Positions 1 through 64,000 of a stretch of DNA of 64,000 bases are shown piece after piece. Made by a program: the position numbers and the translations under genes. The notes under the pieces were generated by a model that saw only the letters and a program-made list of their open reading frames with translations, ran no database searches and was not told the DNA's origin. Source of the DNA: an uncultured Aquimarina sp. GTDB taxonomy: Bacteria; Bacteroidota; Bacteroidia; Flavobacteriales; Flavobacteriaceae. Location: contig CALFCI010000017.1 of NCBI GenBank assembly GCA_937951135.1, positions 7,378 through 71,377 of the forward strand, written 5' to 3'. How positions within the stretch are numbered: position 1 is the first letter of the stretch; every line of letters starts with the position of its first letter.

Positions 1-545
1 AATAATGGAATATTATATTGCTGTAACACAGGAGCTATCGCTTCTAAATCTGCTTTGGTAACATTTGGAAATTCATCAATTCCAGAATGCGTTAGAAACC
101 CTTTAATCCCAAAAACACCTGCTTTAATAAGCCCTTCAATATCGTTTATATTTGTTGGAATTATTCCCCCATAAAACCCACAATTTACATGTAACTTATC
201 CTTTGATGCTTTTATTTTTTCCTCAAATGCATTAACTGTAGTAGTTACAGGATCTGCATTGAGCGGCATTTCTATTAGGGTAGAAATACCACCAGCTGCT
301 GCCGCTTTGGTAGCGGTATCAAAGCCTTCCCAATCTGTACGACCAGGCTCATTGATATGCACATGAGCATCTATAATACCCGGCATTACTATAAGTGACC
401 CATAATCAAAAACTGGCAAATTATCACTTACCTCATACCAATCTTTATATATCTTATAGATTACCTTCCCTTTTATATGCAAGGCTGCTTCTATAAAGAC
501 ATCTTCTACAAAACATCGTTTGCTATATACTATATATTCATTCAT
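1..545 (-). CDS. allB: Allantoinase (5' part; runs off the window)
   Basis: Manual translation from ATG at 545: MNEYIVYSKR...MPGIIDAHVHINEPGRTDWEGFDTATKAAAAGG...IEMPLN...GIKGFLTHSGIDEFP, i.e. amidohydrolase HxH motif and allantoinase signatures; lies downstream of xdhB. Confidence 0.9.
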   Translation of the reverse strand, partial: MNEYIVYSKRCFVEDVFIEAALHIKGKVIYKIYKDWYEVSDNLPVFDYGSLIVMPGIIDAHVHINEPGRTDWEGFDTATKAAAAGGISTLIEMPLNADPVTTTVNAFEEKIKASKDKLHVNCGFYGGIIPTNINDIEGLIKAGVFGIKGFLTHSGIDEFPNVTKADLEAIAPVLQQYNIPL

Positions 546-657
546 AAGATCATTTTATTACTAGCGTTTTTACTAAGTCCTATTTCGTAATAGCATGAAA
601 GTAATGTAGTATGTAACCAAAAAAAATACTGATTATACTTGCTGTAGTCTAAATGCT

Positions 658-3000
658 TTATTTCTGGTTTTCAGCTTCTTTCTCGTATAAACTCATCAAT
701 ACTTTTTCTGGAGTCATTGGTGCGTGAAACTTCATCGTATATTTTGGATTAAAGGCCATAATTGCGTTTTGCAATGCAAAATACGCTCCAATACCATACA
801 TTAATGGAGGTTCTCCTACTGCTTTTGATTTTAGTATAGCCATATCATTTCCTTCTGTAACCACTGGTAATATTTCCATTACAGTAGGAATAGAAAATAT
901 ATCCGGTATTTTATATGTTGATAATGCATTAGAACGTAATCGTCCGTTTGCATCATAATCAATTTCTTCCATGGTCATCCATCCAATACCCTGTACTAAA
1001 GCTCCTTCTACTTGTCCTAAATCAATACCTTCACTCATACTCTTCCCATAATCATGAATTATTTTAACTGCATCAAATACATACGTTCCTCGCATACAAT
1101 CCACGGTAGTCGTAATAATTGCTGTTCCATATACATGATATGCAAAAGGATGTCCTCTCTCTTTGGTTTTATCAAAATGAATCACGGGCGTTGCATAGTG
1201 TCCGTTTTCTGTCAATGCTACTCGCTTCAACATGGCTTTACTAATTAATGTTTCCCATGTTAATTCTGTTTTTTGACCTGCTAAGTATATACATTCTTGC
1301 TGAAATGTAATCTCGCTTTCCTTACACTTTAGTGCATCGGAGGCTACCGTTTTAAGCCTTGCAACTAATGCATTACATGCTTTAAGCAATGCTTTCCCAT
1401 TTAAATCGGCAGTAGAACTTGCCGCAGAAGGAGAGGTATTCGCTACTCTTGTTGTATTGGTAGACTCTATTTTTATTTTGGCACTATCAATAGCGAAAAC
1501 TTGTGCCGCAATTTGTAATAATTTGGTATTTACACCTTGTCCCATTTCCACAGCAGCAGTACTAATCCCTACACTTCCATCCTGATATATATGTACCAAA
1601 GCACGTGCATGATTCATCGGGGTATTCGTAAATGAAATCCCAAAAGTAATTGGCATCATTGCCAACCCTTTTTTAATAGCATCATGAGTAGTATTAAAAT
1701 CAGTAATTTCTTGTTCTAAAGCTTCGATATCAAAAACTGTAGTTGCACTAGTCCATGTTTTTTGTGCTTCTACCTGTGTAGCTACTTGACCATAAGAGAA
1801 CGTATCATTTTCTTGTAACAAGTTAGCTTCTTGTATGACTCTAGCTTTGACTCCTATAGCTGTAGCTGCTTTAGCAATAGCGGATTCAATGACAAACATT
1901 CCTTGCGGTCCTCCAAAACCACGAAATGCAGTATTGGGAGGTAAATGGGTTTTACAACTATGTACTATTGTACTTACATTAGGAACATAATAACTATTGG
2001 TTGCATGAAATAATGTACGTTCGGCAATTGCTGGTGATAAATCTGCTGCCGCTCCAGAGTTTTGTAAAAACTCTACTTCATACGCTAAAATTTTTAAATC
2101 TTTAGACAATCCTATTGTATACGTACTTTCATAAGGATGTCGTTTTCCTGTCATCCGTAAATCGTCATGACGGTTTAGAATTAATTTAACAGACTGTTTC
2201 AACAGTTGAGCTGCCAATGCTGCCATTACAGCCCATGGTGTTGCTTGGTCTTCCTTTCCTCCAAAACCACCACCAAGTCGGGTCACATCAACCTCTATTT
2301 TATGCATTGAAACCCCAAGTACGTTAGCTATTGTTTTTTGAACTGATGTTGGCCCTTGAGTAGAAGATGTAACTCTTATATTTCCATTCTCTAAAGGTTC
2401 GGCATACGCTCCTTGTGCTTCTATATACAAATGCTCCTGCCCATTCGAAAACGTTTCTCCTTCAAAAACATAAGCACATTTTTGGAATGCTGCTGTCGTA
2501 TCTCCTAAATGAAATGAACGAGGAGCATTAATAAAACTCCCTTTTCCTTTCGCATCTTTAGCAGTAACAATGGCTGGTAATTCATCTATTTCAATCGTAA
2601 TAAGTTGTCGTGCCTGCCGAGCTATGTATTCCGATTCCGCAACAATAAGTGCTATAGGCATGCCTTGAAAATGCACTTCATCTTCTGCAAACAAAGGCTC
2701 ATCAGGAACGATACCTCCTATTTGATTTTCTCCAGGTACATCTTGATATGTAAAAATACGCGCTACGCCTTCTACTGCTAATGCTTTAGAATAATCAACA
2801 CTTTTAATATGACCATGAGCCACTGGTGAATCAAAAACAACAGCATGAAATGTCCCTTGCCGTACATTAATATCATCTACATATATAGATTCTCCGCGCA
2901 CATGCGTGTACGAGTCCATATTTCGTATACTTTGCTGTAATCCCTTTGAAACTTGATCTTTTTTTACAGCTAGGGCTGTCTGTGATTTTGTCTTATCCAT
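658..3000 (-). CDS. xdhB: Xanthine dehydrogenase molybdopterin-binding subunit
   Basis: RLGGGFGGKE, TAFRGFGGPQG, EMGQG and SKAVGEPP motifs. Confidence 0.95.
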   Translation of the reverse strand: MDKTKSQTALAVKKDQVSKGLQQSIRNMDSYTHVRGESIYVDDINVRQGTFHAVVFDSPVAHGHIKSVDYSKALAVEGVARIFTYQDVPGENQIGGIVPDEPLFAEDEVHFQGMPIALIVAESEYIARQARQLITIEIDELPAIVTAKDAKGKGSFINAPRSFHLGDTTAAFQKCAYVFEGETFSNGQEHLYIEAQGAYAEPLENGNIRVTSSTQGPTSVQKTIANVLGVSMHKIEVDVTRLGGGFGGKEDQATPWAVMAALAAQLLKQSVKLILNRHDDLRMTGKRHPYESTYTIGLSKDLKILAYEVEFLQNSGAAADLSPAIAERTLFHATNSYYVPNVSTIVHSCKTHLPPNTAFRGFGGPQGMFVIESAIAKAATAIGVKARVIQEANLLQENDTFSYGQVATQVEAQKTWTSATTVFDIEALEQEITDFNTTHDAIKKGLAMMPITFGISFTNTPMNHARALVHIYQDGSVGISTAAVEMGQGVNTKLLQIAAQVFAIDSAKIKIESTNTTRVANTSPSAASSTADLNGKALLKACNALVARLKTVASDALKCKESEITFQQECIYLAGQKTELTWETLISKAMLKRVALTENGHYATPVIHFDKTKERGHPFAYHVYGTAIITTTVDCMRGTYVFDAVKIIHDYGKSMSEGIDLGQVEGALVQGIGWMTMEEIDYDANGRLRSNALSTYKIPDIFSIPTVMEILPVVTEGNDMAILKSKAVGEPPLMYGIGAYFALQNAIMAFNPKYTMKFHAPMTPEKVLMSLYEKEAENQK

Positions 3001-4408
3001 CCTGTAAAAAATCAGTTAATTTAAATAAATAAGGGTACAAAGTTGTGAAATGCGCAAAAAACAATTGTCTTGCCAATAGTCGCTTATACGCTACAGTGCC
3101 TCGTACATCAGCAATAGGAGCTATTTCATATTGCAATACTTTATTCGCTTCTATAAGTAAAGTTTTACTCAACTCTTTTCCTTTTAAAAATGCAATGGTT
3201 TTATGAGGGTACATTGGAGTTGCCGCTACACCCCCAATAGCAATATGAATATCTTCTATGATAAGCTCTTTTGAAACAATTTGTAGTGCAGAGTTGACAC
3301 TAGCAATATCCAAATGTGTACGTTTACAAACCTTTTCAAAATTAAATTTACTATTTGCATTAGGCAAAGTAAACTGAATGGTCGTAATCAACTCTCCTTC
3401 TTTCAAATCAAAGTTTTTATAACTTTTATAGAATTTCTGAAGAGGGAGTGTTCGTTCTTCCCCTTTGCTATTGCGTATCGTTAATATACTGTCTAATGCT
3501 AGAAAAAACAAAATCATATCACCAATAGGGGATGCATTTACAATATTTCCCCCAAAAGAAGCCATGTTTCGAATTTGCTCAGAAGACACTAGTTTTAAGT
3601 GCTCTTTTAATTTTGGAAATATTAAATTCAATCTTTTATGATTCCATAAATCCGAAACGGTTGCACCTGCACCTATGGTGCATACTTCTTCTTTAATTGA
3701 TATCTTCCGTAAAGCATTTACTGTACCAATAAGACGTATTGCACCTTGTTGTAATGCATCTGCTTTTTGCACATATAAATCTGTCCCTCCAGAAACAAAA
3801 ACTGTACCTGTTTGCACCTGCTCTTCTATATTTAGTGCTATAATACGCTCGGGTATGGTTATAAAATACTCTGGTATATACTCTTGAGATACAAGCCAAT
3901 CTAAAGTTGGTGGTACTTTCCTGTTTTTGAAAGATTGACATACTTGATTTGCTGCATTTACAATAGATTTATATCCAGTACATCGGCAAATATTTCCACT
4001 AATCGCGTCTAGCGCATGGGCTATGTCTTTCTCTGTACTCGTTATAGAAAACCCTGTTAAAGACATTACAAAACCAGGAGTACAAAACCCACACTGGGTC
4101 GCATAATTATCTTTCATGGCCTGTTGCACTACCGTTAAGCGATCGATAAGATTGGTTCCTTCTACGGTTATAATATGCTTTCCGTTTGCGTTTCCTAATG
4201 GGGAAATACAAGAAGTAATACTTTGATACATTACCTGTCCATCATCTTGTAATGTACCCACCAATACTGTGCATGCTCCACAATCTCCTTCCCTACACCC
4301 TACCTTAGTACCTATTAATCGCTTATGATACCTTATAAAATCTAGCAATGGCATACCGGCATCTACTGCTGTTCTTATTGTTGTATTATTAAGGATGAAT
4401 TCCACCAT
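2993..4408 (-). CDS. xdhA: Xanthine dehydrogenase 2Fe-2S/FAD subunit
   Basis: GTKVGCREGDCGACTV, QCGFCTPG, GNICRCTGY; FAD motifs GGTDL and QIRNMASFGGNIVNASPIGD. Confidence 0.95.
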   Translation of the reverse strand: MVEFILNNTTIRTAVDAGMPLLDFIRYHKRLIGTKVGCREGDCGACTVLVGTLQDDGQVMYQSITSCISPLGNANGKHIITVEGTNLIDRLTVVQQAMKDNYATQCGFCTPGFVMSLTGFSITSTEKDIAHALDAISGNICRCTGYKSIVNAANQVCQSFKNRKVPPTLDWLVSQEYIPEYFITIPERIIALNIEEQVQTGTVFVSGGTDLYVQKADALQQGAIRLIGTVNALRKISIKEEVCTIGAGATVSDLWNHKRLNLIFPKLKEHLKLVSSEQIRNMASFGGNIVNASPIGDMILFFLALDSILTIRNSKGEERTLPLQKFYKSYKNFDLKEGELITTIQFTLPNANSKFNFEKVCKRTHLDIASVNSALQIVSKELIIEDIHIAIGGVAATPMYPHKTIAFLKGKELSKTLLIEANKVLQYEIAPIADVRGTVAYKRLLARQLFFAHFTTLYPYLFKLTDFLQDG

Positions 4409-4425
4409 TTCGTTCTATTCTATAA

Positions 4426-4899
4426 CTAATATTCTATTTTATTTTCTTTTGCTGTCCATGTTTGAAATGGCAATAAAGCAGTTTCGGGATGTACTTTTTC
4501 AAAAGGAATAGTACGCTCTTGATCTGGCAATGTGATTTCGATATAAATAAATGCATCATCAAAACCTATCGCTGCTGCATCGTCCTTTGTACTTGCGTAA
4601 TAAACTTTATCTGGTCTTGCCCAATAAATAGCCCCCAAGCACATTGGACAAGGTTCACATGAGGTATATAATTCACAACCTTTCAATTGAAATGTATTCA
4701 ATACTGTGCATGCTTCACGTATTGCAACCACCTCGGCATGAGCGCTTGGATCATTGGTTGATGTCACCCTGTTATGTCCTCGACCTATAATCTCACCATC
4801 TTTTACAATAACACAACCAAAAGGACCTCCATGGTTTGCTTGTATTCCTTTCAAAGCTTCTTGAATGGCTTCATTTATAAACTTTTCATTATCTTTCAT
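4426..4899 (-). CDS. guaD: Guanine deaminase (cytidine-deaminase fold, GuaD type)
   Basis: GGPFG, HAE and PCPMC zinc motifs; located upstream of xdhA. Confidence 0.85.
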   Translation of the reverse strand: MKDNEKFINEAIQEALKGIQANHGGPFGCVIVKDGEIIGRGHNRVTSTNDPSAHAEVVAIREACTVLNTFQLKGCELYTSCEPCPMCLGAIYWARPDKVYYASTKDDAAAIGFDDAFIYIEITLPDQERTIPFEKVHPETALLPFQTWTAKENKIEY

Positions 4900-4928
4900 A
4901 AGCAGCTATTGTTATATTAATCAAAAAA

Positions 4929-4944
4929 GAACAAACGTTTGTGC
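4929..4944. promoter_or_regulatory. LacI-family operator (GAACAAACGTTTGTGC) at the guaD-xdh-allB promoter
   Basis: 15/16 match to the perfect palindrome at 10334; abuts a minus-strand -7-like element TATATTG (4944-4950). Confidence 0.8.
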
Positions 4945-5052
4945 AATATACTTAAATTTTTAACCACTCCAGTAGGCGCGAACTGTTTTTTAACATTCGT
5001 TTAGGTAAAATGACAAAATCTACATTCGATTTTAATCTTTCCTATTATATAT

Positions 5053-6708
5053 TTACTTTATCTCAAGCACTTCTATCATTGGACTTTTTGTTGCTGCATT
5101 AGGAAAAGGTATATCTAACAACAATGCTATGGTAGCCGCTAGCTGAGTAATCTTATATGATTTTGCGACCTTTCGCTTAGGAATATTCCAACCATACCAA
5201 AGTAATGGAACATGGGTGTCGTTATTATAGGAATCGTAATGGGTTGTTCCATACTTCCATTGTTGCATCCATCCCGGTAAAAATTGCAGATAAAGATCAC
5301 CAGATCTTTTAGCATAATAACTATTCTTAACTACAGGAGCAATCTTACTATTGTACAAACTTCGATTTTGCACTACAGGTGCATACACATTTTTAATTCC
5401 TGCTAATTGTTTAAGGTAGTGTTCTGCTCTTGTTATAACTTTCATGTTTTGTACTACTTTTTCGTCTAAATACAATTGTGTATTATCCATATAGGCTATG
5501 TATGTAGCTTCCCCAAATGTGCTACTCAATTCAGCATTTAAACCTTCTTTTATCATATCCGGAATGTAAAATCCAGATGGAATTTTCATTTTCTTAAGGT
5601 ACACAGGTGTATCACTAGCTGCATGGTCTGCCGTAAGAAACAACAGATAGTTATCTTTACCCACTTTTTGATCTAATGCTTCCAATAAACGTGCTAAATC
5701 ACGATCTAACCGCACATAAGTATCTTCTAACTCCTTGGAGCGAATTCCAAAATCATGCCCTACTTTATCGGTACTAGAATAACTTATGGTTAAAAAATCG
5801 GTTTCAACCCCTTGCCCTAATCGTTCTCCATCTAGTGTTGCAATTGCCATATCAGTAAGCAATGAATTCCCAAAAGGAGTATGCAATAGCATTCCATAGC
5901 CCCCATTTTCTTTATGCAACACCTTAAGATCATATGGAAATGTAGGAGTTTCCTTTCCTACATAAATACGCTCATGCGGAACGTTATCTTGATCACTCTG
6001 AATATACTGCGCTATCGGCAATAAGGGTTCCCATACTTGACTCAAAAAAGCATCTGCTTTCTTTTTCGCATTAAATATCGATACCCAATCTGGCAAATCA
6101 TTTGTATAAAATGAACTGGTAACAAAGTCCCCTGTTTTCTTATCATACCAAAAGGCATAATCTGCCAGATGACCCGCAGGTAGAATTGCCCCTCTATCTT
6201 TTAAAGAAAGCCCAACTACTCTAGCACGTTGATTGCTAAATAATTTCAACTCATCTGTAATTGTACTCGTCAGTAAGTTTTTAGGTGAACGTGAGATGAT
6301 AGCTTCTGAATTTTCTTTTTTTGTGTTGGAATTAATTTGAATTACTGTAGAGTCCATAACACAATATAATGTCTTTTTTTGCGCACGTTCATACCAATGA
6401 TTACTTACAATACCATGATCTGCTGGAGTTGTTCCTGTATAAATCGAAGCATGTCCCGGACCAGTCTCTGTTGGAATATAATTATAATGTACATTTTTCA
6501 TAGTACACCCATCATTCATCAATCGCTTAAATCCTTGGGAGGTATAGTGTTCTTGAAAACGATACAAATATTCAGCTCGCATTTGATCTACAACAATACC
6601 CACAACTAACTTAGGTTTTTTGTAGGATTGACTATATACAGATACGCTTATCAAGCTAGATAATACAATCCCTAAATTCCAAATACTTCTTCTCATCTTT
6701 TCACACAT
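5053..6708 (-). CDS. pafA: PafA-type alkaline phosphatase/nucleotide phosphatase paralog
   Basis: Signal peptide; PKLVVGIVVDQMR, PTETGPGHAS, SLKDRGAIL, DKVGH, TADH, DTHVPL. Confidence 0.85.
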   Translation of the reverse strand: MCEKMRRSIWNLGIVLSSLISVSVYSQSYKKPKLVVGIVVDQMRAEYLYRFQEHYTSQGFKRLMNDGCTMKNVHYNYIPTETGPGHASIYTGTTPADHGIVSNHWYERAQKKTLYCVMDSTVIQINSNTKKENSEAIISRSPKNLLTSTITDELKLFSNQRARVVGLSLKDRGAILPAGHLADYAFWYDKKTGDFVTSSFYTNDLPDWVSIFNAKKKADAFLSQVWEPLLPIAQYIQSDQDNVPHERIYVGKETPTFPYDLKVLHKENGGYGMLLHTPFGNSLLTDMAIATLDGERLGQGVETDFLTISYSSTDKVGHDFGIRSKELEDTYVRLDRDLARLLEALDQKVGKDNYLLFLTADHAASDTPVYLKKMKIPSGFYIPDMIKEGLNAELSSTFGEATYIAYMDNTQLYLDEKVVQNMKVITRAEHYLKQLAGIKNVYAPVVQNRSLYNSKIAPVVKNSYYAKRSGDLYLQFLPGWMQQWKYGTTHYDSYNNDTHVPLLWYGWNIPKRKVAKSYKITQLAATIALLLDIPFPNAATKSPMIEVLEIK

Positions 6709-6855
6709 TTACTTATTTATAATGTATGAAAAAATCACACATACAATATTTAATTAAAAAATCAGGTTGCACATAACCCAACATGATAGCTTTTGACTCC
6801 ACCAATAATAATAATAATAATACTTCCTTACATTATTGCTTTTATAGCTCGACTA

Positions 6856-8136
6856 CTAAGACGAAGGTTTCAGTTCTTCAGCTCCTACGATTTCTGCTTC
6901 TGGCACATGTTTATATCTAAAGAATAATCCAAAAAGCACTGCCATCACCAAAGCATATACTGCAAAAATCATCCATATACTATACCAATCCCTAGCCCCA
7001 TACTCTGTATATAGATCAACAATATACCCACTTCCATATCCTCCTAGTACAGGGCCTACACCTAAGGTCATTGTCATTAATAACCCCTGGGCACTAAATC
7101 TAATCTTCTGATCTGCCACTTTATCTATAAATAACGCTCCAGATATAAAGAAAAAATCAAAAGCCATCCCATAGACGATCATTGATAAAATAAGGAACCC
7201 TAAGCCTATACCTTCAGGTGTACCTATTCCAAATAATCCAAATCGAAACATCCATGCAAACATACTGATCAATACCACAATCTTAATCCCATATTTTTTA
7301 AGAAAAAATGGGATGACTAGAATAAAAAACACTTCCGAAATCTGAGAAAGCGTCATTAAAACCACCGAATGTCTTACAGCAAAAGAATCTTTATAATCAA
7401 TCTCAAAATCACTTAAAAAGGGCACTCCCCATATATTTGTAATTTGCGATGCTGCCCCTATCAATATTGCGAAAAAAAAGAATACAATAATTTTTTTGTC
7501 TTTAAATAAAACTAAAGCATCCAATCCAAACCGTTGCACTAAAGTCTGATCTTCTAAAGCTGAAGCTGGCACTTTAGGTAACGTAAATGCATATAGCCCC
7601 ATAACTAGTGCTGCCCCTGCCCCCAAATAAAACTGTCTGGCATCTACTTTCCATTGAAACGCATCTACACACCATGCCGCAATAATAAACCCTATAGTAC
7701 CCCATACTCTAATGGAAGGAAATGTTTTCACAATATCATACCCATTCTTCTCCAAAATATGAAAAGAGATGGAATTGTTTAATGCTAAAGTGGGCATATA
7801 ACACATTGACATCAAAAACATGACACTATAAAATGCAGTAAAGTCTTTTACTTGTACAAGCACGATAAAAAGACCTACTAATATCAATTGAAACATTCCT
7901 AACAATTTTTCTGCACGAATCCAACGATCCGCTACAACCCCAGCTAATGCTGGCATAAATAAAGAAACCACACCTAAGGTAGCATATACAGAACCAATCT
8001 GTACCCCATTAAAGTGTAGTGTTGTTGCCATATAAGCGCCAGCAGAAAGTACCCATGTACCCCATATAAAAAGTTCTAAAAAATTTAATACAATAAGACG
8101 TTGTCTAATACTCATGAGGTTATTTTTTAAAATCAA
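6856..8136 (-). CDS. MFS nucleoside:H+ symporter (NupG/XapB family)
   Basis: About 12 TM segments; FIWGTW, GVVADRW, FPSIRVWGTIGF, SQISE, AFDFF. Confidence 0.9.
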   Translation of the reverse strand: MILKNNLMSIRQRLIVLNFLELFIWGTWVLSAGAYMATTLHFNGVQIGSVYATLGVVSLFMPALAGVVADRWIRAEKLLGMFQLILVGLFIVLVQVKDFTAFYSVMFLMSMCYMPTLALNNSISFHILEKNGYDIVKTFPSIRVWGTIGFIIAAWCVDAFQWKVDARQFYLGAGAALVMGLYAFTLPKVPASALEDQTLVQRFGLDALVLFKDKKIIVFFFFAILIGAASQITNIWGVPFLSDFEIDYKDSFAVRHSVVLMTLSQISEVFFILVIPFFLKKYGIKIVVLISMFAWMFRFGLFGIGTPEGIGLGFLILSMIVYGMAFDFFFISGALFIDKVADQKIRFSAQGLLMTMTLGVGPVLGGYGSGYIVDLYTEYGARDWYSIWMIFAVYALVMAVLFGLFFRYKHVPEAEIVGAEELKPSS

Positions 8137-8161
8137 TAGCTATTGAATAATCATCGTATTA

Positions 8162-9091
8162 TTATGATACTGATTGATGCACCATTTTTAAGAATTTTTC
8201 TCGATCCGCTTTCAAGACAATCTTGGCATTAGTAGGATGAGCTGTTGCCCCCACATAGTCCATAACCGACTGTCCTCTAGAATCATCTTCATTAGTTAAT
8301 ATTTTAACATAAGCCTGTTTTATCTCGATTGCCACGGCCTCATCTATAGCTATTGCCATAGCTATTGGATCTGGAAGATCAAACCCTTTTAAACCAGAAA
8401 TCTGCTGCGCATAATCGACCAAGGTTTGTTGAATATCAACAGAAAAAATTGCCAAGGGTGTCCCTATTGCTTTGAGCTGTGCTACATCATTATCATCAAA
8501 AACTGCGTATTCCCTAGAGACATCCCAACCCACCATAGTAATAGGAATACCAGATTCAAATACAATTTTAGCCGCTTCTGGATCAGCCCAAAAATTATAT
8601 TCAGCAACTGGTGTTACATTGCCTCTACCTAAACCCACTCCTCCCATAATCACGCAATCCTTCACTTTATGTGTAATTGAAGGGTCTTGTAATATTGCCA
8701 TAGCAATATTAGTAAGTGGAGCCAAACAAACTAATGTGATTTCTCCAGGAGCATTAGTTATTGTATCAATTATGGCTTTTACAGCATGCTTTTTTTCTGG
8801 TCTAAATCCCGTTAAAGGCAGTCCTATATCGCTCATTCCATCTTTACCGTGTACATGATCTGCTGTCTTTAAATCCCTTACTAAAGGTTTATCCATCCCC
8901 GGAAATACAGGTACAGAAACCTTACAAAGTTTTAGCGTATACATTGCATTTTGAACTCCTTGCTCTAGCGATACATTACCTGCTACTACTGTAATAGCTT
9001 CGATTACAATATCTGAATGATTCGCTGCCATAATTAATGCTACTGCATCATCTGAGGCCGTATCTGTATCTATTAAAAATCGTTTTTCCAT
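8162..9091 (-). CDS. Inosine-uridine preferring nucleoside hydrolase
   Basis: N-terminal DTDTASDDA motif, HGKDG, PLTNIA, AEYNFWADPEAA. Confidence 0.92.
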   Translation of the reverse strand: MEKRFLIDTDTASDDAVALIMAANHSDIVIEAITVVAGNVSLEQGVQNAMYTLKLCKVSVPVFPGMDKPLVRDLKTADHVHGKDGMSDIGLPLTGFRPEKKHAVKAIIDTITNAPGEITLVCLAPLTNIAMAILQDPSITHKVKDCVIMGGVGLGRGNVTPVAEYNFWADPEAAKIVFESGIPITMVGWDVSREYAVFDDNDVAQLKAIGTPLAIFSVDIQQTLVDYAQQISGLKGFDLPDPIAMAIAIDEAVAIEIKQAYVKILTNEDDSRGQSVMDYVGATAHPTNAKIVLKADREKFLKMVHQSVS

Positions 9092-9194
9092 GTCTTTTTT
9101 TTAATATGAATCTCATCTATAGTAATGCATTTGAAAGCTAAGATAGGAAGCACTCCCTTATTAATTTTAACATACTATGCTCAACCTACTCCTA

Positions 9195-10127
9195 TCATAA
9201 TTCTTCTTTAACATCATTCGTCAAACCCATTTCCAAATCTGCTAAAAAAGGAATTGAAGACTGTGAACCATATTTTGTCACAGCTAATGAAGCTGCTTTA
9301 TTTGCAAATTCTACCGCACCTCTAAGACCTACTCCATTACTCAACCCTAAAGCTAAAACCCCATTAAAGGTATCTCCGGCAGCAGTCGTATCTTTTGCCT
9401 TGACTTTACATCCTGGCACTATCTCAGACACCTCATCCGAGTGTATGTATGCGCCACTAGCCCCCATAGTGATTACTACATTTTGGACTCCTCTTTCTCG
9501 CAATAACAGTGCTGCTTTTCTTGCACTTAGGTCATCTATCACTTTCACCCCTGTTAAAATCTCTGCTTCCGTTTCATTAGGTGTAATCACATACAACGAA
9601 GCGTATAGTTCATCACTCAACTTTTGAGCAGGAGCAGGGTTTAATATCACCTTCTTATCATATTTTCTAGCCAACATCACAATATGATTAACCGTATTAA
9701 TTGGTATTTCCAACTGAATTAAAACAATCGCAGCTTTTTTAATCTCGTCTATGGCTTTATTGATATCTTTTTTCTTTAAAAATGCATTTGCTCCTGGCGC
9801 TACAATTATTGCATTTTCTGCATTGTCACCTACTGTAATCAAAGCTACACCAGTGGGCTTAGATTTATGCCTAAATACAAAATCGATATGAATACCTTCT
9901 TTTTCAAATTGCTTTAACAATTCTAAACCAAAAATATCTTTTCCGATTTTAGTAATAAATGTAACCCCTCCACCAAGTCTAGCAATCGCTACAGCTTGAT
10001 TAGCTCCTTTGCCTCCTGAACTTATTAAAAACTCCCCTCCTAAAACAGTCTCTCCTGGAACTGGCATTTTATTCGCTCGCACTACCATATCTGTATTAGA
10101 GCTACCTACGACTATTATTTTTGACAT
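9195..10127 (-). CDS. rbsK: Ribokinase
   Basis: GGKGANQAVA, NPAPA, PNETEA, DTTAAGDTFNG PfkB signatures. Confidence 0.95.
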   Translation of the reverse strand: MSKIIVVGSSNTDMVVRANKMPVPGETVLGGEFLISSGGKGANQAVAIARLGGGVTFITKIGKDIFGLELLKQFEKEGIHIDFVFRHKSKPTGVALITVGDNAENAIIVAPGANAFLKKKDINKAIDEIKKAAIVLIQLEIPINTVNHIVMLARKYDKKVILNPAPAQKLSDELYASLYVITPNETEAEILTGVKVIDDLSARKAALLLRERGVQNVVITMGASGAYIHSDEVSEIVPGCKVKAKDTTAAGDTFNGVLALGLSNGVGLRGAVEFANKAASLAVTKYGSQSSIPFLADLEMGLTNDVKEEL

Positions 10128-10333
10128 TCATTTATGTTTTTATTTATAATTTATAAAAGAAATTAATCTGCGAACTCCCGGCACTTTAACTCATCAATAT
10201 TATGGCAAAACCAATCCAAATTCTGAGTTTCTAATTATTAATTTTAAATATTTGTAACATCTCCAGTTAACATATAAAAATCCCCAATCATAACATGAAA
10301 CACTTGTTTTAGTAATTTACACTTTCATCACTC

Positions 10334-10349
10334 GAACAAACGTTTGTTC
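10334..10349. promoter_or_regulatory. LacI-family operator, perfect palindrome GAACAAACGTTTGTTC
   Basis: 16-bp perfect palindrome with AAACGTTT core, directly downstream of the minus-strand -7 element TACTTTTG (10349-10356). Confidence 0.85.
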
Positions 10350-10450
10350 AAAAGTATAAAAAAAAAGATTACCCACAACTTTTTTAATGTTTTTAAATCC
10401 AAAACAATACATTTGCAGTATTGATCACTACAAAACCTGAGTATACAATC

Positions 10451-11488
10451 ATGATTCAAAAAAAAGCAAAAACATTAAAAGACCTTGCTAAGATTAGTGG
10501 GTTTACAGAATCTACCATCTCCCGAGTTTTAAATGGTTTGGGCACAAAATATAGAATAAGTGAGAGTACGCAAACCATAATAAAAAAAATAGCGGAAGAT
10601 ACAAGTTTTTCTTTTAATGAAAATGCACGAGGATTACGATTAAGCAAAACCTCTACCATAGGACTTATTGTTCCCGACATTTCGAATTCCTTTTTTGCAA
10701 AAATGGCCTCTTTAATCGAGCGAGAAGCTAGATTTCATAATTACTCAATTTTTCTATGTGATACTGATAATTCAACAAAATTGGAAAAAATGATGGTTCG
10801 CCTACTTCAAAAACGAAAAGTTGATGGATGTATCGTAGCTCCTATTGGACTCATATCAAAACATTTGGAAGAATTATACAACACTACTCCTACTGTACTT
10901 GTCGATCGTTTTTTTGAAGACATTAATATTCCATATGTGACCTCCGATGATTATAATGGTACTATTACTGCAGTAACCCGCTTAATTGAACTAGGACATA
11001 CTACTATTGCTTGTATTCAAGGAATACCAGGAACCTCTTTAAACACCAATAGGGTTAATGCATTTAAGTCAACTATGAACACTCATGGGTTAACAGTAAA
11101 TGAGGATCTTATCATAGGAAATGCTTTTAGTGAAGAGGATGGATATGCTAGTGCTAAACAACTTATTAACCAAAATAAAGTAGACATGCCCACCGCTATT
11201 TTTTCTTTGAGTAATGCGATCACATTAGGAATTTTAAGAGCATTCTCCGAAGAAAATATTAATATTCCAGAACAAATCTCTGTCATATCTTTTGATGAAG
11301 AAAGCTATTCTGGTTTATTAAAAACTCCTATGACTACCATATCACAGCCTAAAGAAGATATCGGAAGACAAGCTTTTTCATTATTACTGAAACAAATAGA
11401 AGCTAAAGACAAAAAAATAGCTCAAAAAAGCATCTTATTACCTACAAAACTAATTATTAGAGATTCTATAGGATCGATATTGAAATAG
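10451..11488 (+). CDS. LacI-family transcriptional regulator
   Basis: TLKDLAKISGFTESTISRVLNG HTH plus sugar-binding domain; ATG at 10451 preferred over the TTG at 10421, which lies only 5 nt after the -7 element TACATTTG (10408-10415). Confidence 0.93.
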   Translation: MIQKKAKTLKDLAKISGFTESTISRVLNGLGTKYRISESTQTIIKKIAEDTSFSFNENARGLRLSKTSTIGLIVPDISNSFFAKMASLIEREARFHNYSIFLCDTDNSTKLEKMMVRLLQKRKVDGCIVAPIGLISKHLEELYNTTPTVLVDRFFEDINIPYVTSDDYNGTITAVTRLIELGHTTIACIQGIPGTSLNTNRVNAFKSTMNTHGLTVNEDLIIGNAFSEEDGYASAKQLINQNKVDMPTAIFSLSNAITLGILRAFSEENINIPEQISVISFDEESYSGLLKTPMTTISQPKEDIGRQAFSLLLKQIEAKDKKIAQKSILLPTKLIIRDSIGSILK

Positions 11489-11519
11489 GCTACTTTGTAG
11501 TATATCCTAATACTAACCG

Positions 11520-11830
11520 TCAACATCAGCAACCGGTGCACAACCCTATAATTTTGTAAAAAATGATCCCTATTAAGTCTTTTTAAGGATTTTCTGTTTC
11601 TCTCATAGACTTCTAAAAGACAAAATATACAGGTCTTAAAATGGAGGATATAAAATCTACAAAGACGTTTTTCATCAAAACATACCTTCGTATTGTTTTG
11701 GCTTCACTTTTTATCAATTTTTGTGTGAATTTTAGATATTTTTTTAGGTTGTAAGCGATGGCGGATAAGTGCATTACTTTATTAGCTTGTTTTACACCAA
11801 TGGCATTGATTTTTCGTAGTCCCATAAACT
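11520..11830 (-). mobile_element. IS1182-like transposase 3' remnant
   Basis: C-terminal fragment MGLRKINAIGVKQANKVMHLSAIAYNLKKYLKF resembles flavobacterial IS1182 transposases; no 5' part present. Confidence 0.7.
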
Positions 11831-12186
11831 ATCATATAACTAAATCGTATTCACCTCATTAACAACTAGTTAATACTGAATCTATCTAAGGAGATATACT
11901 ATTTAATTTGCTAAAGGCAAACAGCTATTCCGAAGCGTCGGAAGCTAAGCATGCATATTGTGCGCTTATCAATATAGATAATATGCGTGTGCGCATTGAT
12001 AGACTGAGTTAGAGTGCCAAAAACAGGTTCTACGGTAATCCTTAAAGATAAAAACTTATGACAAATGCGAATCAAGGGTTGATATTATAGTGAAAAACAA
12101 GTCTAAATTATTGAATTATAACGCATTAAAACTATATAAGTTATTGGTTTTTAGCACTTTAAATATAAATTTTAAACAAGATTATT

Positions 12187-12990
12187 TTGGATACAAATAG
12201 CAATAACAAGGATTACAAATTAGTAAAAAGTTTGAAGAACACTTACAATTTGAATGCGAGCGGTTCAGTACTAATAAAATGCCTAAACTCACAGATCAAG
12301 AAATTATTACTATTATCTATTTGTGATGCACCATCAAGGGATTTTTAAGATGAATAAAACACATCAATTTGCTAGTGAATATTTACTGAGTTGGTTTCCT
12401 GATTTAGGAAGCTATCAAGCTTTTAATCAAAGAATAAATAGACTATCTAATGTTATGAGCACCTTGGTAGGCATACTTTTAATCGAGTTTGCTCCAAAAG
12501 AATGCTCAACTAATTTAAGTGTATTAGATTCAATGCCTATTGTTACTTGCTCAGGAAAACGTTCTGGTAAAGTTGTACCCGAAATTACAGACAAAGGGTA
12601 CTGCTCCACTAAGAGCATGTATTAGTATGGGATGAAACTTCATGCTTTAGGATTTTGTACTCCAAACAAATTACCACATCCAGAGCAAATTATAGTTCCA
12701 CCAGCCTGTGTAAACAACCTTACGGTATTTAAAGAAGCTTGGTCTGAAAAAGAAAATCGAATATTCTTTGGAGATAAAATATATAAATCCTCAAGTTTTT
12801 TTTACAATTATGAAAGATAAATTCAATGCAGAAATGCTAACACCAGTTAAGACTGTAAAAGGAATGCCAGATGTTTTAAGGAAATTTGATAAAGCAGCAA
12901 ATGATTTATATTCAAGAGCTGCATCCAAAATTAGACAACCAATTGAAGCATTGTTTAGTTGGATTATTGAAAAATCAGATATACAAAAAA
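12187..12990 (+). pseudogene. IS982-family transposase pseudogene
   Basis: LDSMPIVTC...KGYCSTKSMY*YGMKLHA (in-frame TAG at 12623-12625), GDKIY and RQPIEALFSW spread over several frames. Confidence 0.85.
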
Positions 12991-13141
12991 CCAATCCCTG
13001 AAACCCGAAACCTAATACCCAAATTAGAAGTACTAATATACTATATAGTTCCTATTTTTCCTAGATATAGCACTTAAGCTAAAACTTAACGCATTTCTAC
13101 TACTAAATGCACGCTACTGGTATTTGAATACAAACACACCT

Positions 13142-14581
13142 CTATTTATTCACTCTATAGGTTATGTTTCTATTGGTAATGATCGTACATCCTACATTGA
13201 TGGTAGTTACATCAGAAATATCCAATACAGGATCACCTGGCATTCCTCCATATTCTACAATATATCCTCTAGAAGAATACGCTCCACCTCCACCAACTAT
13301 TGGTAAATCATTCCAAGAATGTTCTATACCAATCCCTGGTGCCGTAATATGGGCATAGTTCTCTTCTCCATCTATACTATCATTTGGGTAATCATTTGGC
13401 TCATTGTTATTCCAAAATTCAAATTCTCCAGGGACTACGGTTCCATTCTCATCTCCATTCCAAAAAACGGTTCCTGTTTCTGGCCCTGTTACCCATGTCC
13501 AAACACCTTCTGCACCCGTGTCTGTAGCCCCAATCCAACCATTACCCGTGATCTGAGATCCTGCGAATACTGCCTCTTCATCACTGGTACTTAATGTTGC
13601 TAAATAGCCTTCTAATCCAAAATAAGTGCGTGCAGCAGCGGCATCTCTAGCATCATCCCAGCGAATACCATCTATAGGTACAAACTCATAAAAATGCCCT
13701 GTTCCTGGAAAAAACTGTGCATCTCCTACCGAGATGGCAAATTGTTTCACTCCTGAAGGAATTCCCATACTGGCAGAATATACAACTGCTAACACTGCTG
13801 TTTCAAACTCGGCCAATGTAGCGGGACCTGTAAGTAATAACTTACCTTCAGAAGCGGTAAATGCAGTCGTAATATTAGGGTGCGTTCCTGTAAGTGCCAA
13901 AAAATCTTGTCCTTCTACATACCCCCCAGAGATTTGAACCGAAACCTCATTCATGGTTGTATCATCAGGATCTGTAATACTTATGGTTTGCGCTACTGGA
14001 ATTGAATTGGTATTACTAGGGCAAAAGGTTTGGTTTCCTGTAGCCGTAAGTGTTGGTGCTTGATCTCCAACGGTATATGCTATTTGTACATCATCAACAA
14101 ACGCTTGATCATTTCCTTGATTCCAGTCAGCACCATTTTTCCTAAAACGTATGGTAGTTGTTGCTGAAATATAAGAAGTAATATCATCATTAAAAGAACC
14201 TGTATTTGTACCATCAAAAGTACCGATGGTAGTAAATGATGTCCCATCACTTGAAGCTTGTATCACCAATCGTTCACTTCCTTCTAAACTTGATGTTTCC
14301 CAACTAAATGTAAGTGTTGCAGTTGTCGCAGTAGATAAATCTGCACTACGTATAATCCTATCAGAATCTATAGCTCGAAATCGAAGTCGATTTCCTGTAA
14401 TTCGAATCTCTCCATTACTCGCATTGTCATTGTCATTTATTTCATCCCAGTCCCCAGACCAATTTACACTCCCGTCATTATTGGCATAAGAAACAGTGCC
14501 AAATTCATCTCTAACCGTTTCTTGGGCATACCCTATCGAAAGGGCAAGTATCATCGTCCATAATAAAGATTGAAACTTCAT
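13142..14581 (-). CDS. Secreted protein with C-type-lectin-like domain
   Basis: Signal peptide from ATG 14581 (MKFQSLLW...); GHFYEFV, WDDARDAA, GYLATL, WIGATD, W...EPND, WNDL; -7-like TATATTG at 14615-14621 supports this start. Confidence 0.8.
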   Translation of the reverse strand: MKFQSLLWTMILALSIGYAQETVRDEFGTVSYANNDGSVNWSGDWDEINDNDNASNGEIRITGNRLRFRAIDSDRIIRSADLSTATTATLTFSWETSSLEGSERLVIQASSDGTSFTTIGTFDGTNTGSFNDDITSYISATTTIRFRKNGADWNQGNDQAFVDDVQIAYTVGDQAPTLTATGNQTFCPSNTNSIPVAQTISITDPDDTTMNEVSVQISGGYVEGQDFLALTGTHPNITTAFTASEGKLLLTGPATLAEFETAVLAVVYSASMGIPSGVKQFAISVGDAQFFPGTGHFYEFVPIDGIRWDDARDAAAARTYFGLEGYLATLSTSDEEAVFAGSQITGNGWIGATDTGAEGVWTWVTGPETGTVFWNGDENGTVVPGEFEFWNNNEPNDYPNDSIDGEENYAHITAPGIGIEHSWNDLPIVGGGGAYSSRGYIVEYGGMPGDPVLDISDVTTINVGCTIITNRNITYRVNK

Positions 14582-14788
14582 AAAACATATATTTTGTTTT
14601 TCATACACTGCTATCAATATAACGCAAAGCGCTTTTTTTTACTAAAAAAAGAATGCCTTACGTAAATAAATCCATAAAAAACAATATTCATCGCTAAAAT
14701 ACACAAAAAAAGTTTTAAACCCCTATTTAAATAGAAAAATAATAGTCTATTATCCTTAATTCTTCCTTATTTTGCGCCCTAAAAACTT

Positions 14789-16660
14789 GTGAATTACGTA
14801 TCTATTGAAAATGTTGCTAAATCCTTTGGCGAACGTGAATTGTTTGCTGACATTTCTTTTGGCATTAATGAAGGACAAAAGATTGGTTTTGTAGCCAAAA
14901 ATGGTACGGGTAAAACTTCCTTACTAAATATTATAGTGGGTCATGATGAACCTGATCATGGACAAGTTTCATATCGTAAGCATCTAAAGGTTGCTTTTTT
15001 ACCTCAAGAGCCTGTATTAGATCCTAACCTTACGATCGAGCAAACCATTTTTGCTTCGGATAATGAGATTCTAAAAGTAATTAGCGCGTATGAAAGCGCC
15101 TTAGAAAATCCCGAAGATGCAGAAGCATATCAAAAAGCTTTTGAGCAAATGGATGCTTTAAATGCCTGGGATTTTGAAACGCAATACAAACAAATCCTTT
15201 TTAAGCTTAAACTAGATAAATTAGATCAAAAAGTCGAAATGCTTTCTGGGGGGCAAAAGAAACGTTTAGCGCTGGCCAATATTTTATTAAGTAAACCAGA
15301 ATTGGTTTTCCTTGATGAACCTACCAATCACTTGGATCTAGAAATGATTGAATGGTTACAAGAATATTTTGCCAAAGAAAACTTCACCTTATTCATGATT
15401 ACGCATGATCGCTATTTTCTCGAAAATGTATGTAATGAAATTGTGGAACTTGACCATGGTAAACTATACAGTTATAAAGGTAATTATGGATATTACTTAG
15501 AAAATAAAGAAGCTAGAATAGCGAATGAAGCTATTGCTACAAATAAAGCGAAACAACTCTTTAAAAAAGAATTGGATTGGATGCGTAGGCAACCTAAAGC
15601 ACGAACTACAAAATCGAAATCCAGAACTGATGACTTTTTTGAAATTAAAGAGCGTGCACATAAAAGACGGAGCGATCACAAAGTACAATTGGAAATCAAT
15701 ATGGAGCGTATGGGAAGTAAAATCCTAGAACTGCATAAAGTATCCAAAAGTTTTGACGACTTAGTATTACTCGACGCTTTTGAATACGTATTCAAAACTG
15801 GAGAACGTATTGGTATCATTGGAAAAAACGGAACGGGTAAATCTACTTTTTTAAATATGATCACTGGTGCTTTTCCTCCGGATCATGGAAAAATAATTGT
15901 AGGAGAAACGATTCGATTTGGCTATTATACTCAAAAAGGAATTGATATCAAACCTGGTCAAAAAGTAATTGATGTTATTAAAGAATTTGGAGAGTATATT
16001 CCATTAAAAAAAGGAAGACAAATTTCTGCTGGGCAATTATTAGAACGTTTCTTATTTGATCGCAAAAAGCAATATGATTTTATTGAAAAATTAAGTGGTG
16101 GAGAACGTAAACGATTATACTTATGTACGATCTTAATACAAAATCCTAATTTCTTATTATTGGATGAACCTACCAATGACTTGGATATTGTAACCCTTAA
16201 TGTTCTTGAAAACTTTTTATTAGACTTTCCCGGCTGCCTATTAGTGGTATCACATGATCGATACTTTATGGATAAAATTGTAGATCATTTATTTATCTTT
16301 AAAGGCGATGGACTTGTTGAAGACTTTCCAGGAAATTACACGGATTACAGGATCTATGAGAGTAGTAAAGTAGCCGAAAAAGCGATTCCTGAGCAGACTA
16401 TCGAAGCTAAGACTAAAAACAACTGGAAGAAAGAAAGCAAGGTTACACTTTCTTATAACGACCAAAAAGAGTTTAAACGTATTGAAAGTGATCTTAAAAA
16501 GTTAGAGAATCAAAAAAAGAAAATTGAAAATCTTTTTGTGACAGAAAATTTAGATCAGGATCGTATTGCGGAGGAATCTAAAAAACTAAAAGTCATTATT
16601 GATAACATTGAAGAAAAAGAAATACGATGGTTAGAGCTTTCTGAAAAAATGGAAGGGTGA
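14789..16660 (+). CDS. ABC-F family ATPase (Uup-like)
   Basis: Two ABC domains (NGTGKT/S, LSGG, LDEPTN) with linker and C-terminal coiled coil; no TM segments. Confidence 0.92.
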   Translation: MNYVSIENVAKSFGERELFADISFGINEGQKIGFVAKNGTGKTSLLNIIVGHDEPDHGQVSYRKHLKVAFLPQEPVLDPNLTIEQTIFASDNEILKVISAYESALENPEDAEAYQKAFEQMDALNAWDFETQYKQILFKLKLDKLDQKVEMLSGGQKKRLALANILLSKPELVFLDEPTNHLDLEMIEWLQEYFAKENFTLFMITHDRYFLENVCNEIVELDHGKLYSYKGNYGYYLENKEARIANEAIATNKAKQLFKKELDWMRRQPKARTTKSKSRTDDFFEIKERAHKRRSDHKVQLEINMERMGSKILELHKVSKSFDDLVLLDAFEYVFKTGERIGIIGKNGTGKSTFLNMITGAFPPDHGKIIVGETIRFGYYTQKGIDIKPGQKVIDVIKEFGEYIPLKKGRQISAGQLLERFLFDRKKQYDFIEKLSGGERKRLYLCTILIQNPNFLLLDEPTNDLDIVTLNVLENFLLDFPGCLLVVSHDRYFMDKIVDHLFIFKGDGLVEDFPGNYTDYRIYESSKVAEKAIPEQTIEAKTKNNWKKESKVTLSYNDQKEFKRIESDLKKLENQKKKIENLFVTENLDQDRIAEESKKLKVIIDNIEEKEIRWLELSEKMEG

Positions 16661-16664
16661 ATTA

Positions 16665-16922
16665 ATAGATACTAGACCGCTTGCGCTGTTAGACACTAGA
16701 TGTTAGACAAAGAGACAAGGAGACAAGGTGAAAAATTTAACGTCTTAGCTTCTAATAGTCCTAGTATCTAAAACAGAAATTGGAACACGGGAATTAAAAA
16801 ACTAATAACTATTCTCTAGTGACTAACTCCTAAAAATAGAGGCTAGGGATTCGACAAGAAATATAGAAATAATGGGGATGAGAGATTTTATACGATCAAC
16901 CAACAACTGTCAACCATCAATT
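16665..16922. repeat. Composite degenerate heptamer-repeat cassettes
   Basis: TAGATAC/TAGACAC/GAGACAA arms followed by CTAGTAT/CTAATAA/CAACCAT arms. Confidence 0.6.
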
Positions 16923-16928
16923 AAGAAC

Positions 16929-17507
16929 ATGTTTTTTAAAATCTATGCTTATTTTAAATTTTTATGCCGTGCTACCAATCAACATGGTGTACACTCCCCT
17001 TTTATATATCAATTGGTGACCTTATGTTTTTACAATACCAAAAAACAAGCTATAGACACCGATATAACAACAGCTTATACGGCAAACCCTAGCGTCTCAT
17101 TCTCCTTAAAAATTGCAAGACTTCTTAATCGTTTACCTTCGTATTTGGAAGCTAAAAACATAGTAATACTATCACAATCTGATCATATTGCTAACGTTAT
17201 AACTACCGGAAATACGGTAAATGTATCCAATCATTTTAAGGTAAATGAACACTATGATTTAATCTATATTGACACTTCATCGCAAACGCTAAAGACATTT
17301 CAACAGTTTTTAACTCAGCTACCTCAGCATGTGCATAACGCTACTGTACTTGTAATGCACCCGATACATTACACAAAGCGCACTGAACACCTATGGGAAC
17401 TTATCAGGTCACATTCCATAACTCAAGTAAGCATAGACACTTTTAGCTTAGGGTTTATCTTTTTAAGAACAGAACAAGCACAAGAACACTTTAACATTAG
17501 ACTGTAA
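16929..17507 (+). CDS. Hypothetical protein, degenerate SAM-methyltransferase-like
   Basis: NQHGVHSPFIY N-terminal motif, YDLIYID and SIDTF...EHFNIRL C-terminus typical of this Bacteroidota family; start moved to MFFKIY. Confidence 0.6.
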   Translation: MFFKIYAYFKFLCRATNQHGVHSPFIYQLVTLCFYNTKKQAIDTDITTAYTANPSVSFSLKIARLLNRLPSYLEAKNIVILSQSDHIANVITTGNTVNVSNHFKVNEHYDLIYIDTSSQTLKTFQQFLTQLPQHVHNATVLVMHPIHYTKRTEHLWELIRSHSITQVSIDTFSLGFIFLRTEQAQEHFNIRL

Positions 17508-17533
17508 CAAATTTCTATTCTATGCGTCTTATA
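17503..17533 (+). promoter_or_regulatory. ECF-sigma-type promoter TGTAAC-N16-CGTCTT
   Basis: Same motif and spacing as 20499-20529. Confidence 0.55.
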
Positions 17534-17556
17534 AGTCAAAAGTAGTATCTTTCATT

Positions 17557-17658
17557 TTTAATCCACATTGTGGAGTTTAATTCTCCGAGGCTTGCCTCGA
17601 AATGTAAAAAATAGTTATCCGCTGGATGCCTCGTGGGCTTTCCCCGAGGTAATTGACT
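17557..17658 (-). repeat. ~100-bp three-hairpin dispersed element, copy 1 (inverted)
   Basis: Reverse complement of AGTCAA..CCTCGG..AAGC..CGAGGCATCCAGCGGATAACTAT..TCGAGGCAAGCCTCGGAGAATTAAACTCCACAATGTGGATTAAA. Confidence 0.9.
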
Positions 17659-17680
17659 GTCATTTTTAAGTTATTAGATC

Positions 17681-18376
17681 ATGCCAAATGTTATTGAAAT
17701 TAGTACCATTACCCGAGATTTTGCATTAGGACAAGAAACAGTTCATGTACTTAAGGGTATTGATTTAGTCATCAAAAAAGGTGAATATCTAGCTATTATG
17801 GGGCCTTCTGGGTCTGGAAAATCAACATTAATGAATCTTCTAGGCTGTCTTGATACCCCTACTTCTGGCACCTATATTCTAAATGGAAATGATGTAAGTA
17901 CAATGACTGATGATGAATTAGCAACCATTAGAAATCAAGAAATAGGATTTGTATTTCAAACCTTTAATCTTTTGCCTAGAACTACTGCTATAGAAAATGT
18001 AGCACTCCCTATGGTGTATGCCGGAATCTCAAAAAAAGACCGTACGCTAAAAGCAAAAAAAGTACTAACAGATGTAGGGTTAGCCGATCGTATGGATCAT
18101 AAACCCAATCAACTCTCTGGTGGTCAGCGACAACGTGTTGCTGTTGGACGTGCATTGGTAAACAATCCCTCTATTATATTGGCAGATGAGCCTACTGGAA
18201 ATTTAGATTCTACTACTTCTTTAGAAATCATGCAATTATTTGACGAGATTCATGCTCAAGGAAATACGGTAATTCTTGTTACACACGAAGAAGAAGTCGC
18301 TGCACATGCACATCGTGTTATCCGATTACGGGATGGACAGGTTGAAAGTGACACTTCGACTGCGCTCAGTGTCTGA
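17681..18376 (+). CDS. ABC transporter ATP-binding protein (LolD/MacB-like)
   Basis: [35 protein letters not shown]. Confidence 0.92.
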
Positions 18377-18563
18377 TGGTTGATGGTTGATGGTTGATGG
18401 TTGATGGTTGATGGTTGATGGTTGATGGTTGATGGTTTCAAAAAAAAAACACTTCGTGTTTTTTTTTTGAAACTCTGAAACTCTGAAACTCTGAAACTCT
18501 GAAACTCTGAAACTCTGAAACTCTGAAACTCTGAAACTCTGAAACTCTGAAACTCTGAAACTC
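18374..18563. repeat. (TGATGGT)x9 + hairpin + (TGAAACTC)x12
   Basis: Perfect tandem repeats at 18374-18436 and 18468-18563 around an A-tract/CAC-TTC-GTG/T-tract hairpin (18437-18471). Confidence 0.97.
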
Positions 18564-18612
18564 AAACATTCTATTTTAATTCGTACTTTAGAAGTTCTAA
18601 TCAAAGAACTAC

Positions 18613-20061
18613 ATGCAACCCATTCATATTCTATTGCTAATCACTGGTTATTTCGGTGTGCTTATACTCATTTCTTATCTCACTGGAAAAAATGCTGGCA
18701 ATGATGCTTTTTTTAAAGCCAATCGGCAATCTCCTTGGTATATTGTTGCATTTGGGATGATTGGAGCTTCACTTAGCGGAGTTACCTTTATCTCTGTGCC
18801 TGGTTGGGTAGAAGCTTCACAGTTTAGTTATATGCAAGTGGTATTGGGCTATATCATAGGATATCTAGTCATTGGTACCGTATTATTACCTTTATACTAT
18901 CGATTAAACCTGACTTCAATCTACACCTATCTTGAAGAACGGTTTGGAAACGCTGCTTATAAAACGGGAGCTTCTTTCTTTTTGATTTCTAGAATTATTG
19001 GGGCAAGCTTTCGATTATTTTTGGTAGCCAATGTATTACAAAGTATTCTTTTTGATGCCTGGGGCATTCCGTTTTGGGTTACGGTAATCATGACTATTGT
19101 ATTGATTTGGTTATACACCTTCAAATCTGGAATTAAAACCATTGTATGGACAGATACACTACAAACGCTCTTTATGCTGGTTGCTGTTGGTGTGGCTATT
19201 TTTTATGTTGCTGATGATCTACACATACAACCTGTTGATATTTTAGGGCATATCACTGATAGTGATTTGTCTAAAATCTTCTTTTTTGATGATATTAAAA
19301 GTGCTAATTATTTTTGGAAGCAATTTTTATCTGGTGCATTTATTGCAATTGTAATGACAGGACTTGATCAAGATATGATGCAAAAAAACCTTACCTGTCG
19401 TAATCTTAGAGATGCCCAAAAAAATATGTTTTGGTTTACTTTGGTATTAACTGTTGTTAACTTTGTGTTTTTAGGTCTTGGAGTACTCCTTACGGAATAT
19501 GCTTCTCAACATGGTATTGACGCGCATAAAGATCAACTATTTTCTACCATTGCTGCCCAAAGCGGGCTGGGTATTGGCATCGCTATTTTCTTTGTATTAG
19601 GTCTTATTGCTGCTGCGTATAGTAGTGCTGATAGCGCACTAACGTCCTTAACTACCTCTTTTAGTATTGACATTTTGGATATTGAAAAAAGGTATGATCA
19701 GGATAAAATGAAGCAAATTAAAGTTCGAAAACAAATTCATATTCTTTTTTCAATAGTATTAATCGTAGTCATTATAGGATTTAAATACATTATCAAAGAT
19801 GAGAGCGTAATCAAGAAACTATTTGTTTTTGCAGGATACACCTATGGCCCTTTATTAGGGTTATATGCTTTTGGATTGTTTACAACGCTACAAATCAAAG
19901 ATAAGTTTGTACCAATTGTTGCCATTACATCGCCTATACTTTCGTATATCATTAGCAGTTATAGTGCCCTTTGGTTTGGCTTTGAGTTTGGTTTTTTTAT
20001 CCTTATTCTCAATGGATTTTTAACATTTCTAGGATTGTTAGTATTGATTCGTAGACAATAA
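18613..20061 (+). CDS. Sodium:solute symporter family protein
   Basis: Multi-TM; SLSGVTFISVPG, SIYTYLEERFG, WTDTLQ, GLDQDMMQ, AAAYSSADS. Confidence 0.9.
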   Translation: MQPIHILLLITGYFGVLILISYLTGKNAGNDAFFKANRQSPWYIVAFGMIGASLSGVTFISVPGWVEASQFSYMQVVLGYIIGYLVIGTVLLPLYYRLNLTSIYTYLEERFGNAAYKTGASFFLISRIIGASFRLFLVANVLQSILFDAWGIPFWVTVIMTIVLIWLYTFKSGIKTIVWTDTLQTLFMLVAVGVAIFYVADDLHIQPVDILGHITDSDLSKIFFFDDIKSANYFWKQFLSGAFIAIVMTGLDQDMMQKNLTCRNLRDAQKNMFWFTLVLTVVNFVFLGLGVLLTEYASQHGIDAHKDQLFSTIAAQSGLGIGIAIFFVLGLIAAAYSSADSALTSLTTSFSIDILDIEKRYDQDKMKQIKVRKQIHILFSIVLIVVIIGFKYIIKDESVIKKLFVFAGYTYGPLLGLYAFGLFTTLQIKDKFVPIVAITSPILSYIISSYSALWFGFEFGFFILILNGFLTFLGLLVLIRRQ

Positions 20062-20397
20062 CACCAAGGTACAAGCAATTTCATAAGGAATTTTTGCTTG
20101 AGTTAATCGTTCATAAAATTCAGGGTTTTCTGTACCCGGATTAAAAATTACACGCTGGGGCTGTAAGGCTATGATATACTCATAATACGCCTGTTGCCGT
20201 TTTGGATTGAGATACAATGTTACGGTATTGATGGCTTCAAAAGGCTTAGGATCTTTATCAATCGTTACCCCTGCTACTGTCCCTGCTTTCCCTCCAACAG
20301 CAACGGTATCATGGTTGTATTGTACTAATTTATGAATCGCCATATTGGAATACCGTTCTTCCTTAAGTGATGCTCCTAATACTAGTGTTTTTTTCAT
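20038..20397 (-). CDS. CoA-binding protein (YccU-like)
   Basis: LVLGAS, TVTLYL, RVIFNPGTEN, ACTLVLL. Confidence 0.85.
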   Translation of the reverse strand: MKKTLVLGASLKEERYSNMAIHKLVQYNHDTVAVGGKAGTVAGVTIDKDPKPFEAINTVTLYLNPKRQQAYYEYIIALQPQRVIFNPGTENPEFYERLTQAKIPYEIACTLVLLSTNQY

Positions 20398-20498
20398 ACC
20401 TCCAAAATACAAAATTGCAGTAACACTTTACAGTATCCAAAAAAAACATTAAAATCAGCTTCTTAATTGTTAAAAAAATCACAAAAAACAGCTTTGCT

Positions 20499-20529
20499 TG
20501 TAACGTTAGCTAATGTCTTCCGTCTTATA
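20499..20529 (+). promoter_or_regulatory. ECF-sigma-type promoter TGTAAC-N16-CGTCTT
   Basis: AAC...CGT motif with 16-nt spacer; no ORF downstream before the terminator. Confidence 0.6.
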
Positions 20530-20532
20530 TAG

Positions 20533-20660
20533 TACATAGGTTGTTTTTTCATAAATTTAATTGGTTAGTTATGCACTATTATTAGTTTAGTTTTTTGGTT
20601 AGTTCTATTCCAAAGAATAGTGCAGAAAACCGTTCTCAATGATTGAGAACGGTTTTTTTT
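20533..20660 (+). ncRNA. Candidate sRNA with repeated UUGGUUAGUU motif
   Basis: ECF-like promoter, stem TGCACTATT/AATAGTGCA, strong intrinsic terminator at 20626-20660; both flanking genes are on the minus strand. Confidence 0.6.
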
Positions 20661-20948
20661 ATACCTCAGTTTGGTTCCTTTAAAACATCTTGATTTGAAT
20701 GGCATTCTTAAATCCGGATTTATGCAGTAGAAAATTAGCAATCATCGGAGTCTATCTCATTAATCTACAGGCTTAAGAAATGGATCAATACTATTTTTCG
20801 ATATAAAAGAACTCAAATTCATATACTCAAATTCAGTTTTTTTGCAACACCTTGATTATCCTGTCGTTTATTATAGTGTAGTTTGATTAAGGCTACTTTA
20901 ATAGTGTTATTTAGGATCCGGATATTTCAGTTAATACATCGCAAAGCT

Positions 20949-21686
20949 TTACTCGAGCTTTGCGATTTTGTTTTCTCTTAATTTTTTAAATACCAATAGG
21001 TGTAAAAAGATAATAGTCGCTGGAGCGAATGCAGGGATCCAACTAAAAGGAAAGGCTCCAAATTGTTGTACTCCTGGTTCATTATTCTCTACGGCTAGCT
21101 TAGTTACAATTGTGGCTGTTATTAACACCGAAATAATATCTAATAGCCCTATTACATTCCATATCCAAGCTAATAATTTTGCGTATGACACTCCTTTTTT
21201 TAATGCGATCACGACTGGAATAACTAAAATAGCAGATACAATATCTCCAACACCTCCTATATATGCAAACTCTTTTGGCAAAGCATCATAGAAATAACAC
21301 AAAAAGAAAAACCCCCCTACAAACCTGAATATGTGAATAAAAATTAATTGCTCTAGTTTAATATGCGCTAACACTAATTTAAACCAGGCAGCTCTGTATA
21401 CATAAAAGATATAAAACAAAAAAAGAGGAATCGCTGCCGTTAATAATATTCGTGGAGGTAGCACATTTTTTTCAAAAAAACCAGTTAGTGATACCGTAGC
21501 TATTATTCCAAAATAAGACCAATAAAACAGAATCGTATTTTTACGTATTCCAGCACTATTTTCAATAGCTACATTTTTGGCAACGGATGTAATTGTATTT
21601 GCAATACAAAAGACAGGAACAGTGAGGAAACTGAAAACGAATAGTATTGACACCCAAATAGGCACTTGTGTTATTGATAACTCCAT
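20949..21686 (-). CDS. Hypothetical multi-pass membrane protein
   Basis: About 7 hydrophobic segments; HIFRFVG, GDI, WNVIGLLD, FPFSWIPAF. Confidence 0.7.
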   Translation of the reverse strand: MELSITQVPIWVSILFVFSFLTVPVFCIANTITSVAKNVAIENSAGIRKNTILFYWSYFGIIATVSLTGFFEKNVLPPRILLTAAIPLFLFYIFYVYRAAWFKLVLAHIKLEQLIFIHIFRFVGGFFFLCYFYDALPKEFAYIGGVGDIVSAILVIPVVIALKKGVSYAKLLAWIWNVIGLLDIISVLITATIVTKLAVENNEPGVQQFGAFPFSWIPAFAPATIIFLHLLVFKKLRENKIAKLE

Positions 21687-21735
21687 GATTATTTTTTTTA
21701 CAAAGATGGATCAACCTAAAAGATTATAAATTGCC

Positions 21736-22311
21736 CTATGACAACTCTTGAATTTCTTTTCTAATTCTACTTAAAGAATATTTGGTAATACCCAGATATG
21801 AAGCTATAATATGTAAGGGTACTTTTTGGATAATTTCGGGATTCCTTTTTTGCAAAGATAAATATCGCTCTTGTGCAGTCTCCTTATGCATGGCTATCAT
21901 TTTTCTGTTTATGCGCGTGTAATTTAATGTGAGAAGCATTCTACCCCATTCTCTGAATTCTGGTATCGAATGAAAACAATATTGAACATTATCATAACTG
22001 ATACTATAAAGCACGCAATCTGTAATCAATTCATAATTTTCTTCACTTGGTTTTCGCTCAAAAAAAGATAAATAATCGTTTAAAAAATCGGGTGCAGAAA
22101 AGAACCTAGTAGTCACCTCGTTACCGTCTAAATCAACAATATAACATCTTATAATTCCTGATTTTAAAAAATAAGACTTTTCACTTGTCTTCCCTTCCTG
22201 AATAAGCAATGTCCCCTTCGTTAAAACCCCCATTTTAAAATAGGTGAAAATTAAATCCGCTTTTTCATCAGACATTGATTGTATACTTTTCAGGTATTCT
22301 TGAAGTTCCAT
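21736..22311 (-). CDS. Crp/Fnr-family cNMP-binding regulator
   Basis: Bacteroidota-type ending AQERYLSL...PLHIIASYLGITKYSLSRIRK. Confidence 0.88.
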   Translation of the reverse strand: MELQEYLKSIQSMSDEKADLIFTYFKMGVLTKGTLLIQEGKTSEKSYFLKSGIIRCYIVDLDGNEVTTRFFSAPDFLNDYLSFFERKPSEENYELITDCVLYSISYDNVQYCFHSIPEFREWGRMLLTLNYTRINRKMIAMHKETAQERYLSLQKRNPEIIQKVPLHIIASYLGITKYSLSRIRKEIQELS

Positions 22312-22319
22312 CTGGTGGA

Positions 22320-22420
22320 TTGTAACGTTAAGTGTAAGATGAGCGTCGTTATCAAAATCATTTGTCTTCGCTATCGCTACGCAAATGATTTTGGTAACGC
22401 ACTCTTAGATGACGTTATCT
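22320..22420 (-). mobile_element. attC-like palindromic site
   Basis: TAACGT...ACGTTA ends; 17/18-bp stem (22347-22364 / 22382-22399); GTT end about 11 nt before the Crp ATG. Confidence 0.5.
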
Positions 22421-22476
22421 ACGTCTTTAAAATTAAGAATAAAACAAGGAACAGTTACTAATTCGGAACACATCTC

Positions 22477-23484
22477 TTACCATTCTATCATAGCACTTCC
22501 CCATGTAAATCCACTTCCAAAAGCGGCTAATACCACCAAATCTCCTTCTTTTATTTTTCCTGCTTCCCAGGCTTCGGTTAACGCAATGGGAATAGAAGCA
22601 GCTGTGGTGTTGCCATATTTTTGGATGTTATTAAATACCTGATCATCGGAGAGACCAAACTTTTTCTGAATGAATTGAGCAATCCTTAAATTCGCTTGAT
22701 GCGGGATCAGCATGTCTATAGCGGATGCTTCTAGCCCATTGGCTTGTAAACCTTCGTTAATCGCCTCTGAGAAACGAACTACAGCATTTTTAAATACCAG
22801 TTGCCCATTCATATATGGAAAATATGGGATTTCCTCTTTCGGATCTTCTGCGATAAGCTCTGGCACCCAATGTCCGGTACTTGGTCCCATGAGGGATAAC
22901 TCTTTGGCATAAGACCCTTCACTATGTAAATGTGTAGATAAAATACCTTGTGTAGCAGTTTCATTTCTAGTTAATACTGCCGCACCTGCTCCGTCGCCAA
23001 AAATTACAGAAACAGAACGCCCTCTTGTCGTCATATCCAATCCTCCACTGTGGTTTTCACTACCAATGACTACAATGTTTGTATACATCCCTGTTTTAAT
23101 AAACTGGTCTGCTACAGAAACGCCATAAATAAAACCACTACATTGATTTCGTACATCTAAAGCGGGTATCGTTTTCATACCCAATAGTTCTTGCACTTGT
23201 ACTCCACATCCCGGAAAATACATATCCGGACTGAGTGTTGCAAAAATGATCATATCGATATCATCGGGGGTTAACCCTGCACGTTCTATTGCGATTTTGG
23301 CAGCTTCAGCGCCCATCGTTGCGGTACTATTACCATCACCTTTTTTGATATGACGGCGTTCTTTTATACCCGTACGTTCCTGAATCCAGGCATCGTTGGT
23401 ATCCATTATTTTGGCTAAATCATCATTAGTCACTATCTGTTCTGGAACAAAGCTTCCAAGACCTGTAATTTTTGTAGTATACAT
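22477..23484 (-). CDS. fabH: 3-oxoacyl-ACP synthase III family protein
   Basis: WIQERTGIKER, QCSGF, FGDGAGA, PHQANLRI, YGNTTAAS, FGSGFTWG. Confidence 0.88.
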   Translation of the reverse strand: MYTTKITGLGSFVPEQIVTNDDLAKIMDTNDAWIQERTGIKERRHIKKGDGNSTATMGAEAAKIAIERAGLTPDDIDMIIFATLSPDMYFPGCGVQVQELLGMKTIPALDVRNQCSGFIYGVSVADQFIKTGMYTNIVVIGSENHSGGLDMTTRGRSVSVIFGDGAGAAVLTRNETATQGILSTHLHSEGSYAKELSLMGPSTGHWVPELIAEDPKEEIPYFPYMNGQLVFKNAVVRFSEAINEGLQANGLEASAIDMLIPHQANLRIAQFIQKKFGLSDDQVFNNIQKYGNTTAASIPIALTEAWEAGKIKEGDLVVLAAFGSGFTWGSAMIEW

Positions 23485-23789
23485 AATATAAGTATGATAA
23501 AAAGAAATCAGATATATCCTATAGTCACCTGTTTCGTATTAAAACTGACTTCCAATATATACATTCTATGGGATTTTATTTCAAAAAAAAGCAGCGAATA
23601 CAATGCGCGCATGGATAATCCATAAAGCCAAGACCTGTTTGTCATAGCAATACACCTAGAAGTAGCGTCTAGATCGTTTCACTACTAGAGCCTAGACGGA
23701 TAGACATAAGATCGAACCATAAGTGATAAAAAACGTTGCTGATTTGATTTCCTGTACTACAATATAGAGTTTCAGGGTAAAAGAATAGT

Positions 23790-23931
23790 TGTTTTTTTTA
23801 GTCTTTCCCGAGGATTCGGGATTGTCTCTTGTCCCGACACCTCGGGGGTTAAAATAGCACAAAAGATTATATATTCGAAAAAAGTTGCTTAATCACTATT
23901 TTTTAGATGTTTGCTAATTTTTGTCATGTAC
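23790..23931. mobile_element. Partial copy (right end) of the 47629 MITE
   Basis: TCTTTCCCGAGGATTCGGGATTGTCTCTTG...TTGCTAATTTTTGTCATGTAC shared with 47706-47844. Confidence 0.75.
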
Positions 23932-23939
23932 CACCACAC

Positions 23940-25247
23940 TTACACATACTTCTTATAGTTATTGACTACAATGTTTGCTTTTAGATCGTGTAGTAAATTA
24001 TATAATCCAAAAAAAGTTCTGTTGATGTATAAAAAATGTTTGCTTCCACGATTCCCATTCATCTTCTTCAATTCAGAATCTTTACTATATTTCTCACTCA
24101 AAGCTGTGATCTGATCCCAAAATGTTGGATCTGCAAAATCAAAATGTTCATTGTGAAATGGTGAAGTAAATAAGCTTAACATTTCATAAAATAACGCTGA
24201 GAAAAACACTTTCTCTTTTGGAGTATCGTCTTCTCTTAGAATTTCGAGTGCTATTAATTTTTCTTCAAAAATTTCAGGGGTATTGATATTTTCTGGTACT
24301 GCAAGTTCAAAATATGGCGTATAAAAAGCCAATGGTACTTTTTTAACACATCCAAAATCTATGGCAATAAGATTATGATCTTCGTCTACCAAAAAATTAC
24401 CTGGATGTGGATCGGCATGCACTGCTTTCAACTCATGCATTTGGTACATATAAAAGTCCCATAAGGCTTGCCCTATGCGATCGGCATCTTCTTGGCTAGT
24501 GTTTTGAGCGGCAAATTCACTTAAATGAATACCATCCATCCAATCCATTGTTATGATACGTTCACTAGACAGTTCTTCGTAATACTTTGGAAACCTAAGG
24601 TTTTCTATGGCTGCACAGGCTCCCGTAATTTCTTTACTTTGCTGTACTTCGAAAATATAATCCGTTTCTTCTAATAACTTATTTTCAACCTCTTTAAAAT
24701 ATTTATCAGAATCTTTTCCTTTCAGATTGAACATTCTGGTCGCAATAGGTTTTACCATGGCTAAATCAGAGCTGATACTATCTGCAACCCCTGGATATTG
24801 AATTTTTACTGCTAATTTTTTTCCGTCTTTTGTAGCTTGATGCACCTGTCCAATACTTGCGGCATTAATAGATTTTGAAACGAAAGTATCGTAGATATCT
24901 TCTGGATAGTTACCGTTATATTTTTTAAACGTTTTACGCACTAAAGGTGCTGATAATGGAGGAACACTAAATTGTGCTAAAGAGAATTTCTCTACATAGG
25001 CATTAGGCAATATATTTTTTTCCATGGAAAGCATTTGTGCCACTTTAAGTGCACTCCCTTTCAAACTTTTTAATCCATCGTAAATATCTGTAGCGTTATC
25101 TTCATTCAAACCATCTCTTGTATGCTCAGAATTCAATGCTTTTTTACTGTAATATTTTAAATAGTTACCTCCTATTTTCACCCCTGTTTTTACCAATTCA
25201 GTAGTTCTGCCTATTTTTGAAGTAGGGATATGATCAATTGTCTTCAT
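23940..25247 (-). CDS. ABC1/UbiB (AarF) atypical kinase
   Basis: LKVAQMLS, AASIGQVH, AVKIQYPG, HADPHPGNF, IDFG. Confidence 0.92.
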   Translation of the reverse strand: MKTIDHIPTSKIGRTTELVKTGVKIGGNYLKYYSKKALNSEHTRDGLNEDNATDIYDGLKSLKGSALKVAQMLSMEKNILPNAYVEKFSLAQFSVPPLSAPLVRKTFKKYNGNYPEDIYDTFVSKSINAASIGQVHQATKDGKKLAVKIQYPGVADSISSDLAMVKPIATRMFNLKGKDSDKYFKEVENKLLEETDYIFEVQQSKEITGACAAIENLRFPKYYEELSSERIITMDWMDGIHLSEFAAQNTSQEDADRIGQALWDFYMYQMHELKAVHADPHPGNFLVDEDHNLIAIDFGCVKKVPLAFYTPYFELAVPENINTPEIFEEKLIALEILREDDTPKEKVFFSALFYEMLSLFTSPFHNEHFDFADPTFWDQITALSEKYSKDSELKKMNGNRGSKHFLYINRTFFGLYNLLHDLKANIVVNNYKKYV

Positions 25248-25413
25248 TTCATTTATTTTTTATGGATATTAGGTTTTGGGTGTCCGGTTTTTTTAATCAT
25301 AAATCATATATACATCCTACTTTTCAATACTAACATCTAACAGCAAAGCTTTCCATACAAGACCATCTCTAAAATAATGAAAGCCCCCTCCTTAAACCTA
25401 GTGGTATCTAGCT

Positions 25414-26067
25414 CTACATCACCTTTTCTTTCCATAGAAATTTACCGAAATCTAAAATCGCATTCATGGGTGTATTATCAAACACATCAAAAATAGTATG
25501 CACAGATTTTTCGATAGCAATATCTGTTTTCTCAAAGCTCGGCGACTCATCGTCCATCCAAAACTTTAAGAGAAACAAAAATTGAACCCACGCACCTTCT
25601 GAAAACAGTGATGATGAATTTTTAGCGATCTTAAATTGCTTTCCTTCGTTATCTGAAGTGATTAAATCACTAGTAAAAGATTTAATATCACGCCTCAACC
25701 CTCTTAATTGGGTAACGTTTTTTAGCATCTTTTCATCTTGAGATAGTACAAACAAAACATAACTTCTATTCAATGTTAGTATCTCAAAAAATGTAAAGAA
25801 AAATGTCAACATTTTTTCTCGACTCGAAAAACCAACATATTCTTTATTCTTATTTGCTACGTCCATGGTATTGACGTAAAAAGTATGCCAAATTGTTTTA
25901 TTTATACTTTTCAAGCTTCCGAAAAAATTATAAAACACTTCCTCACTAATGTCAATGTCTTTACAAAAAGCATATACCGACTTGGGCATTTTTTCATTCA
26001 TCAACACATGATCCATATATTTTGATATAATATAGGATTGATCTACCGTTTCTTTTTTCGAAGCCAT
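25414..26067 (-). CDS. TetR-like regulator (TetR C-terminal domain family)
   Basis: PKSVYAFC..EEVFYNFFGS and FWMDDESPSFEKTDIAIEKS; paired with the ABC1 kinase. Confidence 0.75.
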   Translation of the reverse strand: MASKKETVDQSYIISKYMDHVLMNEKMPKSVYAFCKDIDISEEVFYNFFGSLKSINKTIWHTFYVNTMDVANKNKEYVGFSSREKMLTFFFTFFEILTLNRSYVLFVLSQDEKMLKNVTQLRGLRRDIKSFTSDLITSDNEGKQFKIAKNSSSLFSEGAWVQFLFLLKFWMDDESPSFEKTDIAIEKSVHTIFDVFDNTPMNAILDFGKFLWKEKVM

Positions 26068-26276
26068 ATTATCTTTATTAGAGTTATGAAGTAAATATAC
26101 AAATTGTTTAACTTTTAACAATAACTGTTGAACAAAAAAATTGTTAAAGTTCGTTCAGATAATATGAAAGCATATCCACATCCATTCATTTTGATAAAAA
26201 ACAAGGCTCTAGTTTAAATTAGCGATGTTAATTTAAACTAGAGCCAAAAAGAAGTCTGATTCCACCAGGCAATTAA

Positions 26277-26316
26277 TGTCAGTTTGTCAGCCTTAGCATG
26301 TTGGTACTTTTTTTGA
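26277..26316 (+). promoter_or_regulatory. Candidate heat-shock control region: TGTCAG direct repeat plus sigma54-like -24/-12
   Basis: TGTCAG-TT-TGTCAG (26277-26290) and TGGTAC-TTTTT-TTGA (GG-N10-GA, 26302-26316) upstream of htpG. Confidence 0.45.
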
Positions 26317-26350
26317 CTATTGAGCAATACATAAATTTAAATCAAATAAA

Positions 26351-28237
26351 ATGGCAACAGGAAGTATTAATGTATCCGTAGAGAATATTTTTCCTTTAAT
26401 TAAAAAGTTTTTATATTCAGATCACGAGATATTTTTAAGAGAACTCATTTCTAACGCAACTGATGCTACATTAAAACTAAAGCACCTTACTAGTATAGGA
26501 GAGATTGATGTAGCGTATGGTAACCCAAGACTTGAAGTTAAAATAGACAAAGAAAAAAAACAACTTCATATTATTGACCAAGGGATCGGTATGACCATTG
26601 AGGAAGTTGAAAAATACATCAATCAAATTGCTTTTTCTGGAGCTGAAGAGTTTTTAGAGCAATATAAGGACAGTGCCAAAGATTCTGGAATCATCGGACA
26701 TTTTGGATTAGGATTCTATTCTGCCTTTATGGTAGCAGAAAAAGTAGAGATCATTACAAAATCATATAAAGATGAGCCGGCAGCACATTGGATATGTGAT
26801 GGTTCTCCTTCATATACACTAGAGGCACACGACAAAACTGATCGTGGTACAGAAATTATTCTTCATATTGGTGAAGAGGATAAAGACTTTCTAGAGGAAA
26901 GTAAAATTCAAGGGTTGCTAGTGAAGTATAACAAGTTTATGCCTATCCCTATCAAATTTGGCACAAAAACAGAAACCTTACCAAAACCTGAAGATGCAAA
27001 AGAAGAAGATCCAGCACCGACACAAGAGGTAGATAATATTATCAATAACCCTACTCCGGCTTGGACCAAACAACCTGCAGACTTAAAAGAAGAGGATTAT
27101 AAAGGATTCTACAGAGAATTGTATCCAATGCAATTTGAAGAGCCTTTATTTAACATTCACTTGAATGTAGATTATCCTTTTAATCTTACTGGTATTTTAT
27201 ACTTCCCTAAATTATCTGGAGATTTGAGCATGCAAAAGGATCGTATCCAATTGTATCAAAACCAAGTTTTCGTTACCGATAATGTAGAAGGTATTGTACC
27301 TGAATTTTTAACAATGCTTCGTGGAGTAATTGACTCCCCAGACATTCCATTAAATGTTTCTCGTTCGTACTTACAGGCTGATGGTGCAGTGAAGAAGATT
27401 TCTAGTTATATCACTCGTAAAGTTGCTGATAAACTAAGTTCTTTATTCAAAAACAACCGTGAGGATTTGGAACAAAAATGGAATGACATCAAACTTGTGA
27501 TCGAATACGGAATGCTTTCGGAAGATAAGTTCTTTGAAAAAGCAGACAAATTTGCATTATACCCAACTGTAGATGGAGGGTACTTTACTTTTGAAGAGTT
27601 ACAAGAAAAAATTAAGGATTCTCAAACCGATAAAGACGGTAAGTTAGTGATTCTTTACGCTTCTAATAAAGATGAGCAACATGCCTATATCCAAGCAGCA
27701 AAAGATAAAGGATATGAGGTCTTATTATTAGACTCTCCAATTATATCACATTTGATTCAGAAATTAGAAACGAGTAAAGAAAATATTTCTTTTGCGCGTG
27801 TAGATGGAGATCATGTTGACAACCTAATCAAAAAAGATGAGGAAACGATTTCTAAATTATCTGATGAAGAAAAAGAAGCGTTAAAAACAGATTTGGAGAA
27901 AATAGTACCTAAAGAAACGTATACGGTTCAATTGGAAGCTATGGATAGCACAGCATCTCCATTTATCATTACACAACCCGAGTTTATGCGTCGTATGAAA
28001 GAGATGCAACAAACTGGTGGTGGCGGAATGAACATGTTTGGGAATATGCCAGAGATGTACAATTTAATTGTAAACACCAATCATGAATTAATCAGTCAGA
28101 TTAAAGACACTAAAACTGAAAAGAAAAAAGAGCGATTAATCAAACAATCGTTGGACTTGGCTAGACTTTCTCAAAATTTATTAAAAGGAGAAGAGTTGAC
28201 GAGTTTTATCAAACGTAGTTTTGAAATGATTAAATAG
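26351..28237 (+). CDS. htpG: Hsp90 chaperone
   Basis: FLRELISNATDA, IGHFGLGFYSAF, LRGVIDSPDIPLNVSR. Confidence 0.97.
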   Translation: MATGSINVSVENIFPLIKKFLYSDHEIFLRELISNATDATLKLKHLTSIGEIDVAYGNPRLEVKIDKEKKQLHIIDQGIGMTIEEVEKYINQIAFSGAEEFLEQYKDSAKDSGIIGHFGLGFYSAFMVAEKVEIITKSYKDEPAAHWICDGSPSYTLEAHDKTDRGTEIILHIGEEDKDFLEESKIQGLLVKYNKFMPIPIKFGTKTETLPKPEDAKEEDPAPTQEVDNIINNPTPAWTKQPADLKEEDYKGFYRELYPMQFEEPLFNIHLNVDYPFNLTGILYFPKLSGDLSMQKDRIQLYQNQVFVTDNVEGIVPEFLTMLRGVIDSPDIPLNVSRSYLQADGAVKKISSYITRKVADKLSSLFKNNREDLEQKWNDIKLVIEYGMLSEDKFFEKADKFALYPTVDGGYFTFEELQEKIKDSQTDKDGKLVILYASNKDEQHAYIQAAKDKGYEVLLLDSPIISHLIQKLETSKENISFARVDGDHVDNLIKKDEETISKLSDEEKEALKTDLEKIVPKETYTVQLEAMDSTASPFIITQPEFMRRMKEMQQTGGGGMNMFGNMPEMYNLIVNTNHELISQIKDTKTEKKKERLIKQSLDLARLSQNLLKGEELTSFIKRSFEMIK

Positions 28238-28283
28238 ACTATATAGAGCGCTTCGCTTTTAGAACGCTTTGCTTATAGAATTC

Positions 28284-28322
28284 AACCGCTTCACTGTTTT
28301 ACTCAGTTGAAGCGGTTTTTTT
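28284..28322 (+). terminator. Intrinsic terminator of htpG
   Basis: AACCGCTTCACTG...CAGTTGAAGCGGTT followed by a T-run. Confidence 0.75.
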
Positions 28323-28536
28323 GCACCACATCATCACGCTTTAATTGTTCATACGTAAACGAATGATTATCGTATACACAAAGGGTTACATCCTGTTTTA
28401 GTACCTTTACCAATAATCCAATTTGGATATAATTTTTTCGCATATTGAATAGAATACTATTAAGAACTACGTTAGACGATTTCAGATTTTAAAATCTAAA
28501 ATCGTAAATTATATAACACCAACAACACAAACACTT

Positions 28537-29379
28537 ATGAAATATTTTGGGCTTTTACTGATCACAATAAGTATGGTTAGCTGTACTACCGCTAACAAAG
28601 AAAAAAACAATATTAAGGAAACAACACAAACTATCGAAACCACTGATACTACAACTGTGGTATCACCTGCACAATTATCACCTGTTCAAGAGTATGTAAC
28701 TGCGATCTCAAAAGCACACTATAAGGAAGCTTTTTTGAGCCATAAAGTGATTAGTTTTAGTATTGATGTTGACTTTGGTGGTAAACCTTATATCGATGGT
28801 AAAATCACTATGCGCACTGATGGTACAAAAATACGAATCGACAAAAAAGATGGAAGTACAGTGCTGTACAATGGAGAAAAGGTATTTCTATGTCCAGAGG
28901 ACGCTTCAGATCAAGGTGCACGCTTTGATATATTTACCTGGAGCTATTTCTTTGCAATGCCCTATAAGCTAGAAGATCCAGGAACACAATGGGAACTTCA
29001 AGAAAATCGTCCATTAGACGGAATCGCACATCAAACCGCAAAGCTTACTTTTGGCAGAAATATTGGAGATGCCCCAGACGACTGGTATGTAACCTATAGC
29101 GATTCAACTCATGTACTAAAGGCAGCAGCATATATTGTATCTTTTGGGAGCAATGGAAACCTTTCTAAAGCAGAATCTGATCCACATGCGATACAATTTA
29201 AAGCATTTACGACTGTTGAGAATATTCCTTTTGCTACCCAATGGGAATTTTATGGATGGACAGCGAAAGAAGGTATGAAATCACAATTGGGCGAAGCCAA
29301 AATCACTGATATTACTTTCCTACCTTCGGAAGGAGCTATTTTTGAGACTCCAGAAAAAGCAAAGGAAATTTCGTTATAA
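28537..29379 (+). CDS. Lipoprotein of unknown function (DUF6503-like)
   Basis: Lipobox MVSC; YFFAMPYKLEDPG and GDAPDDWY. Confidence 0.65.
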   Translation: MKYFGLLLITISMVSCTTANKEKNNIKETTQTIETTDTTTVVSPAQLSPVQEYVTAISKAHYKEAFLSHKVISFSIDVDFGGKPYIDGKITMRTDGTKIRIDKKDGSTVLYNGEKVFLCPEDASDQGARFDIFTWSYFFAMPYKLEDPGTQWELQENRPLDGIAHQTAKLTFGRNIGDAPDDWYVTYSDSTHVLKAAAYIVSFGSNGNLSKAESDPHAIQFKAFTTVENIPFATQWEFYGWTAKEGMKSQLGEAKITDITFLPSEGAIFETPEKAKEISL

Positions 29380-29415
29380 AGTAACATCACTACTATAGAT
29401 TACAAAAATACTGCC

Positions 29416-29517
29416 AGTCAACTACCTCGGAGCTAGCCCACGAGACATCCAGCGAAAAAATAGCTTTCAGATTTTGAGGCAAACCTCGGAGAATTAAACT
29501 CCACAATATGGATTAAA
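29416..29517 (+). repeat. ~100-bp three-hairpin element, copy 2
   Basis: Matches family consensus. Confidence 0.9.
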
Positions 29518-29574
29518 GCGGTATTTTTTTGTACCTTTAATAGATTCTCAACTTTTTTCTTAAATTTTTGAATT

Positions 29575-29988
29575 ATGAACACACTTTTCAACACATTACA
29601 ACTTCCTGCCACACTAGATGAAATCTTAATTCTTAATGAACCTGAAGGGTTTTGTTCCGTATTAGACACCCTGGAGCGTGTTACTATTAAAGAATCTTTA
29701 ATTCAAGTATCCGAAGTTGATTTTGCCTTAATTTTTGTCACTGAAAAAAAACAAATAGAAAACCGTATCGAAACCGTATACCCTAAACTGATTGGGGATG
29801 CAGTATTATGGTTTGCTTTTCCAAAACAGAGCTCTGAGAAGTATCCTACTAAAATCACAAAAGAGTATGGCTGGGGAGTACTTGGAGACTATAACCTGAA
29901 ACCTATAACTCAAATTGATATTAACGACGATTGGACAGCTATACGATTTCGAAAAATTAAATTTATGGAAACTTCGCAAACCGCTTAG
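29575..29988 (+). CDS. Hypothetical protein (DUF3052-like)
   Basis: LWFAFPK..S, GW, INDDWTAIRFR motifs. Confidence 0.65.
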   Translation: MNTLFNTLQLPATLDEILILNEPEGFCSVLDTLERVTIKESLIQVSEVDFALIFVTEKKQIENRIETVYPKLIGDAVLWFAFPKQSSEKYPTKITKEYGWGVLGDYNLKPITQIDINDDWTAIRFRKIKFMETSQTA

Positions 29989-30174
29989 GTTCCAAATAAC
30001 GTCACTACCTCATGCCAAATAGACCGAATATAGATTGATTTCTTTATACTTTATACCAAATAAAATTTAAACTACACACTGTCAATTTGATCTCCTTTTG
30101 GTATGCAACGCTAAAAAACAGCTATACGCCTTTTTAAAAAACCGGTTAGACATTGTACTATTTCAACACTACAC

Positions 30175-30274
30175 GTCAACTATCTCGGAGCAAGCTCACG
30201 AGGCATCCAGCAGATAGCTATTTTTTTACATCGAGGCAAGCCTCAGAAAATTAAACTCCACAATGTGGATTAAA
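30175..30274 (+). repeat. ~100-bp three-hairpin element, copy 3
   Basis: Matches family consensus. Confidence 0.9.
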
Positions 30275-30295
30275 ACCGTATCATAACCGCTTCTT

Positions 30296-30907
30296 TTGAA
30301 CCTCTTCTCTTCCCTACATACTCCCATACCATTAGACATGCCTGAAGCGTCTGTTGTCTATTATCCTTCCTTTTTTAACCCTACAATAGCCGATACATTA
30401 TTTAATACGCTCCTTAAAGAAACTCCTTGGCAACAAGATCAAATCACTGTCTATGGAAAAACACACCCGCAACCTAGATTAACTGCGCTCTATGCCGATA
30501 ATGATACTACCTATACCTATGCTAACATTACAATGCAACCTAATCCTTTTACCAAAGCTTTACTTCAAATTAAACACGAAATAGAGCGTATTACTACTAC
30601 GGCATTTACAAGTTGTTTGCTTAATTTATATCGAGATGGGCAGGATAGTAATGGTTGGCATTCAGATAATGAAAAAGAACTAGGTGTAGATCCTATTATT
30701 ATTTCTGTGAATTTAGGACAGGAACGTATATTTCATTTTAAGCATAAAAAAAACACCGCCTGGCGTCAAAAAATACGATTGGAACATGGTAGTATCTTAA
30801 TTACGAAAGGAACTACACAAGAAAATTGGCTACATCAATTACCCAAAGTAAAAAAAAGTATTGGACCACGTATTAATTTGACCTTTAGAATTATAAATCC
30901 CACATGA
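30296..30907 (+). CDS. AlkB-family 2OG-Fe(II) dioxygenase
   Basis: PRLTA, LNLYRDGQDSNGWHSD, WLHQLPK, RINLTFR. Confidence 0.92.
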   Translation: MNLFSSLHTPIPLDMPEASVVYYPSFFNPTIADTLFNTLLKETPWQQDQITVYGKTHPQPRLTALYADNDTTYTYANITMQPNPFTKALLQIKHEIERITTTAFTSCLLNLYRDGQDSNGWHSDNEKELGVDPIIISVNLGQERIFHFKHKKNTAWRQKIRLEHGSILITKGTTQENWLHQLPKVKKSIGPRINLTFRIINPT

Positions 30908-31293
30908 CTATTTTCATTCCATTCTTCTCTTACTAATAATCGAAATGTGCTTTTTTCAATAAATAAGCACTATTTACCTTATGTTTTTCTATCATTATGA
31001 CGATGGCTGACGCATAGTTTAAATTAAAATACTAGTACAAAAAAGCACCCCTTCAAAACAGAAAATCGCCTGAATCCATTGAAAAACAAGGGTTTTTAAA
31101 TTTATTATGATTTTAAAAAGGGAAAATGCCCCATTTTTCATATATTGTACATATTATTTATTGAGTATAACCAACGAAATAAACACAAAACCTAAAACAA
31201 TATTATAAATCGTTTTCATTTTATGAAATGATTTACGATGCAGACATACCCCAACTGACTGTATTGAAACACACAAAACATAAATAAAACTAG

Positions 31294-32169
31294 ATGAACC
31301 GCTATTCACTACACGACACTTTTGTAATACATCAATACCCATCAGACACTTGGGAAGAAGAAACACAGAACGAAGACTATTTTAAAATTATTTTTGTTGA
31401 AGAAGGATTAGGCTCCCATACCGTCAATGGAACAAAGTTCTTGTATAAAGAAAATAATATATTTTTATTGGCTCCTAATGATACCCATAGTTTTGAAATC
31501 GAAAAACAATCTAAATTCACGTATTTCAAATTCACAGATCGATTATTTTCTAGCAAAGTGAGTTTACCTCCAAGAAAATATTGGCTGCAACGTATTGAGC
31601 AATTATTACATAATCCCAATCTTATTGCTGGAGATATCATCTATCATGAAGAGGATCGCAACATCACTTGGAATTTGCACAAGATTATATTGAAAGAATT
31701 CAAAAAAGAGAAAGTATATTACCATGAAATCATTTGTAATGCTGTTAGCACATTACTCAGTATTTTCGTTAGAAATCTTTCAGAAAAAAATACGGTAATG
31801 CATTTGAACACTCCTATTGCATATAATAAGATTGATCAGGTTATTCACCATATCAAACATAGTATTTATGATAATGAGCTTACTAAGATTAGTTATATGG
31901 CTCAAAAATTTCAAATGTCTCAAAGTTCAATTAGTAGCTCTTTCAAAAAAGCAACAGGTGAATCCATTCATCAATATGTAACGAAATATAAAATGGAATT
32001 GGTAGAATATCGTTTACAGCACACCGAGTTTACCATTGCCGAAATTGCTGATCAATTAGGATATACTGATGAAAGTCACTTGACTAAAACGTTTAAAAAA
32101 TATTTTGAGATCTCACCAAAACAATATCGAGAAAAGACAATTCAAAAAGGTGTGTTAAATTCTGCTTAA
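31294..32169 (+). CDS. AraC-family transcriptional regulator
   Basis: N-terminal cupin-like domain; IAEIADQLGYTDESHLTKTFKK. Confidence 0.92.
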   Translation: MNRYSLHDTFVIHQYPSDTWEEETQNEDYFKIIFVEEGLGSHTVNGTKFLYKENNIFLLAPNDTHSFEIEKQSKFTYFKFTDRLFSSKVSLPPRKYWLQRIEQLLHNPNLIAGDIIYHEEDRNITWNLHKIILKEFKKEKVYYHEIICNAVSTLLSIFVRNLSEKNTVMHLNTPIAYNKIDQVIHHIKHSIYDNELTKISYMAQKFQMSQSSISSSFKKATGESIHQYVTKYKMELVEYRLQHTEFTIAEIADQLGYTDESHLTKTFKKYFEISPKQYREKTIQKGVLNSA

Positions 32170-32282
32170 TAGCCTAAACAGTGATTTTCAAGGTAAGATA
32201 TCGATAGTTTGTTACTGTTACTATTCAGAAACAAAGAGCTTTTGCGGTATATGTTTATTTTGTCTGTAAGAGAGCGTATTAG

Positions 32283-32384
32283 AGTCAACTACTTCGGAAC
32301 AAGCTCACGAGGTATCTAGCGGATACCTAATTTTTCACATTTCGAGGCAAGCCTCGGAAAAATGAACTCTACAATGTATATTAA
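32283..32384 (+). repeat. ~100-bp three-hairpin element, copy 4 (end overlaps clpS stop)
   Basis: Matches consensus; terminal TTA(A) is the clpS TAA. Confidence 0.85.
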
Positions 32385-32656
32385 ACGATCTCGGCACTTA
32401 ATCCCGCTTGTAATAACTTAGAGCATTTAGGTTCTAACTCTTTATACACTCCTGTTTTCACGGTACACTTTCCTTTATAATGTACCAACATTGCGCATTG
32501 CTCTGCCTGAACAGGAGTATGCTCACAAGTAGCGATTAAAGTATCTATAACATGATCAAAAGTATTGACATCATCATTATACAATACGATCTCACTGTGC
32601 TGTTGATCAATAACTTCTTCTAAAATTTCTTCTAAAATTTCTTGTTGCGTACTCAT
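32381..32656 (-). CDS. clpS: Clp protease adaptor
   Basis: LYNDDVNTFDHV, VHYKGK. Confidence 0.9.
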   Translation of the reverse strand: MSTQQEILEEILEEVIDQQHSEIVLYNDDVNTFDHVIDTLIATCEHTPVQAEQCAMLVHYKGKCTVKTGVYKELEPKCSKLLQAGLSAEIV

Positions 32657-32717
32657 AACATATATATAGGGTTATACAAATATAATAGAAATACTATTAA
32701 AACCACAGATATTTAGA

Positions 32718-33560
32718 TTATTTTAACATGTAATGTACTGCTAACCAATCGTTTCGTTCTATAATTTCATAACACTCCAAACCATTTGCTACACAAACCT
32801 CTGTAATCTGTTCTAAATCAACTTTATAAAAGCCACTTAAAAACAAGGTTCCCTTGGAGGATAAACTTTTTACATAGCTCTGGATATCAGCTATCAAAAT
32901 ATTGCGATTAATATTGGCAATAATAATATCGTATTGTTTATCTGCGATTATAGTAACATCTCCTTCATACACTTTAATATCATTACATGCATTCCGCTCA
33001 ATATTTTCTAAAGTATTGAGGTAACACCAATTATCGATATCAACGGCATCTACTGGTGTTGCCCCTTTCATTGCTGCCAAAATAGCCAGAACCCCTGTTC
33101 CACAACCCATATCCAGTACTTTCTTGTTTGCTACATCAGTTTGTAACAAATGCTGTATCATCATGTGTGTAGTTTCATGATGCCCTGTCCCAAAAGACAT
33201 TTTAGGTTCGATAATAATATCATATTCCGTTTTTGGTTGTTCATGAAAAGGTGCTCTTACACTACAGATATCATCTACAATAATAGGAGTAAAATTCTTT
33301 TCCCATTCTTCGTTCCAGTTTACTTGCTCAATTTCTTGTGTTGTATAAGTAATTGAAAACTCTCCAGAATGTAAGACATGAATATCTTCTAATACATTGG
33401 CATGCCATTCTTCTTTTTGAATATATGCCTTTACGCCTTCTGTAGTTTCTACAAAACTTTCAAAACCAGCATAGCCTAGTTCTGCAATCAAAATTTCTGT
33501 AGCAGGTTGTAAAGGAGTAATTGTAAAATCGTATCCGATATAAATTGGAGGTGTTGCCAT
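32718..33560 (-). CDS. prmA: Ribosomal protein L11 methyltransferase
   Basis: PKMSFGTGHHETT, LDMGCGTGVLAI, ANINRN. Confidence 0.95.
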   Translation of the reverse strand: MATPPIYIGYDFTITPLQPATEILIAELGYAGFESFVETTEGVKAYIQKEEWHANVLEDIHVLHSGEFSITYTTQEIEQVNWNEEWEKNFTPIIVDDICSVRAPFHEQPKTEYDIIIEPKMSFGTGHHETTHMMIQHLLQTDVANKKVLDMGCGTGVLAILAAMKGATPVDAVDIDNWCYLNTLENIERNACNDIKVYEGDVTIIADKQYDIIIANINRNILIADIQSYVKSLSSKGTLFLSGFYKVDLEQITEVCVANGLECYEIIERNDWLAVHYMLK

Positions 33561-33634
33561 GGGTATTATTAAGGTTAAATACATAAAAAAAGTGGTTGTA
33601 TATGCATATTTGCTTATATCACCACTTTTTTATA

Positions 33635-33850
33635 GTTGTTAGTTGTACTTAGAATTTAGTTGATCGTTGTTAGTTGTCCGTTGATGGGTTTTTATACTCC
33701 TAATTCGAATACAGAGACAGCATTCCTTAACTTCCCACTTCTAAAATCGTGCTTTGTACTTCTATTTTAGTTGATAGTTGATCGTTGTCAGTTGATGGTT
33801 GATTTTTTTTCAATCGTAACTCCAAAATCGTAAATCGTACTTCTAATTCA
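33635..33850. repeat. Composite heptamer cassette array
   Basis: TAGTTGATCGTTGTTAG.../...AAATCGTAAATCGTACTTCTAAT units. Confidence 0.85.
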
Positions 33851-33852
33851 GA

Positions 33853-34605
33853 TTAAAATGATCCTGCAATAGCAGCAAAACCTTCTGCATCTAGCGCTGC
33901 ACCACCAATCAATCCACCATCGACATCTGCTTTTGCAAAAATCTCAGCTGCATTTGCTGGTTTTACACTTCCACCATATAAGATAGATACTTCTTCTGCA
34001 ATAGCAGCAGTATACGATTGCTCAATAGTTTTACGAATAAATGCATGCATTTCTTGTGCTTGCTCTGGAGAAGCTGTCTCTCCTGTTCCTATTGCCCATA
34101 CTGGCTCATACGCCAATACTATATTTTTCCAAGCACTTGCTTCAATATGAAATAATCCATTTTTCAACTGCCCTTCAACCACTTTAAAATGATTTTCACT
34201 TTTACGATCTTCCAATTCTTCACCAAAACAAAAGATAACTTTCATTCCATGTGCTAATGCCGTATTTACTTTTTCTGCTAATAATGCATCTGTTTCACCA
34301 AAGTATGCTCTACGCTCACTATGTCCTAAAATAACCGTTTGCACTCCAACACTCGTCAACATATCTGCAGAGATCTCTCCTGTAAACGCTCCATTTTCTG
34401 CTTGGTGCATGTTTTGAGCTGACACTTGAATATTAGATCCTTTTAACGCTTCTACAGTAGACTGTAAATTTGTAAATGTTGGTGCAACAATCACTTCTGC
34501 TCCAGACACTTGCCCTAATTTTGATTTTAAATCCGAAAGTAAAGTTCCTGCATCTGCAAGATTTTTATTCATTTTCCAGTTTCCGGCTACAATCTTTTTT
34601 CTCAT
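33853..34605 (-). CDS. tpiA: Triosephosphate isomerase
   Basis: AGNWKMN, GHSERR, AYEPVWAIGTG, YGGSV. Confidence 0.98.
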   Translation of the reverse strand: MRKKIVAGNWKMNKNLADAGTLLSDLKSKLGQVSGAEVIVAPTFTNLQSTVEALKGSNIQVSAQNMHQAENGAFTGEISADMLTSVGVQTVILGHSERRAYFGETDALLAEKVNTALAHGMKVIFCFGEELEDRKSENHFKVVEGQLKNGLFHIEASAWKNIVLAYEPVWAIGTGETASPEQAQEMHAFIRKTIEQSYTAAIAEEVSILYGGSVKPANAAEIFAKADVDGGLIGGAALDAEGFAAIAGSF

Positions 34606-34650
34606 TATTGTTTTAATTTATGTTTTTAGTATCATGTTTCGAACAGCATC

Positions 34651-35727
34651 CTATGAAATCCGTATCCTTGGATCTAACCATCCATATATAATGTCGACAA
34701 ATATATTAATTATGATGAACATAGTTGCTATAACCAACACAGAACCCATTATTACTGGAAGATCTAATGTATTTAGCGCATCTACGATTTCTTTCCCTAA
34801 ACCATTCCACCCAAAAATATACTCTACAAAAACTGCTCCTGCAAGCATAGAAGCAAACCATCCTGAAATGGCTGTAACTACTGGATTCAAAGCATTTTTT
34901 AATGCATGATTTTTAATGACTTGAAATAATGATAACCCTTTTGCTCTAGCGGTACGGATATAATCCTGATGCATCACTTCTAACAAAGAACTGCGCATCA
35001 ATTGTGTGACTACTGCCAAAGGCCTAATCCCTAAAACAACTGCTGGCAACACTAGGTTTTTCCATACGATATACACTCCTTCTCCAAAATCATCTACTTC
35101 ATATAAACTCCCTGTCATATTTAAATGCGTATACGCTTCTAACACATACCCAAACAACCAAGCAAAAATAATCGCACTAAAGAAGGAAGGAAGACTCATT
35201 CCTAGTGTACTAATTAACTGTATACATTTATCTGGCCAACGATCTTTTGTCAGTGCACTTACAACTCCCATAATGACGCCTATACCAATCGCTATACAGA
35301 TCGCAACTATTGCCAATAACGCCGTATTGGGTAAGGTTTCGCCGATAACAGCACTTACTGCTTTTCCATTTTTCTGAAATGACTGCCGGAGATAAGGCAG
35401 TTTTAACACTAAAACACCTGTTCCTAACTCCAATAGAGAAACTCCTGTATATTTCTCTACGGTATAATATGAAAAATCGTCCGCTATAATACTATGCACT
35501 GATAGTGGAGATAAATCGTTCAAATACTGCAAATACTGAATCCCAATGGGCTGATCAAAACCATATTTTTTTCGCACATTTTGGAGCTGCTCTTCACTCT
35601 CATTTTGTCCTAACATCATTTGTGCAGGATCACCAGGCAGTACGCTAAACAGAAAGAAAATTACAGTCACCACACCAAATAAAGTGAGTATTGCATATCC
35701 AATTTTTTGAAAAAATGATCGTATCAT
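34651..35727 (-). CDS. Peptide ABC transporter permease (DppB/OppB-like)
   Basis: PGDPA, DYIRTARAKGL EAA region, HALKNAL. Confidence 0.9.
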   Translation of the reverse strand: MIRSFFQKIGYAILTLFGVVTVIFFLFSVLPGDPAQMMLGQNESEEQLQNVRKKYGFDQPIGIQYLQYLNDLSPLSVHSIIADDFSYYTVEKYTGVSLLELGTGVLVLKLPYLRQSFQKNGKAVSAVIGETLPNTALLAIVAICIAIGIGVIMGVVSALTKDRWPDKCIQLISTLGMSLPSFFSAIIFAWLFGYVLEAYTHLNMTGSLYEVDDFGEGVYIVWKNLVLPAVVLGIRPLAVVTQLMRSSLLEVMHQDYIRTARAKGLSLFQVIKNHALKNALNPVVTAISGWFASMLAGAVFVEYIFGWNGLGKEIVDALNTLDLPVIMGSVLVIATMFIIINIFVDIIYGWLDPRIRIS

Positions 35728-35751
35728 AAGTACATATACTGTATTAATAAT

Positions 35752-36045
35752 TTAGTTGATCGTTGTTAGTTGATGGTTGTCAGTTGATCATTTTTTTTCG
35801 AAAATTTTCACTTCTAACTTCCCACTTCTAAAATCGTACTTCTAATTTAGTTGATGGTTGATCGTTGATGGTTTTTTCCTAAAAATGTATACTTCTAACT
35901 TCCCACTTCTAAAATCGTACTTCTAATTTGGTTATTCGTTGTCAGTTGACGGTTGATTGATTTTCCACAAAACCAATTAACTTCTTAACTTCTGACTTCT
36001 AAAATCGTAAATCGTACTTCTACTTTAGTTCTTAACTTCGGAATA
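35752..36045. repeat. Composite heptamer cassette array (three units)
   Basis: Three GTTGATGG/GTTGTCA arms each followed by an ACTTCTA..AAATCGTACTTCTA arm. Confidence 0.88.
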
Positions 36046-36119
36046 GCTTTTTTTTCTATTATTTGTCTATTTTCTATGTTCTTAATTCTGGCTTTTCATA
36101 AGATACTAAAACAAAACGT

Positions 36120-37214
36120 TTATAAAGTTAAGCTATCTGCATCATTCCAGTGTAACTTTTGTTTGATCGTTCCCTTTTCTAATCTTAAAATCCCTGGATT
36201 GGAACGTATAATGGTTTTTAATGCGGTCTCATCTGTGGTATATACTTCAAAATTAAGATGATGTATAGTCCTTAATTCTTGAATATCCTCGGGTGTTGAA
36301 GCACTTAGCCCTATAACCGTATATCCTTTTTGCAGTGCTGCATCAGTGACTGTACGTATGGCGGCCCATCCTTCAGATTCACTTTTGGAACTATTATAGA
36401 TGATAATAACCAGCGCTTTGGGTGCTGTTAATATACGCTCTGTATGATCTTCACCGTCTTTCTCTATTGAAAAGTCATGAATTGGCGGAACATAACCTTC
36501 CTCTATTTCTTTGGTTTCTACGTCAATAAACGTTCCTTCTACTGTAGGATAATCGCCATTGGTGGTTATAATTTTTTCCTGTCCCTCAATCTCAAAACGC
36601 CAATTGTATTCGAATACAGCTTCTGGAGCACCTTCAGGAACCTCCATATCTTTTTTAATATTAACACCTATTTTATAGGGTCTAAAATCAAATACCGGCA
36701 AATGCATCAGTACATAATAGGCATATCCTAAACAACATGAAAAACAAACAAACACAATCCATTGATGCGCTGCAATAGGCTTGATTGGTGTAATATAGCG
36801 TCGTCCAAAAAACAAGATTAAAATTAAAATGGTTAAGATGATATCCTTACTAAACGATTGCCAAGGTGTTAATGGAATAGCATCCCCAAAACAACCGCAA
36901 TCTGTTACTTTATTGAAGTATGCGGAATAAAAGGTTAGAAACGTAAAAAACAAAATCATCCCTAATAAAGTCCACAAGGTCAACTTTGGCAAATAGCCCA
37001 AAAGCAATGTAATCCCTACTAAAACTTCAAAAATCACTAAAAATACAGCAATCAATAACGCAAAAGGAATCAAAAATTCTAAATTCAAAACGCCTTCTCC
37101 AAAATATTCTTGCAGCTTATATGAAAACCCTAATGGATCATTCAATTTTATAAATCCTGAAAATATAAACAGTATCCCTACACAACATCTGGATATCGTA
37201 ACTAATAGTTTCAT
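36120..37214 (-). CDS. DoxX/MauE-like membrane protein (BT_3928 family)
   Basis: SGFIKLNDPLG, VTDCGCFGD, DFRPYKIG, LKTIIRSNPG. Confidence 0.85.
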   Translation of the reverse strand: MKLLVTISRCCVGILFIFSGFIKLNDPLGFSYKLQEYFGEGVLNLEFLIPFALLIAVFLVIFEVLVGITLLLGYLPKLTLWTLLGMILFFTFLTFYSAYFNKVTDCGCFGDAIPLTPWQSFSKDIILTILILILFFGRRYITPIKPIAAHQWIVFVCFSCCLGYAYYVLMHLPVFDFRPYKIGVNIKKDMEVPEGAPEAVFEYNWRFEIEGQEKIITTNGDYPTVEGTFIDVETKEIEEGYVPPIHDFSIEKDGEDHTERILTAPKALVIIIYNSSKSESEGWAAIRTVTDAALQKGYTVIGLSASTPEDIQELRTIHHLNFEVYTTDETALKTIIRSNPGILRLEKGTIKQKLHWNDADSLTL

Positions 37215-37533
37215 GTGGTTGGTTGTTTGGTTGGTTATTGGTTGTCGGTTGATAGTTGATAGTTGATAGTTGATAGTTGATAGTTTGTATAACTTCTGGG
37301 ATAATTACATATTGTTCTTAGCTTTTCGTAATTCTTTAACTCCTTAATTTCTAACGTTAACCTCAGGTATCAGGTGTCGGGTTTCAGGTCTTTTTTAACC
37401 CTAATTCAAATATAGCTTCTGATATTTCAGAATAACACTTAGCTTTCCTTAATTCTTTAACTTCTGACTTCTAAAATCGTACTTCTAATACAGCAGTTAG
37501 TTCTTGTGTTTCATAACTTCTTAACTCCTCCTG
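37215..37533. repeat. Composite heptamer cassette array including (GTTGATA)x5
   Basis: Perfect repeats at 37248-37282; AACTTCT/AACTCCT arms. Confidence 0.85.
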
Positions 37534-37534
37534 A

Positions 37535-38077
37535 CTACTCACTTTCTCCAAGATGAATCATCGCAAACACTGCATAATTAATCATATCTTGATAGTTTGC
37601 ATCAATCCCTTCACTGACTAAAGTCTTTCCTTTATTGTCTTCGATTTGTTTTACTCTCAACAATTTTTGAAGTATTAAATCCGTCAACGAACTTACACGC
37701 ATATCACGCCAAGCTTCTCCATAATCATGATTTTTATCAAGCATTAGCGTCTTTGTTGCCTCAACATACGCATCATATAACACTGTCGCCTGATCCACAT
37801 CTAGATCTGGCTGCACTGCGATTCCTTTATCGATTTGGACTAATGCCATAAGGCTATAATTAATAATCCCAATAAATTCTGAAACGACTCCTTCATCTAC
37901 CTTGCGTACTTCATTCTCCTGTAAACTACGAATTCGTTGTGCTTTAATAAAAATTTGATCCGTTAATGAGGGAAGTCGTAAGATTCTCCATGCACTACCA
38001 TAATCTTTCATTTTTTTTATAAACAGCTCTCGACATGTAGTAATAATTGCATCGTATTGTTTCGCCGTATCTTGCAT
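37535..38077 (-). CDS. DUF1599 family protein
   Basis: Duplicated KxxDYG motif (KMKDYGSAW, KNHDYGEAW). Confidence 0.85.
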   Translation of the reverse strand: MQDTAKQYDAIITTCRELFIKKMKDYGSAWRILRLPSLTDQIFIKAQRIRSLQENEVRKVDEGVVSEFIGIINYSLMALVQIDKGIAVQPDLDVDQATVLYDAYVEATKTLMLDKNHDYGEAWRDMRVSSLTDLILQKLLRVKQIEDNKGKTLVSEGIDANYQDMINYAVFAMIHLGESE

Positions 38078-38170
38078 AAAACTATGTAATTTTATGTAAA
38101 TTTCGTTTTAATCTAGCAATTAAAAAAATTGTAGCATAAAGATTATACCGAAAAACCTGAAATCAATATC

Positions 38171-39004
38171 ATGACTATCAATTGTAAAGGAAATTTAATC
38201 GATCTCTCTACCCCAAAAGTAATGGGGATTCTTAATCTTACTCCAGATTCTTTTTATGATGGAGGAGCTTATAAAGACGAAAGCGCAATAATAAACCAAG
38301 TCGAGCGTATGCTAAATGATGGTGCTACTTTTATCGATCTTGGCGCCTACTCTTCTAGACCTGGTGCTACACATATTCCGGTAGCCGAAGAGCGCTCTAG
38401 AATTATTCCTATTGTAACCCTATTACTTGAAAAATTTCCAGATATCTTATTATCTATCGACACCTTTCGAAGTAGCGTTGCTAAAGCCTGTATTGAAGCT
38501 GGTGCTGCACTGATCAATGATATTTCTGCCGGAACCTTAGATCAGAATATGATGACAACCCTAGCCCAATTAAACGTGCCCTATATCATGATGCATATCA
38601 AAGGTACTCCGCAAACTATGAAATCATTAAATCAATATAGCGATATCACTCACGAGATGCAATATTATTTTTCTGAAAAAGTAGCTCAGGCTAGACGCCT
38701 TGGGATTTCCGATATCATTATTGATCCGGGATTTGGATTTGCAAAAGATACGGATCAAAGTTTTGAGGTATTACGAAAGCTTCCAGTTCTAAAACTACAA
38801 GAATTACCAATTCTTGCAGGTGTATCTAGAAAATCCATGATTTACAACACCCTAAAAAACACTCCAGACACAGCACTTAACGGCACGACAGTACTCAATA
38901 CTATTGCGGTATTAAACGGAGCTTCTATCTTAAGAGTACACGATGTAAAAGAGGCTATGGAATGTATCACTCTTACAAATGCATATTTAGTTGATCGTTG
39001 TTAG
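38171..39004 (+). CDS. folP: Dihydropteroate synthase
   Basis: MGILNLTPDSFYDGG, DPGFGFAK, SRKS, RVHDV. Confidence 0.96.
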   Translation: MTINCKGNLIDLSTPKVMGILNLTPDSFYDGGAYKDESAIINQVERMLNDGATFIDLGAYSSRPGATHIPVAEERSRIIPIVTLLLEKFPDILLSIDTFRSSVAKACIEAGAALINDISAGTLDQNMMTTLAQLNVPYIMMHIKGTPQTMKSLNQYSDITHEMQYYFSEKVAQARRLGISDIIIDPGFGFAKDTDQSFEVLRKLPVLKLQELPILAGVSRKSMIYNTLKNTPDTALNGTTVLNTIAVLNGASILRVHDVKEAMECITLTNAYLVDRC

Positions 39005-39440
39005 TTGTCGGTTGATGGGTTTTTTAATCGTAACTCTGAAATCGTAAATCGTACTTCTATTTTAGTTGATGGTTGATCGTTGTCAGTTGACGGTTGATCG
39101 ATTTTCCACAAAACCAATTAACTTCTTAACTTCTGACTTCTGACTTCTGACTTCTGACTTCTAAAATCGTACTTCTAATGTAGTTGATGGTTGATCGTTG
39201 TCAGTTGATGGTTGATTTTTTTTCAATCGTAACTCCAAAGTCGTAAATCGTACTTCTAATTTGGGTATTAGGTTTCAGGTATTGGTTTTTTTGTCTAAAA
39301 TCTAGTATCTAATAGCGAAGCGGTCTCAAATCTAATTTCGTACTTCTAATACAGCAGCTTGCTTTTAGCCTTTAGCGATTAGCTCCTAATTTCTAACTCC
39401 TTAACTTCTGACTTCTTAACTTCTAAACTCGAACTTATAA
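38987..39440. repeat. Composite heptamer cassette array (about five units)
   Basis: Repeated TTAGTTGATGGTTGATCGTTGTCAG...GTACTTCTAAT units with an (ACTTCTG)n run. Confidence 0.9.
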
Positions 39441-39563
39441 TAGAACACTATATTTCTGGGTATTTAGGACTTTTGTCATGTACGAAGTTCAATACCTAAA
39501 TAACTCACGCCCCTATCTAGAAATAACTAAAAAGTATTTCCTATTTTTACAAAAACACTGCAC

Positions 39564-40340
39564 TTGAATTTAATTGACCTTAGGATACTAGATATTGTAG
39601 ACATCGTTTTGGTGGCTTTTCTATTGTATTACGTTTATAAACTTGTAAAAGGAACGGCTGCGATTAACATTTTTATTGGTATCGTGATCATTTATTTAGT
39701 TTGGAAACTCACAGAATTCCTATCTATGGAAATGCTGAGTAGCGTGTTAGGTGAATTTATTGGTGTTGGAATGTTTGCCTTAATTGTTGTATTTCAACAA
39801 GAAATACGAAAATTCTTATTGATGGTTGGTTCTACTAATTTTGGAAATAAACGCAAGTTCTTGAACCAATTAAAATTTATGCGGGATATCCCAGAAGATA
39901 CCACAACAAATATAGAAGCCATTATTACTGCATGTGAGCACATGGGAGATTCCTATACCGGTGCGTTAATCATTATCAAGCATAATGCTTCTCTAGATTT
40001 TGTAAAGAATACGGGAGATACTATGGACATTACTATCAACACACCTATCATAGAAAGTATTTTTTACAAAAATAGCACCTTGCATGATGGCGCTATCCTT
40101 ATAGAAGAAAATAAAATTATCGCAAGTCGCGCGATTTTACCTGTTACCAATGACAGAAATATTCCACTTCGCTATGGGCTTCGCCACCGTGCCGCCATTG
40201 GAATTACGGAAAAAACAGATGCTTTAGCACTAGTCGTGAGCGAGGAAACTGGACAACTATCTTATATCCGTAATGGTGAATTCATTCCTTTTAAAAATCA
40301 CACAGAATTAATTGCCAAGATTCAAAAAGATTTGAGGTAA
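39564..40340 (+). CDS. cdaA: Diadenylate cyclase
   Basis: Three N-terminal TM helices, FQQEIR, LHDGA, GLRHRAA, VSEETG. Confidence 0.93.
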   Translation: MNLIDLRILDIVDIVLVAFLLYYVYKLVKGTAAINIFIGIVIIYLVWKLTEFLSMEMLSSVLGEFIGVGMFALIVVFQQEIRKFLLMVGSTNFGNKRKFLNQLKFMRDIPEDTTTNIEAIITACEHMGDSYTGALIIIKHNASLDFVKNTGDTMDITINTPIIESIFYKNSTLHDGAILIEENKIIASRAILPVTNDRNIPLRYGLRHRAAIGITEKTDALALVVSEETGQLSYIRNGEFIPFKNHTELIAKIQKDLR

Positions 40341-40433
40341 TGCTATTTTTATAGCACTTCTTTTTTAGAATTAAGATCAAGATATATTTCAATCCAAATA
40401 CAAATTTTATAGAATATTCCATAAACTATGGCA

Positions 40434-40467
40434 CAAAAAAAATCCTAAAGTATATACTTTAGGATTT
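40434..40467. terminator. Terminator hairpin between cdaA and tRNA-Val
   Basis: AAATCCTAAAGTA-TA-TACTTTAGGATTT with A-run on the left (U-tail on the minus strand). Confidence 0.7.
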
Positions 40468-40474
40468 AATACTG

Positions 40475-40549
40475 TGGGCGCTAAGGGATTCGAACCCCTG
40501 ACCCCTTGGGTGTAAACCAAGTGCTCTGAACCAACTGAGCTAAGCGCCC
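40475..40549 (-). tRNA. tRNA-Val (TAC)
   Basis: GGGCGCTTAGCTCAGTTGGTTCAGAGCA CTTGG-TTTACAC-CCAAG GGGTCAGGGGTTCGAATCCCTTAGCGCCCA cloverleaf; CCA not encoded. Confidence 0.96.
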
Positions 40550-40620
40550 GCTATTGCTATAGTTAGCGGTGGCAAATATACTACACTTTTACACGCTACC
40601 AAAGTAATTTTAATAAAAAA

Positions 40621-41844
40621 TTAAATTATTTCTGCCACAACAAAAGTACTTCCTCCAACATATACCAAATCGCTTACTGTAGCCAACTGTAAAGCAGTAG
40701 CATACGCTTCTTTTACACTTGAATACACACTGCCATGTAATCCAAAGTTCTTTGCATTTTGTTTTAAGATCTTTGCGTCTAGCCCTCTTGAAAGCTTAGG
40801 CGCGACAAAGTAATACGTTGCCGTTTCAGGAAATAATGGCAAAATATCTTCAAGACTCTTATCCTTTACTACACCCAATACAATATGTAATTGCTCATAT
40901 TCTTCGCTTTGTAGTTGATTCATAACCAATCGCAAGCCATCTTCGTTATGCGCAGTATCACAAATCACCTTTGGTGTTTCTTGGAGTACTTGCCATCTCC
41001 CTAACAATCCTGTATTCTGAACTACGCTTTGTAAGCCTTGTTGAATTGCCGTCTCCTTAATCTTCCAACCTCGACTTTGTAATACATTAATGGTTTGTAA
41101 TACGGTTCTCTTGTTTTCTTCTTGATAGTTCCCTTTTAGATCCGAAGGGTATACTATTTCTTCATAATTGAAAGCATAATATACCGGACTTTGCTCCTCT
41201 TTAGCCTTAGCATCAAATACCGCTTTTGTTTCCGGAGTAGTCCGACCAATTACAGTAGGGATTCCTTGTTTTATAATTCCTGCTTTCTCTCCTGCAATTT
41301 CGGGTAAGGTTGTTCCTAAAAATTGTGTATGGTCCAATCCAATATTCGTGATTACCGCAACTTCAGGCGTAATAATATTTGTAGAATCTAAACGCCCTCC
41401 TAACCCTACTTCTATAATTGCAACATCCACCTTGACTCTTGCAAAATATTGAAAGGCCATCCCAACAGTCATTTCAAAAAATGACAATTGATGAGATTCA
41501 AAATAGGCTTTGTGCTCCTTTATAAAATCAATCACATCATCCTCAGAAATTTTTTCACCGTTTACACGAATGCGCTCCCTAAAATCCTTAAGGTGTGGAG
41601 AAGTATACAACCCTACTGTATATCCAGATTCTTGCAATATAGAAGCCAACATGTGACTGGTAGACCCTTTTCCATTGGTACCTCCTACATGAATACTCTT
41701 AAACTGTTGCTCTGGGTGTTCCAAATACGACACTAAGTCTACTATATTTTGCAACCCCAGTTTCCCTTTAAAAGCACTTGCCCCTTGTTTTTGGTACATC
41801 GGCAATTGAGAAAACATCCAATCCAATGTTTCTTGATAGGTCAT
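40621..41844 (-). CDS. folC: Folylpolyglutamate/dihydrofolate synthase
   Basis: GTNGKGS, YTSPHL, EVGLGGRLDSTN, DTAHN. Confidence 0.95.
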   Translation of the reverse strand: MTYQETLDWMFSQLPMYQKQGASAFKGKLGLQNIVDLVSYLEHPEQQFKSIHVGGTNGKGSTSHMLASILQESGYTVGLYTSPHLKDFRERIRVNGEKISEDDVIDFIKEHKAYFESHQLSFFEMTVGMAFQYFARVKVDVAIIEVGLGGRLDSTNIITPEVAVITNIGLDHTQFLGTTLPEIAGEKAGIIKQGIPTVIGRTTPETKAVFDAKAKEEQSPVYYAFNYEEIVYPSDLKGNYQEENKRTVLQTINVLQSRGWKIKETAIQQGLQSVVQNTGLLGRWQVLQETPKVICDTAHNEDGLRLVMNQLQSEEYEQLHIVLGVVKDKSLEDILPLFPETATYYFVAPKLSRGLDAKILKQNAKNFGLHGSVYSSVKEAYATALQLATVSDLVYVGGSTFVVAEII

Positions 41845-41856
41845 AGGACACTTCAA

Positions 41857-42708
41857 TTATTGAGAAATCTTAAATTGATAGATAATCGTTCCTATCTGTT
41901 TAGTAGGCGCTTTAGCATCACTATTAAACTTGGTTGCCAATGCAGCACGCTTTGCTGGGATCAATAAGCAAGATTCGCTATTGGTTGTTCCCTTTACTCC
42001 AGGAGTTGCCTTAATGACTTTCCCATTTTGGTTCACTTCAATACGAACCACTACAATACCCGATTCGTTACAATCTTGTACAAATTTTTCTTTATTCAAA
42101 GCTTTACGTCCACCCAATCGATAATTACCATCTCCATCTAATCCTTTACCCGTACCATAATACGATCGCGCATTAGGATCTCCATCTGGGCTTCCTTTAT
42201 CTCCAGCAGTAGCATCATTCCCCTCTCCACCTTTTGCTGTTCCATCACTTTTTGGGCCTTTTGAAAAACTATTAAGGATGTCTAAAGTCGATTGGTCTGG
42301 CTTTGGATCTGGTTTCTTTATTTCTTTGGGAGGTACTGGATTCTCAATGGCTTGCACTGCTTTTTCTGTTTTCTGTTCTGTTTTCTGTTGGAGCTTCTTT
42401 TTAGGCTTCTTTTCAATAACAGGAGCATCTTCTAGGTCTTGCGTACTCACTTCATCTATAATTTCTGGAGATGCTTCCGCAGGAGCAGGTGTTGACGTCG
42501 CTTTTGTTGGTGAAGATTGAATAGCTTCTGTAGGCTGTTCTATACCAGAACCCGTTTCAGTTGTCCCAAAATTAATTGCAATTCCTCCTTCAGGCTCTGG
42601 ATCTATAGCGCTAAATCCTAAATAAAACAATAGTAATACAATAAGTATATGCAACACCAAAGTGATTGCAAAGGACTTTTTTTTATGTTTTGTGTCTAAA
42701 TTTAGCAT
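41857..42708 (-). CDS. tonB: TonB-family energy transducer
   Basis: N-terminal TM with His, P/K/E-rich linker, TonB C-terminal domain; downstream of exbD. Confidence 0.85.
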   Translation of the reverse strand: MLNLDTKHKKKSFAITLVLHILIVLLLFYLGFSAIDPEPEGGIAINFGTTETGSGIEQPTEAIQSSPTKATSTPAPAEASPEIIDEVSTQDLEDAPVIEKKPKKKLQQKTEQKTEKAVQAIENPVPPKEIKKPDPKPDQSTLDILNSFSKGPKSDGTAKGGEGNDATAGDKGSPDGDPNARSYYGTGKGLDGDGNYRLGGRKALNKEKFVQDCNESGIVVVRIEVNQNGKVIKATPGVKGTTNSESCLLIPAKRAALATKFNSDAKAPTKQIGTIIYQFKISQ

Positions 42709-42866
42709 CGTTGATATACGAGTGTAGCGTTATGAATTATGATACTTATTTGATAACGAAAAATTTCTACTGCAACATAAGACATGTCTGATCTGCATGC
42801 GAAAATACAGTATTTCGTTACCTTTAACTACCTCAGCAAAAGTTATGCCGTGATATACAGAATATG

Positions 42867-43259
42867 CTACTCTGGTTTTACAGCAAGAATAATCTTAAAT
42901 CGATTTCTATTCGCTATATCCATTACATGTACCGCTTTTTCAATAGGCACTCCTTCTTCTGCTCTTAAAATAATCGTTGCATCTTTCTGCCCTGCCAAAC
43001 GAGATTTTAACAATGATTCTAGTTGACTTTGAGAAATACGTTCTTCATCAATATAATATTGCAACTTACTCGTAATACTTACAGATAAATTCTGAACATT
43101 CGAACTTTTTCCTTTGGCTTTTGGCAATATTAAATCCAGTGCTTCTGGTGTAATTGTAGGTGAAGTAAGTAAGAAAAAAACCAATAACAAAAAGACAATA
43201 TCTGTCATGGATGACATACTAAACTCTGGACTAACCTTATTTCTTCCTCTTAAATTCAT
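42867..43259 (-). CDS. exbD: Biopolymer transport protein ExbD
   Basis: SMTDIVFLLLVFF. Confidence 0.93.
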   Translation of the reverse strand: MNLRGRNKVSPEFSMSSMTDIVFLLLVFFLLTSPTITPEALDLILPKAKGKSSNVQNLSVSITSKLQYYIDEERISQSQLESLLKSRLAGQKDATIILRAEEGVPIEKAVHVMDIANRNRFKIILAVKPE

Positions 43260-43261
43260 CC

Positions 43262-43963
43262 TTATGCTGGTTCATTTAATAAATCTAAGAAATCTACTGC
43301 TGTAGCTTCCATTTGATGCACTACTTTATCGGTACGTACTACCAAATGGTTATATCCGATATAGGCTATAATACCCACAACCAATCCAGCCACTGTAGTG
43401 GTCATGGCAGTGTAAATCCCTTCTGCTAGTGATCCCATATCAGCACTTCCTGAACTGGAAGCTAAATTATGAAAGGCTAAAATCATACCGATTACAGTTC
43501 CTAAAAAACCAATCATAGGGGCTGCACCGGCTACAGTTGCCAATACACTTACATTTTTTTCTAACTTATATACTTCCAGTTTCCCTGCATTCTCTATCGC
43601 CTTATTAATATCTTCCAAAGGACTCCCTATTCTTGAAATTCCTTTTTCCGTTAATCGTGCTACTGGGTTATTGGTTTGTGCACACAAAATTTTAGCAGCT
43701 TCTATTTTACCACTAGCCACATTATCCTTGATTTGTTTCATGAAATTCTCATCAAGTTTGGATGCAGCTTTAATTGCAAATACACGTTCAAAATAGATGT
43801 ATACCGCTACAAAAAGTAACACAAAAAGAATAGCGATAATCGTTACTCCACCGGTACCACCACTTAGTAGTAAATCAATTATAGATAACGATTCTTGTAC
43901 TGGCTCTGCAGGTACTTCATCAGCTTCCTGAGCTAATGCACCAAACATAAATAAGTTAATCAT
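43262..43963 (-). CDS. exbB: MotA/TolQ/ExbB proton channel
   Basis: APMIGFLGTVIGMI, GIYTAMTTTVAGL. Confidence 0.93.
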   Translation of the reverse strand: MINLFMFGALAQEADEVPAEPVQESLSIIDLLLSGGTGGVTIIAILFVLLFVAVYIYFERVFAIKAASKLDENFMKQIKDNVASGKIEAAKILCAQTNNPVARLTEKGISRIGSPLEDINKAIENAGKLEVYKLEKNVSVLATVAGAAPMIGFLGTVIGMILAFHNLASSSGSADMGSLAEGIYTAMTTTVAGLVVGIIAYIGYNHLVVRTDKVVHQMEATAVDFLDLLNEPA

Positions 43964-44308
43964 ATGCGTATATAATATTTAGTTTAGTATACTAACGCTG
44001 TTTATAGCCGTTAAGTATATGGGGTTTAAATTAGTTGCTAGGATTACATCATAAACCTTGACAATAAAGTATTACCTTAGTTATGAATTATAAAACTTAA
44101 GTACTCTATACGAAGCTAAGGAATTTATCATACACTACCCAATTAGATCACTATTGTTATCCCGTTCTTATTTTGAATGTACCCAAAAACAAATGGAATT
44201 ACTTAGATATAACTCACAATTAAACTCTTTTGCTTACACAAGAAAAGATGTATGAATTAAGCCAATTCAACACTAATACCATACTATCCATTTTGCCCCC
44301 ACAACATC

Positions 44309-44348
44309 AAAAAAAACAGAGGGGGTGCTTTTAACAAACACCCCCTCT
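44309..44348 (-). terminator. Intrinsic terminator of nhaB
   Basis: AGAGGGGGTG/CACCCCCTCT stem with minus-strand T-run. Confidence 0.75.
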
Positions 44349-44374
44349 ATTATATCCTAATATAGTTTAAAATC

Positions 44375-45850
44375 TTATTGCAAAATATACAAGATCCCAA
44401 GCAATCCTACACCTCCTAATACAATAGTGTATGGAAATGCCATTTTCACCATTTTACCATACGACAACCCTATTAATGGCGCCAATGAAGAGGTTAATAA
44501 GAATAAGAATGCTGCTTGTCCATTTGGCGTTGCGACACTTGGTAAATTAGTCCCTGTATTAATTGCTATAGCAAGCCTTTCATAATGCTCTCTTGTAATC
44601 CTGTTGTCCAAAAATGCCTGTTGCACTTCTCCTATATATACTGTGGCTACAAATACATTATCACTAATTGCCGAAAGCAACCCATTCGCCATATAAAACA
44701 CTGCAGGTTGTTTTTCTGGTGACATCTTTAATGCCATTTCTATAATTGGAGAAAATAAATGTTGATCATGAATCATAGCAACCACTACAAAAAACACGAC
44801 CAATAAGCCTGTAAACGGCAATGCCTCTTCAAAAGCTTCTCCTAAATGATGCTCCTCAATGATTCCCATAAATGCAGTTTGCACAATAATCAATGCTAAA
44901 CCAATAAGTCCTACTGGCGCCAAATGCAATGCCAATCCTGCAATTAACAACAGCGCTGATACCGCTTGCACAATCAATCCATAGTTTTCTTTTTCCGAGC
45001 GATTCGCATCTTCTTCATCCGTATAACTTTCAATAATTTGTCTTGCTACTGTAGGCAACTTTGCTCCAAAACCAAAAGTACCCGTTACTTCTAACACCAC
45101 CGTGGTTAACAAGCCCATCGCTAATACGGGCAGTGTAATAGGCGCCATACGTAAAAAGAATTCTACAAAATCCCATCCCAATCGTTCTCCAATCAATAAG
45201 TTTTGAGGCTCTCCTACCAAAGTACAAACTCCTCCTAATGCCGTACCCACAACACCATGCATAATTAAACTTCGCAAGAAACTTCTAAACTCTTCCAAAG
45301 TATCACCACTCAATTCTTTTCGGTCCACAATACCATCTTTATTAAAATCAGACGCTGGCATAGAGTGGATTTTATGATATACACCATAAAAACCTACCGC
45401 CACACTAATCAATACCGCAGTTACCGTTAAGGCATCTAAAAATGCGGAGAGTACTGCTGAAAGAAAAACAAATAATAATGACAATATAATTTTTGACTTG
45501 ATCTTCGTGAAAATTTTACTGAAAATGTACATCAATAATGGTTTCATAAAAAAGATACCAGCTACCATAAATACTAATAGCAGTACAACCTCTAGGTTCT
45601 GACTCACTTCATGATAGGCATTATGAGGTGTAGTTAAATTTAAAACCAAAATCTGAATCGCCAATAATCCTCCAGATTGCAATGGATAACATTTTAATGC
45701 CATTGCCAACGTAAATATAAATTCTGCAATAAACAACCAAGAAGTGATCGTTTTACCTAAAACAAAAAATGCGATTACATTAAAAACAAGGAATCCAATC
45801 ATTGTCATTTTGAACCATTTCGGACTGTTCCCTAAAAAATATTTAAACAT
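44375..45850 (-). CDS. nhaB: Na+/H+ antiporter NhaB
   Basis: [63 protein letters not shown]. Confidence 0.93.
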
Positions 45851-46079
45851 AATAGTATGATTATAATTAATTTGTAAAATTTGGAAAAGAAAACCTGTAC
45901 TACCTGAACGCTGTACTTCTTTGATTTCTTAAGCTAGCAAATATATAAAACTAAAAATGTCAAAAGTTCAATTTGAAGAAATAAATATCGCAAAAGAAGC
46001 ATCCTAAACTGTTAAAAGTATACGTAAATTATAAATTTTGAATTCAGAATTCAGAATTTGATAATATTTCGATATTTTA

Positions 46080-46181
46080 AGTCAACTACCTCGGAGTAAG
46101 CTCACGAAATATACAGCGGATAATTATTTTTCACATTTCGAGACAGGCCTTAGAGAATTAAACTCCACAATGTGGATTAAA
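46080..46181 (+). repeat. ~100-bp three-hairpin element, copy 5
   Basis: Matches consensus. Confidence 0.88.
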
Positions 46182-46238
46182 TATAGTATCTTTTGAAAAC
46201 CTATGTATTCTAATACCTCAATTAAAATCGATTATATT

Positions 46239-47381
46239 ATGAACTTTACTCTTTCTGAAGAACAACTAATGATTCGTAACGCTGCTAGGGATTTTGCTAA
46301 AACAGTATTACTTCCTGGTGTTATTGAACGTGACAACAAACAAGAATTTCCAAAAGATGAAGTTCGACAAATGGGAGAACTGGGATTTTTAGGAATGATG
46401 GCTTCTCCTGAGTATGGTGGTGGCGGTATGGATACACTGTCTTATGTATTAGTGATGGAAGAGCTTTCTAAAATTGATGCTTCCAGTAGCGTCATTGTTT
46501 CCGTTAACAATTCATTAGTTTGCTGGGGATTGGATACCTATGGCACTCCAAAACAAAAAGAAAAATACCTTACCAAATTGACTTCAGGAGTAGCTATTGG
46601 AGCTTTTTGTTTATCTGAGCCCGAAGCTGGAAGCGATGCTACCTCTCAAAAAACGACTGCTATTGACCATGGGGATCATTACATCCTTAATGGCACTAAA
46701 AACTGGATTACCAATGGCAGTACTGCAGAATACTACATCGTTATTGCGCAAACGGATGCCTCCAAAGGACATCGAGGTATCAATGCCTTACTTATAGAAA
46801 AGGGATGGAAAGGTTTTGAAATTGGCCCTAAAGAAGATAAGCTAGGAATTCGAGGGAGTGATACCCATTCACTGATTTTTAATGACGTAAAAGTACCTAA
46901 AGAAAATAGAATTGGAGAAGACGGATTTGGATTCAAATTCGCCATGAAAACACTCGCAGGCGGACGTATTGGTATTGCAGCGCAAGCACTCGGTATTGCA
47001 GCAGGAGCTTATGAACTAGCTAAAGAATACGCTAAAGTTCGTAAATCCTTCGGCACCGAGATTATGAATCATCAAGCAATTGCTTTCAAGCTTGCAGATA
47101 TGCATACCCAAATTGAAGCCGCTCGTATGCTAGTACATAAAGCCGCAGTAGATAAAGATAACCACGAAAACTATGACTTATCCAGTGCTATCGCTAAATT
47201 ACACGCTTCTCAAACCGCTATGGATGTAACTATAGAAGCTGTACAAATTCATGGTGGAAATGGATTTGTGAAAGAATACCATGTAGAGCGTCTAATGCGT
47301 GATGCTAAAATCACGCAAATTTATGAAGGCACTAGTGAAATTCAAAAAATTGTAATCTCTAGAAGTATTTTGAAACACTAA
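46239..47381 (+). CDS. Acyl-CoA dehydrogenase (short-chain/butyryl-CoA type)
   Basis: FCLSEPEAGSDA, GTKNWITNG, QIHGGNG, IYEGTSEIQ. Confidence 0.93.
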   Translation: MNFTLSEEQLMIRNAARDFAKTVLLPGVIERDNKQEFPKDEVRQMGELGFLGMMASPEYGGGGMDTLSYVLVMEELSKIDASSSVIVSVNNSLVCWGLDTYGTPKQKEKYLTKLTSGVAIGAFCLSEPEAGSDATSQKTTAIDHGDHYILNGTKNWITNGSTAEYYIVIAQTDASKGHRGINALLIEKGWKGFEIGPKEDKLGIRGSDTHSLIFNDVKVPKENRIGEDGFGFKFAMKTLAGGRIGIAAQALGIAAGAYELAKEYAKVRKSFGTEIMNHQAIAFKLADMHTQIEAARMLVHKAAVDKDNHENYDLSSAIAKLHASQTAMDVTIEAVQIHGGNGFVKEYHVERLMRDAKITQIYEGTSEIQKIVISRSILKH

Positions 47382-47431
47382 TACCTGTACTGACTGTAGT
47401 ATTAATTAGAAATATGATTTTAGGGTTATAA

Positions 47432-47566
47432 ATAAACTCCCTCGAGGCAGAGCCATACGGGATATCAGAGATAAGACCGCTACAAGAACCAAGAAACAAG
47501 ATGCTATTTTATCTTGAATCTGGTCGATAACCCGAAGCAGAGTCTCTGGGAATTCTATTGATTAAA
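47432..47566 (+). repeat. Related hairpin element (GCAGAGC-loop variant)
   Basis: TAAACTCCCTCGAGGCAGAGCC...CCCGAAGCAGAG...GGGAATT...GATTAA; same layout as the ~100-bp family. Confidence 0.55.
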
Positions 47567-47628
47567 ATTGAAAAAACTAATTTTTAATTTTTAAAACAAA
47601 GTCAAAAAAGGTATAATAAAGTGGCTAA

Positions 47629-47844
47629 GTACATGATAAAAAATGATACCACTTTGGTTTTTAACAGAATATATATATTCCTGTGAAATAAATAAATGCG
47701 CGTTATTTTTTTAATCTTTCCCGAGGATTCGGGATTGTCTCTTGCCCCAACTCTTCCGGGGTTAAACCATTTCAAACGATTATATACTTGTAAAAAGTTA
47801 CTTGATTACTATTTTTCAGATGCTTGCTAATTTTTGTCATGTAC
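47629..47844. mobile_element. 216-bp MITE with terminal inverted repeats
   Basis: GTACATGATAAAAA...TTTTTGTCATGTAC (13/14), flanked by TAA on both sides. Confidence 0.75.
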
Positions 47845-47961
47845 TAAGATGAAGTGGTTTAAACTTTTTCAACAATTGAACTTCTAATAAAGTTTTTGTA
47901 ACCGCAATTAATAATAATTGAAATATTACGTTTATGAATTAAATCTTCTAAAAGAAAGAAT

Positions 47962-49332
47962 ATGAAGTATCAATTAATAGTATTTATTTTTTTTAATATA
48001 CTTGTTAGTTGCGAAAGCAACCCTGTAGAAATTATTGATGACGAAATCACAGACAGCACTGCTGTAAGTAATATTATATATCAAGTCTCAAATCAAGTAA
48101 TATCAAACCCCGAACGTGGTTTTATGCATACATGGAGTGTTACTTCTGAAGGGATTCCACTGGATTCAGTCACATTAGAGAATCTAAAAAATGAAAACGT
48201 TACAATCATTTTACGCCTTTATTATTTAGAAGCTTTTAAAAACGCTGCATTAAGCACAATACAATTAGATTTAATAAAAACTGATTTTGAAAGATTAAGA
48301 AATTCAGGTATCAAGTGTGTATTGCGATTTGCTTACAATAGTGATCAAAATGACACTGATGCTCCGCTTAACATTATAGAATCGCATCTAGACCAATTAC
48401 AGCCTGTTTTTGCAGATAATGCAGACGTAATCGCTTTTATTCAAGCTGGTTTTATTGGCTCTTGGGGAGAATGGTATTATACAACGAATAATTTAACAAC
48501 TCTAGCAAATAAAAAGGCTGTAGTTAGCAAATTATTGGAGGTTGTACCAAAGGAAGTAAAGATTCAGTTAAGAACACCCTTATATAAACAAGAGGTTTTT
48601 GAATATTCCACAGCTATAGATACTAATATTGGGTATGGCACTACTGATATTGCGCGTGTAGGATTTCATAATGACTGCTTTTTAGCAAGTGTTAATGATA
48701 TTGGAACCTATCAAAATGTAAGTCTAGAAAAAAAGTATATCAGTAGTGAAGCTCTTTTTGTACCAACAGGAGGAGAAACATGTCCACCAAGTGGTGTTCC
48801 CAATGCTAGCTGTGCTACTGCCGAAAATGAAATGTCTTTATTGAAATGGACCTATTTAAACCTTGATTATTATGGGCCTGTGCTTCAAGAGTGGAGAAAT
48901 AATAATTGCTTTGATGATTTTCAAAAGCAATTAGGATATCGAATTTTATTAAAATCTTCTAGCCTAAAAAATGAAGTAACTGTCAATAGTAATTTCGAAT
49001 TAAATGCCGTTATTGATAATGCTGGTTTTGCTCCTGTTTATAACGTTAAAAATGCATTTCTTGTATGTAGAGCTGTTTCAGATGGAACATTATATAAAAA
49101 AGCTTTAAGCTTTGACATCAGAAAAGTTATACCTGATGCTGATTATAATTTGAAAGAATCCGTTAGCCTTTCTTCAATACCACCGGGACAATATGAACTA
49201 CTTTTAAAAATAGAAGATGCTTATGACAGTTTATCCGATAAATCAGAATACTCAATACAATTAGCAAATACAGGTACTTGGGAAGCAACTGAAGGGCTTA
49301 ATAATTTATCCCACATATTAACTATTAATTAA
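47962..49332 (+). CDS. Lipoprotein, DUF4874/DUF4832-like (putative glycoside-hydrolase fold)
   Basis: Lipobox LVSC; NPERGF, LRFAY, QAGFIGSWGEW, GFHNDCF, GGETC, LGYR. Confidence 0.8.
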   Translation: MKYQLIVFIFFNILVSCESNPVEIIDDEITDSTAVSNIIYQVSNQVISNPERGFMHTWSVTSEGIPLDSVTLENLKNENVTIILRLYYLEAFKNAALSTIQLDLIKTDFERLRNSGIKCVLRFAYNSDQNDTDAPLNIIESHLDQLQPVFADNADVIAFIQAGFIGSWGEWYYTTNNLTTLANKKAVVSKLLEVVPKEVKIQLRTPLYKQEVFEYSTAIDTNIGYGTTDIARVGFHNDCFLASVNDIGTYQNVSLEKKYISSEALFVPTGGETCPPSGVPNASCATAENEMSLLKWTYLNLDYYGPVLQEWRNNNCFDDFQKQLGYRILLKSSSLKNEVTVNSNFELNAVIDNAGFAPVYNVKNAFLVCRAVSDGTLYKKALSFDIRKVIPDADYNLKESVSLSSIPPGQYELLLKIEDAYDSLSDKSEYSIQLANTGTWEATEGLNNLSHILTIN

Positions 49333-49359
49333 AACCGAACCTCTTATATAATCCTTACT

Positions 49360-49461
49360 AGTCAACTACCTTGGAGCAATCTTACGAGGCATTCCGCAGA
49401 CACCTATTTTTTTACATTTCGAGCCAAGCCTCGGAGAATTAAACTCCACAATGTGAATTAA
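49360..49461 (+). repeat. ~100-bp three-hairpin element, copy 6
   Basis: Matches consensus. Confidence 0.88.
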
Positions 49462-49462
49462 C

Positions 49463-49655
49463 TAAACCACTATGGACTAGAAGTCCATAGGTTTTAAATC
49501 TGACTAAAGTCAGCAATACGCGTATTCAGCTTCCGACGCTTCGGAATAGCAGCTTACCTTTAGCTAAAATTCGCAAAAGCTAACGATAAAAAAATCATTA
49601 ATCTCAACAGTTTTAGAAGCTAAATCGAGATGCACTAAAGTGCATCGTTTTAACT
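49463..49655 (+). mobile_element. Non-autonomous IS200/IS605-like element with subterminal hairpins
   Basis: CTATGGACT-AGA-AGTCCATAG (49470-49490), CTGACT-AA-AGTCAG and GATGCACT-AA-AGTGCATC (49629-49646); internal part recurs inverted at about 11905-11960. Confidence 0.6.
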
Positions 49656-49708
49656 ATTTCTGAGACCAATAAAGTTTCAACATTGTCCTTTTAAAAACCT
49701 ATCGGATA

Positions 49709-50707
49709 TTATTCATTTAACATATTCCAAAGTTGATCTTTCAACTCTTGAATACCCTGCTGCGCTACAGAAGAAATAAACAAATAGGGTACGTTAAACT
49801 GTTCGTCTAATACCTGTTTTAACTCTTGCTGTAGTTCCTCATCCAACATATCACATTTAGAAATCGCAACTAAACGCTCCTTATCTAATAAATCCGGGTT
49901 GTAACGTCTCAATTCATCTAATAAAATCTCATATTGCTCATGAATATCAGGAGCATCGGCTGGGACTAAGAATAACAAAGTAGAGTTCCGCTCTATGTGC
50001 CGTAAAAAACGATGACCGATTCCTTTACCCTCTGCCGCACCTTCGATAATCCCTGGAATATCTGCCATGACAAAGGTTTGAAAATCTCGATACTCTACAA
50101 TTCCTAAATTGGGTTTCAGTGTCGTAAACTCGTAATCCGCAATTTTAGGCTTTGCGGAAGTAATCACAGACAGTAATGTTGATTTTCCTGCATTTGGAAA
50201 ACCTACCAAACCTACATCTGCTAATATTTTTAATTCTAGAGTAATATCATACTGCTGCCCTTCTACACCTGGCTGTGCATATCTTGGCGTTTGGTTTGTT
50301 GAACTTTTAAAATGCCAATTTCCTCGACCACCCATACCACCTTCGGCAACAATATACTCTTCACCCTCGGTAACCAATTCATGAAGGATTTCTTGTGTTT
50401 CAGTATCCCGTATTACAGTTCCCAAAGGCACAGATACAAACACATCTTCTCCATCAGCTCCTGTACTTCTACTTTTAGCACCATTACCGCCATGTCCTGC
50501 CCTAAGGTGACGTCTAAACTTTAAGTGATGTAACGTCCACATATTAGAGTTCGCTACTAAAACCACGTGTCCTCCTCGACCACCATCACCACCATCAGGT
50601 CCTCCCTTAGTAATGAATTTCTCTCTATGTAAATGTACCGATCCTTTACCCCCGTTTCCAGAAGTAGCATGTAACTTCACATAATCTACAAAATTTCCTT
50701 CAGTCAT
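49709..50707 (-). CDS. obgE: GTPase ObgE/CgtA
   Basis: [31 protein letters not shown]. Confidence 0.97.
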
Positions 50708-50929
50708 TGTATTGTTGTTCGTTGATGGTTGTTAGTTGATTGTGAAACCACTTAATGCCATAACCTTGTTATTTCAAAATTGTATTTCTATTTTAGATAC
50801 TAGGTGTTTACCTATCACAAAACACATCACTTTTTAAATTCTTTTCATGCTTTATTATTCTTGAAGCAAAACAAATCTAGCATCTTGTCTAAATTCTAGA
50901 ATCTAACAGCGAAGCGATCTAACCTCTAT

Positions 50930-52054
50930 TTACAATGTATCAATCACAGTACTTAATCGTGTTGTAATCTCATCGATAGCTCCTATTCCATCAATACCAA
51001 AATACTTATCTTGTTTTTGGTAATATTCTTTTAAAATAGCAGTTTCATCATAATATACTTTGATTCGATTTCGGATCACACTCTCATCGGCATCATCGGC
51101 ACGACCAGAAGTTTTACCGCGCTCTAACAAACGTTGCACCAATACTTCATCATTTACCTCTAACGCAACCATAGCACTTACCGAGACACCTTTAGCACTC
51201 AATAAATTCTCTAAAGCATCTGCTTGTGCCGCAGTTCTTGGAAAACCATCAAAAATAAAGCCTTTCGCTTCAAGGTTTTTCTCTACCTCCGCATTCAGCA
51301 TATTAATCGTTACTTCATCTGGAACTAATTGTCCCTTATCAATATATGACTTTGCTAATGTACCCAACTCGGTAGCATTTTTAATATTATATCGAAATAC
51401 ATCACCTGTAGAGATGTGCACTAAATTATAAGTATCCTTTAACACTTCTGCTTGTGTTCCTTTTCCTGCTCCCGGAGGGCCAAATAAGACTAAATTTGTC
51501 ATCTTTTCTGATTTTAATTGATAAACTGATGTAAGATTACGACCTAATCCATTATAATCCAATCCATATCCTACAATAAACCGATCTGGAATATTCATCC
51601 CTACATAATCGATTTTATATTTTTTAGTATACACTTCTGGTTTCAGAAATAACGAAGCAACCTTTACCTGCTTACAATTTTTATTCCCTAATATCTCCAA
51701 TAAAGCTTCCAAGGTAGTACCTGTATCGATAATATCTTCTAATACGATAACTGTTCTATTGACTACACTTTGCTCTAATCCCAAAATTTCCTGCACATCT
51801 CCTGAAGATGTGACTCCATCATAAGACTTAAGTTTTATAAAACTAACCTCACAATCGTATTGAAACCGTTTTAAAATTTCAGACACAAACATAAATGAGC
51901 CATTTAACACCCCTATAAACACAGGTACTTCATTTCTAAATTCTTGATTCAATTGCGCTGCAATCTCATCTATAACTTTAGAAACCTTTTCTTCAGAAAG
52001 ATAAGGCACAAATTTTAAGTCGTGCAGGGTAATTGTTTTATCCAATATTGACAT
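50930..52054 (-). CDS. adk: Hypoxanthine phosphoribosyltransferase - adenylate kinase fusion
   Basis: HPRT motifs (GVLNGS, VLEDIIDTGTT, FIVGYGLDY) in frame with Adk motifs (GPPGAGKGT, HISTGD, DGFPRT); start moved to MSILDK downstream of the -7 element TATCTTTG (52082-52089). Confidence 0.9.
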   Translation of the reverse strand: MSILDKTITLHDLKFVPYLSEEKVSKVIDEIAAQLNQEFRNEVPVFIGVLNGSFMFVSEILKRFQYDCEVSFIKLKSYDGVTSSGDVQEILGLEQSVVNRTVIVLEDIIDTGTTLEALLEILGNKNCKQVKVASLFLKPEVYTKKYKIDYVGMNIPDRFIVGYGLDYNGLGRNLTSVYQLKSEKMTNLVLFGPPGAGKGTQAEVLKDTYNLVHISTGDVFRYNIKNATELGTLAKSYIDKGQLVPDEVTINMLNAEVEKNLEAKGFIFDGFPRTAAQADALENLLSAKGVSVSAMVALEVNDEVLVQRLLERGKTSGRADDADESVIRNRIKVYYDETAILKEYYQKQDKYFGIDGIGAIDEITTRLSTVIDTL

Positions 52055-52321
52055 GACGTAATACACATTTTTTAAAGTTTGCAAAGATAGTAATTCCAAA
52101 ATGAAGATCATATAAGAACACCACAACTTATCGACGTAAAGTAACATCAAATGGTGTCAAAATAAAAATTTTAATGCCATTCAAGAAGCACATACTGCCC
52201 AAAACAGAAACAGAAACCCTATAAAACCTTGAAATGGTATCAACTAAACAACACTTTATAGTGCTTTTTCAATAGGAAAAAATTAATTTTGCAGCATTAT
52301 TTATTTTTTGAAACACCCATA

Positions 52322-53482
52322 ATGACACATTATTTTTCATCCAATTTTACACTAGGCATCTTAGGTGGTGGGCAATTAGGTAAAATGCTATTGTATGAAA
52401 CTCGAAAATACGATATCAAAACACACGTATTAGATCCTAGCAAAGAAGCACCCTGTGCTATAGGATGTAATCATTTTGAACAAGGAGACTTAAATGATTA
52501 CGATACGGTATATGCATTTGGTAAAAAAGTAGATGTATTAACCGTCGAAATCGAAACTGTAAATCTGCCTGCATTGCGGCAACTTCAAAAGGAGGGTGTA
52601 AAAGTCTATCCTAGTCCGGAAACGCTAGAAAACATACAAAACAAAGGAGTTCAAAAGCTTTTTTACCAAAAACACAACATCCCGACAGCATCTTTTCAAA
52701 GATTTGCAAACAAAGCAAGCCTTACAGAAGGCATTGCTACAGATGCTATCAAACTACCTTTTGTTTGGAAAAGCACACAAGGTGGGTATGATGGAAATGG
52801 CGTTGCCATCATCAAAAAAGGCGCTGACCTTGCTAAACTTCCAGATACGGAATGTATTGCTGAGGAAATGGTAGATTTCAAAAATGAATTAGCTGTTATT
52901 GTTGCCCGCAACCCTAATGGAGAGATCACTACTTATCCTGTCGTCGAAATGGAGTTTCATCCGATCGCAAATCAAGTAGAATATGTACTTTGCCCAGCAA
53001 GAATTAGTGATGCCGTAGCTCAAAAAGCAAGAGCTATTGCAGAAAAAGTCTCACATACATTTGAACACGTTGGCTTACTGGCTGTAGAATTATTTCAAAC
53101 ACAAGACGATGAAATTCTTGTAAACGAAGTAGCCCCAAGACCACATAATAGCGGTCATTATAGTATTGAAGCGAGCTACACCAATCAATTTGAACAACAC
53201 ATTAGAGCAATTCTTGACCTTCCGCTAGGAAGCACTGCCAGCAAGGCTGCTGGGATTATGGTAAACCTATCTGGAGCTGAAGGATTTGAAGGCAAAGTTG
53301 TGTATAAAAACATTGAAGCCATTATGAAAATGGAAGGAGTAACTCCGCATATCTATGGCAAAAAAGAAACCCGCCCTTTTCGAAAAATGGGACATGTGAC
53401 CATCATTCATGATGATATTAATGAAGCTCGAAAAATAGCTGAAAAAGTAAAAAACACAATTCTAGTGTGTAGTCAATCATAA
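52322..53482 (+). CDS. purK: N5-CAIR synthetase
   Basis: GILGGGQLG, GGYDGNG, NEVAPRPHNSGH, RKMGH. Confidence 0.95.
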   Translation: MTHYFSSNFTLGILGGGQLGKMLLYETRKYDIKTHVLDPSKEAPCAIGCNHFEQGDLNDYDTVYAFGKKVDVLTVEIETVNLPALRQLQKEGVKVYPSPETLENIQNKGVQKLFYQKHNIPTASFQRFANKASLTEGIATDAIKLPFVWKSTQGGYDGNGVAIIKKGADLAKLPDTECIAEEMVDFKNELAVIVARNPNGEITTYPVVEMEFHPIANQVEYVLCPARISDAVAQKARAIAEKVSHTFEHVGLLAVELFQTQDDEILVNEVAPRPHNSGHYSIEASYTNQFEQHIRAILDLPLGSTASKAAGIMVNLSGAEGFEGKVVYKNIEAIMKMEGVTPHIYGKKETRPFRKMGHVTIIHDDINEARKIAEKVKNTILVCSQS

Positions 53483-53484
53483 AA

Positions 53485-53539
53485 AGTCAACTCCCTCGAA
53501 GCAAGCCGAGAAGAATTAAACTCCACAATGTGGACTAAA
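53485..53539 (+). repeat. Internally deleted copy 7 of the ~100-bp element
   Basis: AGTCAACTCCCTCGAAGCAAGCCG..GAATTAAACTCCACAATGTGGA. Confidence 0.8.
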
Positions 53540-53594
53540 AGAACATCAACAGGTATTTGATTACTATTTTCAAAACCGAAACACCAACACAATT

Positions 53595-54086
53595 ATGAGT
53601 ACAGTAGGAATAATAATGGGAAGCACTAGTGACATGCCTATCATGGAACAGGCAATTACACTGTTAAAAAGTTTTGATATTAACGTTGAAGTTGATATTG
53701 TATCTGCACATCGCACTCCAGAAAAACTATTTGACTACAGCAAAAATGCACATACTAGAGGGTTTAAAGTGATCATAGCTGGTGCAGGTGGCGCAGCACA
53801 TTTACCTGGAATGGTAGCTTCTTTATCGCCATTACCGGTAATAGGTGTTCCCGTAAAGTCCCGCAACTCTATAGACGGCTGGGACTCTATACTTTCCATC
53901 TTACAAATGCCCGGAGGTGTTCCTGTAGCTACCGTAGCATTAGACGGAGCATTGAATGCGGGGATTTTAGCCGCTCAAATCATCGGATCATCGGATCCTG
54001 TAATATTAAACAAAATTATCGCTTATAAAGAAAGGTTGAAATCCAAAGTAATTGAAGGTGCGAAAAAAGTACAGTCCCAGTTTTAG
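53595..54086 (+). CDS. purE: N5-CAIR mutase
   Basis: IIMGSTSD, SAHRTP, AGAGGAAHLPG, QMPGGVPVATV. Confidence 0.97.
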   Translation: MSTVGIIMGSTSDMPIMEQAITLLKSFDINVEVDIVSAHRTPEKLFDYSKNAHTRGFKVIIAGAGGAAHLPGMVASLSPLPVIGVPVKSRNSIDGWDSILSILQMPGGVPVATVALDGALNAGILAAQIIGSSDPVILNKIIAYKERLKSKVIEGAKKVQSQF

Positions 54087-54323
54087 ATTTTAGCGAGCAC
54101 TGTTTTTTGAACAGCTTTAGTATACGCTATGTGAAAAATGTGTGTTGCTGGCTAATCATAATAAAAGTGAGCAGCTCTTAACTCTTTTTCATGCCTGATT
54201 ACACCTACATAGTCAACACCATTCAATCCTTCTCAAAAATAATTGACTGAAGTAAACACACTTAGTCGAACTGCTACGTGCCATTTGTAAAGATAAAGGC
54301 TGGATCATTTTTAAATAGCATTA

Positions 54324-54455
54324 AAAACAAAAAGCGCCCTTCAATGAAGGACGCTTTTCTGTAATTTGGTCTTACAGTAGAAAATAACAATATTTATTAA
54401 CCAACTTAAATATATTACACAAAAATTCAATGTAAGACCAGTACTCTTAAAACCT
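54324..54455 (-). ncRNA. Candidate sRNA (unit 0) with UUGGUUA loop
   Basis: -7 element TACCTTTG (54460-54467); perfect stem TGGTCTTACA/TGTAAGACCA; terminator AAAAGCGTCCTTCA-T-TGAAGGGCGCTTTTT. Confidence 0.6.
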
Positions 54456-54631
54456 GAAACAAAGGTAAAACCTTACTTTGATTACGCAATACATATACCC
54501 GTAAAATATTTCACTTTTCGACAAAATACATAAAACAAGGTCAAAATACACAATTTTATCATTTTTTTAGATTTATTTCAAGATCGCTCTTCCTATTTTT
54601 TTTCACTTACAGCAGAAGAACGCTGTAAAAA

Positions 54632-54748
54632 CAAAAAAAGCGCTACAAAAAATGTAGCGCTTTTGATATGTTTGATCTTTACAAAGAAAAAGAAATTGAC
54701 ATTCATACCCCTAAGATGACAACTCTATGTTTAGATTTCTTTGGCCAG
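54632..54748 (-). ncRNA. Candidate sRNA, triplicated copy 1
   Basis: TAGTATTG -7-like box at 54751-54758, ~115-nt conserved body, terminator with long U-tail. Confidence 0.6.
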
Positions 54749-55002
54749 ACCAATACTAATAAACCTATAGTAAATTTATATAGTATGTGGCTAAAACACA
54801 TCAAACGAATTGGCAATAAATTAACATTATCGGCAAAAAACACAGTATTTCGACAAAAAACACAGTACCCCTATAGTACCACCCCCTTAAAGAACAAATT
54901 ACATCTCCATGAATACTTCATTAGTGCAAAATCTAATTTTTAAATATATTCCAGTAGTACTCTTCCTCTTTTTCTCATTTACAGCAAAGAACACTGTAAA
55001 AA

Positions 55003-55118
55003 CAAAAAAAGCGCTACAACAAGTGTAACGCTTTTGAGATGTTTGATCTTTACAAAGAAAAGAAATTGACATTCATACCCCTAAGATGACAACTCTGTGT
55101 TTAGATTTCTTTGGCCAG
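55003..55118 (-). ncRNA. Candidate sRNA, triplicated copy 2
   Basis: As copy 1; -7-like box at 55121-55128. Confidence 0.6.
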
Positions 55119-55369
55119 ACCAATACTAATAAACCTATAGTAAATTTATGTAGTATGTGACTAAAACACATCAAACGAATTCGTAATAAACTAACATTAT
55201 CGACAAAAAACACAGTATTTCGATAAAAAACACAGTATCGCTATAGCTCCCCTTAAAAAACAAATTACATTTCCAGAAACACTTCATTAGTGCAAAATCT
55301 AATTTTTAAAATGTATTCCAGTAGTACTCTTCCCCTTTTTTCATTTACAGCAAAAGAACACTATAAAAA

Positions 55370-55485
55370 CAAAAAAAGCGCTACAATAAGTGTAGCGCTT
55401 TTGATATATTTGATCTTTACAAAGAAAAGAAATTGACATTCATACCCCTAAGATGACAACTCTGTGTTTAGATTTCTTTGACCAG
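55370..55485 (-). ncRNA. Candidate sRNA, triplicated copy 3
   Basis: As copy 1; -7-like box at 55488-55495. Confidence 0.6.
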
Positions 55486-55644
55486 ACCAATACTAATAAA
55501 CCTATAGTAAAACTATGTATTATGTGACTAAAACACATAAAACGAATTGGTGATAAAACTAGTATTATCGATAAAAAACACAATATTTCGATAAAAAACA
55601 CAGCATAGCTATAGTAACAACATTAAGAAACAAATTACATCTCC

Positions 55645-57663
55645 ATGAACAACCCATTAGTACAAAAATTTGACAGTGCCCCCTTTTCTAAAATAACAAC
55701 TGCCCATTTCTTGCCCGCAATACAACATGCAATTACTCTGGCTAAAGAAGAAGTTGCAGCTATCGTTTCAAACACAACAGCCCCTTCTTTTGAAAACACC
55801 ATTGAAGCATTGGATTATAGTGGTGAATTATTGGACAGAGTAACCAGTATCTTTTTTAATCTAAATAGTGCAGAAACCAATGAAGAGATTCAAAAAATAG
55901 CACAAGAGGCTTCTCCGATACTTTCAGAGTTTTCTAATGATATAGTACTAAACCCTGAACTTTTTAAAAGAGTTAAACAAGTATATGAACAAAAACAAGA
56001 GCTTGACCTCTCTATAGAGCAACATACCTTACTTGACAAACGCTATAAATCCTTTTCTCGAAATGGAGCTAACCTTTCTGACACCGATAAAGGGACACTG
56101 CGAAAAATAGATAAAGAATTATCACAACTAGGATTACAGTTTGGAGAAAACATACTAGCCGAAACCAATGCTTTTGAACTTTTGCTTACTGATCCTGCAG
56201 ATCTGGCTGGACTTCCTGAAGGCGCAAAAGAAGCCGCAAAAGCATTAGCACAATCCAAAGACAAAAAGGGCTGGTTGATCACCTTAGATTATCCTAGCTA
56301 TATCCCATTTATGACGTATGCAGATAATAGATCCCTGAGAAAGCAGCTTGCTATAGCTTTTGGCGCCAAGGGATTTCAAAATAATGCTTTGGACAATCAA
56401 AAAATTGTCATAAAAATCACCACACTACGGTATCAAAGATCGAAATTGCTAGGCTATGCTTCTCATGCAGATTATGTATTAGAAGAACGCATGGCAGGTA
56501 CTCCACAACAAGTGTTTTCTTTTTTAAATGAAATCTTAGAAAAGGCTAAGCCAGCAGCCACGGAAGAGTTTAAGCGCTTGAGTGCTTTTGCTAAAGAACT
56601 GGATGGCATTGACCAATTACAAAAATGGGATGGCACCTATTATTCTGAAAAATTAAAACAAAAACTTTTCCAACTAGATGACGAACAATTGAAACCCTAT
56701 TTTCAATTAGAGAATGTTATCGATGGAGTATTTACCATTGCAACAAAATTATACGGCTTACACTTTACAGCAACGGACAAAGTAGACACTTATAATGAAG
56801 AAGTTAAAACCTACAATGTAACCGACAAAGACGGTAATTTTATTGCCTTATTTTATGCTGATTTTCATCCAAGACCCGGTAAACGAAATGGCGCATGGAT
56901 GACCTCTTATAAATCTCAAATGATTAAGAATGGTAAAAACATAAGACCACATGTATCTATCGTTTGCAATTTCACCAAACCAACACCTAGCAAACCTTCG
57001 TTACTTACGTTTAATGAAGTCACTACGCTATTTCACGAATTTGGACATGCACTACACGGCATGCTAGCCAACACCACCTATTCTGGTTTATCCGGCACTA
57101 GTGTATATTGGGATTTTGTAGAACTTCCAAGTCAAATTCTAGAAAACTGGTGTTATGAAGAAGAAGCATTGCAACTGTTCGCAAAACATTATGAAACTGG
57201 TGCTACACTACCTATGGAGCTCATTCAAAAAATAAAAGACTCCGCTACATTTCAACAAGGTATGGCTACATTACGCCAATTAAGCTTTGGATTATTAGAC
57301 ATGTCTTGGCATGCCTCAGATCCTTCAAAAACTACAGATGTTAAAACTCATGAAAAAAATGCTTTTTCTGGAACTTCATTATATCCAGATGTAGCCGAAA
57401 ATTGTATGAGCACTTCGTTCTCCCATATTTTCCAGGGCGGGTACTCTTCTGGATATTACTCTTATAAATGGGCAGAAGTATTGGATGCCGATGCTTTTGC
57501 ATATTTTAAAGCACAAGGTATTTTTAATACCGAAGTTGCCACAAAGTTCAAGAAACATGTATTATCAAAAGGAGGCACAGAACACCCAATGGTACTCTAC
57601 AAACGTTTTAGAGGTCAAGAGCCTAAACCAGACGCTTTATTAAAGAGAGCTGGACTGATTTAG
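55645..57663 (+). CDS. M3 metallopeptidase (peptidyl-dipeptidase Dcp-like)
   Basis: TLFHEFGHALH, DFVELPSQ, KRNGAWM, YYSYKWAE. Confidence 0.95.
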   Translation: MNNPLVQKFDSAPFSKITTAHFLPAIQHAITLAKEEVAAIVSNTTAPSFENTIEALDYSGELLDRVTSIFFNLNSAETNEEIQKIAQEASPILSEFSNDIVLNPELFKRVKQVYEQKQELDLSIEQHTLLDKRYKSFSRNGANLSDTDKGTLRKIDKELSQLGLQFGENILAETNAFELLLTDPADLAGLPEGAKEAAKALAQSKDKKGWLITLDYPSYIPFMTYADNRSLRKQLAIAFGAKGFQNNALDNQKIVIKITTLRYQRSKLLGYASHADYVLEERMAGTPQQVFSFLNEILEKAKPAATEEFKRLSAFAKELDGIDQLQKWDGTYYSEKLKQKLFQLDDEQLKPYFQLENVIDGVFTIATKLYGLHFTATDKVDTYNEEVKTYNVTDKDGNFIALFYADFHPRPGKRNGAWMTSYKSQMIKNGKNIRPHVSIVCNFTKPTPSKPSLLTFNEVTTLFHEFGHALHGMLANTTYSGLSGTSVYWDFVELPSQILENWCYEEEALQLFAKHYETGATLPMELIQKIKDSATFQQGMATLRQLSFGLLDMSWHASDPSKTTDVKTHEKNAFSGTSLYPDVAENCMSTSFSHIFQGGYSSGYYSYKWAEVLDADAFAYFKAQGIFNTEVATKFKKHVLSKGGTEHPMVLYKRFRGQEPKPDALLKRAGLI

Positions 57664-57805
57664 TTGATGGTTGATGGTTGATGGTTGATAGAAATCAAAA
57701 AATATAAATTTATTTTCTATTTAAAAATTCTTAATTATATCATTAATTAGACTGATCTATTCTCTATACCCATAATAAAACACGAACTTAAATTGGTCGT
57801 ATTCA

Positions 57806-57847
57806 AAACAAACCTCGTAAGCTTTAAAGCTTACGAGGTTTGTTTTT
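57806..57847. terminator. Bidirectional terminator hairpin
   Basis: AAACAAACCTCGTAAGCTTT/AAAGCTTACGAGGTTTGTTT between convergent genes. Confidence 0.8.
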
Positions 57848-57902
57848 ATTCTTATCTTTAAAAAAGAAATCCGCCACCTATTTAAGGATATACTATCAAA
57901 AA

Positions 57903-58289
57903 CTATTTTATTCTTTTTGATTGTGCATATCGAATTGCTTCTTTCTTTACCGTATCCATCAATTTATCTTTAACCTGTGGATCATCTAAATAATTCAGTA
58001 ATGCTTCTTTAAAAAAATCCGGCTTCCCATAATGTGCTCCTTCATCATTTACATAATCAACTATTTTTAGCATTTCTCCCCTACCAGAAACCAACCAAGC
58101 AGGATTTAATTGTGGGTATAATTCTATTATTTTTTCTATAAAATCTCCTCCTATATTGCTATTTTCTTTTTGTAATCGGCTTAAATACCCTTGACTTGCT
58201 CCTATGGACAAACTAAAACTCCTAGAACTCATTTTCAAATATTTTGCAAAAATCACTACTCTATCCAAAATTTTATCTACCCTGACCAA
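57903..58289 (-). CDS. Phage-repressor-like HTH protein
   Basis: FSLSIGASQGYLS HTH, YPQLNPAWLVSGRGEM signature; no peptidase domain. Confidence 0.75.
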   Translation of the reverse strand: MVRVDKILDRVVIFAKYLKMSSRSFSLSIGASQGYLSRLQKENSNIGGDFIEKIIELYPQLNPAWLVSGRGEMLKIVDYVNDEGAHYGKPDFFKEALLNYLDDPQVKDKLMDTVKKEAIRYAQSKRIK

Positions 58290-58402
58290 AATATTGTTTT
58301 TTTAATTGTTTTTAACTTCGTACCCATATAATATTGTATCATTATACTACATTTGCACTATACACAAATATAATTATACGCACTGCATTAGCCAACTATA
58401 CT

Positions 58403-58678
58403 ATGATCAATCCTGAAGAACACACCGCCATTTTAAAAAGCTTAGGCATAAAACCAATTCAAAAAATACAGAAATATCTAGTATTACATAATATAACATT
58501 TAAAAAAAAAGAACTCTATTCTGACGATATGATTACTGAAATTCTATCTGGAAAAACTGAAAATATCACTATTGAAAATGCCATTTTTACGGTATCATAC
58601 CAACACTTAATGAAAAATGAAAAAAAACAAGGAGCACTAGGTATACTCGTTGATAATCAAAAAGAAGAATTTGAATAA
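58403..58678 (+). CDS. Small hypothetical protein, possibly Cro-like DNA-binding
   Basis: Divergent from the repressor-like gene; YSDDMITEILSGK segment; -7 element TACATTTG at 58348. Confidence 0.55.
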   Translation: MINPEEHTAILKSLGIKPIQKIQKYLVLHNITFKKKELYSDDMITEILSGKTENITIENAIFTVSYQHLMKNEKKQGALGILVDNQKEEFE

Positions 58679-58731
58679 GCAATTGCACCAAACAATACTG
58701 CTATACTAAAAACCAGTATTCCTCCTTAAGA

Positions 58732-58832
58732 AGTAAACTCCATCGGAGCAAACTCACGAGGCACCCAGCGGAAAAACAGTTTTCAGATGCGAGGCAAGCC
58801 GAAGAGAATTAAACTCCATAATGTGGATTAAA
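58732..58832 (+). repeat. ~100-bp three-hairpin element, copy 8
   Basis: Matches consensus. Confidence 0.85.
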
Positions 58833-58848
58833 ACATGCTATATCTATT

Positions 58849-59241
58849 ATGAATGTAATGCAAACAAAATTACTACCAGACCTCACTACAACAGCGGATA
58901 TTGAATTCTTAATGAAAGCATTTTACACAAAAGCACTAGTAGACCCTAATATTGGAGCGTTTTTTACTACTATTGCAAATATCGATCTAGAAACACATTT
59001 ACCGCATATCGTTAGCTTTTGGGAACAGCAATTGTTTCGAACTGGAGGATATCAAAAAAACGTGTTGCAAATTCATCAAAACCTCCATTTACAAAAACAG
59101 CTAGAAAACATTCACTTTGATACTTGGCTGGCGTTATTTAGCACTACAGTAGACACTCATTTTGAAGGCATCAATGCTAATTTAATCAAAACACGAGCCC
59201 TATCCATTGCTACAGTCATGCAATTGAAAATGGAAAATTAA
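58849..59241 (+). CDS. Group III truncated hemoglobin
   Basis: FY..A..D..IG.FF, HLPHIVSFW, H, HFDTWLALF. Confidence 0.88.
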   Translation: MNVMQTKLLPDLTTTADIEFLMKAFYTKALVDPNIGAFFTTIANIDLETHLPHIVSFWEQQLFRTGGYQKNVLQIHQNLHLQKQLENIHFDTWLALFSTTVDTHFEGINANLIKTRALSIATVMQLKMEN

Positions 59242-59269
59242 TCTTATTAATATAGGTGTCAGGTTTCGG

Positions 59270-59516
59270 GTATTAGGTATCGGCTCTTTTTGTAATTGTA
59301 ATATAACTTCTAATATTTCGGAATAGCGCTTAACTCCTGACTCCTAAAATCATACTTCGAATTTAAGCATCCACTTTTTTAAGCCATAATTTAAGATAAC
59401 ATCTAATACCATTTACACATAATTTTTTCGCATATCGAATAGGGCACGATTAAGATTTCAGATTTCAAAATACAAAATCGTAAATCGTAAATCGTAAATC
59501 GTAAATTGTAAATTGT
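59270..59516. repeat. Composite heptamer cassettes including (AAATCGT)x4
   Basis: Perfect repeats at 59475-59502; 59416-59480 resembles 28428-28510. Confidence 0.8.
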
Positions 59517-59652
59517 ATAATAGCACAAACGGTCTAGTATCTATTCTCCACAATTCGTACTACTATTCCAAAAACCTTAGACAATCCTTTAGTATAGACA
59601 GAAAAGTTACATCTTTTTACCTATTTTTGACTTTAATACCTAACACCCTATC

Positions 59653-60180
59653 ATGTACGAAGGCACTTTTCCGCATAAGCGATATGAACACACATTAACA
59701 TTCTTGAGACAGCATGTTTCAAATTCCGAATCTATTTTGGATTTAGGGGTTCGTAATCCATTTACAGAAATCATGGAAAAAGATGGGTATCAGGTCACCA
59801 ATACTACTGGTGAAGATCTTGATCTTCATACTGAAGCTGTAAAAAGCACCAATGCCGAAGTACTCACAGCATTTGAGATTTTTGAACATCTTCTTGCGCC
59901 ATTTAACGTATTACGAGAATGCAAAGCCAAAAAACTAGTAGCTTCTGTTCCTTTAAAACTATGGTTTGCACCTGCTTATCAAAGTAAAACTGACCCTTGG
60001 GATCGTCATTATCACGAGTTTGAAGATTGGCAGTTTGATTGGTTATTAGAAAAAGCAGGATGGAAAATAATGGCACGTAAACAATGGACGCACCCTGTAA
60101 ACAAAATTGGGGTTCGCCCCTTATTAAGACGATTTACACCTAGATATTATATGGTGTATGCTGAACGAATTGTTGGCTAG
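59653..60180 (+). CDS. Class I SAM-methyltransferase-like protein
   Basis: ILDLG, AFEIFEHL, HYHEF. Confidence 0.7.
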   Translation: MYEGTFPHKRYEHTLTFLRQHVSNSESILDLGVRNPFTEIMEKDGYQVTNTTGEDLDLHTEAVKSTNAEVLTAFEIFEHLLAPFNVLRECKAKKLVASVPLKLWFAPAYQSKTDPWDRHYHEFEDWQFDWLLEKAGWKIMARKQWTHPVNKIGVRPLLRRFTPRYYMVYAERIVG

Positions 60181-60209
60181 TTGGTTGTTTTCACCTTCAG
60201 TCTAAAAAT

Positions 60210-60266
60210 ATAAAAACGCAACATATTGCGTCCAAAATGTAAAGACGCAACATATTGCGCCTCTAA
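60210..60266. repeat. Two tandem REP-like palindromes
   Basis: ACGCAACATATTGCG twice; the second reads GTAAAGACGCAA-CATA-TTGCGCCTCTA. Confidence 0.65.
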
Positions 60267-60269
60267 ATA

Positions 60270-61121
60270 ATGAACATCTACATCGTCATACCAGCACATA
60301 ATGAAGCCGCATTTATTGGCAAGACACTCGATTCTTTAGTGGCGCAAACGGTATTACCTACACGGCTAGTTGTGGTTAATGATCATTCTACAGATGATAC
60401 TCCTCTAATTGTACAACAATATGCAGCAAAACATTCTTTTATTACATTGGTCAACACTAACTCTTCAGAAGATCATCTGCCGGGTAGTAAAGTAATTAAT
60501 GCATTTCATCAAGGACTGGATAGCCTAGATGATGACTATGATATTATATGTAAATTTGATGCTGATTTAATTTTTCCGAATACGTATCTCGCCCAAATGA
60601 TTGCTTATTTTAACACTGATCCCAAAATAGGCATGGTGGGTGGTGGTTGTGAAATCGAAAAAAATGGTCAATGGACCCTAGAAAACCTAACGAATAAAGA
60701 TCATCTCCGAGGGGCACTAAAAGCATATCGAAAAAATTGTTTTAAAGCCATTGGAGGTCTAAAACCTGCTATGGGATGGGATACCATCGATGAACTCTTA
60801 GCACAATACCATCAATGGCAAATCAAAGTAGACACTTCACTTCGAGTACAACATTTAAAACCTACCGGAAATACCTACGCCAAAAAAGCAAAATACAAAC
60901 AAGGAGAAGCGTTTTATCGCATGCGATATGGCAGCGTTATCACAACAATTGCTGCTATAAAACTGGCACTTTTAAAACGCAAACCTTTGTTTATTATCGA
61001 TTATCTTGTAGGATTCTTTAAGGCTAAAAAAGCAAAGCTTCCATACCTAGTCACCAAAGATGAAGGTGTTTTTATTAGAGCATTGAGATGGCGAAAGATG
61101 AGAGAGAAGATTAAGTGGTAA
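60270..61121 (+). CDS. Glycosyltransferase family 2
   Basis: IPAHNE, VNDHSTD, DAD, GWDTID. Confidence 0.92.
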   Translation: MNIYIVIPAHNEAAFIGKTLDSLVAQTVLPTRLVVVNDHSTDDTPLIVQQYAAKHSFITLVNTNSSEDHLPGSKVINAFHQGLDSLDDDYDIICKFDADLIFPNTYLAQMIAYFNTDPKIGMVGGGCEIEKNGQWTLENLTNKDHLRGALKAYRKNCFKAIGGLKPAMGWDTIDELLAQYHQWQIKVDTSLRVQHLKPTGNTYAKKAKYKQGEAFYRMRYGSVITTIAAIKLALLKRKPLFIIDYLVGFFKAKKAKLPYLVTKDEGVFIRALRWRKMREKIKW

Positions 61122-61160
61122 CTAAAATGATATGTTTATATTTAACATTGATGATTCCCT

Positions 61161-61262
61161 AGTCAACGAACTCGGAGCAAGTTCACGAAGCATCCAGCGG
61201 ATAACTATTTTTAACATTTTGAGGCAAGCCTCGGAGAAGTAAATTCCACAATATGGATTAAA
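61161..61262 (+). repeat. ~100-bp three-hairpin element, copy 9
   Basis: Matches consensus. Confidence 0.88.
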
Positions 61263-61287
61263 AACGATTACATAAACGCTTAGACTA

Positions 61288-62349
61288 TTGAAAAAAGATA
61301 TTCTCATTATTGGTGCTGGATTAACTGGACTAACGCTGGCGCATCTCTTAAAAAACGAAGGATACACCGTTCGAATTTTAGAAGCTCGGAATCGCATTGG
61401 AGGTCGAATACATACCTTGTACTCTGAACAAGATACTCCTATTGAAATGGGAGCTACATGGCTGAGTCATCAACATTCAGAACTGCTTCATCTATTAGAG
61501 ACATTACACCTTCCGATTTTTGAACAATTTATGGAAGGCAGTACGTTCTTTCAACCGCTATCTACTGCACCACCTCAACAAATTCACGTCCCTGTTCAAG
61601 AACAACCTAGTTATAGAATACAAGGGGGCACTCAATCCCTTATTGATGCACTAGTTACAGAACTACCCACCGATACTCTTATCCTTAACGAGGCTGTGCA
61701 TACCATACAACATGATAAGGATCGCTATACTGTAAATACTACCCACAATCAATACCATACGGATTATATCATTACAACCTTACCTCCTGCACTGCTATTA
61801 AACAGCATTCAATTCACTCCCAATCTTCCTGAAGAGGTATACACCATTGCTGCAAAAACACATACTTGGATGGGACAATCCATAAAGTTTGGTGTCGGTT
61901 ATGATCGCCCTTTTTGGAAAGAAAAGAAATATTCTGGAGCTGCATTTAGCAATTCGGGACCTATAACAGAAGTTTATGACCATACCAATCATAAACATAC
62001 CAAATTTGCACTCAAAGGCTTTTTAACAGGCATGATGGCTACCGATACTAAAAGCAGTAGAGAAGCCAAAGTTATTGCTCAATTAGAACAATTCTTTGGC
62101 ACAGAAGCAAAAACTTATCTCACTTACGAAGAAACCATTTGGAACACCGAACGTTATACCATTGATGCTGTACAACAATTAGTGCCACATCAAAACAATG
62201 GCCATCCAGTGTATCAAAATCTTTATTTTAACAACACTTTATATATTGCAGGAAGTGAAACCTCTCCCCAATTTAGCGGGTATATGGAAGGAGCAATACG
62301 GAGTGCTTTAGCTGTATATCAAAAAATTAAATACCCGCATACTCCATAA
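61288..62349 (+). CDS. Flavin-containing monoamine oxidase family protein
   Basis: GAGLTG, EARNRIGGR, EMGATW, AGSET, GYMEGA. Confidence 0.9.
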   Translation: MKKDILIIGAGLTGLTLAHLLKNEGYTVRILEARNRIGGRIHTLYSEQDTPIEMGATWLSHQHSELLHLLETLHLPIFEQFMEGSTFFQPLSTAPPQQIHVPVQEQPSYRIQGGTQSLIDALVTELPTDTLILNEAVHTIQHDKDRYTVNTTHNQYHTDYIITTLPPALLLNSIQFTPNLPEEVYTIAAKTHTWMGQSIKFGVGYDRPFWKEKKYSGAAFSNSGPITEVYDHTNHKHTKFALKGFLTGMMATDTKSSREAKVIAQLEQFFGTEAKTYLTYEETIWNTERYTIDAVQQLVPHQNNGHPVYQNLYFNNTLYIAGSETSPQFSGYMEGAIRSALAVYQKIKYPHTP

Positions 62350-62363
62350 TTATTAATCAATAG

Positions 62364-64000
62364 TTACTCCAACACAAAGGGCAATATAGTACCTGCTGTA
62401 CCATTTGGAGCTACTATTCCTAATAGTGCAGCTATAGTAGGAGCAATATCCGTAATGGCTGTTTTTTGTAGCGTACTCCCTTTTTGAATCCCTTTCCCCA
62501 TAAATAATAAGGGCACATGCGTATCATAACTTAATCCACTACCATGGGTAGATCCTTTTGAAGCAGCTGTAATGGTCGATATTTCTGAATTGTATACAAT
62601 ATGTGCTGGATCTAATGCAAAAATAACATCTCCACTCCTTTTTTGATGATACCCACGTTGTAATAATGCGGCAAGTCCTTCGGTATAGGTTCCTGAAGTA
62701 AACGCACTTCGAGTATATACTTGAGCTACTTTCTTCTGTGTTAAGATAAAGCGTGCTATTATTTTTTCAACTTGTGTTGGGTCTAATTTTGCTTTCGTTA
62801 GGACTTGATCATCAAAAAACACCTGAGTATTGGAAACATTTGCAATAATCCCATCTACTTTAAACTGTTGTTTTGCATAAGCTTTTAATCGAGTTTCAAA
62901 ATCCTCTATATCAAAATATCCAGCTGGAATTTTCAATGATTTCAAATAGCTTGGCACCTGTACTGCTCCATGATCCGCAGTTAAAAATACGGTATACTCC
63001 TCTTTTCCTACTTTGGCATCTAAAACGGTAAATAATCGCGTTAAATCTGCATCTAGACGTAAATAGGTGTCCTGTATTTCTTTAGAATTCACTCCAAAAA
63101 TATGTCCTACATAATCAGTACTCGAAAAACTAAGAGTTAATACATCTGTAATTGCATCTTTTCCTAACTGCTCTCCTTCGATAGCTGCAATAGCAAAATC
63201 AGTGGTTAAACTATTTCCAAAAGCACTATGCTTAATAATATCGTAACCTTCATTTCTATTTTTTAACACTTTCAAGTCATACGGAAACATCGCGTCTTCT
63301 TTACCAACATAGCCTTCTTCAAAATTATTTTGATCTGCTCCACTTGCTGTATAGCTAGCCATTGGATGTAAAGTATTCCACACTTTAAAATAGGATTCGG
63401 CAATGGTATCTGCATTAAATTGTTGTACCCAATCCGGCAATGTTTCTTGATAAAACGTACTTGAAATCCACTTTCCCTCTTCTTTTCCTCTAAACCAATA
63501 GGCTGCGTTTGCAGTATGCCCTACAGGCAATATAGCTCCTCTATCTTTTAACGCAATACCTATACTTTTCCCTTGCATTTGTGTATGCAGCCTATTTTGA
63601 TCTGCTATGGTTGTGGTTTGCAATCGGTGTGGTGACATCCGCTCTAAAACACTCGTAGTCCCGATCGCCTGTACTGTAGTATCACTGGCACAATACACCT
63701 TTTTTTGCACTTCCTTATCATACCAATAATTTGCAATAATACCATGAGATTGTGGGGTAGTTCCTGTAAATATAGAGGCATGACCCGGCCCAGTATAGGT
63801 AGGTACATAATTAAAATGAGTATTCTTACAATTATATCCGGCTCTAATCATGCGCTTAAAACCACCTTCACCATATTGATCATAAAAACGAGTGAGGTAA
63901 TCATATCGCATTTGATCAACTACAATACCTACAACTAATTTTGGAGATTGGTGTATGATAGTAGCTTCCTTATTGGAGGTATCCAGATGTGTTGTGCATG
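62364..64000 (-). CDS. pafA: PafA alkaline phosphatase (5' end outside the window)
   Basis: Frame stays open to the window edge (...QSPKLVVGIVVDQMRYDYL); PTYTGPGHAS, DYVGH, TADH, GSTHGS. Confidence 0.92.
   Translation of the reverse strand, partial: CTTHLDTSNKEATIIHQSPKLVVGIVVDQMRYDYLTRFYDQYGEGGFKRMIRAGYNCKNTHFNYVPTYTGPGHASIFTGTTPQSHGIIANYWYDKEVQKKVYCASDTTVQAIGTTSVLERMSPHRLQTTTIADQNRLHTQMQGKSIGIALKDRGAILPVGHTANAAYWFRGKEEGKWISSTFYQETLPDWVQQFNADTIAESYFKVWNTLHPMASYTASGADQNNFEEGYVGKEDAMFPYDLKVLKNRNEGYDIIKHSAFGNSLTTDFAIAAIEGEQLGKDAITDVLTLSFSSTDYVGHIFGVNSKEIQDTYLRLDADLTRLFTVLDAKVGKEEYTVFLTADHGAVQVPSYLKSLKIPAGYFDIEDFETRLKAYAKQQFKVDGIIANVSNTQVFFDDQVLTKAKLDPTQVEKIIARFILTQKKVAQVYTRSAFTSGTYTEGLAALLQRGYHQKRSGDVIFALDPAHIVYNSEISTITAASKGSTHGSGLSYDTHVPLLFMGKGIQKGSTLQKTAITDIAPTIAALLGIVAPNGTAGTILPFVLE

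What the first reader, a model, noticed from the sequence alone, without database searches (positions are those of the whole stretch)
54586..55667. Tandemly triplicated, self-contained small-RNA gene divergent from an M3 peptidase
Seen: three ~370-bp units. On the minus strand each reads 20-bp-phased boxes, then TAGTATTG (a variant of the Bacteroidota -7 element TAnnTTTG), then a ~115-nt body, then a GC hairpin with a long U-tail. The body is nearly invariant between copies, while the terminator loop and spacers vary. It can fold with CAAAGAAA pairing to UUUCUUUG and UCAU to AUGA, exposing CUUAGGGGU. Units 1 and 2 end with a decayed copy of the peptidase start region (CAAATTACATCTCCATGAA..CATTAGT.CAAAA), which marks the duplication breakpoint. 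Inference: this is a dosage-amplified regulatory RNA that I cannot match to a family I know. An 8-codon ORF (MNVNFFSL) exists in copies 2 and 3 but is frameshifted in copy 1, which favours an RNA function.
Basis: partly seen in the sequence, partly recalled or inferred. Interest (0 to 1): 0.85.

Follow-up and report, generated by a model that had tools for sequence, protein, structure and literature searches.

The report
Triplicated small RNA facing peptidase promoter
Three tandem copies of a conserved, structured small-RNA gene with no Rfam match sit beside a peptidase gene in a marine bacterium; the RNA likely overlaps the peptidase's predicted leader head-to-head and is predicted to pair with the start regions of other mRNAs.

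Summary
The triplication is real. The units differ by about 10%, and each of the two junctions lies on its own single-copy contig. Each unit encodes a predicted ~135-nt minus-strand RNA ('A'): unpaired 5' leader, ~35-bp hairpin with a GGGGUA loop, and terminator. A occurs at this locus in 47 of 60 genomes drawn from the same genus (Aquimarina), as a single copy in 45. Its stems covary, G-U pairs favour the minus strand, and the small ORF is not conserved.

So the predicted dcp leader is antisense to 87 nt of copy 3.

All three RNA bodies are preserved (4 of 97 columns variable against 62 of 271 outside), even copy 2, which lost the dcp box. That favours a dosage-selected trans function. One candidate target keeps sites for both seeds in most A-bearing relatives, but genome-wide target enrichment failed. 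No Rfam match and no RNA data.

The parts
53595..54086 (+). purE, left neighbour; convergent with the RNA genes
   Evidence: PF00731; adjacent in most relatives
54326..54455 (-). sibling small RNA 'B' (~130 nt, predicted): leader AGGUUUUAAGAGUA, long hairpin with UUUAAGUUGGUUA loop, terminator 54329-54359
   Evidence: fold z -5.4; core present at this locus in 56 of 60 relatives; model R2 122 bits
54460..54467 (-). -7 box of B (TACCTTTG)
54564..55669 (.). whole tandem triplication (units about 54564-54932, 54933-55299, 55300-55669)
   Evidence: junction contigs in run X1
54630..54766 (-). RNA A copy 1 (predicted), terminator stem 54636-54664
54667..54674 (+). copied dcp-sense -7 box TATGTTTG in the linker of copy 1; now faces a decayed dcp start
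54771..54778 (-). -7 box of A1 (TAAATTTA; TTTG in 46 of 48 homologous units)
54825..54860 (-). direct-repeat TCG(A/G) boxes at about -67 and -87 of A1, predicted regulator site
   Evidence: same positions upstream of A and B in relatives
54895..54931 (+). decayed copy of the dcp start, junction 1
55001..55136 (-). RNA A copy 2 (predicted), terminator stem 55007-55035; no private change in the body
55038..55045 (+). broken dcp-sense box (GATGTTTG) in copy 2
55141..55148 (-). -7 box of A2 (TAAATTTA)
55195..55230 (-). direct-repeat boxes of A2
55261..55297 (+). decayed copy of the dcp start, junction 2
55368..55503 (-). RNA A copy 3 (predicted), in the ancestral position next to dcp; terminator stem 55374-55402
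55405..55412 (+). likely dcp promoter -7 box TATATTTG, inside the linker of A3
   Evidence: same place in 42 of 47 A-bearing relatives; replaced elsewhere when lost
55417..55644 (+). predicted 228-nt dcp 5' leader; 55417-55503 is antisense to A3
   Evidence: inference and the -12 to -5 position of the box (PMC9723704)
55508..55515 (-). -7 box of A3 (TAGTTTTA)
55563..55598 (-). direct-repeat boxes of A3, lying inside the predicted dcp leader
55645..57663 (+). M3 peptidase (Dcp/OpdA-like), 672 aa
   Evidence: PF01432; closest NCBIfam models oligopeptidase A and Dcp, both under cut-off

Best explanation
The three units are tandem copies of an Aquimarina-specific small-RNA gene with no Rfam match, whose predicted ~135-nt RNA likely works twice: it would overlap the predicted dcp leader head-to-head in cis, and its two exposed G-rich seeds are predicted to pair with C-rich patches just upstream of start codons of other mRNAs. 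Shown by sequence comparison: promoter box, covarying hairpin, terminator, minus-strand polarity, conserved leader and loop, a conserved dcp-sense box inside the linker, two successive old duplications, and preserved bodies. Inferred: (1) an unknown regulator binds the -87/-67 direct repeats and switches on A and B; (2) transcription of A3 runs against the dcp transcript over 87 nt and lowers or tunes dcp expression, by interference or by an antisense duplex; (3) the leader AGGUUUAUUAGU and the loop GGGGUA pair with translation-initiation regions of mRNAs, several for secreted proteins; (4) copies 1 and 2 are kept because they raise the dose of the trans-acting RNA without being tied to dcp.
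For: Structure: 96.3% of cells paired and 12 of 23 pairs with changes on both sides, 0 of 500 shuffles as high, slid controls 40-52%. In an arm-swap test the own arm beat the row median in 47 of 48. Mean probability unpaired is 0.79 for the leader and 0.76 for the loop. Strand: G-U 32 against A-C 6 in two hairpin helices, and the minus strand is more stable in 42 of 50. Conservation: leader 0.94 and loop 0.89 against 0.62 and 0.51 for the unaligned flanks. Cis overlap: the linker box is present in 42 of 47 A-bearing relatives; none of these 42 has another TAnnTTTG within 205 nt of the ATG, whereas 3 of the 5 that lost it and 9 of 11 genomes without A do (Fisher 6e-4 and 1e-8, kin not independent). 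The box is kept in two genomes whose leader and loop are swapped and in one decayed A; by inspection it is lost in 3 of 4 dcp-distal duplicates. Trans function: copy 2 lost the box yet has no private body change. A 174-aa protein with a signal-peptide-like start and an HExxH motif carries TACCCCTA before its ATG in 14 of 15 A-bearing relatives, and a leader-complementary site in the best 2% of background in 13 of 15; 2 genomes without A have neither. In this genome the two-site pattern occurs twice in all, both times at start codons: a 2950-aa secreted-type protein and a Ser/Thr kinase. Precedent: GibS pairs with one initiation region through two seeds (PMC11697453).
Against: No transcript was observed. 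Genome-wide target enrichment failed. Leader, loop and two-site patterns were not above reversed controls (25 matches against about 43 by my sum). Duplex energies at 2458 start regions did not beat the controls. The two-site pattern lay at a start codon in 12 of 42 places against 2 of 41 for a permuted control, but only 3 genes against 2 remain once the 4 discovery genes are removed. The best target was chosen after the fact, its carriers are mostly close kin, the two A-less genomes are also the most distant, and in this genome its site is degenerate (leader 75th percentile, loop 9th). The atpC site is not conserved. The DUF1800 site fades with distance. Modelling the full RNA on the target paired only the leader. 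The order of the two sites makes simultaneous pairing by one molecule geometrically awkward. Gene conversion between neighbours could also keep the bodies alike. The dcp promoter rests on a -7 box alone.
Confidence: 0.55

Rival explanations
1. A is a protein-binding (sponge or decoy) RNA. The conserved leader and the GGGGUA loop are sites for an RNA-binding protein, and extra copies titrate more protein.
For: A long rod with a conserved apical loop and variable stem sequence. No genome-wide complement enrichment. Recurrent copy-number gain: A x2 in 2 relatives, B x3 in Aquimarina sp. W85.
Against: Only one loop motif per molecule and no conserved GGA repeats. Siblings with the same scaffold carry different loops (A, B and a third variant). 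One mRNA carries complements, not copies, of both motifs.
Confidence: 0.2
2. The element acts only in cis, as an antisense switch or structured leader of dcp, and the extra copies are neutral leftovers homogenised by gene conversion.
For: The conserved dcp-sense box inside A and its turnover pattern. The RNA genes lie next to dcp throughout the genus.
Against: G-U asymmetry places the structure on the minus strand. Cis pairing needs no conserved seed. Spacers between copies have drifted 10-20% while the bodies have not, also in the copy without the box. B has no such box yet is more conserved.
Confidence: 0.15
3. The unit is a short mRNA for a peptide starting at the AUG of GGGGUAUG.
For: The AUG is present in 47 of 50 aligned units.
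Against: The frames run from 3 codons to beyond the terminator with unrelated sequences, and copy 1 is frameshifted. The AUG pairs in the apical stem.
Confidence: 0.02
4. The triplication is an assembly artefact or a strain chimera.
For: G000 is an incomplete (78%), 164-contig assembly. Only one run holds the stretch, and it may be the source.
Against: The copies differ by about 10%. Two distinct junction contigs (54750-55071, 55120-55438) match without a difference at depths 17.8 and 22.9, like the flanks at 20.7 and 22.8.
Confidence: 0.02

Closest known systems
FopS and GibS sRNAs of Bacteroides thetaiotaomicron (PMC11697453; passages read)
   Same: Same phylum; sigma-ABfr-type promoters; single-stranded 5' seed; multicopy family with a proposed dosage effect; pairing near start codons; GibS uses two seeds on one initiation region.
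   Different: No Rfam match. FopS is a single-stranded stretch plus terminator, whereas A has a ~35-bp hairpin with a loop motif. The copies here are local tandem duplicates, and A contains an opposing promoter box.
Rfp18 of Flavobacterium psychrophilum (PMC9723704; section 20 and supplementary rows read)
   Same: Flavobacteriaceae sRNA with a loop seed that acts on metalloprotease mRNAs. Its third stem-loop contains GUUGGUUA, the core of sibling B's loop.
   Different: 97 nt, several short hairpins, different locus (about 284.7 kb against purE at 2.44 Mb). It lacks A's leader and GGGGUAUG. The purE-dcp1 spacer of that species is 143 nt, transcribed through, and holds a Flavo-1 hit instead. 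The shared 8-mer concerns B, not A.
Sibling sRNAs such as Qrr1-5, OmrA/OmrB, PrrF1/2, and RsaE with exposed C-rich motifs (recalled, not from a call)
   Same: Paralogous, co-regulated copies; tandem arrangement; short exposed seeds that read initiation regions.
   Different: Other phyla, no sequence match. The seeds here are G-rich, which would mirror the lack of Shine-Dalgarno use in Bacteroidetes (PMC6847099, abstract).
cis-antisense RNAs with head-to-head 5' overlap (general class, recalled)
   Same: Predicted 87-nt overlap with the dcp leader from facing promoters.
   Different: A also has conserved seeds and extra copies uncoupled from dcp.

Membership tests
any Rfam 15 family | score at or above the gathering threshold | tested here: not met
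   best hit MicX 26.3 bits against 75, mostly the terminator; 0 hits in 6 homologous loci
bacterial small non-coding RNA gene | own promoter and intrinsic terminator in the same orientation | tested here: met
   TAnnTTTG in 46 of 48 units; terminator 99.6% paired; sequence-level only
bacterial small non-coding RNA gene | conserved structure with compensatory changes | tested here: met
   the lower stem is misregistered by MAFFT and was left out of the pair count
bacterial small non-coding RNA gene | no conserved reading frame | tested here: met
bacterial small non-coding RNA gene | transcript detected | not testable with these tools
   no RNA holder listed
trans base-pairing sRNA | conserved unpaired seed | tested here: met
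trans base-pairing sRNA | conserved complementary sites in target mRNAs | tested here: inconclusive
   one gene in 14 of 15 and 13 of 15 A-bearing relatives; no genome-wide enrichment
cis-antisense RNA of dcp | overlap with the dcp transcript | tested here: inconclusive
   conserved opposing -7 box with compensatory turnover; 5' ends not mapped
Rfp18 | Rfp18 sequence and multi-hairpin structure with GGUUGGUUA seed | tested here: not met
   A lacks the seed and the structure (compared by eye, no alignment run)
FopS/GibS | R1 seed in a single-stranded 5' part directly followed by a terminator | tested here: not met
   no such Rfam hit and a different architecture; the R1 letters themselves were not seen
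CsrB/RsmZ-type sponge | several GGA loops (recalled) | tested here: not met
   a single loop, GGA not conserved
LytTR-regulated promoter | direct repeats upstream of the promoter bound by a LytTR protein (recalled) | not testable with these tools
   boxes at -87/-67; 10 LytTR matches in the genome; no link shown

The most novel reading that the evidence does not exclude
The purE-dcp spacer of Aquimarina is a nursery for a modular sRNA scaffold: a fixed leader-rod-terminator chassis with an opposing dcp promoter built into its linker. It multiplies by tandem duplication and gains new targets by swapping the apical loop (GGGGUA, AAGUUGGUUA, GGAAGGUCGAUGG). Its G-rich seeds read C-rich patches before start codons in a phylum without Shine-Dalgarno use. 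This window catches the first stage: three selected copies, one already freed from dcp.
Probability: 0.25. Interest if true: 0.72.

Novelty: new variant of a known kind. Interest (0 to 1): 0.55.

Why it matters
Of flavobacterial sRNAs I found one with a tested function, Rfp18. This locus gives two apparently undescribed, genus-wide RNA families in culturable Aquimarina species, with exact predicted 5' ends, seeds, a cis partner (dcp) and one named candidate target, so the mechanism can be tested directly. It also offers a natural series for how sibling sRNAs arise: single copy, tandem copies, loop-swapped variant, decay and loss. If the pairing model holds, it shows how sRNAs recognise initiation regions where ribosomes ignore Shine-Dalgarno sequences.

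Tried and rejected
TAGTATTG as promoter: rejected. Peptide: rejected. The 91-aa plus-strand ORF 54668-54943 has no Pfam match and overlaps the RNA gene; I take it as spurious. Rfam: nothing at gathering level. A outside the genus: model R1 gave 3 weak hits in 140 family genomes (41-46 bits), which on inspection did not show A's leader or loop; only 24 candidates per genome were scored, so absence is not shown. The exact B core in 200 family genomes matched in 26; the 25 outside the genus showed no sRNA context. A longer B pattern over all GTDB genomes gave 88 stretches; of the 80 listed, 71 are titled Aquimarina, 6 are unclassified Flavobacteriaceae or Bacteroidia records, and 3 look like chance. 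Target enrichment tests were negative; atpC was rejected. No clear genome-wide 20-bp peak for the boxes with a loose matrix. Expression: no RNA holder listed. The window's own body pattern was not found in JGI metagenomes. Earlier scan findings: three look-ups, nothing shown. Literature searches listed no paper on an Aquimarina sRNA or this locus; the library lacks most subscription papers. The careful tree did not finish; the quick tree was used.
Full report
Observation. Between purE (53595-54086) and an M3 peptidase gene, here called dcp (55645-57663), lie three tandem units spaced 370 and 367 nt apart. They are 89.7-91% identical, and the 78% complete assembly has no other full copy. Contigs of run X1 cover the two junctions separately (54750-55071 and 55120-55438) without a difference and at the depth of the flanks (17.8 and 22.9 against 20.7 and 22.8). 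That run may be the source of the assembly, but tandem junctions that differ from each other are not what a collapsed or chimeric assembly gives. The two junctions differ from each other at 27 of 233 columns, less than either differs from the outer flanks, and they share derived changes in the decayed dcp start. This points to two successive duplications, both old. The RNA body varies at 4 of 97 columns, the rest at 62 of 271 (p about 1e-5).

Range. I took the region upstream of dcp from 60 genomes drawn from the window's genus. Named records with the same locus are Aquimarina, and a quick tree of partial dcp proteins places the window on an early branch of a 61-row clade. The element, 'A', is present at this locus in 47 of 60 genomes, single in 45 and double in 2. 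Two genomes carry a variant with another leader and loop, and 11 show none; some of those 11 are incomplete or have short contigs. A sibling, 'B', lies between A and purE in 56 of 60 and in the window at 54326-54455. B is triplicated in Aquimarina sp. W85. The 11-row basal clade has B but not A. A and B share leader type, basal stem, terminator and promoter layout. Their similarity without terminators beat 996 of 1000 shuffles for the window pair and 962 of 1000 for a pair from relatives, so paralogy is likely but not proven. No convincing A was found outside the genus.

Anatomy. A TAnnTTTG box stands about 4 nt upstream of AGGTTTATTAG in 46 of 48 homologous units, and this box lies at -12 to -5 in F. 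psychrophilum (PMC9723704, passage). In the window all three boxes end in TTTA. The predicted RNAs start at 54766, 55136 and 55503. Each has an unpaired 14-nt leader, an irregular ~35-bp hairpin topped by GGGGUA, a short linker and a terminator. Over 50 aligned units, 96.3% of cells in 23 named pairs are paired and 12 pairs change on both sides; no shuffle reaches this, and slid structures fall to 40-52%. The lower stem was left out of that count because MAFFT misregisters it. An alignment-free arm-swap test covers it: -16.4 kcal/mol for own arms against -11.2 for foreign arms, with the own arm better than the row median in 47 of 48. G-U outnumbers A-C 32 to 6 in the two counted hairpin helices and 30 to 0 in the terminator, which fixes the minus strand. 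The ORF from the loop AUG has no conserved length or sequence. Direct-repeat boxes sit at about -87 and -67 for both A and B. Similar pairs followed by a -7 box about 50 nt later occur at a few other intergenic sites of this genome. The regulator is unknown; a LytTR protein is a recalled guess (10 matches in the genome).

The embedded dcp promoter. Read on the dcp strand, A's conserved linker is TATATTTG, a consensus -7 box 3 nt past the terminator hairpin. It is there in 42 of 47 A-bearing relatives, and none of these has another such box within 205 nt of the ATG. Of the 5 that lack it, 3 have a new box nearer the ATG, as do 9 of 11 genomes without A. It survives in both loop-swapped genomes and in a decayed A in A. 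addita. In the window's 1.56-kb spacer the only two plus-strand boxes are in the linkers of copies 1 and 3; copy 2 has lost the first T. I infer a 228-nt dcp leader antisense to the first 87 nt of A3, with A's regulator boxes inside that leader. In F. psychrophilum the 143-nt purE-dcp1 spacer is transcribed through (supplementary rows), so in Aquimarina the RNA genes and their terminators would cut the operon and dcp would need this promoter. This rests on a motif and its turnover, not on mapped 5' ends.

Targets. A search for the leader complement before ATG turned up a site followed, unasked, by the loop complement. The gene encodes a 174-aa protein with a signal-peptide-like start and an HExxH motif, with no Pfam match; Atlas neighbours include SprT-like and phage metallopeptidase clusters. 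It is found in 18 of 61 genomes. Among the 15 A-bearing relatives, 14 have TACCCCTA and 13 have a leader site in the best 2% of this genome's 2458 start regions. The 2 A-less genomes have neither, and this genome's own copy is degenerate. A response-regulator gene keeps TAATAAACCT before its ATG in 3 of 3 genomes examined. In this genome the two-site pattern occurs exactly twice, before a 2950-aa secreted-type protein and a 1355-aa kinase; their conservation was not tested. Against this, every unbiased test was negative. Pattern counts were not above reversed controls. Duplex energies did not beat the controls. The two-site pattern lay at starts in 12 of 42 places against 2 of 41 for a permuted control, but that is 3 genes against 2 once the 4 discovery genes are removed (two known start-site places dropped by my centring filter were added back, one duplicate place was not fetched, and one control place was not printed). 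Trans pairing is therefore the best guess, not a result.

Mechanism. The most likely reading is a regulated sRNA with a cis effect on dcp and trans pairing at initiation regions, amplified here for dose. The main argument that the extra copies serve the trans role is copy 2, which lost the dcp box and kept its body intact. Gene conversion could mimic this. All three copies have the non-consensus TTTA box, so amplification may offset a weaker promoter; that is speculation.

Comparison with what is known. There is no Rfam family. It works most like FopS/GibS of Bacteroides (PMC11697453, passages only) and Rfp18 of F. psychrophilum (PMC9723704: passages, section 20 and six searches in supplementary tables). 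It is a member of neither; only sibling B shares Rfp18's GUUGGUUA. I did not see that paper's figures or SI Appendix D10-D11, which list Rfp homologues and could bear on B. For the lack of Shine-Dalgarno use I saw the abstract of PMC6847099. Searches listed no paper on this RNA.

Verdict. A real, apparently undescribed sRNA family caught in a tandem amplification, with a likely antisense overlap to dcp and a plausible but unproven trans targetome. New variant of a known kind; interest 0.55.

Noticed in passing
L486-L514, spacer upstream of dcp in other Flavobacteriaceae genera (e.g. L505:1309-1395, minus): A different ~80-nt sRNA-like unit on the same strand: usually a TAnnTTTG-like box, short hairpin (often GAGUGACUAACUC or GAGYUGGUUACUC), conserved UUGAUUAAUAGC or UUGUUAAUAGC, terminator. 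Seen in 19 of 29 loci, with a second similar unit in L489; no Rfam hit at gathering level in 20 loci. Link to B is weak (R2 E 0.01). It may be a family-wide undescribed sRNA.
   Followed up: partly
L081:241-369 (+) and L082:2260-2390 (-): Variant at A's position with B's leader, a new loop (UUGGAAGGUCGAUGG) and A's linker and terminator; in L082 the B copy has lost the leader.
   Followed up: partly
window 54462-54477 and relatives: Near-palindrome AAGG-n5-CCTT overlapping B's -7 box, almost invariant across the genus; possible repressor site, absent from A's promoter.
   Followed up: no
G000 C71, C56, C1, C69, C134, C103: Intergenic box pairs with 20-bp spacing; at C71, C56, C1 and C69 a -7 box follows 47-51 nt later as at A. 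Downstream genes mostly begin with signal-peptide-like sequences. Possible regulon.
   Followed up: partly
L012:1500-1650: The same box pair between a response-regulator-like gene and rpsF (both recognised by eye), followed by a short stretch containing UUGGGGUGAG; possibly another small transcript.
   Followed up: no
L229 (G000:C132) and L147: The candidate target gene lies between a glutamate-racemase-like gene and a convergent LytTR response regulator with its sensor kinase.
   Followed up: partly
window 54609-54630, 54978-55001, 55345-55367: A second small hairpin just past each terminator, intact in units 1 and 2 and weakened in unit 3.
   Followed up: no
window 50930-52150 (-): One ORF joins a phosphoribosyltransferase domain and adenylate kinase.
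   Followed up: no
L194, L202 and other loci: In other genera the complement of B's loop, TAACCAACTTAAAT, sits directly before apparent start codons, in keeping with AACCAAC-type sites in flavobacterial initiation regions.
   Followed up: no
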